Both the position numbers and the translations under genes were made by a program. A stretch of DNA of 64,000 bases from Octopus vulgaris (Eukaryota). Position 1 is the first letter of the stretch. Every line of letters starts with the position of its first letter. Location of the stretch: positions 83,328,001 through 83,392,000 of the forward strand of contig OX597816.1 of NCBI GenBank assembly GCA_951406725.2. The letters are read 5' to 3'. Below are positions 1 to 64,000 of the stretch, in pieces. Below the pieces are notes generated by a model. The model was not told where the DNA came from and ran no database searches. It saw only the letters and a list, made by a program, of their open reading frames with translations.

Positions 1-622
1 CTATCTGTACTTAAATTCTTCTATGAGAGCCACTTTTAGACTGGCTCCTTCCATCAGCATAAACATAACTAAATAGACTATATGCTCGGTCCACACACGT
101 GAAGCAACACAAGGTTTGGTGAGTCATTAATTAAATTCAAGTAATAGAAAAGATAAAGAAAAACGAAAGAATATAAAAATAAAATGAACTATATCACCAC
201 CAACAGCAACGTCAACAGCAAAAAGCAACAAGGCCGAACAATTTAGCAGTAGACAGGAAATACACATAAATATACCATGTTCAGCACGAACACACATACA
301 TACATACATACATACATACATACATACATACATACATACATACATACATACATACGTATAGTGACACAAAATGTTTGTTTGATGAGTTCAACCATGGTAT
401 TATTATTATTATTATTTTTCTCTTCCTGCTAGAGTCCAGTCAATGTTTAAGCGAGTTTGATGGCCGCCGAGGGTGTGTAGATGAGAAATTAATTGATGTC
501 AGATAGCCAAGTTGAAGAATAAACATTTTTCTAAGACATAGAAATCCGTATCCATTTCTATAGCTAATACCCATCCACCATTCCACAAAATCTCTATCTC
601 CATCTCTCTCTAGCTCTCACCT

Positions 623-692
<70 letters not shown>

Positions 693-1350
693 AGTCATTT
701 CCTCTTTATATTTTTACATTCTTGCTATTTTCTTCGTTTGTTTTCTTTGTTTGTTTCTAACTTCCTTTCTCTTATTGACCGTTCTTTCTCTCTCATTCTC
801 TCTCTCTCTCTCATTCTCTCACTCTCTCCCTAACTCTCTCCCCCTCCCTCTCTCTCCCTCTCTCTCTGATACTTCCTTTTCTTTCTTGTTATTAACATTT
901 TTATTATAAACAGTGCAACATATAAAGTTTCTTGTTTCCAAACCACTGTCATATTTTTTTTCTTTTTTTCACTATTCTTTTGTTTTTGTTTTTACATTTG
1001 CAGAACAATTTATACTTATTTGTTTTGGCAAAAGGTAAGAAAAGGAGGAGAGAAGTTAAATAAAAGGATACGAAAAGAAGGAGTAAGAGGAAATGAATAA
1101 AAAGAAAGAAGTGGATGAAAATAAAGGGTTAATTTCATCGGACAGAAGGGGACAGAAGGTCAACATTAAGTAAAAAGAAAAAAAGGAAGAAAGAAAGGAA
1201 GTAATAAATAAGGAGAGAATAAGAAAAAAGAAAAATAGGGAAAAACTTAATATAAAAAAGCGTTGAAAATCAAAATAATAAAATGCAGAGAATTTAAAAT
1301 GGTAAACAGTGTTCAGATCTAGCCAACACTAACAAGAAAAGTATCTAGAT

Positions 1351-1645
1351 CAGTGGTTTCCAGCCGGGGCCCTATAAGATTTTGGTGGGGTCTACGCAAT
1401 CAGCATATGAAATTGTAGGCCCACAGTAGTATATCAAGGGTCCATGAAAAGATTTCCTTTCCATGCTTTCATTATAAGAAATATATTTCTTTCTCTAATG
1501 TTCTACATAGTTCAACCTACACAAGTTAATGTGCAAGAAACAAAATCTATAAAACTAGTTTCTAAATAACGAATGGCTATGGGGGTCCACTAGAATAAAG
1601 TAGTAATCAAAGGGGTCCATAGGTAAAAATGGCTGAGAACTACTG
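1351..1645. mobile_element. hAT-like non-autonomous DNA element (MITE), degraded
   Basis: Termini CAGTGGTTTCCAGCC and GGCTGAGAACTACTG are imperfect inverted repeats of the CAGTGGTTCTCAACC (Charlie/MER5-like) type. Repeated GGGGTCCA subterminal motifs. No TSD recognisable. Confidence 0.6.
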
Positions 1646-2834
1646 TCGGAGCGAGGACCAACTAGCCATCCTTAAAGATGACTGATGACATGCATGGTGA
1701 TTTTGTTTAAAGTGAAGAAGAGTTGCGCACAGTGAAATGCATTCCTTCGTCCGTTAACATCTTCAATTCAATGGCAAGACCAGATCCAAGGGGATAGCTA
1801 ACATGTCGTATTTGGTTCACCAACATGTCTTATTTGGTTCATATTGTTCTCTGCATTCCACAATGTATTACTGCAGCGAGCTTCCTCTTCGTTAACCATG
1901 ATGGTATTTTCCGCACTCTGCCGGACCCAGTCTTTACAAGCATAGGTAGGCATGCCCCTAATATGCTAATTTAAACTCATAACTGGGACAGGTGTTACAA
2001 CAACGAGTCAAAGTAAAGCTTGGAACAAATTGGTTAAGAAGTGATTCCACGCTCCTCAAAAACCTTAGAACTTCCGAAACACTGCCCCACTACCGAATGC
2101 AGTTAAAAGTCAAATCATTGACAAAACCCTTGATACGATATGTCTGAACAACAACAAAAATAAATATAATAGTCAGAGCTAAAATATCTGTTATTACATA
2201 ATCATTATATGATTACTCAAATAAGCCTGGCCTCATTTTCTGTTCCTCTTTCTGTCACATACTCACGCGCGCGTGCACACACACACATACACACACACAC
2301 ACACACATACAACCCATTTTAATCCCGAGTCAAACAACTTTCCTAAAACCTCTTCGTTACAATCATTCATTGGTATAGTTATTCGTCATTCAAAATATAG
2401 ACAAATGAGCAAATATCTGAACAAAACAACCATTCCAAACGGCCTGCTGGTCTTATTCAGTTGCCAGCATTTCGTTGCATGGTTTTATCAGAGAAACAAG
2501 AGTTTTCCGAAACTTGTGTGAGAAAATTGAGGACGAATTAAGCGCCCCCGGTTTTATTGATCACTACATTATCCTAATAAGTAGAAATACTGGGACTAAC
2601 CCCAATATTTTCCAGATAGTAGTGCTATTAATGCAACCACCAGATAGTCACATAAAAATCAATCAAAAACTGCTGGCACTTAATTCACCTTTGTGGGTAT
2701 TGGTAGCATTTACTTTTCTCTTTTCATTGTAAACTTAGGCAGCGTGATCGAAACCAGGACGTCATAACTGCGAAGCGAACTTCTAACCATTCTGTAATAC
2801 TGTATCTTTATATACACATTCATTGATATATATA

Positions 2835-2867
<33 letters not shown>

Positions 2868-2868
<1 letters not shown>

Positions 2869-3176
2869 GAGGCGCAATGGCCCAGTGGTTAGGGCAGCGG
2901 ACTCGCGGTCGTAGGATCGCGGTTTCGATTCCCAGACCGAGCGTTGTGAGTGTTTATTGAGCGGAAACACCCAAAGCTCTACGAGGCTCCGGCATGGGGT
3001 GGAGGCGATCCCTACTGTACTCTTTCGCCACAACTTTCTCTCACTCTTTCTTCTGTTGGCCTGCTCGCTTAGCCAACGGATGGCGTCATTTGAAAGCTAA
3101 AAACAATGCGAAGCGCATTGTGGCCAGCGATGTGTAGCAGCATCTGATAGCCTGGTCGATCACGGTGATCGCGGTG

Positions 3177-3178
<2 letters not shown>
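2868..3178 (+). mobile_element. tRNA-Arg(TCG)-headed SINE, tail type A
   Basis: A box TGGCCCAGTGG, anticodon-like GGAC-TCG-CGGTC, B box GGTTTCGATTCC. The same head and body occur at 34130-34495(-), 38705-38910(-) and 58130-58500(+). Flanked by (GT)n and (TA)n. Confidence 0.85.
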
Positions 3179-3209
<31 letters not shown>

Positions 3210-3211
3210 TA

Positions 3212-3543
3212 CAGGAGGTAAATAGATACTTTTAATTTTCAAAATTTCTGATTTAAGCGTCTTAATATGATTTCAGCGGTGTAGAATTTACAATGTAATC
3301 ATTCTTTTTCATTCCATGTGCCATTATATTAAACATTTGTGAAGAGTAACCATGCCACGCTCAAAAATTTCAGCAGAACTGTCAGATTTTCGAAGAGGTT
3401 GTATTGTTGGGCAATCTGAAACTGGTCTTAGCCAGCGAAAAATTGCCGAAAATCTTCAAATTCCTCTTGCTACTGTTAATAGAATTATAGTGCAATTCAA
3501 AAGCCAAGGAAAAGAATCAACAGATTTTCGTCGAGGATTTTAA
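3212..3543 (+). pseudogene. Tc1-family transposase N-terminal (paired HTH) fragment with left end
   Basis: ORF 3352-3543 [50 protein letters not shown] resembles a Tc1 N-terminal HTH. The element appears to start at TA-CAG. No DDE domain follows. Confidence 0.7.
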
Positions 3544-4809
3544 ACTTGGTCTAGAGCCTCTTAAGTAAAGGAACCCGATTCAAAACAAGAAACTGATATA
3601 TTCCCCGAAATGAAGTAAACCCTAATGTACTTGAGAATAAATTAAACGCATCTTGATTGTCTTGGAGACTTCCAATTCACTTGTAGCATTCACACGTTAA
3701 GAACCTTTGCGAAAGTGTTCAAGAGTGTTAGCCTCAAATTGATCACTACTTTGTCGTACGCACGCGTGCACACACATACGCTCACTGAAACACACAGACA
3801 CACGCTAACACGTATGCACAGACCTACACTGTAGAAAATATACAGTTCTTGTTTATAACAAGGACATCTGTCAGATCACCCTCACCTGCCCTCTCATGCC
3901 TGTGTTGAACGAGCTAATGACGGGACTCGAACCAATGGAGAAGCTTGCATTTGGTCAGTTGATCTATTAGGAACTGTTGCGAGAAGTTTTTGAGAAATCA
4001 TTTTCTACTGTTTTTAAAAAAGAAAAGGCAAAAAATTGAATGATGTAGTCCTGGGTATACTGTCTTCTAGATTATTGTGCTTGAAAAATAAGACGAAATG
4101 GTCACAGATGGAATGTGTTAGATTAGCGCTAACTTAGGATAAAAAAAATAAAACAGACCAACAAGAACAATCAGAAACTGTTAGAATGTCGGAGTTGCAG
4201 AGGTCAATCCATTATTTGCATTCCTAGAAATTTGAAATGCCCTGAGTATCGGACGAGGAAATATAAATGAACGAAAAGAGAAAATTAAACCACAGAGAGA
4301 GAGGGTGATACAAACACGCAGTCAGAGAAAAGGGAAGAGAGAATCAGAGAGAGAGAGAGAGAGAGAGAGAAGAGAGGGGGGAGAAGAAGAAGTGAGACAA
4401 AGAAGAAAGGAAGTGTGTATGAAAGACGAGGCGGGGCGTTGAATGAGTTTCAAAGATACTGTATTCGAATTTGACAGTAAAAACACCATAAAGAGTTCGC
4501 TTGTCAACAACTTCGAGTCACGGACTCGTTTGGTCTCCACATATTTCTACGTCTTATAAAATAAACAGTCCAACCATGGTGTACTCTTGCTCTAACTGGC
4601 CCTTCCCCCTTCCAACCACCCTTTTATCACTCTCTATTAACCGTCAATTTGCCTCTATGTCTGTTTGGTTTTTCCTTTCAGTGTCCTACTGAGAAATTAA
4701 CGAAAATAGCGAAATACCCGCGAACGTATCATAGCATACCTCCAGGCGCTGTTTGTTGTTGTTGTTGTGTGTGCGCATGACTTGTATATGAGTGTATTTA
4801 TGTGTTTGT

Positions 4810-5175
4810 GTGTGTAGCTGTGAGGTAAGAAGCCTACTTCTCAACCACTTGATTCCGGGTTCAGTCCGAGTACGTGACATTTTGGAGCAAGTGTCTTCTG
4901 CTATAGCCTCAAGCTGACCAAAGCCTTGTGAGTGGATTTGGTAGACAGAAACTGAAAAAAACCTGTCGTATATATGTATATATATATGTGGGGGGGGGGT
5001 TTACGCGCGCGCGTTTTTGTGTCTGTGTTTGTTACCCATCACCGTTTGACAACCGGTGTTGGTGTGTTTACGTCCCCGTAACTTAGCTGTTCCGAAAAGG
5101 AGTACTGGATGGATTTGTTCTATTAAAACCTTTCAAGGCATGGTGCTCCAGTATGGCCGCAGCCAAATGACTGAA
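4810..5175 (+). mobile_element. tRNA-derived SINE group A (internal microsatellite, LINE-derived tail)
   Basis: Head ...GGGTTCAGTCC, body GCAAGTGTCTTCT...GCCTTGTGAGTGGATTTGGTAGAC, tail GGTGCTCCAGTATGGCCGCAGCCAAATGACTGAAA. More than 10 copies in the window. Confidence 0.85.
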
Positions 5176-6741
5176 ATGTATGTATGTATGTATGTATGTA
5201 TGTATGTATGTATGTATGTATGTATGTATGTATGCATATACCAGCAACATTAGTTTCTGGTTATGCCTTAATTTAAGCACATTGTTCCAACACTCACTCC
5301 TTCCCAAATCTACATTCTACATAAGAATTTTCAAGATTATCTCTATAGATTTCCTAAACAATTCCGAGCCAGCACTGCAAGTTACAGCGTTTCGTTTATG
5401 AATATTTCTATGAATAAACACTTCGATCGAAGATAGGAAAATGGGTAATAGGTGTATTTCGTTTTTCTACTATACTGAAGGTCTACGATATTCTCATTTC
5501 TAAATTTATCCATATAGATTTTCTACGAATTACTGTGCCCTTGCTAACAGTTAATACTTATATTGCAGCTATCAGGAATGTGTTTAATATGTAAATCGTT
5601 CTATCCAATATTGTTATATCGCTAAACTCAGTGAATATTTAAGCAATGCATTCATGTATCCAATGCATTGGATGAGGTGCTGAGGAAAGAGCAATAACTC
5701 TTGAAATGTGCATGTACATCCACAACCTATATTTTCTATCTACAATCGCATTGTTGACATATACGTATTCGTATACGAAGCGTTGTAACTTACAGTGTTG
5801 GCTAAGAATTCTATGGAAAATGTATATGGCTAAACTTAAAAATGAGAATATTGTACAGCTTGCACAAGAAAGTAAGGCGCAACATTGACTTGTAAACCTT
5901 TAATATATTGGCAGTATATTATGGTTGCAAAACGAAATACTGTGCCCATGCTAACAATTCGTAAACCCTATATGTGTGTACACTCACACACACACACATA
6001 TATATATATATTTAAATATTGTGTGTGTTTATATATATATATATATACGCGCACGCTCATACACGCACATGTACACACACTTATATAAATATTATTGTCC
6101 TCTGATTTAGAAAATAAAAGCAAAAATAAAACAGTTTTTTGTCACATTAACCGAGGAATACATAACACCACTTGCACCCTCTACTTCCAACTTGAAATTA
6201 TCATCAAAATTACAAAAACAAATATGAAAACAACAACAACACCACCACCATCAACGACAACAAGTAACAACTACAACAATAAATCAATGATAACACAAAA
6301 TAAAAATAAATTTAAATAAAATCTTGAACTCGACGAAAAATAAACATGATTGATTAGGTATTATTATTTCAACGTTTCAGGTTTTGCCCTTTTTTTCTGT
6401 CACCCGGCATCAACCTCTTCATTTTATTTGCTTTTTTTAGTAGCTTAAAATAACATGAACCGTCCCAAATGAGCAATAAAATATAACAAACGGCCTTATT
6501 TTTTCAAAAGTCCGAAACTTGACTTACCTACTAAAATGTATAAATAAATGATTAAACATACAAATGAAGGAATGAATGACTGAATGAATAACCGAATGAA
6601 AGAATTTAGGAATATGCCCAAATAATATCGCTGGCCTGGTTGTAGCATAGACTGTAAGGTCAATTCAGCAATACTTTTAGCAACTGAGTCCGTCTTGGTA
6701 AACCTTGTCGATGTAGGTTATATTAAACCAAAGTTGCCATA

Positions 6742-6801
<60 letters not shown>

Positions 6802-6834
6802 AAACGCACCCACACCCACCCACACATACATATA

Positions 6835-7175
6835 CAAGAAACTTGCTTCTCAACCACATGGTCCCGGTTTCAGTCCTACAACGTGGCATCTTGAACTATA
6901 GTCACCAGTCGTCACCTTGTGAGTGGATTTGGTTGATGGAAATTGAAAGCAGACCGTCGTGTGTGCGTGTGTGTGTGTTTGTGTCTTTGTTCTCAACCCC
7001 CACCTCTTGACAAGCGGTGTTGGTGTGTTTACGTCTCCGTAAATTAGTTGTTCAGCAAAAGGGAGTATCAGGCTTTAAAGAAATTAGCACTGGGGTCGGT
7101 TTGCTCGACTGAAATTCTTCAAGGTGGTGCTACAGCATCACCGCAGTCTAATGAATGAAACAAGTGAAAGATAAA
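6835..7175 (+). mobile_element. SINE group A copy
   Basis: Same head, body and tail motifs as 4810-5175. Confidence 0.8.
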
Positions 7176-7180
7176 AAATA

Positions 7181-7435
7181 CAAGGTGCGGCAGAAAGGTC
7201 GACCTGATTTCAAAGGTTAACATAAAACAAACACAAGAAGATGCCTAAAAAATCTTTGCATTTCTATGAAGATCATTAAATGCCATTTTTTGTCTGCTTC
7301 GGGTAGTATCCACCATGGTCTGGAGTAGAGAGCATCGTGTATTTGTTAGAAAGACAAAGTTTTTTTTTTCTTTATCTTCATGTATTTGTGTTTTACTAAC
7401 CTTTTAAATCGGGACAATCTTTCTGCTGCACCCTG
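7181..7435. mobile_element. Tc1/mariner-type MITE
   Basis: Imperfect TIRs of about 39 bp: CAAGGTGCGGCAGAAAGGTCGACCTGATTTCAAAGGTTA and TAACCTTTTAAATCGGGACAATCTTTCTGCTGCACCCTG. TA on the left side. Confidence 0.7.
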
Positions 7436-7799
7436 AGGAATTTCAACCATATTTCGTGGTCTGCTACCACAACAGCTCCTTTATAGGATCCAGTGAGCTC
7501 AAGACATCATCTGGAGAAACCACGTCCGGTTTCGGCCCCTACTCCGCTACCGTTTTGACGTGGCGCCCCCCCCCTTTTCGGAGGTGTCTTCATTTCTGGT
7601 GTTGGGTGCATGTCTTCTTTCTCCTTTCTTCTGTTCCCTGGTCTCTTCGATGTAGCGTCAACGAGTGTCATCACTATATACATCACTATATCGACCTGAT
7701 TATCAGTCGTTGTTATGCACCGTTAGTCTCAATGAGCTTCTTTGCATTATTGTAGCTTGCAAATAACGCCATCCGACTGCCTAGGCAGGCAAGCAGGCC

Positions 7800-7980
7800 A
7801 ATACACTCCCTGAACGAAAAGCTAGTTTTGCAGCAGAACTTATCCATTTACTTACTGTTGAGCAGAGTGGAGCAACGTGAAATGAAGTGTTTTGCTCAAG
7901 CACACAACGCACTGTCGGTCTGGTAATCGAAACTAGCTCTTGCGATTGAAAGTCTAACACTCTAACCACGTTGCCACACA
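7800..7980 (-). mobile_element. tRNA-headed CORE-like SINE (group B), degraded
   Basis: Minus strand TTGAGCAAAACACTTCATTTCACGTTGCTCC, shared with 19433-19765, 11150-11340 and 31205-31510. Confidence 0.7.
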
Positions 7981-8121
7981 TCCTCATACGCGCGGGCGCA
8001 CGCACACATACACACGCGCACACACACACGTGCGCACACGCACATACATGCACGCATGCACACACACACATACACACAAGCAAACACACACATGCATATA
8101 TAATATATTATTTATTAGGGA

Positions 8122-8176
<55 letters not shown>

Positions 8177-10243
8177 CATACTTATATATGTATGTGTATG
8201 TACGTATCCATATATATATATATGTGTGTGTGTGTGTATACACTTGCATATATTGAGAAAACAATGAACACAAAGAGGAGCAACACAAGAGCGACAACTT
8301 TGAACAAATGATGTATTAGTTTAACACCTAAAAGGAAAGGAGAGTGTTTTGACCTTTCGGATGCGGTGTCCTACATCAGACGAAAAATAGAAAGGAAAAT
8401 AGTAAACGAACGAGAAAAAGTGATTACACTGTCGGAAGTTCTGACTGATATCCATTGCACACACACATATACGTGTGCGCGCGCACGTTTGCGTGCGTAT
8501 GTTTGTGTGTGTGTTTGAATATGTGCATGCATAAATTATGTTACTTTTTGTAAATGAGGCAAAATCCGAGGGCTCTGAAATGGGCACCAACGATGGTTTG
8601 AATACATAACTTTACATAACGGATCAGAAGTGAAGTATTTCAAGAAAGAGTCGATCTTATTCATTTATTCAACTGCCTACTCACTCATTCTCTCTACCCT
8701 CTGCTCAATCACTCAGTTTCGTGGACATTGACTAACTCACTGACTCACTCACTCAATCATTCCGTCATTCACTTACTCTCCCGCCACCCACTCAATCTAT
8801 CAATCACGTGTCACGCATCAATTATCTTCCTCCATTTCCCTCCCTGTTCCCGTAATTTTTACGAGGGTGTCTGTGCGGCGTTGGTCTCTCTGGTAAAAAG
8901 AGCTGCCAAATCTCTCTTAAATCACCCCACCGTTGTTTTGGTAAATGATACTTTAGATCAGTCACGAGCAAGCTGAGGCCCGTATCGCTTTCTGAATGAC
9001 ACGCCTTACGAAAATTTACCTTGAATCTTTTTAATAATGCGTCCTTCTTGGTGGTGAGTCATATTTCATGCGGCTCGCTTCTCGAAAAGGTTGCTTATGC
9101 TTGCTTTAAATAATGCACTCCTGGTTCCCTGCACATGAGAATATAGAACTGCCAAGAGTGGAATGTCTTTGATCAATCAAGTTTTATCTGGAGTTAACGA
9201 ACATCAGCAAAGCACGTACTGGTGGTACTTACTGTTTGTTAAACTATGTTTCTGTGAGATAAGAGTAATGACAACTGGAACACACGTGCATTGTCATAGA
9301 CGTTACTCGAAACATGAATCCATCGATTCCAATATCTTCTTCAGGCTTTACTCCGTTCTTTTCCTATTTATACATATAATCTTTTCCTTTCCACCAATGT
9401 ATCATCTATTTACTTTAACTTACCTCGACCTTTCTGCCTTAAGTAATCATTTTTAGCAATCTCATATCACCCTTCTTTACTCGCCCCACCTCTGTCTATC
9501 CTCTATGTATCATATATCCTTCAATCTGTTTGTCTATCTCATCTGCTCTCTCTTTCTCCACCTCTTTATCGTTCTTATATAGTTTCGCTTGTTTTAAGTT
9601 TTCAAAGTGACAAATTTATCAGTAAGATCCAGTAATAACATAGTAAAACATCAATAGCAAATTATATTTATATTACACACACACACACTTGCACGCGCAC
9701 AAACACTCGCATGCACACATACACACATATGAGTGTGTGACTTTTTGCATGTACGTGCCTATAATTATTATTCATATACAGCACATTACATGTAATCCAG
9801 TACGTCTTTGAGGTACCGGCTGGTAATTATTTCTCGTTAGCTAAACTCTGTTTCTGGGAAATTAGTTGTGCCAACTGGAGTACGGCCTCTATGAGAGACG
9901 GGATTAGATATAATGCGTTGTACGTTGGGTAAGTGTTCTCGTGTCCTCACGCCAAGCCTTGTGAGTGAAACTTTATTGCTCATCGGATAGTTTGTACTTG
10001 TATTTCAAACGGCCAGCCTTCTGGCACATAATATCTCACTGATTCTGATTGTGTTAAAACCCCGAGTGTCTGTCAAATACTCAACTTCTTACACTGCAGC
10101 TGGATGCGTTCATTTGATCACCCAACTGGAATGTTCATCATAGAATCAAAAGGAGGAGCTATTTATTGTTCACGTGTTGTTCTAGAGATACATTTAGTGC
10201 CGTTAGTTTGTTCAAATCTGTTATTTTTAAACATCGCCATAAA

Positions 10244-10420
10244 GCGGCGAGCTGGCAGAATCGTTTGCACGGGCAAAATACTTCGTCCGCCTTTATGTTC
10301 TGAGTTCAAATTTCGTTGAGGTCGACTTCGACTTTCATCCTTTCAGATAAGTAGAGAGGTCGATGTAATCGACTTGTCACCTCCCCTGAAATGCTGGCTT
10401 TGTACCAAAATTTGAGACCA
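10244..10420 (+). mobile_element. SINE group C (GGCGAGCTGGCAGAA head; Meta/Sauria-like central domain)
   Basis: GTTCTGAGTTCAAATT...GAGGTCGACTT..CTTTCATCCTTTC motif, shared with 13389-13600, 13622-13820 and 15490-15646. Confidence 0.7.
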
Positions 10421-10863
10421 TTATTATACATTGATATATTTGAACTAGCGTCCTCATTTTAGTTGTTAATAAAATCGTATTCTTCAATCGGTAGTAAAGA
10501 ATATTCTTAATATGTACCATAACCTATCTGTTATCTTGTTTAAATTAAGTATAGTTAATTCCTCTTTTCTATCTAGTACATTAACTTGATTGGTGCAACG
10601 TGTGTGAAGGGAATTTTATTCTACTACAATAGCAACAAAGTATATCTTGACAAGGATTTGTATCTTCTCCTCACAAAATCAATTTAATTTTGTCCAGTTT
10701 GGACCTTTCGTACATTGTGTATATAAAGAGCGAAATTTTTGTGTATATTTAGAGTTAATCTGCTGATGTAACCGTGATGTTCTGGCGATCTCATGAGCTA
10801 GCTTTCATTATTTTCATTAATTTATGAATATACTATTGTATTATGCTGAGCATACTTATTAAT

Positions 10864-10915
<52 letters not shown>

Positions 10916-11149
10916 AAAAGAAGCGAAACTATATTAGAACGATAAAGAGGTGGAGAAACAGAAAGCAGATGAGATAGAGAGAAAGCATATGATATTGACA
11001 AACACGGAGAATGTAGTCACTGACATTTAAAATAACAGGGGGTTGATCATAGGTGGAACGGTGATGGTCATAAAAGATAGGATAAAGATACTTCCCGATT
11101 CGAGTCATATAGACTCATGGGGCCATTTTCCGGCTTCCTGGATTCCGTG

Positions 11150-11340
11150 GCATATATATTCACCACCTGGGCGGAACGGTGGTCCATCGCAGGATAATTC
11201 GTTTTTGTCGGATGAGCGGACTGGGGCAACATGAAATGAAGTGTTATGCTCAAGAGCATAACGCGACACTCTTTTCAGGAGTCGAAACCACAATCTTGCG
11301 CTCATGAGTTCAACTCTCTAGCCACTAAGCCATGCCCCTC
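11150..11340 (-). mobile_element. SINE group B copy
   Basis: Minus strand GGCATGGCTTAGTGGCTAGAG head, GTTTCGACTCC B box, CTTGAGCATAACACTTCATTTCATGTTGC core. Confidence 0.7.
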
Positions 11341-12380
11341 CACATTGTTGATCATAGATTTCCTCAATTTGGACCGACTTGAGCTTTGCTGAACCACTGA
11401 TAACTATCGACATCTAGGGTTGTTATCCGCTGGTGTATCAGCCAGATGCAAGCTTATAAAATTTATAATAGCGGCTCCAACTCCAAGTTCTAGGGATATC
11501 AAGTGCTCCACAAAAAGAGTAAGAGTGTGGGGGTATATGTGCAGTATTCAAAATTTGAAAGAACGACCATGTAAAATGTGCTTGGTTTATTTACTTAAAT
11601 CATTGAACTGAGAAATGAAATAGGCAAACGGTTTCGTTGAAAGATAATTCATTCAAATTATTGAATTCACAAGAATTCGTGGAAAAATTCATTTCAATAA
11701 AAGGGATCTTTGTGGAACAATTGGGAACAACTGATTTATATTATAGATACAATGGATTAAATAGCACTCAGCTCCCAGTATTTGACAAGTATTTTATTAT
11801 AACCACCTTGTAAGGATGAAAAACAGAGTCAAACCCGGTGGGATTTGAATGTAGATGTTAAAGGGGCGAAACTAAGAACCACAAGACATTTTCCTATTTT
11901 TCAACCAATTATACTAATATATCTTCATCGCGTATTTATAATATTGGTCAAAGAGGATCCCGATCCATGTAACCTTGGTACTGTATGAATGTGAAACCTA
12001 CTGCCCTAAATATCAGGACACAAAAATATTGCTCCGTTTTAAATGTACTAAATAAACTGAGATGGAATTTTTACTATTGCTGGAGTCGATGCAAAGGCTA
12101 TGAAGCATCTACCTTTAATAGACGTCTTATAGTGCAGCATCAGACAGCGGTGACCAAACTCGATAAATGTCTACCTACGATGCAAAACAAATCCAGCAGG
12201 TTTCTATTCCTCCATTTGTGTGAAGATGACACAGTCCCTCGTCCGGTTTAACAACACAACGTGATCCTTAGGTGCTTTTTAGCAGGGTTGACTTTGTTGC
12301 AAGCATTCAGACCGAATCTCCGATCTGTGATTAACATTATTTCAAAAGTCTCGGAAATCCTAAAGAGGCTAATGGGTGTT

Positions 12381-12457
<77 letters not shown>

Positions 12458-13388
12458 TTTTTCTTTCCGACTAAAAAAAAAGAAGAGCTAATAATACACT
12501 GTGGTTTGGTTTATCATTTGTAATGTATGACATGGAGACTACGTTGTATTTTGTGTGTTTGTCAGGTGGTTATTTTGTGCGAATTAATGTTGTTCTTGAC
12601 GATGTTAGTTGTTCTGAGCGTTATTCGATGTTGAAGGAGGAAGAGGAAAAGAAGTAGAAGAAGTAGAAGAATAAAAAGAAGAAGAAGAGGGAGAAGAAGG
12701 AAATGATGATGGTAGTAACGACGACTATGATGATGAAGCAATTAGTAAAAATGAAATAGTAAACAATGAAGCGATGTAATGGAGTAAGAATAAAAAGAAA
12801 GCAAAATTAAATGTGAGTAAAATAATTAAGGGAGCGGGGAGGAAGACGAAGGGTAACGACAGAGAAGAAGAGGAAAATAAGACGACGAGAAGTAACAGAA
12901 AGAAAGGAATAAAATAAGTAAATATAAAGAAATCTGGAGAAGTAAAAGAAAATAACAAACAAGAAAAAGGAAATAGAAAAATAACAAAGCAAAAGAAGAA
13001 GATAACGGATAAAATGGGGAAAAAGTGAAACAATAAATAAATAAACAAATAGATAAATAAATAATGCAAAGAGAAACAGTAGCAACAACAATATCAACAA
13101 CGGTGAAGCGGAAGAAGTACAAGATAAGGACAGCTTGAATAACATGTGAAGTGACCAATGTGTTAATTTAGGAAATACAGCAAGAAATAAAATAAGAGGA
13201 AATAATAACGAATATAAGAAAAACAAAATTGAAAAATAAAAAAGAAGAAAAAAGGGAAGTAACTTGGAAGAACCTTACAAGAAACTGTAGTGTAAGAGAA
13301 CTGGTAATATGGCTAACAATTTGTATTGCTTTCTTATGCAACACTTCGTAGAGGGTTACAGTAATTAATACATTAATTATTTTGAAAG

Positions 13389-13820
13389 GGGCAGTGAGCT
13401 GGCAACATCGTTAGTACACACCGGGCAAAATGCTTAACGATATTGCGTCTTTATGCTCTGAGTTCAAATTCCGCTGAGGTCGACTTTACCTTTTATCCCT
13501 TCGTGGTTGATAAATTACGTACCAGTTGCGTACTGGGGTAGATCTAATCGACTGGCCCCCCTCCCCCAAAATTTCGGGCCTTGTGCCTATAGTAGAAAAG
13601 AATATATTAATTTTTTGAAGAAGGCGGTGAGCTGGCAACACCGTTAGCACACACCAGGCAAAATGCTTAACAATATGTCATCTTCATGTTCTGAGTTCAA
13701 ATTCCGCTGAGGTCGACTTTGCCTTTCATCCCCTCGGGATCGATGAAATAAGTACCAGTTGAGCACTGGGGTCGATGCAATCGACTACCCGCTAAATTCC
13801 AGGCTTGTTCCTATAGTATA
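13389..13820 (+). mobile_element. Two tandem SINE group C copies
   Basis: Copies at about 13389-13600 and 13622-13820, both with GAGTTCAAATTCCGCTGAGGTCGACTTT and AGTACCAGTTG..ACTGGGGT. Confidence 0.8.
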
Positions 13821-13856
13821 AAGGAACAGATTAACGTTAAAGAGCGGGGTCTCTAG

Positions 13857-13993
13857 CATGGCTATGTGGTTAAGAAAATTGATTTGCGACCACATGATTT
13901 CGTGTTCAATCCCACCTAGTTGCATTTTAGGCAAATGGTTTGTGAGTGAATAATTTTGTAAGTGGAAACTGTGTTGAAGCCCGTTGTATATAT

Positions 13994-14029
<36 letters not shown>

Positions 14030-14225
14030 GTGTGTGTGTGTGTGGTCCACCGCTGGTCATCTGGCGTTTGTCTGTTTACATCCCTGTAACTTAGCAGTTC
14101 GGCTAAAGAAAGGAAAGAATATGTACGAATTTAAAAAGAAATATTGGGCTCGATTTATTCAAATAAGACCCATTCAGGAGATGCCCCAGCATGGCCACAG
14201 TCCAAAGACTGAAACATAAAAAAAA
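13857..14225 (+). mobile_element. SINE group A copy
   Basis: GGCTATGTGGTTAAGAA head, internal (TA)n(TG)n, tail CCCCAGCATGGCCACAGTCCAAAGACTGAAAC. Confidence 0.75.
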
Positions 14226-15489
14226 AGATGCAGTATTCATGGCCTCCGTTATTAAAAATCATTTGTTAAAGGAAGTGAAGATGGCTGATTAATACATGCA
14301 GGCATGGCTGTGCGGTTTAGGTGTTTGTTTCATTACCAGTCGCGTGATTCCAGGTTCAGTTCCTCTTCGCGCTATATTATACATAGCATCACTTTACTAT
14401 GAAATGTTCGTAGTTCGTGTTCAATTCCTTCGTATTAAAAAAAAGTTCACATTTTTAGCAATTCTACTTTATAAATAGAGATTTATATATCTTAAATTTA
14501 CAAAAGAATTTGTTGTTGGGGCAGTTTAGCTTAAAGTTAGAGCACTGCGACGCGTAATCACAGGGGTGTGAGTTCGAGTCTCATGGCTGACCGCCGACAT
14601 ATTTTTCTGTAAAATATAGGTAGTTTATCCTGTTCATGCTATATTATTAGCATTATACTGCGTTTGAGTATAAAATTTACTTCCTTAACTATATATATAT
14701 ATATATATATCGTGTACGTACACTTACACATAAGTATGCCTATATATTTACCCACCTACATGCATACACTTACACATAACATACATATATATCTTATGAC
14801 TTCTTCGACCAATTCAAAGAGAGGAGAGGCAAGACATTCTTGTTTTACTTATTGTTAATGTTGTTAATGCTAATATTGGTGCTGTTACTGTTGTTATTGT
14901 TGTTGCTGATTGTCGTTTTATTCCTCTTTCTCTTTCTCAATGATGTTTGAACTTTGTCTATAGCTTTATCCAAATCCAATCCCTTGCTTTAACTTCTTTT
15001 ATATCCGGCAAATAGATAATCCAAATGAAGCCAGTCGTACACGTTTCTCTTTGAAGACCGCACCAACTAAATCCTGTACCATCAACTCCCTCCCTCACAC
15101 ACACACAACTCACTAAAAAAATCTCTTAACTAAACTAAACTAACTCCTATACATGGCTTTAATTTCTTTCTTTATTTAGTTGTTTTTGTTTGTCTTACCT
15201 TCTTCGTGTTTTATTGTTTATTCTACATATTTCGGGATCGTTAGTTCGTCCGTCATTTGTCGCTGTTTCCTGCCGAGTCAATTGAAACTGTATCTTCTCC
15301 ACACACACACACTGACATCCCAATGATTAAATCCTCTTTACGTTGTAAATAGATCCTACGTGAAGGTACGGTTCAAATACTATTTATATCCCTCGGATAT
15401 ATGAGTGGAATTGTGATATTATGCAGCAATGAACTTGTATGTGGAAACTTAACTTCAATTGCATTCGCTATCACGTAAACGATTAAAAG

Positions 15490-15646
15490 CGCCGAGCGGG
15501 CAGTGTCGTTACGTTCTGAGTTCAAATTCTGCCGAGGTCCACTTTGCTTTTCGTACTGGTAAAATAAGCAACAGTTAAGCACTGGGGTCTATGTATTTGA
15601 CTTACCCAGTACCCCGAACATGTTAGCCTTGTGCCAAAATTTGAAA
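15490..15646 (+). mobile_element. SINE group C fragment
   Basis: TACGTTCTGAGTTCAAATTCTGCCGAGGTC...CACTGGGGTC...CCTTGTGCCAAAATTTGAAA. Confidence 0.65.
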
Positions 15647-15669
15647 TCAATATCGTGTAAATGATTTCT

Positions 15670-15753
<84 letters not shown>

Positions 15754-15921
15754 CATAAGGGACTAAAGCCATCTGAATATGGCTAGGGACAGGGCAGGGT
15801 GGTGGGGGTGTTACTGTTGCATTTAGCCCCAGGCGAACATCGACGTCACCAGAAAGGCTCGACACCGTCACGGTGCCCTTAACCTGCAAAGGGAGGTAAT
15901 TCCCCGATGAAGCGGAAACCA

Positions 15922-15967
15922 CACACGGACCATGGTTTCAAGGTGTATTGCCTATCATCGGCGTGTG
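15922..15967 (-). ncRNA. Type I hammerhead ribozyme motif (inverted copy)
   Basis: Exact reverse complement of 16546-16591. Confidence 0.75.
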
Positions 15968-16545
15968 GTAGGCCTCCGCTTCCTCGACGAATTCTCACTC
16001 TGCAGGATTTTCTTATATAGATTTTCAAGCAAAATACATTTGCTGATTTCGCAGATGGCTTTAGTCCCTTATGTTATCGAGCAGTTACTGTCTATATCCC
16101 TTTTAGAGAATTATTATTGCTTTCGAACAGATCGAAATCAATGTTTTCTGGATGTAAATTCCAATCTATGAAAAGTTTCCGTTCAACAATATTCTTAAAG
16201 GAACGAAGAATTATCCAGCAACTCGGGCTAAAAGAACGAGTGTGGTGGGTGTAAAAGAATAACAGGCATCCCTTGTCAAGAGTACAGGTGTCGAGCCTTT
16301 CTGGTGACGTCGATGTTCGCCTGGGGCTAAATGCAACAGTAACACCCCCACCACCCTGCCCTGTCCCTAGCCATATTCAGATGGCTTTAGTCCCTTATGT
16401 TATCGAGCAGTTACTGTCTATATCCCTTTTAGAGAATTATTATTGCTTTCGAACAGATTTTCGAAATCAGCAAATGTATTTTGCTTGAAAATCTATATAA
16501 GAAAATCCTGCAGAGTGAGAATTCGTCGAGGAAGCGGAGGCCTAC

Positions 16546-16591
16546 CACACGCCGATGATAGGCAATACACCTTGAAACCATGGTCCGTGTG
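16546..16591 (+). ncRNA. Type I hammerhead ribozyme motif
   Basis: Helix I CACACG/CGUGUG. Core CCGAUGA (CUGANGA with C at position 4). Helix II AGG-caauaca-CCU, then GAAA, palindromic helix III ACCAUGGU and a GUC site (predicted cut after 16585). Confidence 0.8.
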
Positions 16592-16905
16592 TGGTTTCCG
16601 CTTCATCGGGGAATTACCTCCCTTTGCAGGTTAAGGGCACCGTGACGGTGTCGAGCCTTTCTGGTGACGTCGATGTTCGCCTGGGGCTAAATGCAACAGT
16701 AACACCCCCACCACCCTGCCCTGTCCCTAGCCATATTCAGATGGCTTTAGTCCCTTATGTTATCGAGCAGTTACTGTCTATATCCCTTTTAGAGAATTAT
16801 TATTGCTTTCGAACAGATTTTCGAAATCAGCAAATGTATTTTGCTTGAAAATCTATATAAGAAAATCCTGCAGAGTGAGAATTCGTCGAGGAAGCGGAGG
16901 CCTAC

Positions 16906-16951
16906 CACACGCCGATGATAGGCAATACACCTTGAAACCATGGTCCGTGTG
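16906..16951 (+). ncRNA. Type I hammerhead ribozyme motif (second tandem copy)
   Basis: Identical to 16546-16591, 360 nt downstream. Confidence 0.8.
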
Positions 16952-17192
16952 TGGTTTCCGCTTCATCGGGGAATTACCTCCCTTTGCAGGTTAAGGGCAC
17001 CGTGACGGTGTCGAGCCTTTCTGGTGACGTCGATGTTCGCCTGGGGCTAAATACAACAGTAACACCCCCACCACCCTGCCCTGTCCCTAGCCATATTCAG
17101 ATGGCTTTAGTCCCTTATGTTATCGAGCAGTTACTGTCTATATCCCTTTTAGAGAATTATTATTGCCTATATATATATATATATATATATAT

Positions 17193-17679
17193 CAGTGGCG
17201 ACTCCGGCACTCGGGCTGTTCAGACTTAGCCCGAGTATAAATTTAGTAAAGTAAACATGCATTTGCAAGCTGATTTAATTTCTGCCAATACTGACTTGAA
17301 GTATGTAATTGCAGCCAATAACTCGGGCTCCTTTTACTGAGCCTGGTCGCAGTTCATTTATTTTCGTTCATCGTCTGGCTGTCGTCTTAGAGGTACGCTG
17401 TGTCAGAAAATATCATTTGCAGCAGACATCGTTCATGCCCGTTTGGCTCGGGCTTAGAAGTTACAGCCCAAGTTGTTATCTATAATCGTAAAAATTAAAA
17501 GAAATTCAAATTCAATGTTTTCTGGATTTAAATTCCAATCTATGAAAAGTTTCCGTTCAACAATATTCTTAAAGGAACGAAGAATTATCCAGCAACTCGG
17601 GCTAAAAGAACGATTGTGGTGGGTGTAAAAGAATAACAGGCATCCCTTGTCAAGAGTACAGGTGAGAGACAAATCACTG
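17193..17679. mobile_element. Possible hAT-like MITE with repeated CTCGGGCT motifs
   Basis: Starts CAGTGGCG and ends ATCACTG. CTCGGGCT/AGCCCGAG occurs five times. TIR is short and TSD is poor. Confidence 0.35.
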
Positions 17680-17892
17680 ATGTTTGTTGTGCACTCCGCT
17701 GACGTTATTTGATTGTTGTTATTTTGTGCGTCTGTGCGTAATGATCAGTTGTGTTAATGCCTTTAACTACAAGTGCAAACAAGTGGAGTCAGAGAAAGGC
17801 AGAAGCCATAAATCTGAACACTACTATAGAAATATTCGAAAAAGGTGAAATCTTTTCTTCTAATTTTTCTAAATTTAATTATTTAATCGTTA

Positions 17893-17930
17893 CAGTTGAA
17901 AAGGTCTCAAAATGACCGAAACCGGTACTG
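17893..17930 (+). ncRNA. Degenerate minimal hammerhead (Penelope-type) before (TA)n
   Basis: CAG-UUGAAAA-GGUC-ucaaaau-GACC-GAAA-CCGG-UA-CUG. Helices I and II and the palindromic ACCGGU are intact; the core is mutated. Confidence 0.6.
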
Positions 17931-17941
17931 AAATGTTCACT

Positions 17942-17992
<51 letters not shown>

Positions 17993-18013
17993 TAATAATA
18001 TATATATATATTT

Positions 18014-18088
<75 letters not shown>

Positions 18089-19221
18089 ACCTGTAGTTCG
18101 TCTCAAAATTAACCTCATATTTCAATTTAAATTTAGAATCAAAACTAAATTTCAGATATTTAGTTTTGTAATCGATATTGCGAAATTAAAACCCTTTCGC
18201 TTTAGTAGTTATTTAGGCACTCAACGAAGTTGAAAGATGAAACATGCCATCTCCTGTCTTACAACAATGCTTAGCCCTTGGGTGACGTTAGCAACGGTTT
18301 TTATGTTGTAACATTCATGGTGTCGTTAGAAATACTTTCTGTGTTGTAACCGCTCATATCAGAGATAACGGCTGGTTACTTTTCCACCTAAATTCTGCAG
18401 ATATATTCGCACGTACCTATTCAGGTTATATGCCAGCCACATCAATGTACAAATCTTTACCCTGACGAATTCATAAACAAACAGCACACACTGTCTCTCT
18501 TTTTCATTTTTTCTCTTTCTTTTCTTTCTTTGTAATTCTTTTTATTTTTCTCTCTCTCTCTCTCTTTCTTATGTAATTCTCTTTATTTACTTTCTCTCTC
18601 TCTGTCGTTTTCTCTATTTTAGCACTGTCTTCATATTTATGTCACACTCTCTCTCTATTTATTTTTTTCTCTCATCCACTTTTCTTTCATCTGTTGTAAT
18701 GCTTTTCTAAGACAAATTTCCAACAACAATTAATTACGCTTCAGCCTAACAGCAGACTTAATTTGCAAGCCAGTGTCATACTACTAAATTATCCTAGATC
18801 TCATATACCAGCGTCCATTCTGTTGCGTGTAATCAGGCAAGTCCATCCTTTGCTCATGTCCTGTCTGTAGTTATTGACCTGAGTTGGGAAACGGCTGCAT
18901 TTGTCTGTAGTAGAGCCACTTTAGAATCGATCCAACAATATCTCTGTTTAAATTGGTTCGCCAATAACCCCATATTACGTAATCTTATAACATCAAGCGC
19001 GAAACCTTCTACGAAGATAAGCTGTGATAACTGTCGGCTGTAATCAAAAGATCCGCTCACTTTTCGCTCTGTCTGTCTCTGTCTCTGTTCATTTTCTGTC
19101 TCTCTCACTTGCATCATTTGTGGTCATTCCTTATTTCTTATAACTACAGGTTATGAGAAAGAACGAGAGAGAGAGAGAGAGAGAGAGAGAGTGAGAGGGT
19201 GAGAGAGCAAACCCACAATTC

Positions 19222-19254
<33 letters not shown>

Positions 19255-19432
19255 TGCACATACGCGCTCAGCCCCCCCATATATATGTATTTATATATAC
19301 ATACGCACACACACGCACACACTTACTCACTTACACGCATATATATATTCAAAATTCAAATAAGTTATCATTATCTTTAAAATAATGATGATAAGGTGAC
19401 TATATATATACACATATATATATAAATGTAAT

Positions 19433-19765
19433 CTGAGACCTCGGTTACGATACAGACAATGGGATTGCACCTAGAAAGTTACCCTCCCAGGCACAAGTCC
19501 GGGCAAGGTTGTTTATGGAAGACCAGCAGTCGCCCATGCATACCGGCCTCCCCTCTCCGCGCCACCAGTGTTATCCATGGGAAAAGCAAAGGCCGATACA
19601 GCTTGGCATCTGTGACGTCGCAACTCATTTCTACAGCTGAGTGAACTGGAGCAACGTGAAGTAAAGTGTCTTGCTCAAGAACGCAACGCGCAGCCCGGTC
19701 CGGGATTCGAGCTCACAACCTCACGATCGTAAGCTCGACGCTCTAACCACTAAGCCATGCGCCTT
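19433..19765 (-). mobile_element. tRNA-Arg(ACG)-headed CORE-like SINE (group B), near full length
   Basis: Minus strand GGCGCATGGCTTAGTGGTTAGAGCG..TTACGAT..GAGCTCGAATCCC, followed by CTTGAGCAAGACACTTTACTTCACGTTGCTCCAG. Confidence 0.85.
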
Positions 19766-20714
19766 CTATAAATGTAATATGTGACAACTATTCGGTAGCC
19801 GAACGCACAAATATACAGGCAAACAAACAATTCTTAAATACCTTCTTTTCTTTCGTAAAGGCACAAAAATATATTTATGTTCATCCATTTGAGCATTGCC
19901 CCAACATTATAGAAAAAAAAATACTGGAATAAAAATGTTGATTTAAGAAAATATAATCAACGTCATCATCTTTCAGTGTAGCCTTACGACCTGATATCTT
20001 TCTCATCAACATATATTCCTGGCTATAAATTTAACCTGCCAGGGCGAATAGATGTCAGCGAAAACCGTGGCCAATGTCCCTTTTTTTCATGACTACCTTA
20101 CAGAGGGAATGCAAACTGTACTTGAACCAGGATAGGTACATTGGATTGGTTAGGGGTGTGACGGTGCCGGTTCACAAAAATAATTTTGTCTTTTATAAAC
20201 AAATTGGTCTACCGAAAAAAAACCTAACTCCAATACATTATTACTACTACTACTACTACTACTATGTATCGTCCCTACCGCTCCACTCTGCGTAGTCCCC
20301 ACGAGACCATCGGTCGTTTCTCACTAGCCCCTCATCTCTAACTCACAATCTGTCGACAGATTAATAATAATATGTTTGTAATCTGACCCTTAGACACTTG
20401 TGAAAGCATCAACATTGCTCCGAGAAACTACCCCATCTTATATAGCATTCTCTATCCACTTCTATCTTTCTATAAAAAGATCCTCCACCCTGACCCAGCC
20501 TCAATCATCATATTCGGACTATCTTATTGCTTATACATACAACTATTGCTTATACATACAACTATTTCAACAACGAAGGACTCTTTCATACACACACACT
20601 CACACACATACATATATGTGCATGTGTATCTGTGTGTATATATATATATATATATAATTAAAATAATTTAAATGATCTGATAAGCTTGTCCTGCCTTGGT
20701 TTTGATTTCGTTTT

Positions 20715-20762
<48 letters not shown>

Positions 20763-20836
20763 GTATATCTTTTACTTGTTTCAATCATTTGACTGAGGCC
20801 ATGCAGATGTATCTATCAATCTCTCTCTCTGTCTTT

Positions 20837-20878
<42 letters not shown>

Positions 20879-20968
20879 GTGTATGTGTGTTTTTTCTTCT
20901 CATGCTGGCACTAGATTTGAGCTCTATTTAAAATAATGATCTTATCCTTATTTATATAGATATTTTAA

Positions 20969-21041
<73 letters not shown>

Positions 21042-21054
21042 TATTATTCGTTTA

Positions 21055-21245
21055 TTCTTTTACTTGTTTCAGCCATTTGACTGCGGCCATGCTGGAGCAC
21101 CGCTTTGAAGGGTTTTTAGTCGAACAAATCAACCCAGGACTTATTTTTATCGGCCTATTTTTACAGGGATGTTAACACAGCAAACCCGGTAGTCAAGCGG
21201 TAATGGGGCGGGGGACAAACACGAAGACACACACATAAATCGTAC

Positions 21246-21293
<48 letters not shown>

Positions 21294-21480
21294 ATATACA
21301 CATATATGTGTATATACATGTACACTCACAAACATATATACGAGGAGCTTCTTACCAAATCCACTCACAAGACTTTGGTCAGCTTGAGGTTATAGTATAA
21401 GAAACTTGCCTAAAGTCCCACGTAGTGGGACTGAACCTGGAACCATGTGGTTGGGAAGCAAGCTTCTTACAACGCAGCCA
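21055..21480 (-). mobile_element. SINE group A copy with expanded internal (TA)n
   Basis: Tail CTTGTTTCAGCCATTTGACTGCGGCCATGCTGGAGCACCGC and head GGGACTGAACCTGGAACCATGTGG as read on the + strand. Confidence 0.8.
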
Positions 21481-21481
21481 C

Positions 21482-21536
<55 letters not shown>

Positions 21537-21644
21537 TGTAGAGGTAGGTACGTACATATATGTTTATATATATGAATAAAGAAATAACATGGAGGAATAA
21601 AGAAATAATATGTTTATATATATGCATATGTTTTATTTTATTTA

Positions 21645-21684
<40 letters not shown>

Positions 21685-21696
21685 CAGAGAGAGAGA

Positions 21697-21737
<41 letters not shown>

Positions 21738-23289
21738 GGATAAAAGTTTTGAATGAAGCTCTCTGCTTATGAGGATAGCTTCCTAACCTTGTGGTACTTA
21801 GTTCAATACTCCTGCGTGCTATCTGAAATATGTAGGTTCGAAAAGTAAATGAGTATTTCTGTTGCAAATTTGAATATTCTCATTGATTGATCGAAGTAAC
21901 CGACATTTCAGTAACCGAATTTAGAGTGTAAGCGGCTGTATATTCCGAAGCATTTCGCTATTTTCTATAATTTTTAAGCTAAGCAGCGTGATTGCTTGTG
22001 CGAAGGATTGAGGTTTGAATTACAGTTACTCTCCATGATATATGACATTTCAAAGTGCCACGCAAGGGGATCAAATCACAACTCATGTGTTTGATCGGTA
22101 ATGCAACTTTAGTTAGTTAGTTACTCGATAAAATTCATCCAATACATATCCATTTATTCTTAGTTTCTAAAATGGAAGGAGAAATTCAAAGAATTGTCTC
22201 GAGATAATGATAGAACGCGTGCCACGTCTACAGTCGATGTAAGTCTGAGTCCCATGGGTAACTTCTTGACTTTTTCTATCTAAAACAGAGTTTTTACCAC
22301 AGAGAGAGATAGAGATATAAAAAAAAAGAGAGAGAGAGAGATAATAGCAACCAAATTTGTTCATGTGAGACTCTAAACTCTTAAAATACGACGGACAAAT
22401 TATAATATAGACGACAACCGTATACGGAAACAGGATAGTCTCTAATGGCATGCATTTGTTCATAAGTCGACATAAATGGGAACGACCTTGTACTACAAAA
22501 CTCATTTGTGTATTATTCATTTAGTTATTTTCATCCACTTGGCCCTGTTTGTGTCCAGAAGAAAACAACAAAGTGCACCAAAGTACACTAAGAATAGTTG
22601 CAATAAACGAATGTTACAAAGCCAGTGGAACGAAACGCGATGCCCGGTGGATATCTAAAAAATGTAATTTAAAGATTTAGAACATCCAAATTAATTCTTT
22701 TAGCTGGCAACGTGAATCGTTTTTGAGATGCAGACCGCATGAGATATTGCTTATCGTCTGGCGGGCCGCACTAAAAGTTCAAGACACTTTTATATCGATC
22801 CCTTTTGCCGAACAGCGAAGTTATGGAGACATAAACAGACTAGTACTGATTATCAGGCGGTGGAGGGGGACAAATACAGATACAAAGAACACATTGAATA
22901 TGTATGTATGTATATACATACGCACCTACACACACACGCGCGCACACACATACATATATATATGCATGTATTTATGTATGTATATACATGTATATGTATG
23001 CATGTATGTATGTATAACATAAGGAAACTGAAAATACAAAACCAATATAGAAACAACGTTATTTATTTTTTCCGTTGTTTTTATCATCTGTTTATTTTGT
23101 TATTGTCTTTTCTTGTTTTTGTGTGTGTTTGTGAGTATTTGTGTGTAGTTGTGTGTAAGTATGTGTGCGCGTGTGTGAAGGTTTAAACGTAATATCTATA
23201 TTTGTTTCGCAATGAAACCTGAACCAGGAACTCAAAGTGAGATTGCTATATATATATATATATATATAGATGTCTGTGAGTGAACAATT

Positions 23290-24194
23290 ATACAGAGCGC
23301 GATGGATAAATTGTCGCCATTTTATACTTTTCATTTCGTGCATGTGTGTTTTTGTTTTTGATTTTGTCGACTACACAATAATAGTAGGGTCAGTTGGGCA
23401 CCGTTTGTGAGAAAAACAGCACCATGATGCAATTCACTCTACCAGAAATTTGAAAACGACATGCTGTACTCCTTGGCATTCGGACCAAAATCTCCAATAC
23501 AAACATTTCAGTGTTTTGGGGTGTCAATAATCTGAGGGCAATGCAATTTGAGGACATGTATCGAGAGTGATAAAAGTTAAACATCCAGTCAACATCATAG
23601 TGTTTAGAGTGATCACTTGTGATGGCGACGTCATGCCTCCATTCATTGCCCCACACGGCTTCACACTCAAAACGAAGGCCTACATCAAGTGCCTGGAGGC
23701 GGTAGTGCTGCCCTGGGCCAAGAAGATGGCTACTGGAAGACGCTATATCTAGCATCAGGACTCTGCACTATGCCACACAAGTAGGAGAACCCAGTCATGG
23801 CTATCAGACAATATCTGCGACCACATCATACCTCTGGTCACCTAACTCTCCAGACTGCAAGCCCCTTGATTATTATGCATGGGGCGCAATTGAGTGAGAG
23901 ACTCGTAAAACTCCTTGTAACACCAAAGATGAACTGAAGGCAAGGATTATGGCAGCATTCGCTAACTTAAGCAAGGAGACTTTCCAGAGAGTTGCTGGAG
24001 ATTCCGAAGTCGTCTGGAGGCCCTGGTTGAAGCCAATGGCAATTTTATTGAATAGATTTAAATTTACTCTTTAGTATTTCAAGATATTTTTTATGTAATT
24101 TTGGTAAATATATCTGTTTACCAAATATTTTGGTAAAATGAGATGTCAGTATTATTTTAATTTTTGCGTAATTTAGAATATATATTCACCGTAC

Positions 24195-24198
<4 letters not shown>
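23290..24198 (+). pseudogene. Internally deleted maT/DD37D-like (Tc1/mariner superfamily) transposon relic
   Basis: Translation KHPVNIIVFRVITCDGDVMPPFI...YI*HQDSALCH...WSPNSPDCKPLDYYAWG...RSRLEALVEANGNFIE, with stops and frameshifts. Left end TA-CAGAGCGCGATGGATAAATTGTC; right TIR is degenerate. Confidence 0.8.
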
Positions 24199-24250
<52 letters not shown>

Positions 24251-24851
24251 CACACATACAGGACGGACTTCTTTCAATTTCCGTGTACCAAATCAATCCA
24301 CAAGGCTTTGGTCGGGCAGAGGCTAAAGTAGGAAACACTTGCCAAGGGGTCATAATAGAGTCTGAACTCATACTTTTAACTATAATTTTGTTTAACTTTT
24401 CATGCCAAGTGCGCCAGTTATATTTCGTTATATTTAATTTCTGTTGCGGTACACAGAGCTAAAAAAGAATTAAAGGCCATTCCCATAAGCTAGGGTCATG
24501 CTGCTCAAGAACCCTGTCCATTTGGCCATCTGCCGTTCTCAAATAGATAATCAAACAAAACTGTTAAAACTAACAAATAAATAGATATAAAATAACAGTA
24601 TGATGGAAGGAAAGGCTGTTTTGGGTGAAAGGGTAAAACGAGAAATAGGAACGAGGGGGACAAAATGTGAAAGGTGACATTCCGAGACATTAAGAAGTAA
24701 TAAAGCTAGAACTGTGTGTTTGTATAAAATGCAGATGTTAAACTATTTACATTTTATTAATATATCAATCAGTACTTTGTTTGGGTGGAAAAAACGGGGG
24801 GAAGCTTCGTGTGTCTTTTTATGCGTATGAGTGCGTGTTTCTGTTTGAACA

Positions 24852-24895
<44 letters not shown>

Positions 24896-25519
24896 CACAC
24901 ACATACATTCATACGTATAAAGAGCTTTTTTATACAATAATATACACATCGAATAGACATATATACATGTCCGTACTGGGTCGTCTGTCCTCTCCTGGGT
25001 GCCATTTTACCAGATATAGTGTATATATGCTGGACACGGACACATGCGCACACACACGCACACATACATGTACACACACACACACATTCTCACACACACA
25101 CGCACAAACATAGGCACACAAAAAAACACGCATACTTTGATAAATCAATAAACACATTGAAGCATGTATACACACTCACGCCACATAAACACACACACAT
25201 TGTGATATCGTGCCGTGGGTGTTTATAATAGAACCATCACTATCTGCTGCCAGAAAGGTTGTGTAAGGTCAGTCTACTAGTATAGGGAGAGGTGTGTGTA
25301 TGTATGCCGGTGTGTATATGTGTATGCATATATATTGGAAGTGTTGGGAGTGTATTTTGTTTATTTATCTCTATCATTTTCATCAACCGCAATTCCTCCC
25401 GTCATGCTCCACTCAGTGGTGTGTAACAGATGTATTTAATTGCGAGTTAAAGTTGAAGTCATGTTACTCTATGTGTATATGTGAGTAAGCGTATGTACGT
25501 TTGTATCTATTTAATTGCT

Positions 25520-25728
25520 ATCTGTGAAGATGTTTGCTTTCCAACGACAAGGTTACGGGTTCAGTCCCACTGCCTAGGTGGCACATTGGGCAAGTGCCTT
25601 CTACTGTAGTTTCGAGCTGACAAAAGCCTTGTGAGTGGATTTGGTAGATGGAAATATTAAAGAAGCTCGTTACCTCACACACACACACACACACACACAC
25701 GAATTCCATCTACCAAATCCACTCACAA
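25520..25728 (+). mobile_element. SINE group A 5' half with terminal fold-back
   Basis: Head and body as in group A. 25629-25653 and 25704-25728 form a perfect 25-bp inverted repeat. Confidence 0.75.
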
Positions 25729-25740
25729 TTTATATATATA

Positions 25741-26110
25741 CTAGCAGTATCGCCCGGCGTTGCTCGGGTTTGTAAGGGAAATAACTATAAAGCATTTTTA
25801 GAGAGTTATAGCCAAAAAATAGCAAAAAAATTGGAAAAAAATGATGGTAAATTTTTTTAAGAGTTCAAAAGGTCGAGTTGCGTCCCCTAGACAGTCTGTG
25901 GTTTGTGTTTCTGATTCTCGACCCCATGTCGAATTTATCGATTTTTTTCAGAACTGGGGGAACTTTTCAAAATTTTCGCTGCGTTAGTTTTGAATTATGA
26001 CATTGGGCTATGTGTGTGTCAAGTTTCATCAGAATCGGTCAGGGTGAGGGTACAACCTGACAGACACACAGAAACACACACAGACAAACTGCCGTTTATA
26101 TATAGAGAGA
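25741..26110 (-). mobile_element. Non-autonomous Helitron
   Basis: Minus strand begins 5'-TC (preceded by A) and ends CTAG-3' (followed by T). Subterminal hairpin CCCGAGC-AAC-GCCGGG lies about 8 nt before the CTAG. (CTGT)/(GT) tract near the 5' end. Confidence 0.8.
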
Positions 26111-26225
26111 TAAATATTAGCTAAAAAGCTGCTCGATAGGGTGGATTTTAAGCTAACCCCTGTGGAGGGTTCTTCACGCCAAGAAGCCATCTTGAATTTG
26201 CTTCATATCATAAGAAATTTTTCTG

Positions 26226-26276
26226 ATATCTGATGAGATGGGACCGGCCTACGAAACACGAAACTGTATGTCATAT
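26226..26276 (+). ncRNA. Type I hammerhead motif with canonical core
   Basis: AUAU-CUGAUGA-(helix II region gaugggaccggccuacgaaacac)-GAAA-C-uguau-GUC-AUAU. Upstream CUUCAUAU can also pair with downstream AUAUGAAG. The segment ends at (TA)n near 26368. Confidence 0.65.
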
Positions 26277-26379
26277 GAAGATGAATCAAACTGTTATTAA
26301 AAATATATATAATCCCTAACAAATGTGTTGAGTGCCACTTTTTCACGTTTGATTATCCACTCGTGTTTATATATATATA

Positions 26380-26572
26380 GTTGAAATTTATACAAAAACA
26401 AGAGATAAAACAGGTGTATGAACAACAAGCAAGTGAATTATTTTGACGCTCGGGTAAAATGAAAAAGTCTTTTACGTTTCGATCCTATGCTATTTAATAG
26501 AAAGGAATAAGAGGAATTAAACACAGAGGTAATGAAACAAACGTGTAGAGTTCAGCGGTCCAGCATGGCGAA
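26380..26572 (-). mobile_element. (TA)n-anchored Penelope-like pLTR fragment, family X2, degraded hammerhead at 26468-26505
   Basis: Homologous to 42770-42955, 33900-34105 and 63258-63470. Confidence 0.6.
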
Positions 26573-26789
26573 TATATGTATAATTTCAATTAAATTGGGA
26601 AATACTAGTAATATGTTTGTGAGTTTTCCTTTTTTCAATTGTGCAAACGCAGTCAGACTTTTGCAAATAGATATTTAACGTTCCCTCCAACTTCACCTGA
26701 AGTCATAATCACATCTGTCGTTCAGGCTACTTAAATCAATAAGATAAACAACTACGTCTTCTGCTTGTTTGTGCCTTTGGTATATTACT

Positions 26790-27007
26790 CTTTTACTCTA
26801 TTAATTGTTTCATTCATTTGACTTCGGCCATGCTGGAGCACCGCCTATAGTCGAGCAAATCGACCCCGGGACTTATTCTTTGTAAGCCCAGTACTTATTC
26901 TATCGGTCTCTTTTGCCGAACCGCTAAGTGACGGGGACGTAAACACACCAGCATCGGTTGTTAAGCAATGCTAGGGGGACAAACACACACACACAACACA
27001 CACACAT

Positions 27008-27054
<47 letters not shown>

Positions 27055-27217
27055 TACGACAGGCTTCTTTCAGTTTCCGTCTACCACATCCACTCACAAG
27101 GCATTGGTCGGCCCGGGGCTACAGCAGAAAACACTTGCCCAAGATGCCACGCAGTGGGACTGAACCCGGAACCATGTCGTTGGTTAGCAAGCTACTTACC
27201 ACACAGCCACTCCTGCG

Positions 27218-27220
<3 letters not shown>
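26790..27220 (-). mobile_element. SINE group A copy (well preserved)
   Basis: Full head GGCGCAGGAGTGGCTGTGTGGTAAG on the minus strand through to the tail GGTGCTCCAGCATGGCCG. Confidence 0.85.
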
Positions 27221-27261
<41 letters not shown>

Positions 27262-27287
27262 TATATACATACATGCATATACACACG

Positions 27288-27340
<53 letters not shown>

Positions 27341-27344
<4 letters not shown>

Positions 27345-27620
27345 ATACTACATTCAGAAATTCTGTCAGTGGGTGTGTTTGCAGAGTTGTTAGCTAACTC
27401 CCCCTACATCGTTTTATCGATTTTAATGAAACTTGACACGTAGGTAGAACTCATGTTTAGAAACCTCATGTCATACTAAGATTGTTGAAAAAAATTCGAT
27501 AATAGTGCCCCTGGAAGGGATCCTTATATATATCTGATATATTTTATTTTAAAATCCAAGGGAAATAACGAATTCTCCCTTGTAAGGGATCCTCATATAT
27601 AGCTAAGGGAAATAACCCAT
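27341..27620 (+). mobile_element. Helitron-like 5' fragment
   Basis: Starts A|TCTATACT..., contains CGATTTTAATGAAACTTGACAC and AAGGGAAATAAC motifs related to 25741-26110. Confidence 0.45.
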
Positions 27621-28051
27621 TCATTTTCCTAAATTATTTGGTGAAAATGAAACTGAGTATGCTTATTTCTTAGTATTTGAACTGTTATACTTATTTTCAC
27701 AATTTATCCAGTACAACGCTTAAACAAGTAGAAAGTATTTTTCTAAACAATAGATCCACTTATTTCGGTAAGTGACTTATTCACGAATATACCAGCACTA
27801 GCGCACCTGAGGGTAATATTCTCTTGGAATGCACAAAAGTCCTTTTCAGAGATATTTACTTTGAATTGTTATTATCACATATCTGATTACTCTGTTATTA
27901 CGTATCATGCTTCACGATTTTAGTATACATACCTTATTAGTATTTCCTTCTATGTTCTATATACTCTGGGAATGCATTAACGAAACAATTATGAGAATAG
28001 AACCAAGGGATAAGCCCCACTTTCCCGGGAATTACCGGGAACGTCAGCTAG

Positions 28052-28093
<42 letters not shown>

Positions 28094-28259
28094 CATGTGT
28101 GTGTGTGTTTGTGTGTTTGTGTGTTTTTGTACTTTAAAACCAACAGTCGTGGCATAGTGTTTGGAAGGTTTTATTTTATCAAAGATTGAAGTTAAGTCAG
28201 TGTTGACAAATTGTCTAATTATTTCTTCCTTGATATCGCTTAGTATAAAAGCACATGTA

Positions 28260-28321
<62 letters not shown>

Positions 28322-28384
28322 ACATAGACGTATGCAATATATATATATATATATATATGCATACGTATATATATATATATATAA

Positions 28385-28494
28385 GGCCTGCTCGCTTAGC
28401 CAGCAGGGTGGCGTCATTCGAAGGCTAAAACAATGCGAACGCATTGTGACCAGCGATGTGTAACTACGTCTAATGGACTGGTCGATCACGTGAT

Positions 28495-28500
<6 letters not shown>
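28385..28500 (+). mobile_element. Isolated SINE tail type A between (TA)n tracts
   Basis: GGCCTGCTCGCTTAGCCA...GGTCGATCACGTGAT matches 3058-3178. Confidence 0.75.
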
Positions 28501-28552
<52 letters not shown>

Positions 28553-28562
28553 ATGTATATAT

Positions 28563-28870
28563 AGGCGGGGCTGTGTGGTAAGAAGTTTGCTTCCCAACCA
28601 TATGATCCCGGTTTCAGTCCTACTGGCACCTTGGGCATGTGTCTTCTTCTATAGCATCGAGCCGACCAAAGACTCGTGAGTGTTTGTTCTCCCACCATCG
28701 CTTGACAACCGATGTTGGTGCGTTTACGTCTCCGTAACGGTTCAGCAGAAGTGACCGTTAGAATAAGTACTAGGCTTACAAAGAATAAGTCCTGAGATCG
28801 ATTTGTTCGACTAAAAAGCGCTGCACCAGCATAGCCGCAGTGAAATAACTGAAACAAGGAAAGAAATAAA
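28563..28870 (+). mobile_element. SINE group A copy (internal deletion)
   Basis: GGCTGTGTGGTAAGAAG head, ACCTTGGGCA core, CCAGCATAGCCGCAG..CTGAAAC tail. Confidence 0.8.
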
Positions 28871-28873
28871 AGA

Positions 28874-28942
<69 letters not shown>

Positions 28943-29660
28943 CACACATACATAGGTATAAAAATGTATACACACACATTCACACATACTAACACGTACG
29001 TATATATATAGATTTAACCTGCACTACGGATACAATATGTTTCTAAAAATTTTACAGCCATGTGGAATTCCGTAACGAGAAATCTGTTACACACTGCCTT
29101 CCATGTAACGTAGAAGTCTGTATCGTCAACGAAAATATGATTCTCGTTACGGAATATTGTCTTAGAAACACAACGTTTCCATAACGAAGGAGGTGCCTGT
29201 ATATATACAATTATGTATGCGCGTGTATGCATCTGTGTGTGTGTGTGTGGGGGGGCGTGCATACGTATGTATGTATCTCTATATATATGTATGTGCGCAC
29301 GTGTTTGTGCACGTCGATGAGTGTTGTATGTGTTCACGTGTATGTATTTGGGTAAGTGTATATAAACTTTATAGATATACAGTTACACAGTGTTGATATG
29401 TCCATATTCTTTGCACGCTTTGTAGATAGAATTCTAGATATAATTGTTAGAGTATGTTTATATATGTCTGTCTACTACTCTGTCTAGCTACCGTGATAGA
29501 TATACTCGTACAATGTACATACATATATACATATATGCGTACAAATATACGTACTTATTTTATATATATATACATATATACATACATTTATACGGACACA
29601 AACACATATATTTGCATTTGTAAGTAAACACACGTGTATATAAATGTATGTATACATACA

Positions 29661-29692
<32 letters not shown>

Positions 29693-29698
<6 letters not shown>

Positions 29699-29995
29699 AA
29701 TCCAAACGGGAAAACAGAAAAAACAACAACACGTGGAACAATTACAGTATTATTATTAATAGGCGCTCAGGAAAGATGGAAGCAGGAAGGTATGACGTTT
29801 CGAGCGGAGCTCTTCGTCGGAAACATAAAGAAGGAAGAGAGAGGAAAGAAAGATCCCAAAGTGGGCAACAAGAGATGGAGAAAAAAAACGACTGGTGTTT
29901 ACGAAGTACACATGGTGAAAGGCGGAAGTTTACGATAACAAGAGCAAAGTAGGTTTTTAAAGCCAAAAGAGTGGAGACAGGGTTGGTAACGCAAC
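29693..29995 (-). mobile_element. (TA)n-anchored Penelope-like pLTR fragment, family X1, hammerhead-like motif at 29790-29824
   Basis: Minus strand GUUU-CCGACGA-aGAG-cuccg-CUC-GAAA-CG-UC-AUAC. Homologous to 31985-32275 and 41003-41215. Confidence 0.65.
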
Positions 29996-30053
29996 AGATG
30001 TGTGTGTATGTGTGAGTGTGTGCGTGTGCGTGTGTGTATGTGTGATATATATA

Positions 30054-30089
<36 letters not shown>

Positions 30090-30307
30090 TGTATGCATAT
30101 ATATCGTCTGTAAAAAACATAAATCCGAAAGAAGAAGCACACTCTAAGATGAGGAAGGCCGATTAATGGGAATGCCTTAGATTAGGGTCTAGCTTTATGG
30201 TGATTCTCCAGGTCCCGGTCCAAGACTCTTAAAAATATGGAGAAGGAAATCTATACAGGCACAAAATACATATAGTCGTATTCATAAGTAAGCACACACG
30301 CATGTAA

Positions 30308-30339
<32 letters not shown>

Positions 30340-30531
30340 ATGTATATATATATGAATGCACTCACATTCACTCACGCATGCACATACAAACACACATACA
30401 CTCATACATGTATATATATATACATACATACATACATATATAGATATTCATGTATATTTATTAATTTATTTATACGGGCTCAAAGACATATTTCTATTTA
30501 TAAGTAAACACACATGTATGTAAATATATCC

Positions 30532-30565
<34 letters not shown>

Positions 30566-30871
30566 ATGTTTATATATATATATGCATATATATATATATA
30601 TATGCATGTATGTATATGTTTATATATATATATGTGTGTGTATATATATATATATACACATATATATGAATGCACTCTCATTCACTCACGCGTGCACCCA
30701 CACACACACACATGTATATAGAGAGTGATGTATTCATAAATGCAGTAATAAAAACGTGCTTAGATATTTAATATATGCGTGCGCGGGTAGTTTATACATA
30801 TATATATATATATGCGTGTGTATGTATGCAATTATTAACATACATGTACATACACACAACCATCCATCCAT

Positions 30872-30919
<48 letters not shown>

Positions 30920-31204
30920 AGTTCCTAATGGAATACAAGACGTGATATTCTAGAACAATGACCGATTCCTCACGTATCTTAATGCCAGCCATTTGTGTGG
31001 TCTCGCAGGTGGCATTTAAATAAATATTAGTCAAATGAAGACCTACGTGGTCATTTTGTCATATATTATACGAAGATTATTAACTATTACCACTAAACGC
31101 TCTCTTCCATCTGCTTTAACTCACATAGGTGTACACGTGCGCACATATATAGATAAAAACGAACGTTCAATGTTTATGTATAGGCGTGTTTATATTGCCT
31201 ACGT

Positions 31205-31510
31205 GAGGGTGCGTAGCTTAGTGGTTAGGGTATTCGACTCCCGATCGTAAGTCATGGGTTCCGTTTCCTGTAGCTAGTCACTTTATTTCACGTTGCTCGA
31301 GTCCACTCAGATGTCAAAAATGAGTTGTGCATATATTTCAAATGTCCAGCCTTGTCACATTATGCGTCGCGCTAAATCTCCCTGAGTATTATGTTAAGGC
31401 TACGCGTGTTCGTGGAGTGCTCAGCCACTTGTACATTAATTTCATAAGCAAGATGTTCCGTTTATCGGATCAACTGGAACCCTCCTCGTCGTAACCGATG
31501 GAGAGCCAGT
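31205..31510 (+). mobile_element. SINE group B head with tail type B
   Basis: AGCTTAGTGGTTAGGG head, CACTTTATTTCACGTTGCTC core, tail GTGGAGTGCTCAGCCACTT...GGATCAACTGGAACCCTC shared with 34130-34300(-). Confidence 0.75.
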
Positions 31511-31549
31511 CCTTTTCTTTATGTTGCTATCAGTATACAGGGCCAGATA

Positions 31550-31815
31550 GTGCAACATGTTGAGTTTCAAGGAACCTTAGCTCTTCACTATTCTCCCCAA
31601 GAGACCTACATGGGGTGGGTGTAGGTATTTCAAAGAAAAACTGGCTCTCCTCTTGTCAAGAGTTCCGGATGAACCTACCTTTCGACATGAAACTCAGATG
31701 AGGGCAACAACATCAAACTCGCTCATTAACCAAAAGCCATATTTCAAGTAGGGAAAATGTAGCAAAGCTAACGGTGGTGTCACAGCATGGCCGCAGCTTT
31801 CGAGCTGAAACTAGT
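31550..31815 (+). mobile_element. CR1/L2-group LINE 3' end, degraded
   Basis: Similar to the C-terminus (...LSRVPDEP...SNSL) and 3' tail CAGCATGGCCGCAGC..GAGCTGAAAC of the LINE at 35640-37119. Confidence 0.75.
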
Positions 31816-31984
31816 AAATTAAAAATTCATTGCGACTGCTATGTCGACCACCTTTCGCCCTACGTACACACACTTACACACAGACGCACGCACTAACATA
31901 TACATATTTTTTTATCTCGCCTTACACACACATACACACACGCACACGTACACACTCACACATACACATTATTCTTCCCAATCA

Positions 31985-32270
31985 TCGAGTTGTTACCAAC
32001 CTTCTTTTTTCCGCTCTCCTGTCTTTAAAAACCTGCCCCTGTTGTCCAAAACTTCCGGCCTTTCAGCATGTTTACTTCGTAAAAACCAGTCGCGTTGTTT
32101 TCCCTCTGTTCGCCCGCCTCGGGATCTTTCTTTCTCTTATGTTTCCGACGAAGAGCTCCGCTCGAAACGTTATACCCTCCTTCTTCCCTTTTTCCTGAGC
32201 GCCTAATAATAATACTTTAATTGTTCCACCTCCTTGTGTTGTTGTTTTTTCTGTTTTCTCGTTTGGATTA

Positions 32271-32275
<5 letters not shown>
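31985..32275 (+). mobile_element. (TA)n-anchored Penelope-like pLTR fragment, family X1, hammerhead-like motif at 32141-32175
   Basis: GUUU-CCGACGA-aGAG-cuccg-CUC-GAAA-CG-UU-AUAC. The 3' end runs directly into (TA)n. Confidence 0.65.
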
Positions 32276-32347
<72 letters not shown>

Positions 32348-32479
32348 ATGTATGTATATATATATGTATACTTATATACAAGATCCCCACCGTGATCTTT
32401 CTTATTTTCTCAGTCTGGAGTGTTTCACCTCACCACTTCAGTACATGCCTTTGTCCCAGTTGTTGGCCCATTTTGTGTA

Positions 32480-33215
32480 TAAGTGAGTTTGGTTCTGCTT
32501 CCTTCGGTTGCACCTCGTGTGGGATTGTTGGTTCATCCGGTATTACGGAGAAGAGGATGTCTAGTTCCATTTTAAAGACATCTACTTCCACCTTATGCAG
32601 ATTACTCAATTTTTGTGGCAGGGCATTGAATAGCTGTGGGCCATTGAACCCTAAACTATTGCAGTATCTGGACCTGAATTTTGAAGAAGTGGATGGTACC
32701 CTTGGTACAATCCAATGGCGGCCAGTTCTAGTATTTATATAACACTCAATGCCGAAAATTAGGTACTAGCCATTCTGCAGTTTTCCTTGTGCAGATTATT
32801 GCATATCTGTCGCGCATTCACTCCGGGTAGCAGAGTTGCAGTTTTCTCAGCCTATTTCTGTAACTCTGCGCTTCAAGCTCCGCTGTTAGCTTGATACTAT
32901 GTGGTGACTATAACTGGGAACAATAGTCCAGGAAGCCGAGGACAAAGGTTCTCTACTGGGCCAACATAGTTTCTTGGTCCCTTGTCTTCAAGGGCCTCAG
33001 CACCCAACCTGCTGGTATTCTGCACTTTGCTGCCATCTTAGTAATGTTCATATAAAATAATGCGTCATTGCACATACTGAGCCCCAAGTCTTTCACTGCC
33101 TTTGATTCTGGGATTGAAGTGACTTCGGGTCCTCTATACGCAGGCTGTACTGTATTAGTGAGTTGATAGTGCAGTGCTTCAAATTTTCCAGCATTAAACT
33201 GCATGTTGTTTATAT
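32480..33215 (-). pseudogene. CR1/L2-group LINE RT C-terminal relic
   Basis: ORF 32953-33258 NNMQFNAGKFEALHY...VKDLG...GWVLRPLKTRDQETML aligns by eye with the RT at 35860-37044. Confidence 0.85.
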
Positions 33216-33249
33216 ATATAATCTTCTCTCTTCGCTCTTTCACGCCATT

Positions 33250-33680
33250 TGGTCTCAACTCTCCCCCCTTTTCATCTACTCCTACTTCTCTTCAGTCCTT
33301 CATCTTTTCACCCCTACTCTCTTTCCCTCCTTTCCTTTCTTCCCTCTTCTTCTTTCTTCTTCCCCCTCTCTCTTTCTTTCTTTCTGCTCCCTCACTCCCT
33401 TCCTCTTCCCCTCCTCCTCCTCTCCCTCTCCCCTCCTTTCCCCTCATCTTCCTCTCCCTCTCCCCTCCTCTCCTTCTCCCCTCCCTTCTCCTCCCCTTCT
33501 CCTTCCCTTCTCCTCCCCTTCCTCTTTCTTCTCCTCCTCTCTTTCTTTCTCCTCCCCTCCTCCTTCTCTTCTTCTCCTCCTCTCCTTCCTTCTCCTCTCT
33601 CTCGTCCTCCTCCCCTCTTCCCCTCATCTCCCCTCTCCCTTCCACCCCCTCATCTCATCTCCCCTCCCACTCTCCCCCAC
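33250..33680. repeat. Polypyrimidine (C/T) low-complexity tract
   Basis: About 430 bp almost purely C/T. Confidence 0.9.
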
Positions 33681-33899
33681 ACCACACTACACTACACCAT
33701 ACGACGTTACACATCACATCATACATACATACACACGTCCAAACCACCAGCCCTCTTCCACATACACATACATACTCTCTTATGCACACACGCACCTTCA
33801 GGTTGGAGCGAGGTCACTTGACCCTGTTATCTCCGCTACTATCCCTCTAGTGTCTAACGTCTGACCTCTAACGTTTGACCTCCGATCTCTGACTTCTGA

Positions 33900-34105
33900 A
33901 ATCAGAACGCCATGTTGAATCGTTAGCCCATACACGCAATTTTTTTCTCTCCTTGTTTCTTTTCTGTGTATCTTTCTGTCGAAAAGCGTAGGCTCGAAAC
34001 GTAAAAGACTTGTTTTCTTTCTATTCCTGAGCGCCATACTAATACATTATTTGTTTGTACTCCACCTGCCTTCGTCTTTTGTTTATTTTCATAAACCTTC
34101 CCGTT
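33900..34105 (+). mobile_element. (TA)n-anchored Penelope-like pLTR fragment, family X2, hammerhead-like motif at 33971-34008
   Basis: UCUUU-CUGUCGA-aaAGC-guag-GCUc-GAAA-CG-UA-AAAGA. Near-identical to 63258-63470. Confidence 0.65.
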
Positions 34106-34129
34106 ATATATATATATATATATATAAGG

Positions 34130-34493
34130 AAGCACTCCGTCGGCTACGACGACGAGGGTTCCGGTTGATCCGAATCAACGGAATAGCCTGCTCGTGAAAT
34201 TAACGTGTAAGTGGCTGAGCACTCCACAGACACGTGTACCCATAACGTAGTTCTCGGGGATATTCAGCGTGACACAGAGAGTGACAAAGCCGGCCCCTTG
34301 AAATACAGGTACAATAGAAACAGGAAGTAAGAGTGAGAGAAAGTTGTGGTGAAAGAGTACAGCAGGGATCACCACCATCCCCTGCCGGAGCCTCGTTGAG
34401 CTTTAGGTGTTTTCGCTCAATAAACACTCACAACGCCCGGTCTGGGAATCGAAACCGCGAGTCCGCTGCCCTAACCACTGGGCCATTGCACCT

Positions 34494-34495
<2 letters not shown>
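34130..34495 (-). mobile_element. tRNA-Arg(TCG)-headed SINE, tail type B
   Basis: Head as in 2868-3050, tail as in 31330-31510. Confidence 0.85.
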
Positions 34496-34548
<53 letters not shown>

Positions 34549-34566
34549 CGTATGTGTGTGTTTGTG

Positions 34567-34605
<39 letters not shown>

Positions 34606-35639
34606 ATACGTATATACAAGCGTGTATGGATATGTGTGTCTGTGCGTCTGTGTATACATATAAAGAAATATATGTGCATTCCCTCAAGAAATATTGAGAA
34701 TACTTAAACATACTTGATTGCATGGATCGTTCATCTAATTTCTGTTTTTGTTTAGCCTAAGCAAATAAAAATACACGAAACAAAACAAAGGTAAAGAAGA
34801 CAGTAAATATAAAACACATTCTAAAAAACTTACCCCCCAACAAGAATAAATATGAGATGACTATAAATTTACTTATTTACAAAACAATGAGAACAAACCA
34901 CTAAATATGATGAACGAAATATTAATTGTAAATTGTTAAGTAAATGCAAAGTAAATTATATACTTTTCTCGGAAAGATAAAGTAAAACCAATCAAGGAAA
35001 CAACAAATTATCGATTCAGTTCAAAATTCATAATAGTATACAAGATTATTAGAAAACAACATTTCTTGGAATAGTAATTTACTCAAGATATATTTCTGAT
35101 GAATTTTCTTTTATTTTCTTCTCTTTTTCGTTTTCTACATTGATATGTTTGTCTTTCTCTCGATCAATGTGTATACACACATACAAATCAAAAACACAAA
35201 CACTCACACACACACGCGCGCGCACACACACATATTTATATATATAAAACTGAGAATGTCTGTCTGTGCGTCTGTATGCTTGCGTCCCTAAAACTCGAGC
35301 ACTACCCAACCGATTTCATTCAAATTTTTGCATGCTACACTTAGGGTCAATGCAGTGTCGTGGGCCAAACAAATTTCATCTCCTTCTTAATGCGATTCTG
35401 GAACAATGTCTTATCTCATACACTATTTCAATATTACGTACCAAAAGTGAAACAATAGCATCACTATTTTAATGTGAGATAATACTTTCACTGTCCATAA
35501 TAAAACTATTAAATGTGAAACTATTATCTCGCCAGCATATATACATGCATATGTATGCATGTATGTATGTATGTATGTATGTATGTATGTATGTATGTAT
35601 GTATGTATGTATGTATGTATGTTTATGTTTATGTTTTCC

Positions 35640-37119
35640 AGTTTCAGCTCTTGAGCCGTGGCCATGCTGGGGCACCGCCATTTGGTGTTGCTACATGATT
35701 TTACCTCACGAATGCCTTTTAGCAACTGGTGCATGAGAGAGTTCGATGCAGCTGCCCTCATCTGCACCTCCTGCCGTGAAGTTGGTTCATCCTGGACACC
35801 TGACAGGAAGAGATCCAGTCCTACTTTAAAGACATCCGCATCCACCCCATGCAGGTCCCTCAGGTTCTTCGGGAGGATATTGAAGAGCTGTGCGCCTCTG
35901 AAGCCCAGGCTATCACAGTATCTTGTCCTACATCTTGATGGCAAATTTGGAGTCCTTGGCACCACGCAGTGGCGCCCAGTTCTGGCATTTGTGTAACTTC
36001 GATGCCAAAGTTTGGGACAATTCCTTCCAGGATCTTCCAGATGTATATTATGGCATATCTTTCTCGCCTACGCTCCAAGGAATAGAGTCTTAATCTCTTG
36101 AGTCTTTCCCAGTATCTTATATGCTGCACAGAGGCTATCTTCTTCGTGTAGCTTCGTTGGATCGCCTCAAGTTCTGTGATCAGCTTGACACTGGATGGTG
36201 ACCATAGCTGAGAGCAATAGTCAAAGTGGCTTAGGACAAGTGTCTTCCAGAGGACCATAATGGTTTCTTGTTCTCTTGTTCTAAAGGTTCTAAGAATCCA
36301 TCCTGCCAGCCGTTTACATTTCATTGCCAGTTTAGCAACATGTACATGAAAGGTTGCGTCATCGCTCATGTAAATACCCAGGTCACGCACTGATTGTGCC
36401 TCTGGGATTGCGATCCCTCCGGGTCCAGTGTATTCATTGGGTGTTGCATTCAGTTTTGCATGCTGATAGCATAAAGCTGGAAAATGTTCAGCATTGAACT
36501 GCATGCTATTCTTTTCAGCCCACTTGTATATTTTGTCCAGCTCACATTGCAGGTGCTTAGTGTCTTCAGGGTTCTGTATTGCCTGTGAAACTTTTGTATC
36601 ATCTGCATAACTTGTGATCGTGGCTCTCTGCGTGGCTGAGGGCATGTCTGAGAGGGCCATTATGAACAGTAGTGGTCCCAAAACAGTGCCTTGCGGAACA
36701 CCGCTCACTATTTGTGTGTTAATGGAAGCGGTCCCATTGGCTACTACCACCTGACTTCTATCCTTCAGAAAGTCATGAAGCCATTCTCCCAATTTTCCAA
36801 CTATGCTAAGATCACGCAGTTTGTGACATATCATTCCATGATCAACTTTATCAAAGGCCTTTGCAAAGTCGAGATATATCACTTCCACATTTGAGTGGTT
36901 GAGCAGTCGTTTCAGCACCCAATCATAGTGTTGTAGGAGCTGAGTTAAGCAGCTTCTTCCTGGTCGGAAACCATGTTGGGTGTCAGGCAGCAAGTCATTT
37001 TCTTCAAGGAAGGTGATTAGTTTCCTTCTGACTATTCGTTCCATGACCTTGCTGATGTGAGAGGTCAGAGAGATAGGTCTGTAGTTCTTGGCCTACGCTC
37101 TCCTACCTCCTTTATGTAC
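35640..37119 (-). pseudogene. 5'-truncated CR1/L2-group LINE: reverse transcriptase and 3' UTR
   Basis: [52 protein letters not shown] and LYSLERRRERY motifs. A 1-nt frameshift near 36000 (relative to the copy at 38520) shifts the C-terminus into ORF 35423-35965. Ends in a (TACA)n tail. Confidence 0.95.
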
Positions 37120-37522
37120 GTATGTATATATATATATACATATATATATATACATATATATATATGTACATATATATATATGAATACACATTATGTATAT
37201 ATATGCATGTCTATATGTCCATATACATCTGCACATATATTTGTATGTATATATGTATATATATATATATAAATGTATATGTATAGATGTATATGTATAT
37301 ATATGTGTATATATATATATGTATATATATGTATATATATGTATATATACATATATGTATGCATGTATATATGTATATATATATATGCATATACATATAT
37401 GTATATATATATATGCATATATATATATGTATATATAGATATATATGTATAGACGTATATGTATATAGATTTATATGTATAATTATGTACATATGTGTGT
37501 AAATATATGTGTATATATATAT

Positions 37523-37566
<44 letters not shown>

Positions 37567-37597
37567 GTGTGTGTGTGTACATATATATGTACGTATA

Positions 37598-37629
<32 letters not shown>

Positions 37630-38130
37630 AATGTATATTTATATATGTATTTTATTGGTGTATATGCATATTTATGTGTATATATGTATACGTACTTATA
37701 TATATAAATATATACATATATATGTATATATATATGTATTTATATATATATATATATATATGTATAGATGCGTATATAAATATATATGCATATTTATATG
37801 TATATATACATATATATACGTATACATACATATATATATGTATAAAAATATACATATATATGTATATATACATTATATATATGTGTATATATACATATAT
37901 ATATGTGCATATATGCATATGTTTATATGTATATATGCATATGTGTATAGATATATGTATTGTGTATAGATATACACATATGCATATATGCATATAAACA
38001 TATGCATATATGCACATATATATATATGTATATATATATACATATATATAATGTATATATACATGTACATATATAAGCATGTATATATATAGGTACATGT
38101 ATATATATATATATTTTTATTTATTTATTT
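37120..38130. repeat. About 1 kb of degenerate (TA)n/(TATG)n microsatellite
   Basis: Direct reading of the sequence. Confidence 0.95.
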
Positions 38131-38154
38131 ATTTTATTTGTTTTTTTATTTATC

Positions 38155-38690
38155 TAGTTTCAGTTCACGAGCTATGGCCATCCTGGGGCACCGCCATTTG
38201 GTGTTGCTACATGATTTTACTTCACGAATGCTTTTTAGCAATTGCCATTTGGTGTATGAGAGAGTTCGATGCAACTGGACTCATCTGCACCTCCTGCCGT
38301 GAAATTGGTTCATCTGGGACACCTGACAAGACGAGATCCAGTTTTATTTTAAAGACATCTGCATCCACCCCATGCCGGTCTCTCAGGTTCTTCGGGAGGA
38401 TATTGAAGAGCTGTGCGCCTCTGAAGCCCAGGCTATCACAGTGTCTTGTCCTACATATTGATGGCAAATTTGGAGCCCTTGGCATTATGCAGCGGCGCCC
38501 AGTTCTGACATTTGTGTAACTTTCGATGCCAAAGTTTGGGACAGGTCCTTCTAGGATCTTCCAGATGTATATTATGGCATATCTTTCTCGCCTACGCTCC
38601 AAGGAATAGAGTCTTAATCTCTTTAGTCTTTCCTAGTAGCTTATATGCTGCACAGAGGCTATCTTCTTCGTGTAGCTTCGTTGGATCGAA
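38155..38690 (-). mobile_element. Second 3' fragment of the same LINE family
   Basis: ORF 38222-38602 ERRRERYAIIYIWKILEG...DEP...SNSL is highly similar to 35640-36165. Confidence 0.9.
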
Positions 38691-38704
38691 GCACATATAC
38701 ATAT

Positions 38705-38910
38705 ATGTCGCAGGTGAGATGCAAGATGCAGGAGGAGTGAGAGAAAGTTGTGGCGAAAGAGTCAGCAGAAGTTCGACATTACCTTCTGCCGGAGCCGCGT
38801 GGAGCTTAGGTTTTTCGCTCATAAACACACACATCGCCCGGTCTGAGATTCGAACCCGCGATCTCTCGACTGCGAGTCCGCTGCTCTAACCACTAGGCCA
38901 TGTACCTCCA
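38705..38910 (-). mobile_element. tRNA-Arg(TCG)-headed SINE, short variant
   Basis: Minus strand TGGCCTAGTGGTTAGAGCAGCGGACTCGCAGTC...GGGTTCGAATCTC...CTTTCGCCACAACTTTCTCTCACTC. Confidence 0.8.
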
Positions 38911-40603
38911 CGTATAATGAGTTAGTGGATAGATAACAACTCTAAATATTACACACACTGTGAATGCGTGTGTGTGTGTGTGTTTGTTAATAGATACTAA
39001 TAAATTACTAACTCGTAATTCTGATTTTTTTACTTTGCCGATTATTGAATAACTTGAACTAAAAAGATAGCCTGACCATACATATGCAGAAGAATCAGTA
39101 AGCAGACCGAGATGTGACAAGCCATCAGTTTTTAATCCGTTGCCAAAAACCCGTTGGAAAAGGCACCGTATATTGATCTACTCAACTGACTGAGGTAAAC
39201 ATGTGATAAACATATTGATTCATATACAATAACACGATGTTTTCAAATCCTGACCAAGGAAACTAGTCACGGCTAATGAATATTTAATTCGGTTGAATAA
39301 ATAAATGTTTCTTAGCTTTTCTTTTCTGCTTTGCCCCCCCCCCCCCCATTAAATATAGAGTATAGAAAATCCATTATATGGAAAATAAATTATTTTAGTA
39401 ATTTGGAGTTTAGAAATTCCTTAATAAATGTCGAAGAAGACATCTGCATAAATCCGTTTATCACAATCTTTTGTTCAAAATTGCAAAAGCTATCTGAAAA
39501 TGTTCTCTTTCGAGAAACAAAAAAAAACCCCCAAACCTAGGGGTATGCATGTTCTATAATTTACCAATTATTGTTAGCAACTAGTGGGGCCCGTGAATAT
39601 TTTACAGAATTAATGTTAAACCTATTGAGTTATTTCTGAAAACTTTATTCAAAAGACGTGAAAGCGTAGCCTGTGTTGTGTCTGTATCGAAAGATAGTCT
39701 CTCATTTGCTACTCATTGAAAAGTGTAAGAAATTGGAATACGATAATTTCTTAATGCACTATATATAGACTTTATATACTTTATATACAATTTTATAGAC
39801 TTTATACACAGCACTCACAGAATAAATATTCACTCTTATTTTTCCAATTTGCCCATAAACAAACAAGCAAAAATATCCCGCACATATGATACAACTTTTA
39901 GTTAAATTACATATATCATCTGTCTCGTAAATAAGCTTGAATATTTTACGGAATTGCACTTATGCGCATGCGTTAAGTGATAGGTGATATAAAAAAAAAA
40001 CTTAGTTCAATTAAAAAAATACACTTTTCACTATCCAGTCACCAAAGAATATATTCAAAGTTTATAAATTTAAGTTTCTTGTCAGCATCAAATTTGGATT
40101 AATAACTTTGAAAAAGTGAGAGGTAAGTCACAAAAAATTTTCTACTTTCTATTATTTTTAACATCAAATACGACATTACACTGACGTTGTGGTGGATTAA
40201 TAAGTTTATCAGTTATCTCGTGGCTAACTAACAAAAATAATAACCACTTTTGTAAATTGGTGCAGTTCTATGAAATATCGTTCTATAACTAAACCTGAAT
40301 TGAAAATTTAATCTAATTTCTTATATGGGCATTAATATTACCATACGTGATAGGAAATATTTTCTACTTCACAATGCTTCTTCATTGATTAAGAACAATA
40401 TTCAGGAATTATGTAGCCACTGGATCGTACGTCAGAATCGAGTTGTCTAAATTGAGTGAACTGTACATCAAAGAATCACTACGGAAGTGATTCCCTTGTG
40501 GAAATAATTCCGTCCTGGAAGTACGGCCTCTACCGAGATAATAGTGTGAAACGTGTGATTGTAATATGGCTGGTCAAAATGAAAGAGTTCATCAATATAT
40601 TCA

Positions 40604-40655
40604 AAGGATTAAATAACAAGATCATAGTATATGGGAATCTAAGTCGAATCTAAGC

Positions 40656-40714
<59 letters not shown>

Positions 40715-40946
40715 GTATGTGTGTGTGTGAAGGAGAAAAATATATATGTGAAGTAGAAGATAAAGGATTAAACAGTAAGATCATAGTATATGCAAATCTA
40801 CGTAGAATCTAAGCATAGTTATATGTATGTATATACATGTGTGTATGTGTGTGAAGTAGAAAAAATATATATGTGAAGTACAAAATAAATGATCAAATAG
40901 CAAGATCGTAGTATATGCGAATCTAAGTACAATCTAAGCATAGTTA
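40604..40946 (+). repeat. Composite tandem repeat (3 units of about 60 bp separated by variable microsatellite)
   Basis: AAGATCATAGTATATG..AATCTA.GT..AATCTAAGCATAGTT at about 40617, 40777 and 40902. Confidence 0.8.
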
Positions 40947-40948
40947 TT

Positions 40949-41002
<54 letters not shown>

Positions 41003-41006
<4 letters not shown>

Positions 41007-41215
41007 GTTAATCCAAACAAGAAAACACAGAAAAAAAAAGAAAAAAACACAGCAACGCGAGGACGTGGAACAATTAAAGTATTATTTGACGCTCAGGAAA
41101 GAAGGGAAGGAGGGTTTAACGTTTCTAGCGGAGCTCTTCGTTGGAAACAAAGGAGAAGGAAAGATCCCGAGAAGGGAAGACAGAGGAAAAAAATTTTTTT
41201 GCTGGTGGTGTTCAA
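41003..41215 (-). mobile_element. Family X1 pLTR fragment, degraded hammerhead at 41114-41148
   Basis: Minus strand GUUU-CCAACGA-aGAGcuccgCUa-GAAA-CG-UU-AAAC. Abuts (TA)n. Confidence 0.6.
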
Positions 41216-41242
41216 GAGATCACATGTTGAGATCACACACAC

Positions 41243-41306
<64 letters not shown>

Positions 41307-42769
41307 GTATGTATATGTGTGTGTGCGAAGTAGAAAATATTTCTTATCATGTATGGTAATATTAATGCCCAGATAAATAATTAGATTAAATTTTCAGTTG
41401 AGGTTTAGTTATAGAACAATATTCCAGATAACTGTACCAATTTACAAAAGTGAATATTATTTTTATTAGTTAGCCACGAGATAACGGTTATTTTTGCTAG
41501 TTAGCCACAAGATAACTTCGGATATAGTTTTTGATAAATACTGTCCTTATTAACCCGCTTTTCGTAACAAATCACCTCTTAAAAATCAATCATACTGCCG
41601 TATGTACAGGAATATTTTCCTTATATATTATCCTGTTGTTTCCCTATTTCGCTTTGATTATAACCACTTCAATTTTACCTTGTTGCATTTCTTTATTCTA
41701 TTTCTCTTTGGCTTTTACTACAGGCAAAGCGAAATATATAGAGAAATATGCAGTATCATCCTACTCGACCGGTCATCGCAAAGTCGCCTCGCTGGCGATT
41801 GCACAACCAAGACTTTTAGGTTCAATAACGTATGCAAAAGACCTCACAGACACTCGCCACCCTACTGACATGACTCAGACACAAACCAGTGCAAGACACC
41901 CGGTGCTAATATGAGTTGTAGGCTCAGGAGCGTGGGAGCGTCATGATCTTAAGCGCAAGCAAAAAGTCTCCAAAATATTTACTATCTACTCCCTGAATAT
42001 CTGGTTTTATATCAGAGCGACCTTCTTCTACAGAGATGCTTTAACAAATGCTGAGGGCTGACTCACTCCCAGTGGTCTTCCAGTACGTCTGATACCAACC
42101 TGAAATTTCTGGGGGCTCGTGCTAGAACTAAGTTCAACCGACATTTTGACAGATCTTGTTTTTGGTTCTGTTCGGTTCTTATAGCAACCCTCCATACTAG
42201 ACAAGCCTGGTGGGGGTGCTGATTTAGCAGTCGACGACAGCTTGTATTGGATTCCAGTAGCACTCATGAGAGACCTCAGAAGCGAAGTGATACACACTCA
42301 CACACACACGTACGTAGTACATGCATGCATGCATAGGTAGACAGATAGATAGATAGACAGATAGCTAGCTGGCTAGATAGATAGATAGATAGAGGAAGAG
42401 TTTAGATCACTGTTGATCCAAACTATTAGGTATACATTTGGTATGAGTGTTCTAATGGCTTAGCTACTAGGATCCAATTTCACAACACGGGCTGCAGTTG
42501 TGGTGGCCACTGTCCAGTAGGGAGCGAACTGGGGATCCGTAGTCTACCTCCTAGTCATACACACACACACACACATGCATACCTACATACATAATACATA
42601 AATACATCCATACTTACATAGACATACCTACACATATTCAATTTTCACTGCTTTTTTCTTTGCATTAAATATGCATACATATACATACATACATACATAC
42701 ATACATACATACATACATACATACATACATACATACATACATACATACATACATACATACACATATATA

Positions 42770-42955
42770 TTGAGAATTTACAAAAAACAAAAGACGAAGA
42801 CGGGTGTGTAAACGACAAACAGATGTATTAGTTTAACGCTCGGGAAGTGAAAAAGCCTTTTACATTTCGAGCCTACGCTCTTCGACAGAGAAGAACACAG
42901 AAATAAACAAGGAGAGAAAATCGAAAAATTTTAGTAGCTAGAGATCTATCACGGC
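42770..42955 (-). mobile_element. Family X2 pLTR fragment, hammerhead-like motif at 42856-42893
   Basis: Minus strand CUGUCGA-aGAGC-guag-GCUC-GAAA-UG-UA-AAAGG. Confidence 0.6.
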
Positions 42956-43092
42956 GCAAGTGCGAATTGAGAGAAACGACCATAGGAAAAAGCAGAAAGT
43001 ACAAAAAAGATTAGACAAGTTCAAAGGGTTCAAACGTCGTGGTGTATTGGACCGATTTCTCATCAAAGGAAAAGCCCAGTTTAATCCATGGG

Positions 43093-43141
<49 letters not shown>

Positions 43142-43297
43142 TATCTGTCTGTCTGTATGTATGTATGTATATATATATATATATACATACATATATATAT
43201 ATATATTATATAACATGCACGCACAAATTATGTATATATGTATACATACATGTATATACATACATACATACATACATACATACATACACACACATAC

Positions 43298-43342
<45 letters not shown>

Positions 43343-43392
43343 CATGCACGCACACATACATTTATGTATGAGTGTTCATATCTGTCTCTCTG

Positions 43393-43469
<77 letters not shown>

Positions 43470-43519
43470 GTATGTCTGTCTGCCTGCCTGCCTGTCTGTC
43501 TGTGTATCTATCTATCTAT

Positions 43520-43820
43520 GCTTTCTTCCCAACCAAATGGTTCCGGGTTCAGTCCCACTGCGTGTCAACTTGGGCAAGTTTCTTCTTATATAGCTTCGGG
43601 CCGACCAAAATCTTGTGAGTGGATTTGGTTGATGGAAACTGAAAGAAGCCATTCGTTGTTTGTGTGTGTGTGTGTGTGTGTCTTTGTGTCGTCTATGTTT
43701 GTCCCCCACCAGCGGTCACGTCCCCGTAACTTTGTAGTTCGGCAAAAGACCCCGATAAAATAAGTACTAGGATTAAAAAAATTGGTTCGACTAAAGTTCT
43801 TCAAAGCAGTACCCCAGCAT
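43520..43820 (+). mobile_element. SINE group A copy
   Basis: GGTTCCGGGTTCAGTCCCACTGCG, CTTGGGCAAG and CTTGTGAGTGGATTTGG motifs. Confidence 0.8.
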
Positions 43821-43821
43821 G

Positions 43822-43861
<40 letters not shown>

Positions 43862-44014
43862 TTAATGCATGAAAAAATTTATATACACTGTCATATGTAG
43901 AAATAGTTAATATGAATATAAATACATATATATATATATATATATAAATGTATATACATATACATACATATATATATATATACATACATATATATATGTA
44001 TGTATGTACCAATA

Positions 44015-44062
<48 letters not shown>

Positions 44063-44588
44063 GGATATGGCAGTCATATCTTGCAAAAAGTATTCAGGAT
44101 GGCAGGGGGATGGAGGGAGAGAAAAGAAATTACATTTATAGCAAACAGATAAGTGTGATTGCACCGACTAGACTCGCCTGTATGTCTGCATTAAACGGCG
44201 CTATTTATCTCTTTGACAAAATGATATGTAAGCCAGAATATCTGTAATATCATGTAGGCAAAAGTGACACTATCGTCATCTTTAGCTTTGTTGCTGTTAC
44301 TGCTGTTGGAGCAATTATTGTTGCTTTTGTTGCAAGTGTTGTTGTTTTTGCTGTTGTTGCTGTTACAATCATTGATTCAGATTTAGTTCTGCTTTGATAT
44401 TTATTATTTTTATTATTATTATTATTAATATTTTACAGTGAGATTTATTAAAAGAAAACGAGTTCCCCTTTATTGCTTCAGTAATTTTTGATAAAAGCAA
44501 ATTATGGATATTATCTGCGATGAATCTATTGTATGTATGTCGACACAGCATACATATACACGCACACCCCACCCACAAACACACAAGC

Positions 44589-44646
<58 letters not shown>

Positions 44647-44812
44647 ACATACATGTATATATATATATACACGTATGTATATATGTATATCAACCATGTA
44701 TATATATATATATACATATATATAAATATAAATATATACATATATGTATATATATATATATATATGTGTATATATATGTTGATATATACATATATACATA
44801 TATATCTATCTA

Positions 44813-44883
<71 letters not shown>

Positions 44884-45519
44884 GTACATGCATATGAATT
44901 CATGTCAATTTATGTCTGTACGGATTGGTAACTTGTCGTCAATAAATAGAAGTTCTAGATTATGTACTCACACCTTTCATCGTGTTCGTAACAACAACAC
45001 ACACACACACACACACATGCTTCCCCGTACATATATACACTCATACGTTTACATCTACATACACACACACAGATATATAATTCATTGAAGCAAAGTCATC
45101 TATGAATATCTGCATGTAACATGATTGTCTCTCGCTTCATACACATTTATCCGTCTCCCTTACTCAACCACACCTACCTACCTACCTAACACGCATGTAT
45201 ATATATATATACACACACGCACACTCAAATATATGAATTCACATGCGTATATATTCATTATACATTATGTTTGCGTGTTTGCATTCGTCTACTGATGTAT
45301 AGAAAATTAGTGTAATGGATAATAGATTGGCAGAAGAAATTAGTTTAGCCGATTGCAAACGAAAAATGTCTCTATTATAATACGATTGTAATATTATTGT
45401 GCCTGACAATAGTCTACTGTGATATCTGATATTCTCTCAGAGAGGAGGGCGTATATGTATCCAAACGTACATCTACATTTACACGCATGCATACATACAT
45501 ACATACATACATACATACA

Positions 45520-45599
<80 letters not shown>

Positions 45600-45829
45600 T
45601 ACATATATATATATATGCATATATATATATATATGTGTATATATATATATATATATATACATACATACATATACATAATATATACACATATACACATATA
45701 TACATACGTATATATATATACATCTATATTTACATGCAATATATATGCACACATATATAATAAATATACGCATATATAAGCACACGCGTAAGCTCACACA
45801 CGCACACACACATTCATACACATGCATAT

Positions 45830-45864
<35 letters not shown>

Positions 45865-47391
45865 CATATATACACACACACACATATATGAATGATATTA
45901 TGTATATATTAGTGACAGGAATATTTCAGCCAAGTAAATATGTATTTCATATATGTGTGTGTGTGTATGTATGAAGTTATGTATGTATGTATGTGTGTGT
46001 ACGTGTATATCTATGTATATATATATATATATAGTTGTGTGTGTGTGTGTTATGACCCTTCCCCATTTCTTTAAATGCTCTACATTTTAAAACCAAGATA
46101 AAGGACACCATACTCATACTTATTTCCCCAATGTTGAAAAGATACATTAGTCATAAAAATTTCGTCCATAATTGTTATGCCACATTTGTAAGCTAACTCA
46201 TTTTATATTGTATACGTTTTGGGTTACATATTTTACTAAACTGATCTGAGTGCCTTAACTAGATATTTCGCCTTGGAGAATTAAACTAAAAATATCCAAA
46301 TGAATCTGATTTCACTCGAGTCCTCTGATGCAGTAAATAGGCATGCAATATTGTAGTTCATTTGGCCAAAACAATGCTAGTATGTCATAATCAGAAAGAG
46401 TATTCCTACTACATTTATTTGGAGGATCTATTTATGAGATTTTGTCCTATGTGGGTAATTTTAAAACCATGGAACATCAACGCTCCAACTATAATGCTTC
46501 AAAAATCGTCTTGCCTCTCACTTTCATCCTATAGCAACGATTTCAAAAGATTCGGTTTCTAAACAGAATCAGTTCAACATGTTTCATCCGCTCACACGTG
46601 TCTCAGACACATACACAAACACTCTAAACAGCTTATCCCTCTTTCTCATTTGTAAATCTAACTTCTGAAGGTATCGGTTCCGGTTATGACTATTTCATAG
46701 CGATTGCCCAACTCGCTTCTACACTCTATATAACACACTCAATCATGGACTACTTGGCTCTTCACATCAACCAACTAGTCGGAGCTCTTTGTGTCGCTGC
46801 TCTTGATGCGGTTTCTATCGCTGTGTTGATATTGATACTTCTGATTTTCTTATTTATGTTGCATAAAAAGCATGACTGCACATTTATGGCATATCTACGA
46901 CGAAAGGCTGTTAGCCATTTGGGATGTTGACCAAAACATGGATAACCTCTATAACGCTTGGTATGTTTGGATTACTAGTTCTATCTGTGTGCCGGACCAA
47001 TGTACCTTTTCCAGTCTGCGGACTTACAAAGTACTTACTTTATTTCCGATACCCTATTAGACGGCCACCACGAGCAAGCAAATAGCTACCTCTGATGGTA
47101 CCTCAGCCATATATATTTTTAGGCTCTCCACCTGAGGTAAGTTGGAGTCAAGGACATTTCATTGCTCTTTAGGTCTCTAAGTGTTGCTCGAGTGGAACTT
47201 CCACCGACCGCATTGTTCGTCTTGTAGAGGCCGGTGAGTGCCTGACGACATAATGATGATGATGACGACGACGACAACAATAACAACAGCAAACAACAAC
47301 AAAAATAACAATAATGATGATGATGATGATAATAATAATAGTAATAATAATAATAATAACAACAACAACAGCAACAACAACAATAATGTTA

Positions 47392-47938
47392 AAAAGAATA
47401 TAAGAGACGTATTGACAATATAGCAAGGATTGACCCTTGGACACTTTGCAACAAGTATAGACTTGACAAGGTAAAAAAGTGGTACGAACATAAACCCGAA
47501 GCCATCATCGAAAATGATAATGCAAAGATACTATGGGATTTTATGATTCAGTGCGACCATGAGATAGAGAATAGGAAGCCAGACATAGTGTTAATTCACA
47601 AAGAAAGCAAACGATTCTGAATCATAGATAAAGGAAGAAAGAAAAGTCGATAGATATGACAGGTTAGATTGGGAGGTTAAGCAGTTGTGATCGATGAAAA
47701 AGGTGGTAGTAGTACCAATAACTGTCGGGGCCCTGGGAACAGTGATTAAAAATCTTGAGAAGTACATGGAACAACTAGGGGTTGCAATAAGGGTGGAGCA
47801 CTTTTAGAAAACAGCACTGCTTGGGACCGCTCGAATACTCCAGATGGTGCTCGAAAAATTAGGGGTGTTACCTTATTTCACTGCTAGTGAGCAGCTGACA
47901 CTGTAGTACATCTCCAGCGTTAGAAGCTGTGCAAAGGC
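47392..47938 (+). pseudogene. R4/Dong-type non-LTR retrotransposon 3' fragment (restriction-like endonuclease)
   Basis: Translation KEYKRRIDNIAR...KWYEHKPE...KILWDFMIQCDHEIENRKPDIVL...VPITVGALG...KTALLGTARIL. Flanked by (AAT)n. Confidence 0.9.
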
Positions 47939-48006
<68 letters not shown>

Positions 48007-48032
48007 TAATAATAATAATAATAATAATAATA

Positions 48033-48495
48033 AGATCATACAAAAAGGATGTGTTTATTAATTGACTTGAGTATTCCATGTGATCACAATATAGCGGCGA
48101 AAGAATTTGACAAGATTAGTAAATATAAAGACCTGCTAATAGAAATTGAAAAAATGTGGCATCTCAAGGCGACTACAGTACCAGTGATTGTAGGATCTCT
48201 AGGAATGATAAAAAAAGTACTGAAACCTATTTGAAAATGATTCCAGGCTTACTATCCCTACAGGAAGTGCAAAAAATCGTATTAACTGGAACGGCTCCTG
48301 TACTGAGAAGCGCACTATCGCTGTGAAAATAACACCCATCCATGAATTTATTTATTTATTAATTTTTAAATACATATTTTATCTGTGAATTTGCGCGTGT
48401 AATCTGGGAATGCATACAATGCCCTTCTCTGACCTAGGTGTATGGAAAACACTCGATGAGAAACGGAAGAAAATTTGAAGAAAGAAGGAAAAAAC
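48033..48495 (+). pseudogene. Second R4/Dong-type 3' fragment (different family)
   Basis: CLLIDLSIPCDHNIAAKEFDKISKYKDLLIEIEKMWHLKATTVPVIVGSLG...EVQKIVLTGTA. Between (AAT)n tracts. Confidence 0.9.
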
Positions 48496-48507
48496 ATAAT
48501 AATAATA

Positions 48508-48539
<32 letters not shown>

Positions 48540-48540
48540 T

Positions 48541-48886
48541 CATGAAAGGTAGAGAAAAGATTAGTAAACACGGAGACCAGCGAAATGAGATCGCCAAGAT
48601 GTGGCAGCTACGAGAGTCAAATATGTTTATAACGGTTGTTCCTATTGTCATCGGAGCATTGGGTTCAATACCTCACAACCTGAAGAAACCTCTGGAAACT
48701 TTAGAAATACCCTACCATCTAGATATATTGCAAAAATCGGCATTACTTGGAACTGCGCGTGTATTGCGTAAAGGAATGTCTGTCTGAGGTCCTTCTGATT
48801 TGACACTGATTTGACAGTACAAACCTCTCGGTTGACGCAATATCTTCAATCAACAACATCACGATATTGGATACTGTGCGACGTCT
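48541..48886 (+). pseudogene. Third R4/Dong-type 3' fragment
   Basis: EKISKHGD..EIAKMWQL...VVPIVIGALGSIP...LQKSALLGTARVLRK. Followed by (AAT)n. Confidence 0.9.
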
Positions 48887-48914
48887 ATAATAATAATAAT
48901 AATAATAATAATAA

Positions 48915-48962
<48 letters not shown>

Positions 48963-48991
48963 GAAGAAGAAGAAGAAGAAGAAGAAGAATG

Positions 48992-49074
<83 letters not shown>

Positions 49075-49087
49075 AAGAAGAAGAATA

Positions 49088-49644
49088 ATGCCTTTATGTA
49101 GTACCCGGCAGTGGCTCTCAAGGCTTATGATCTTAATTGATTGGAAGTGTTATCATGTACATTTTTTTGTCTTGTTATAAAAGATGGGCTACAGCAAATA
49201 TTCTGCTCAATACCACAGATTTGCTTGTCAGTTGTTTGACCGTAACCAGTTGACCATGTCCCTTATTGGCTGACGATATGTGCATCTCTGATCACGAGCA
49301 GAAGTAGTGGGGGAGCATCATAGCCATGTGTTGAAAGGAATTCTTTGGGGTTTGAATAATTCACCTTTGGAAACATGGGTTGTTCGTTCAACATCCTTTA
49401 ACAATCCTTATTCAGTAACCTTTTGAGCGGGGATGGGCTACTCGGCCAGAAGAAAATTCTAACTGGGCCCAACCTGCAAGGTCATGCGCTGTTTATATTG
49501 ATATGAGATCCCCATGTCGCGTACATATGGTTGTGATGCATGTGCCTGGTGTGCCCTTATCAGACGGGTAGTCATGATGGGTATACTGGGCTTCGTATAT
49601 TTTACTCCAGTGTCACTTTGATGGCATGCACTGCTCTCTCACTC
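49088..49644 (+). mobile_element. Non-coding insert between (AAT)n tracts, probable Dong-type 3' UTR
   Basis: Complex sequence bounded on both sides by AAT repeats within the Dong train. No convincing ORF. Confidence 0.45.
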
Positions 49645-49659
49645 AATAATAATAATAAC

Positions 49660-49770
<111 letters not shown>

Positions 49771-50526
49771 AAGAAGAAGAAGAAGAAAGAGTAAGAATAA
49801 TGATTTCTTCTACTTGTCACAGGGGCAGCAGACGAAGGGAACATTATTAAGATAATTTGTGAAAGGGTTTGCATAAAACCAGTTGAAGAACAAATAACAA
49901 GAATGACAAAAATATTAGTTTGAAAACAACTGTTACAATACTGATATTGTATATAGTAAACTGATAGTTATTAAAGATAATGTTCTTTTGTTCGTTGTAC
50001 TAATCTTCGATGTTGATCAGCACTTTACTAATGCTGACAATGCAAGGATTTTAAAAAAGTAGAAGCTAAAAAAAAAATGAATGCATGTACGGGGTGGGTG
50101 GGTTTACGAATGTAAACTTGTCCGTATTATTTTTGAAGAATTAGGAGCAGGTGAAGAACGAAGTGTCCTTGCTATTCAATTTTATACATTATAAAAATAG
50201 TATTACTAAACACTAGGAGTCTATTATGTAGATCTCTCTCTCTCTCTCTCTCTTTCTATAATGTATATATGTCAGACATACACATGAAACAAAGAAACAG
50301 TCGATGAGGCTTAGGTCGAGTCGCATAGAATTGAGCTTGGTGCCACAGAACAAAAACATATGGTCAACATGGAATAATAACAAGCCAAAGGCTATTATAT
50401 ATGCTGGAGGTTATAGTCAACTGCATACCTGATATTTATTTTACCTGTCCTCGAAGGATAAAAGGCAAAAGCTCACACCCATAAGTATGAAGTATCTAAC
50501 TTCATACTGCAAAGCATTTAGTTCAT

Positions 50527-50645
50527 TCTTCTTCTTCTTCTTCTTCTTCTTCTTCTTCTTCTTCTTCTTCTTCTTCTTCTTCTTCTTCTTCTTCTTCTTC
50601 TTCTTCTTCTTCTTCTTCTTCTTCTTCTTCTTCTTCTTCTTCTTC
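50527..50645. repeat. Pure (CTT)n microsatellite
   Basis: About 40 uninterrupted units. Confidence 0.95.
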
Positions 50646-51369
50646 CGATCTTTGATTGCCCTCTCTTCCTCATGCACTTACCACAAATAGGTAAATTCGT
50701 TAATAATTCTTCTCCTTTAAGTTGCTTTTTTTTTTTTTTTTACTATTTTGTTCTTTTATTCGTTTCACACCTAATCCAGTATAGTATGAACTTTTATCCG
50801 CAAACGTAAGATGTAGAGTCGTCATACATGAGGCTATCCTCCTTGGTGGAATATATCCGCCTACCCACTCTTCGTACACACACACACACAGACACACACA
50901 CACAACACTTTATTACCTGAGAAGGGGAGAGAACTCAAAGGATAGCAGAGAAAATAAAACAAAACAAATACTTAGTACTGTCTTACAATGCAATATGATG
51001 GAGCTGTCAGCGGTTAAACCGAAAATTCTATCGAGCTTGCTTTGAGGGTGAAATTATTTTGATAACTGAATACCCAACAAAAAAAAAAAAATGAAAAAAA
51101 AAAAAAAACAGGAGCTCTAGAAGAATGTTATAAATTACAAAGAATTGTTCTGCTAGCAAGATGTGAAAGCCAATAATCCAACTTGGAATTATGAAAAGAT
51201 CCTTTAAAATATATATTTCATGTATTTTATTAGATTTTTTTTTTTAGCATACTGAATACACTCATAACCAAAACTCCATAGATATACATAGATCCGATAT
51301 ATTAGTTGAGAATACAGAAGCAAGATTATCTAACATTAAAGAAACATAGAACAAAATCGTCAAAGGCAA

Positions 51370-51948
51370 TGAATTTTATGGTTTCAAACTCATCCAGTCT
51401 CAGAAGAAACTGAAGCGTTACAAAGAACGTTCACCAGTAAAATGACATCGTTTAAAATTACTGGAAACGTCTGGAATTTCTGCGGCTCTCTCAAAGTCCG
51501 AAGAGTGAGATATACTATCATATACAAGAGGAAAATCCTGGAGGGACATGTTCTAAACTCCGGTGTTACATAACATTTTCATGCACGAATGGTAGATACT
51601 GTCAGCTTCCAAATATACCAGGTTCGAAATCACAAGCAAAAAACACTCATATTATTCAAGTCTGATATTTAGAGGTCGTCAATTGTTCAACTGCCTAGCC
51701 AAGGTAATTAGAAATATAGAATGAATCTCTACTGAAACATTAAAAAAAGAAAATGAATAGATTTCTAAGGATGATACCGGACCAGCCAACCATTCAAGGA
51801 TACTCTTAGGGAAGGCCAGCTGCTACAAACTCAATAATAGACCAACTTTCAGCCATAAAGTGATAACAACCCTGACGGAAAGTAAATTAAGGCGGTACTC
51901 CAGCATGGCCGCAGCTCTACTACTGAAACCGTTGAAAGAATAAAAGAA
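51370..51948 (+). mobile_element. Old CR1/L2-group LINE 3' fragment
   Basis: Degraded EALQRTFT..., RKILEG and PDQP...NS motifs. Tail GGCGGTACTCCAGCATGGCCGCAGCTCTACTACTGAAAC. Confidence 0.75.
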
Positions 51949-52833
51949 TTGTCAGAAGCTCTTTTCATGCCGTCATATATACTCCCAATAGGGGAGAAGA
52001 TTTAAGATCTCTTGGCCAAATGTTTTTCGGTATACCCTCAAACCAGCAGTTGTAAGAAACCCAAGCTGAAATATGGAAATATTGTAGTCTCCCTCAAATG
52101 AAAATTAAACTTTGTATGGTAGGTTTATAATTAAATACTGGCGTAAGCCATTTTGTCGTCGGTATTTCACATATTTTACCACCGCTGCTGCTTATGAGGA
52201 TAATAGTACTAAATAAAAATGCGGCGGATGTGGTTCGAAACCATGGAAGTTACCACTGATACCACTAACCATCCTTCTCCGCACGACCACCCTGCAGCCT
52301 GCTCACAAGCTCATCACCTCTAATCACCTCTCATCACCGTTCATCACCTTTCTTCACCTCACATCACCTCCGGTGACGTTCACAATAATTATCACTATCA
52401 TAACATCACTGTTGTTATCACAAGAAAAGAAAAGAAAGAAATGTAAACGTTGGCCACTTAAAACTGATAAAAAAAAAATAGGGAAATTGTTTTGAATTTT
52501 TTTCTTTAAATAGAAGAAAAATTTCAAAAAACAAAAAGAAATTAATTTCTTCTTTCTGCCTCACCTCAAGGGGAAAAAAATTAATTAATAAAAAAAGATT
52601 CAAAAACACATAAAATAGACTGAAAAATGACTCAAAAAAATACAACCTACGAAAATGGCTGACTAGAAAGCTACACGGTGTCTTCTGTAATATTCATACG
52701 CAAAATACTCCACTCTTATCAAATCATATCGTAAAATACACCTCTCCCGGGAGAACAAAGCTTGATCACTTTTAAACGCCGTCAGTAAAAAATAAAGACA
52801 AAAACATAAATACGGTTCATGTGTGTGCTTGTT

Positions 52834-52865
<32 letters not shown>

Positions 52866-53341
52866 GCCCTTTCCTTGCGCCTCGGTTTCCTTGATCGTCT
52901 TCCTGATCTCTCTATATTAAACAGCTTGAGGTCATATAACATATGATTGTACATATGTAGGTCATGCTCTCTTTTGCTTTCCCTTGCCTTCTCTTGCCTT
53001 GCCTTGTCTTGTCCTTTGGCTTTGCCTGTCTCTTTTCATTCCTTTTTCTTTCTGGTTCCAGATGGTTAAATTGAATGGCGTGGCAAATTGTCGTTGTTGT
53101 TGATATTGTTCTTGCCGTTCTTGTTGATGATGACGGGGTCTTAGTCGCAGTAGTTGTTGGCGGCGATGGTGGTGGTGGTGGTGGTGGTGGTGGTGAGAAG
53201 AAAATGGTAGCTTATTGATGTGAGGGCGGTGTCAGTAACGGCCGTAGCGTAAAACGATATTAGTTATGGCAACGGCGACGACGTTGATGGTGAACTGGGT
53301 GGCGAAGAATTAGAAGTGTACCGTGAGAGAGAGAGAGAGAG

Positions 53342-53380
<39 letters not shown>

Positions 53381-54475
53381 TGGGGTGAGGGAGAAAAGAA
53401 ACTAAGAAAAAACAAAACAAAACAAAAATAGGACTTTCCACACCGCTACACTACCATTAACCTTATTGAAATTGAATTTTAAATGGAGTAAAATAAAATA
53501 TGTAAAATATAATAAAACGCTGCCCTAATTAACCAATTAACCCACATTAGATGACTGAATGAATCTACTCTTTTGGCCCACTAATTTCTTAAAGAAAAAA
53601 AAGATAAAGACGGGGTCGATCTCATCAAGAATATTTACATATATTCTTTGTTTTTTTTTTTTAATTTAGATGTAGTCATTTTTCTAAAAACTTTTAAAAG
53701 CTAACACCTTTGTTCTTTTCGTATCTTGTGAAAAAAGGGAAGGGTTCAGTCTTTTTTTCGACAGAAAACTATTTCTTTTTATCTTTCTTCTCCCCCCAAT
53801 CATCCTATTTCTTTCTACTTTCTCAGAGTCAAAGATGCATTTCGAAGATGTGCGAAAAAATATGGTAGACATTTTTTTTTCGTGCCCAAGTATATAACTG
53901 TTGCTTTTACAAGCCGACGAGTGTCCCTACTCGATATGTACTTAAAAGGTCACATTGGATACTGCAATTTTAGATAATACCATTGAGAAAGACGAAATGG
54001 TCATGTGCTGGAAAGACTTTGATAGCAGATTTGCTCAGAAAGCTGTTCGGGTAGCAAACAAGAACAACAACTACTACTACTACTACTACTACTACTAGTA
54101 GTAGTAGTAGTAGTAATTTATTTCCATAGCATTGAATCTTTTTGTGTTGTTTTCTATATTATTTTAAATTTATATTAATTTGTATTATTCTAAGCCATGT
54201 GTTTTAATCCGTCCCACTTAAGAGTGTTATGAACCCATAAGGGAGGGGAAAATGTCAATGGATGCTACTGAATATGCTAGAGTTGGTGGTGGTGATGTTA
54301 GAGTGGTGACGATTACTGTTACAAATAGAATATTTAAACCAGGTACAACACATATATTTCAAACACATTTTCCAAAACCTTTTGCGCAGATTACGTATGA
54401 AAAAAACTTCCTGTTATCAGTGGACAGAAAAATGCTTAACGAAGCGCCAACATCGAAGATAATTTCTTTATATTA

Positions 54476-55724
54476 CGAGGGGCGTTCAATAAGTAATGCC
54501 CCTGACCCACTTCCCATAGCAGTAGAGCAACGAAACTTGGCACAGTTATTAGTCTTTTTCTACATAGGAACCACCCAGAGTTACGCATTTCTCCCATCGT
54601 TTGATGCGGCTCTGGAGACCGTTTTTGTAGAAGAACCCAGCTTGGTCCTCCAACCTCAACGTGACTTCAGAAATCAAGGCTGCATCATCTTGGAAACGCT
54701 TTCCTTTCAAAAACAACTTCATGATTGGGAAGAGGTGAAAATCAGAGGGTGCAAGGTCAGGAAAGTAGGGGATATGGGGAGGAGTTCATAGCCATACGCC
54801 TGTGCTTCTGATCTGGCGACAAGCGAGTTGTGGACCGGAGCGTTGTCCTGCAGGAGGAGGATGCCTTTGCTGATCTTGCCCCGCCTCTTGATTTTAATAA
54901 CTTCTCTTAATTTCCTCAAAAGTGAAGCATAATAGGCTACTGCAGTTGTGGTACCCTTTGCCAGGAAATCTGTCATCACTACTCCGTCCTGGTCCCAGAA
55001 GACTGTGAGCATGACCTTGCCAGCGGAGGGCTGAACCCTTGCCTTCTTTGGAGGGGGTGAGTCACGGTGCTTCCACTGCATTGACTGGGCTTTGGTCTCT
55101 GGATCATCGTGATGGACCCAGGTTTCATCCTGTGTAATCAGTCTTTTGAAAAATTGTGACTCATCTTCTTGGCACATCTCCAAATTCACCCTCGAGCACT
55201 CGACGCGTTCTTGCTTCTGGAAAGGCGTGAGCAACCTGGGAATCCATCTGGCAGACACCTTTTGCATATGCAAATGGTCATGAATGATAGTTTCCCCAGA
55301 CCCGGTACTAATCTTGACCTCATGGGCTATTTGGCGAATAATTATGCGTCGATCTTCCAAAATGGCAGACGACCAGATCTGGGAGCTGTTTCCACAGAGT
55401 TCCGACCATGTTTGAATTCACGATGTCAGCGTTTTACAAGGTCATATGATGGGGCAACATCACCATAAGTTACCTTCATTTCATCAAAAGTGTCCCGTGG
55501 TGTGCGTCCTTTCAAATACAAAAACCGGATCACTGCTCGACACTCAACAGGCTCCATTTCACACTTGACTCGGTTCGAATACCTGTAAATCAGAAACCAC
55601 AATTAATTCAGAGCTGTAATTTGCCACTTACTCTATAGAGATACAAATGATTGAACCTGCAAAATTCCAGCTAGATCAAACAACTGCAAGTGGGTCAGAG
55701 GCATTACTTATTGAACGTCCCTCG
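54476..55724 (-). mobile_element. Full-length mariner (DD34D) transposon with disrupted transposase
   Basis: TIRs CGAGGGGCGTTCAATAAGTAATGCCCCTGACCCAC and GTGGGTCAGAGGCATTACTTATTGAACGTCCCTCG, with TA on both sides. ATG at 55557 (MEPVECRAVIRFL). WIPRLL, ITQDETW, LQDNA and frameshifted PYFPDLAPSDF motifs. An in-frame stop and a deletion are present. Confidence 0.95.
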
Positions 55725-56049
55725 TAATTCTTGGTTTGAGTAATTTCCGTAAAATTTCAACATAAGGGACAATACTCATGCAAATATCTAAAAAACAAAT
55801 AAGCGTATGCTGGATTGGATAGGCTAAGTTATGGGAGGACTTCCAGATCAAACTGGGTTCTGACTTTTGACTGGCCAATAATTTATTCCAGACGATTCAC
55901 TGATTACTTAACAAGCCCCCTTCCACGTCTAACATTAAAAACTTGGAGTTCTTCTCTCTACAGAGATGAGCATTCTCGGCGGGTGGAGGGACTACATCAC
56001 TGACCTCCTGAATTCAGTCACCGAAATCTGTTAGACATGAGATGCATCT

Positions 56050-56720
56050 AGGGGTGAAGACTAACCTCACAGAGGCTGAAGTCATGAGAGCAATTAAAAC
56101 GACCAAATGTTGCTAGGCTGCTGGATAGGATGAAATACGGCCTATGTTAAAATTCTTCGAGAAAGCTGGCTGTGTCATGTATCGTAAGTGGGTTGGACCT
56201 CTAGAAAAACACCAGGAGATAAGGGAGACAAGAGCGAGTGCTCTAATTGTAGATGAATCTCTTTATTGAGCCTTGAAGTGTCTTGAAAAGAGATGTAGAG
56301 AAACTGTAGAGCTCAAGCTTGTTCAAGAACAGTGTGACTTCCATCTTGGACATAGCAGAATCGATCAAATATTCATTCTACGTCAGGTCTCCGAAAAGTT
56401 TTGGGAATTTTGCCGAGAGGTGCACGCTTTCTTCGTAGACCGCGAAAAAGCGCCTGACTGCATACTGCAGGACATACTGTGGAGTGTTTTATAGGAGTTT
56501 GGGTTTAATGAGCTGCAAATGCTCAGATATCTCTGTTCGGGTAAAAGGTATTATGACGAAATATTTTAACGTGGGTGTTGGACTTCGGTAGGGGTGTGTG
56601 TAGTCATCACTTCGTTTCTTAACTTTTGGAACTGGAGCGACATACGCAGCCGCTGTGGAAGTAGAAGTGTTAGTATTGCTCTATATCAGCTATAAACAAC
56701 TGCAGCCCGTGGGACCTTCT
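56050..56720 (+). pseudogene. RTE-clade LINE reverse transcriptase relic
   Basis: EQCDFHLGHSRIDQIFILRQVSEKFWEFCREVHAFFVDREKAPD..LWSVL matches the RTE pattern QxGFRxGRSTxDQIFxLRQxxEK...FVDxEKAYD. Confidence 0.85.
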
Positions 56721-57329
56721 GAATGGTCCAGCTAACGAAAAATTGCCTTCAGTTCGCTTGTTTTTTTATAGTGCGACCGCTTCTCTAAAATTGTTGCCAA
56801 TGTCTAAACGAGATATACATATAAGACAGAATGATCATTGTTGGAATGTCTTTGATATTAAGTTTTCTCTGTAGGGCTGACCTGGGTGGTTAAGCAACAA
56901 CAACAACAACGAGAACAACAACAACGACGACGAAGTAGAAAGCTAATTCTAAAATTAGAAAAAACAAAACAAAACAGAAATAAAATCATAAGAATAATTC
57001 CATTCGACTTTTTCCTCTCCAATAACTTGGACATCTTCCAACTGTGTTGGGATATAGGCGAAGATTAAATAGGGCAATTTCATTCGCCGAATGAATCTGA
57101 AGCTGACATTATTTGTAAAGAACCTGAATAGAAATGAAGTAGTTTCTTTTTATTTTAATTACACTAATTAGCGTGGTATAATTAATTATCAAATAAATAT
57201 ACGAAACAAACAAATATATACACCGGATTGAGCACAGTGGGTAAAAGTTAAATACTGTTATAGCTAATATCCTACTTATTTGTTAAGTAGAGAGCATTGC
57301 AATTAAATACACAAATACCTACCTATCTA

Positions 57330-57398
<69 letters not shown>

Positions 57399-57532
57399 TA
57401 TACATGCATATATATACATACGTATATACATATATATACATGCATGTATATACATTTATATATATACATACGTATATACATAGTTATATATCTATATCTA
57501 TCTATATATATATTAACGATCTTATCCTTATT

Positions 57533-57565
<33 letters not shown>

Positions 57566-58129
57566 GTACATACATACATATATATATATATATACATGCG
57601 TGTCTCTGTGTGCGTGTAATGTGTATGAGTGCGCGGCGCGCGCGTGTGTGTGTGGGTGGGTGGGGAGTGCATATGTGTGTGTGTGTGTGTGTGCATGTAT
57701 AGTAATTATTCTAATTATCACTACAATACTAACATTAGTCTTTTTGCCATAATTACCCTAGTGGAGAAACCATGGTAACCATCATATCTTGATCAGAAAT
57801 CTATCGGTAAATCTGCCTGAATGTCACACATATCTTGTCATTGAAATTACACCACCACCGCCACCATCACCGTCACCACGACCATAACACCACTGCCACG
57901 ACGACGACCACCGCCACCATCATCACCAACACCACCACCAGCACCAACAACAACAACAACAAACCAACAGCAACCACACTATCAGCAGCAGGAGGTGGAG
58001 AAGGAGTAAAAGAAGCAACAACACCAACACCATAATAAAAAAACAACGACGGCAACAGCAGGAAAAGCAGCAACAACAACAATATCATCATCACCACAAT
58101 AACGACAACAACTACAACGGCAGCAGCGA

Positions 58130-58500
58130 GCCGCAATGGCCCAATGGTTAGGGTAGCGGACTCGCGGTCGGAGGACCGCGGTTTCGATTCCCAGACCGGG
58201 CGTTATGTGAGTTTATTGAGCGAAAACACCTAAAGCTCCACGAGGCTCCGGCACGGGGTGGTGGTGACCCCTGTTGTACTCTTTCACCCCAAATTTTTCT
58301 CACTCTTTCGGCCTGTTTCTTGTCCCCGACTTCCTACGCAACCGCTGAGCCTGGATGCGCATTTATCCATCCGTCGATGCTCTCGGTGTCGGAGGTTGAC
58401 CTGCTTTCTCGTCTGCGGGTCTTACGAATAGCAAAGGACCACGTTTCGGACTTCTCCCACAGGGACGAAGATCGCTTCGCTCATTAAACAAACAAACAAA
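58130..58500 (+). mobile_element. tRNA-Arg(TCG)-headed SINE, tail type C
   Basis: Head and body as in 2868-3050, then an unrelated tail ending in (AAAC)n. Confidence 0.85.
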
Positions 58501-58679
58501 CAAAACAGCTACAGCAAATGCAACACCAACACCACCAAACAACACAATATACCATGCATGAATACGTGGCAGATAAAGAAAGAGTTATATATATATATAT
58601 ATATATATATATTTGACAAGAATCAAGCCGATTTCTTTCCTCAGTCGAGTTCCAGATTATCTTTGCACAGATTATGTTA

Positions 58680-59004
58680 TTCTGTTTCTTGTTTCACTCA
58701 TTAAGTTGCGGTCATGCTGGAGCACCGCCGTCGAGGGTTTTAGTCGAAGAAATCGATTCAAGGACTTATTCATTGTAAGGCTTAGTACTTATTCTATCGT
58801 TCTTTTGCCGTACCGCTAAGTTACAAGGACGTAAACACAACAACACTGGTTGTCAAGCGATGGCGGGGGGAAGGGAACAAACACAAACAAAAACACAGAT
58901 ACACACACACACTCACCCCTCCACGCACACATACATACATACATACATACATGCATGCATGCATGCATACATACATACATACATACATATATACATACAT
59001 ATAC

Positions 59005-59044
<40 letters not shown>

Positions 59045-59365
59045 TTACGACGAGCTTCTTTCAGTTTCCGTCTACCAAATCCACTCACAAGGCTTTGGTC
59101 AGCCCGAGTCTGTGGTAGAAAATACTCGCCTAAGTTGCCATGCAGTGGGACTGAACCCGGAACCATGTGTTTGTGAAGCAAACTTCTTACCACATAGCCA
59201 CGTTCACAATGGACTTCTTTAGATTCCACGCACAAAAATGGTCGGGCTGACACCATTCAAAGGCTTATAAGCAGATTTGGTAGAAGACACTTTCCCAAGA
59301 TGCCACGCAGTGGGACTGAGCCCGGAAACGTGTGTTTAAGAAGCAAACTTCTTACCACACAACCA
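58680..59365 (-). mobile_element. SINE group A copy plus duplicated head fragment
   Basis: Full copy at 58680-59200; extra head at 59265-59365. Confidence 0.8.
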
Positions 59366-59833
59366 CACTTGTACCTGAATTAATAAAATATCAACGGTCA
59401 TTATTTTAATGAATTATTTCTACAACAGTAGAATGCACAAAAAATTATTATAATATCCGTTTGAAATTTTGGCGCAAGGGCAGCAATTTTTACAGAGTAA
59501 GAGGGTTAATCGATGATATCAACTCTCGTACCTGACTAGTATTAATTTTATCGACTTCAAAAGATGAAATGCAAGGTTGGCCCAAGCTGATTTTGAACTT
59601 AGAAGAAAAAAAAAAGACTCTAGTGAAATGTCAGCACTTTGTCCTCTGCTCTAAAATTGTATTAGCAGACCGTGCTTAGATTTATTGAGATAAATCCTTT
59701 TCTCCAACTGCTGCTCTCTGGAACGTATTAAAATCGTCTTACTTTCCTATGTATGACATTCAATCCTTTAAGCTTTCTGTCTACTGACATAATTTCAAGG
59801 TCCTTTCTTTTCCTTCTTTGTAGTCCCTTAGGC

Positions 59834-60128
59834 CAGTGCTTCTCAAACTATCTGACGTGGTGTACCGGTAGTATTTTTCTTCTCCAATGTGCCAGGAGCC
59901 GGTAATATTTCTTAGTAGTATTAATTTATACCGGAAACAATATATATAATGAGTATAATAAAAGTTTACATTTTTTAAATCTTATATTTATTTGTAAACA
60001 AATAATACAATATTACATAAGCATTTTATAATGTTTCTTTCTTTTCTTTCTGGAAACTTGCCGCGTACTGGCGGCTTATAGCTCGCGGACTGGTACCGGG
60101 CCGCAGACTACCGCTTTGAGTAGCATTG
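59834..60128. mobile_element. hAT-family MITE
   Basis: TIRs CAGTGCTTCTCAAA and TTTGAGTAGCATTG. 8-bp TSD-like flanks CCTTAGGC/CCTAAGGT (6 of 8 match). TACCGG subterminal motifs. Confidence 0.75.
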
Positions 60129-60294
60129 CCTAAGGTCACAATGGCCTCATGCCTTGTTTGGGACAAAATCGTATAACGAAAAACAAAACAAAGCAAAACA
60201 AAAATATTAACCAAGTAAAATAAAGACATAAATTTTGACTTCTAGATCTGTTCCGCCGTTCTGTGTCTTTGTAAGCCTCATTAAAAAGGTCACT

Positions 60295-61045
60295 TACCAC
60301 CCTCTCGCCATTAGCATTGCCACCTTGCTGCCATCATCACAACCAACACCATCCTTAACATCATCAGCACTAATATGCCAGTGCAATAGCCACCCCCTCC
60401 ACCACCAACACCAGTAGGCCTATCGTCACCACCGTCATCATTGTCATCACAACCAGCAGTTAACAATATCTGCTGCACCATTACCAGCACAATAACCACT
60501 ACCACCACAACCAATACTACCGCTACGACAGCGATAACCATCGTAACCACCACTACCACTACAATAATCACCATCAAGTATTATCATCGTCATCGGTCAT
60601 CCTCGTCGTCGTCATTGCCGTCGTTCTCACTATCATCATTATCGACATCACTATTACCACCACCATTTCATTCACCATCACTACCACCACCGCTACCACA
60701 AAAATTACTTCTCAACGTATCCCCCAGCATCATCATTACCACCATAATCACCAACACCACTACCACTACCACCACAACAACCATCACCACTATCACCAAC
60801 GGCAGCACCACCAAAACCACCAGCTACACCACTACCACCACTACCAGCATCCCCACCGCCACTACCGCCACATTCAGAACCAGCAGCAGCAGCAGCACCA
60901 CCACCACCAGTACCTACACCACTACAGCCATCACCATCACTGCCACTACTGCCATCACCACCACTGTTACTACCACCGCCTCCACAATCACCACCACTAC
61001 CATCACCAGGATCACCACCTACACCACCACCAACCACTGCCATTA
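60295..61045. repeat. Degenerate (CAC)/(CAT)/(TAC) trinucleotide simple sequence
   Basis: Cryptic triplet simplicity producing Thr-rich and Gly-rich spurious ORFs. Confidence 0.8.
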
Positions 61046-61528
61046 TCATGAAGAAGAAGAACAACTATAATCAAAACTGCAGAATTTGAACCTGAGACCG
61101 GTACCGCCATGGTCGAATGTTCCTCCCCACCCATGTTCCATATGGAAGTGTCTCCTTGGGGATCTGCCACGCTGCCACTTGGAAGGTGTTGCCATCTCAC
61201 TAGAAGCTGTGATTAGAAGTCAATTGCCGTTTATCCAGTCTGACCTGCTTTCTCACGCAACCAGCCTTTTCTCATCACGTTAGTACCACACTTAACAACA
61301 TCAACACACACATACACACACACACACACACTCACTCACACACACACACAGACACTCACACACACACATACACACAATCATCAAACTCTTACGCACAAAG
61401 ACAGTAGACGATATAATTGTTAGTATAATAGATATACACACACGATATACATCATACACGCATACATACAACCATGCATAAGTACATACATACGTGTGTG
61501 TGTAACTTATATATACACATATATACAT

Positions 61529-61566
<38 letters not shown>

Positions 61567-62987
61567 AAATATGTATGTTTTCAATTATATGTAAATATGT
61601 GTGTGTATGCATAATTATATGCAAACATATATGCATCATAAATAATATACAACTTTTTATATAATATATATATACATGTATATGTATACGTGTATACATA
61701 AACATATATATATATCTGTATGTATATACCCCTACACTCACATATACATAGATACACACACACATATATGTATGTATGTGTGTATGTATGTATGCACGTA
61801 TACACATTGATCTGTAAACTCTTAATCCCATACACACAATGCATTCATTCGATAACGCGCACTCTCCACATTCGTTTTCATCTCCAATACACGCCCATAT
61901 AACTTATGCACTGGTGCATGTCTGCACGTACACATATACATTACTCAATAATTAACCCACACTCACTCGCTCTTTCTCGCTCACACTCAAATGAATGGCC
62001 ATGATATGAGTGCTATCTTTGCAATCGCATTGTCTCCCCATGGAATTCGCTATCTTCTCACGATTTATATTTACTCTGTAAAATTATCCCCCGTCCCCAC
62101 CGCTACTATCAACTCCTTGCCCTCTTCTTTACTCTTGTTCTTTGTCTCATTCGCTTTTTTTTTTGTATGTTTTGTTTATTTCTAAGAATGTAAACAAATT
62201 CTATTGTTTTCAAAAATATTGTCTGATCCTTTTTTCGAATTCAATTCTATCCATCCGTATGATTTGTTTTGTTTTTCTATCTTTGATCTTAGCCATTGGG
62301 TATGTGTCTTGCTAGCGAATGTTAGAGGAACAAACTAGAACGCCTCTTTCTTTCAAATCTCTTCTCTAGACTTAAAGTAAAAACGAACATCGCACACCAG
62401 AAGGTAAGTTTAGTTACCCTTGTTTCGTTACCACAGTTTCGATTTCCAGTCGTTCCTATCCAGTTTAAAATACACTATGATCCTCAAAGGTATAAATCAC
62501 GGACTTCCGAATTTTTGCTCGAGTAAACCAGACGCTGTATGTATGTATGTATGTATGTATGTATGTATGTATGTATGTATGTATGTATGTATGTATGTAT
62601 GTATGTATGTATGTATGTATGCATGTATGTATGCATGCATGGCGTTAACCATATTTTCGTCTCCTGTCTGGCTCTAAGGCTGTATTCTGTTTATTTATTT
62701 CAGTTTCTTCGTATGTCCACATTTCATCTTGTTTATTTCCGTCTTTATCCCTCGTCTATCCACTAATGGTCTCGTCTTGAATCACATTTATTTCATAACC
62801 TGAAATTGTATGTTCACTTTCTGTCATGACTTACCATTTCCTGGTGGCTTCTTGCTGCCGATTCCAGCAGAGGAGAGTAATATTATCGTTGAAGGCATGA
62901 AATTGCGTCTGACCCTCCGGCCGTAAACGCTAAGGATTTGATGATCTTCTGTGTCTGTTTTCTGTTTGCGCATTTATTATATGTTTT

Positions 62988-63027
<40 letters not shown>

Positions 63028-63257
63028 AGAGGCTTGTATCGATCGTATAGATTTATAATGCTAGAAAACACATAAAGTGCAGAAAAAATATCGTTCAGCA
63101 GCAGACGTAATTTTCGTCTGCTACTGATATTCATCCGTGCAGTGTACGTCTACACGAGATGCTTTTTCGCGACGAATATCGAAGTTGTGTGTGTTTCGAC
63201 TTACAGGAGGATGTTCTGAAATATTCTGAAATAATACTGTTTCCACCGCTAGTAAGA

Positions 63258-63468
63258 ATACGCCATGTTGGATCGTTAGCCCCTACACGCAATTTTTTTC
63301 TCTCCTTGTTTCTCTCCTTGTTTCTTTTCTGTGTATCTTTCTGTCGAAGAGCGTAGGCTCGAAACGTAAAAGACTTGTTTTATTTCTATTCCTGAGCGCC
63401 ATACTAATACATTGTTTGTTTGTACTCCACCTGCCTTGGTCTTTTGTTTATTTTCGTAAACTTTCCCG

Positions 63469-63470
<2 letters not shown>
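63258..63470 (+). mobile_element. Family X2 pLTR fragment, best-preserved hammerhead-like motif at 63336-63373
   Basis: UCUUU-CUGUCGA-aGAGC-guag-GCUC-GAAA-CG-UA-AAAGA. The 3' end runs into (TA)n. Confidence 0.7.
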
Positions 63471-63537
<67 letters not shown>

Positions 63538-63538
<1 letters not shown>

Positions 63539-63811
63539 AAGTGTTACGGAATGGAGTAGGATCAATCCGGGCTACATATGTTTCATAGGGAGTGAAACCT
63601 CAGAAGTGGTAAAATCCAAGCGATGTGTATACCACCGGCTACTCTTCAGGCCAAGGATTTCTTGATTAGATTAAAGGTTACATTGTCGCATAGAGGTATA
63701 TGTTGTCACAAAGAGGATTCAATCAGAATATGCGGAGGGCACACATTCTGATTGAATCCTCTTTGCATCAACATGTACCTCCATTTTTCCTACTCCATTC
63801 CGTAACTCTTG
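63538..63811. repeat. Nested long inverted repeat (fold-back)
   Basis: Outer arms 63538-63561 and 63788-63811; inner arms 63693-63729 and 63745-63781. Confidence 0.85.
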
Positions 63812-64000
63812 CATTCCGTAACTCTTATATTCTTTTTCGCACTCTCGGCAACCCTGTTCGCCTATTGGGGAATATATAAACAGGTTAGCTGCTTATTTCA
63901 CTGCGATTGGTTAAAATGATGTAGACACCTTTGATGACAGCACAATAAGTGTCGTAAATCGATGAAGCCTGTAGGATTTGTTTTCAATCTACGGAAAAAT

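What the first reader, a model, noticed from the sequence alone, without database searches (positions are those of the whole stretch)
16287..17166. Young 360-nt tandem unit carrying a hammerhead ribozyme: candidate cephalopod retrozyme or self-cleaving circular RNA element
Seen: about 2.4 head-to-tail copies with an exact 360-bp period and only one visible substitution. Each full copy contains CACACG-CCGAUGA-uAGGcaauacaCCUu-GAAA-CCAUGG-UC-CGUGUG, has no credible protein, and the array is flanked by (TA)n. Established: type I hammerheads with a short palindromic helix III occur in Penelope-like pseudo-LTRs and in non-LTR retrozymes. There, tandem copies cleave, often as dimers, to release unit-length RNAs that can circularise. 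Inference: a + strand transcript would be cut after 16585 and 16945, releasing an exact 360-nt monomer, with helix III (ACCAUGGU) formed between neighbouring copies. Near-identity implies recent mobility. I do not recognise this family.
Basis: partly seen in the sequence, partly recalled or inferred. Interest (0 to 1): 0.9.

Follow-up and report, generated by a model that had tools for sequence, protein, structure and literature searches.

The report
Penelope-mobilised hammerhead retrozyme, rolling-circle footprints
A 360-base non-coding repeat with a predicted self-cutting RNA motif has recently spread to hundreds of sites in this animal genome, and the shape of those insertions suggests that a Penelope-type enzyme likely copies one small RNA circle from both strands of the target at once.

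Summary
The 360-bp array and its type I hammerhead are real. The insertion is larger than reported (15750-17166) and has an inverted arm with a third hammerhead. The genome holds about 1,300 motif copies in hundreds of dispersed, near-identical, ORF-less insertions, nearly all in (TA)n. It is a young animal non-LTR retrozyme. It is not the pLTR of an attached Penelope ORF: no unit joined an ORF in 97 stretches.

The new evidence is the footprint. In 70 of 72 classifiable head-to-head insertions, one arm ends at unit position ~317 and the other at ~360 (the Penelope 'tail' on one side only). Intact Neptune-type elements here show the same asymmetry. Both arms share one haplotype across up to 24 laps, cross the cut site without scars, and often stop together. 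Best reading: a Penelope dimer likely primes two cDNAs on one circular monomer and rolls around it.

Cleavage, circles and the partner enzyme are untested. Rfam does not score the motif, which carries weakening changes. This scan noted Penelope-type insertion marks on other tandem units in other genomes, not on this family.

The parts
15673..15752 (.). (TA)40 target tract, left edge of the insertion
15750..16051 (-). Inverted arm, unit positions 16-317 (unit numbered from window 16447); outer end is the short, tail-less start site
15922..15967 (-). Third hammerhead motif, on the minus strand (C3 at 15961)
16052..16140 (+). Forward piece of the unit (292-360, then 1-12 and 16-23), joined head-to-head to the inverted arm
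16138..16290 (+). 153-bp copy (151 of 153 identical) of flank 17512-17664, with 3-4 bp microhomologies at both ends; likely a template switch to neighbouring DNA and back
16287..17166 (+). Tandem arm, 2.44 units; outer end is the long, tailed start site (unit 360)
16507..16631 (+). Predicted long rod (unit 61-105 paired with 140-185) that extends helix I and carries the hammerhead at its tip
16546..16591 (+). Type I hammerhead 1 (U4C core variant, U.U closing helix II, palindromic helix III); predicted cut after 16585
16586..16945 (+). Predicted 360-nt released monomer or circle
   Evidence: circular fold, z -5.2; cleavage inferred
16764..16806 (+). 43-nt 'tail' between the two start sites (unit 318-360), predicted stem-loop; repeated at 16078-16120, 16404-16446 and 17124-17166
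16906..16951 (+). Type I hammerhead 2; predicted cut after 16945
17168..17192 (.). (TA)12 target tract, right edge

Best explanation
This is a young, ORF-less hammerhead retrozyme whose tandem transcript is predicted to self-cleave into a 360-nt monomer that likely circularises and is likely copied into (TA)n by a borrowed Penelope-type enzyme, which would prime two cDNAs, one from each target strand, on a single RNA circle. Shown: the family, its lack of an ORF, the (TA)n target, head-to-head arms, one short and one long outer end per insertion, one haplotype per insertion, and seamless passage through the cut site. Inferred steps: (1) two neighbouring hammerheads pair through the palindromic helix III and cut after 16585 and 16945; (2) a host ligase closes the monomer, in which the ribozyme is folded inactive; (3) a dimeric RT/GIY-YIG protein binds the tail stem-loop and makes a staggered cut of about 10 bp; (4) one RT starts at unit ~317 and the other at ~360, and both roll round the circle for a fraction of a lap up to about 15 laps; (5) the two cDNA 3' ends are joined head-to-head with 0-5 bp overlap. 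The partner is most likely a Neptune-type element, but it is not identified.
For: Ends: 70 of 72 classifiable two-armed insertions have one end at ~317 and one at ~360 (3 more unclassifiable; p 6e-19), and 57 of 57 do so in the C1+C2 subset, which was chosen mostly by position rather than by identity to the window. 165 of 171 outer ends abut (TA)n. Two insertions outside TA show 9-11 bp target duplications. Inverted copies of two autonomous RT+GIY-YIG families here (L056, L068) also lie in TA with a tail on one arm only. One template: arms agree at 148 of 153 diagnostic-site calls, against 13% for shuffled arm pairs. Both arms stop within 10 nt of the same template position in 11 of 65 insertions against 2.2 expected, with no such peak modulo 360 among distant pairs (4 of 34 within 20 nt, 3.9 expected). 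Monomer bottleneck: 19 haplotypes among 47 multi-lap insertions, each uniform over up to 24 laps, with variants fixed in every covering lap of a single insertion. Not a cleaved linear monomer: 237 passes over the cut site, 4 stops nearby against 2.1 expected, and no excess of scars. Ribozyme: 94.7% of cells paired, 21 double changes, 0 of 500 shuffles as high. The palindrome is kept through four different sequences. Circular fold z -5.2 on the plus strand. In vitro, a Penelope protein cuts and extends both strands, starts at two sites bounding the tail, and is predicted to be a dimer (PMC11167929).
Against: No cleavage, ligation or circular RNA was observed. Rfam does not score the motif. The core carries U4C, which considerably lowers activity in vitro (PMC3088659). 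A sister subfamily spread with a U3.G8 core, so cleavage may be weak. Eight of nine predicted Xenopus retrozymes did not cleave (10.64898/2026.07.22.740005). In the anole element, ribozyme mutants did not affect insertion and unprocessed RNA was the dominant substrate (PMC11167929). No autonomous element sharing the unit's sequence was found in 58 stretches, about 50 loci out of 6136 candidates. One young haplotype clade has uniformly long arms (median 1345 nt against 260-435), which a long linear source would also explain. A shared haplotype in both arms could reflect one dominant source locus rather than one molecule. Most minority variants are probably post-insertion, so the matched-lap (2 shared, 69 unshared) and mirror tests (2 of 28) have low power. 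Five laps with dense mismatches were dropped before those counts; one of them (C1:71917400) looks like a switch to another haplotype. The 16 aligned hammerheads come from only four families, so the shuffle test overstates support.
Confidence: 0.62

Rival explanations
1. Same non-autonomous element and same twin-primed Penelope insertion, but the template is an uncut linear multimeric transcript of an existing array, and the weakened hammerhead is mostly a passenger.
For: U4C, U.U and, in a sister subfamily, U3.G8. Ribozyme activity was dispensable in vitro for the anole element (PMC11167929). Array length looks heritable in one clade. Seamless passage through the cut site fits this model too.
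Against: Linear copying can only shorten arrays and cannot fix a new variant in every lap. Yet the five youngest long insertions already show three distinct uniform haplotypes, one variant being fixed in all covering laps of both arms of a 10-lap insertion. Variants shared by several minority laps are rare (8 records in 4 insertions).
Confidence: 0.2
2. Concatemers come from repeated template jumps on cleaved linear monomers, or the inverted arm is a fold-back (self-primed) copy that the endonuclease trims at the tail, as proposed for rotifer Penelopes.
For: RT plainly switches templates here: the window's flank copy and foreign inserts at two other junctions. Self-priming was proposed to explain head-to-head repeats (PMC3846280), and endonuclease resolution to explain the tail (PMC8557442). 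The near-zero stop offset in 11 of 65 insertions also suits hairpins.
Against: No excess of stops or scars at the cut site. In 21 of 65 insertions the arm lengths cannot be reached by simple fold-back of one first strand. The offset peak is absent modulo 360. Only 2 of 28 testable variants are mirrored, a low-power test.
Confidence: 0.1
3. The unit is the pLTR of an autonomous Penelope family that was not sampled, and these are its truncated ends.
For: Every insertion mark is Penelope-like. Only 40 of 712 unit candidates and 150 of 6136 GIY-YIG candidates were scored. In Xenopus, 21 of 57 retrozyme families or their matches map to PLE termini (10.64898/2026.07.22.740005).
Against: 89 of 171 arms exceed one unit and run into another unit, not into an endonuclease ORF. 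PLE fragments in 6 of 97 stretches lie at least ~190 bases away. The hammerhead has a full helix I and a two-pair helix III, unlike the minimal pLTR motifs of the autonomous families seen here. Older relatives are also ORF-less where examined (23 stretches).
Confidence: 0.08

Closest known systems
Animal non-LTR retrozymes (Cervera and de la Pena 2020, PMC7229834; e.g. mussel ~350-390 bp, axolotl 331/353 bp)
   Same: Short non-coding tandem unit with a type I hammerhead, short palindromic helix III, highly self-paired predicted circle. The U.U at the base of helix II also occurs in axolotl HHR_Amex2.
   Different: A distinct family (no Rfam hit, no earlier scan match); GC 46.9%; U4C core. The main text of that paper has no mention of inverted arms or microsatellite targets, and its mobilising enzyme was only a candidate. 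Here hundreds of insertions carry the Penelope signature. Circles were shown there and are untested here.
Retrozymes as non-autonomous PLE derivatives (Li, Clavereau, Pollet 2026, bioRxiv 10.64898/2026.07.22.740005)
   Same: Same conclusion: non-LTR retrozymes depend on Penelope-like elements.
   Different: That study rests on co-occurrence and pLTR homology, mostly in vertebrates, and favours local tandem amplification; the words 'tail' and 'mollusc' do not occur in its main text. Here the link is the insertion footprint, no homologous pLTR was found, and arrays appear to land ready-made.
EN+ Penelope-like elements, Neptune type; Poseidon of Anolis (PMC11167929, PMC8557442, PMC3846280)
   Same: Head-to-head inverted 5' copy, 30-40 nt tail often at one end only, microsatellite target, 8-10 bp target duplication, two RT start sites bounding the tail.
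   Different: No ORF; 43-nt tail; up to about 15 exact laps per arm. The one-short, one-long rule is near absolute here (70 of 72), whereas in vitro no difference in start site between strands was seen.
Non-autonomous Chlamys PLEs such as MRC1 (PMC8557442)
   Same: Non-autonomous, multicopy head-to-tail insertions mobilised by a PLE.
   Different: [quoted passage not shown]

Membership tests
Animal non-LTR retrozyme | Short (~150-400 nt) head-to-tail repeats, dimers to multimers | tested here: met
   360 bp; arrays up to 24 laps
Animal non-LTR retrozyme | Type I hammerhead motif in each unit | tested here: met
   Motif and covariation; not scored by Rfam; U4C variant
Animal non-LTR retrozyme | No protein coding capacity, no attached RT | tested here: met
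Animal non-LTR retrozyme | Low GC (<45% in PMC7229834 Fig. 1; <50% in PMC7761336) | tested here: inconclusive
   46.9%, between the two stated limits
Animal non-LTR retrozyme | Highly self-paired monomer | tested here: met
   Circular MFE -116 kcal/mol, 67% paired, z -5.2 against 100 shuffles
Animal non-LTR retrozyme | Dispersed, mobile copies | tested here: met
Animal non-LTR retrozyme | Self-cleavage of the transcript | not testable with these tools
   Needs an in vitro assay
Animal non-LTR retrozyme | Accumulates as circular RNA | tested here: inconclusive
   Single-haplotype 390-nt (360+30) head-to-tail contigs in runs X6 and X14; the runs are only guessed to be RNA, and a tandem transcript or DNA gives the same contig
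Autonomous EN+ Penelope-like element (pLTR) | Repeat flanks an RT + GIY-YIG ORF | tested here: not met
   0 of 97 stretches contiguous with an ORF; 0 of 58 PLE stretches carry the unit as their pLTR; sampling incomplete
PLE-mobilised insertion | Head-to-head inverted 5' copy | tested here: met
   75 of 96 classified insertions
PLE-mobilised insertion | 30-40 nt tail at one end only | tested here: met
   43 nt; 70 of 72
PLE-mobilised insertion | AT-rich or microsatellite target with short target duplication | tested here: met
   165 of 171 ends in TA; 9-11 bp duplications at two non-TA sites
PLE-mobilised insertion | Sequence likeness to a partner's pLTR or tail | tested here: not met
   No match by blastn or nhmmer in 58 stretches

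The most novel reading that the evidence does not exclude
These insertions are a genomic record of the Penelope reaction on a circular RNA. One enzyme dimer grips the tail stem-loop of a single 360-nt ribozyme-made circle, primes one cDNA from each target strand at the two feet of that loop, and rolls both round the circle. That one mechanism would explain the inverted repeats, the one-sided tail and the tandems of Penelope elements, and would be direct sequence evidence that animal retrozyme circles are the transposition template.
Probability: 0.5. Interest if true: 0.8.

Novelty: new member of a known kind. Interest (0 to 1): 0.6.

Why it matters
Two questions are stated as open in the papers read: which enzyme moves animal retrozymes and whether their circles are the template (PMC7229834, PMC7761336), and how Penelope elements make tandem and inverted copies with a one-sided tail (PMC8557442). 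This family gives hundreds of near-identical insertions of a 360-nt substrate in a genome that also holds intact-looking Neptune-type ORFs. The statistics make sharp predictions: one start site per strand, one template per insertion, rolling through the cut site. These can be tested directly in the existing in vitro Penelope assay. The element class itself is known.

Tried and rejected
Rfam searches found no hammerhead family at the finding. A family search by an accession recalled from memory was not in the library, so GIY-YIG was used instead. The hunt for an autonomous partner failed: blastn and nhmmer against 58 PLE-anchored stretches hit only separate insertions of older retrozyme relatives (L068 and L049 viewed; L061 judged by position only). 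Tails of the two young Neptune-type families did not align by eye with the unit's tail. Sequencing runs: no RNA holder listed; contigs cannot show ends or circles, and no pile-up of ends was reported. Run-off at the hammerhead site was tested and not found. The arm-specific differences printed were largely a masking artefact and were recomputed. Weakening of the rod did not explain the long-array clade (-62.7 against -62.4 kcal/mol). A coding or endless-ORF circle was rejected. An assembly artefact was rejected: copies lie on many contigs, the joint appears in contigs of three studies, and flanks are unique. The junction-pattern counts cannot be compared with each other, because the long-end pattern misses tail variants and minus-strand hits are listed more than once. 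Two regex scans returned little or nothing through pattern errors; the first was redone, the second was dropped. Not seen: PMC5785218 (not held), the supplement of PMC7229834 (unreadable) and the preprint's supplements; any of these, or Repbase, could list this family.

Full report
Observation. The array is as described: period 360, 2.4 copies, one substitution at 17053. Two type I hammerhead motifs have their GUC ending at 16585 and 16945. The insertion is larger than reported. After (TA)40 comes an inverted arm (15750-16051) with a third hammerhead, then a short forward piece, a 153-bp copy of flank lying about 350-500 bp downstream of the insertion, the tandem arm, and (TA)12. Unit positions below count from window 16447. 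The flank beyond 17193 is an unrelated older repeat.

Family. The window lies in an unnamed 2.8-Gb animal genome. The unit gave 232 matches from the 40 of 712 candidates scored, mostly 99-100% identical, on many contigs. The hammerhead pattern has 1370 matches against 7 for the control; 95 of the first 100 listed are this family. The short-end junction pattern has 288 forward matches, so I infer roughly 600 insertions. Older relatives exist: family B (2621 candidates, about 90% identity among copies) and two further families seen in three copies. The monomer has stops in all six frames and folds as a circle at -116 kcal/mol, z -5.2 on the plus strand and -2.4 on the minus strand.

Ribozyme. 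Rfam does not score it. The core has U4C and helix II is closed by U.U. PMC3088659 (passages) says U4C lowers activity considerably in vitro yet supports viroid infectivity. PMC7229834 (parts 3-4 and passages read) reports a U.U-closed axolotl motif that cleaves well as a dimer. Across 16 copies from four families, 94.7% of cells pair and 21 show double changes (0 of 500 shuffles; slid controls at most 60%), with the caveat that the rows are related. The helix III segment stays self-complementary through four different sequences, including a two-base compensatory change within this family. The computed duplex is -11.2 kcal/mol and the monomer hairpin +2.9; in the circular monomer helix III has probability about 0. 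I infer cleavage as a dimer in tandem transcripts and silence in the circle. A long rod around the hammerhead is kept with different sequences in families A, C and D. Against: a sister subfamily spread with U3.G8, and eight of nine Xenopus predictions failed to cleave (10.64898/2026.07.22.740005, parts 1-3 of 5 read).

pLTR or retrozyme. Three PLE proteins from this genome were searched against 97 merged stretches holding the unit. Six stretches had PLE fragments, none contiguous with the unit. Of 171 arms, 89 exceed one unit and wrap into the next unit; the longest is 5303 nt. The templates therefore lacked an ORF. No pLTR like the unit was found in 58 GIY-YIG-anchored stretches (about 50 loci; only 150 of 6136 candidates were scored). 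The partner is unknown.

Penelope signature. The 97 stretches gave 75 two-armed head-to-head insertions and 21 single arms; 2 were excluded (one scrambled, one cut by the stretch end) and one stretch held two insertions. Outer ends fall almost only at ~317 or ~360, and 165 of 171 abut (TA)n. In 70 of 72 classifiable two-armed insertions one end is short and the other long (p 6e-19). In the C1+C2 subset it is 57 of 57. Single arms are mostly short (18 of 21). Two sites outside TA show 9-11 bp duplications. The 43 nt between the two ends form a predicted stem-loop. This is the Penelope tail, described as often present at only one end (PMC8557442, passages and section 15; PMC3846280, passages) and shown to lie between two RT start sites (PMC11167929, parts 1-2 of 4 read). 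The genome holds young RT + GIY-YIG elements with the CX2-5CxxC linker of Neptune/Nematis (visible). Their inverted copies L056 and L068 show the same TA target and one-sided tail.

One template, probably circular. Arms of one insertion agree at 148 of 153 diagnostic calls in 41 informative insertions of 73; shuffled pairs agree at 13%. Arm lengths correlate (Spearman 0.59), and 11 of 65 pairs stop within 10 nt of the same template position against 2.2 expected. Among 47 multi-lap insertions there are 19 haplotypes, each uniform over up to 24 laps, and some variants are fixed in all covering laps of one insertion only. Linear copying of arrays cannot fix a new variant in every lap, so a monomer must be re-concatenated. 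Arms cross the cut site 237 times with 4 nearby stops (2.1 expected) and 3 minority changes in 2135 nt (0.23% overall), which argues against jumping between cleaved monomers. Stops are two to three times more frequent at 140-200, where RT would enter the rod. Limits: five mismatch-dense laps were dropped; most minority variants are probably post-insertion, so lap-matching tests are weak; one dominant source locus would also make arms agree; and the youngest clade has uniformly long arms, which is unexplained and compatible with long linear sources.

Reads. No listed holder is on record as RNA. Two runs guessed to be RNA each hold a single-haplotype 390-nt contig closing on itself, and a third shows the same joint. 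This cannot separate a circle from a tandem transcript, so it is a hint only. Runs under other organism labels hold the family too.

Comparison and verdict. It meets the testable features of animal non-LTR retrozymes (GC is borderline) and fails the test for an autonomous pLTR. That retrozymes derive from and depend on PLEs is already proposed (PMC7229834; PMC7761336, passages; the 2026 preprint). Nine full-text searches found no description of this family or of a cephalopod retrozyme, and none reporting the short/long pairing as a rule or the one-haplotype evidence. Unread supplements, subscription journals and Repbase could hold it. Earlier scan notes describe Penelope-type marks on other small elements in other genomes; none matched this sequence. 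Verdict: a new member of a known kind, with an unusually clean mechanistic footprint; interest 0.6.

Noticed in passing
L062:581-2020 and 1939-4284 (also L054, L064): The young 781-aa Neptune-type PLE has a separate upstream 479-aa open frame overlapping it by about 80 nt in another frame, in at least three copies. Canonical PLEs are described with a single ORF.
   Followed up: partly
L128, L131, L164, L166, L192: The haplotype clade with changes at unit 316 and 338 (short start site and tail) has arms with median 1345 nt against 260-435 nt for the others, and almost no private mutations: youth, processivity or long sources.
   Followed up: partly
L140, L152, L153, L158: A sister subfamily has a U3.G8 hammerhead core, yet spread and wraps through units; two copies carry a compensatory palindrome change.
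   Followed up: partly
L099-L120, L138:1057-1216, L049:15-263: Older ORF-less relatives (at least three more families) with the same hammerhead-rod layout and, in family B, the same tail: a long-lived retrozyme lineage.
   Followed up: partly
window 17769-17950: Remnant of a PLE end, 92% identical to L212:218-399, with a minimal hammerhead-like motif of the U3-A8 type (weak Rfam HH9 hit, 20 bits), ending in TA.
   Followed up: partly
window 29628-29990 and 31992-32339: Two oppositely oriented copies (80% identical) of another PLE-end-like repeat, each with a minimal hammerhead-like motif; 79% to sequence near PLE loci L047/L212.
   Followed up: no
window 17195-17700: Older dispersed repeat, about 80% identity among the best copies, 870 candidates; class not determined.
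   Followed up: no
L196 and L192 (between arms): Foreign inserts at the head-to-head junction (263 nt; about 670 nt interleaved with unit fragments), like the window's flank capture.
   Followed up: no
L132: Three linked changes recur in non-adjacent laps of both arms of a 17-lap insertion: gene conversion, or a recurrent error on one template.
   Followed up: no
window 14520-14592: tRNA-like Rfam match at the threshold (29 bits), not called by ARAGORN; possibly a SINE head.
   Followed up: no
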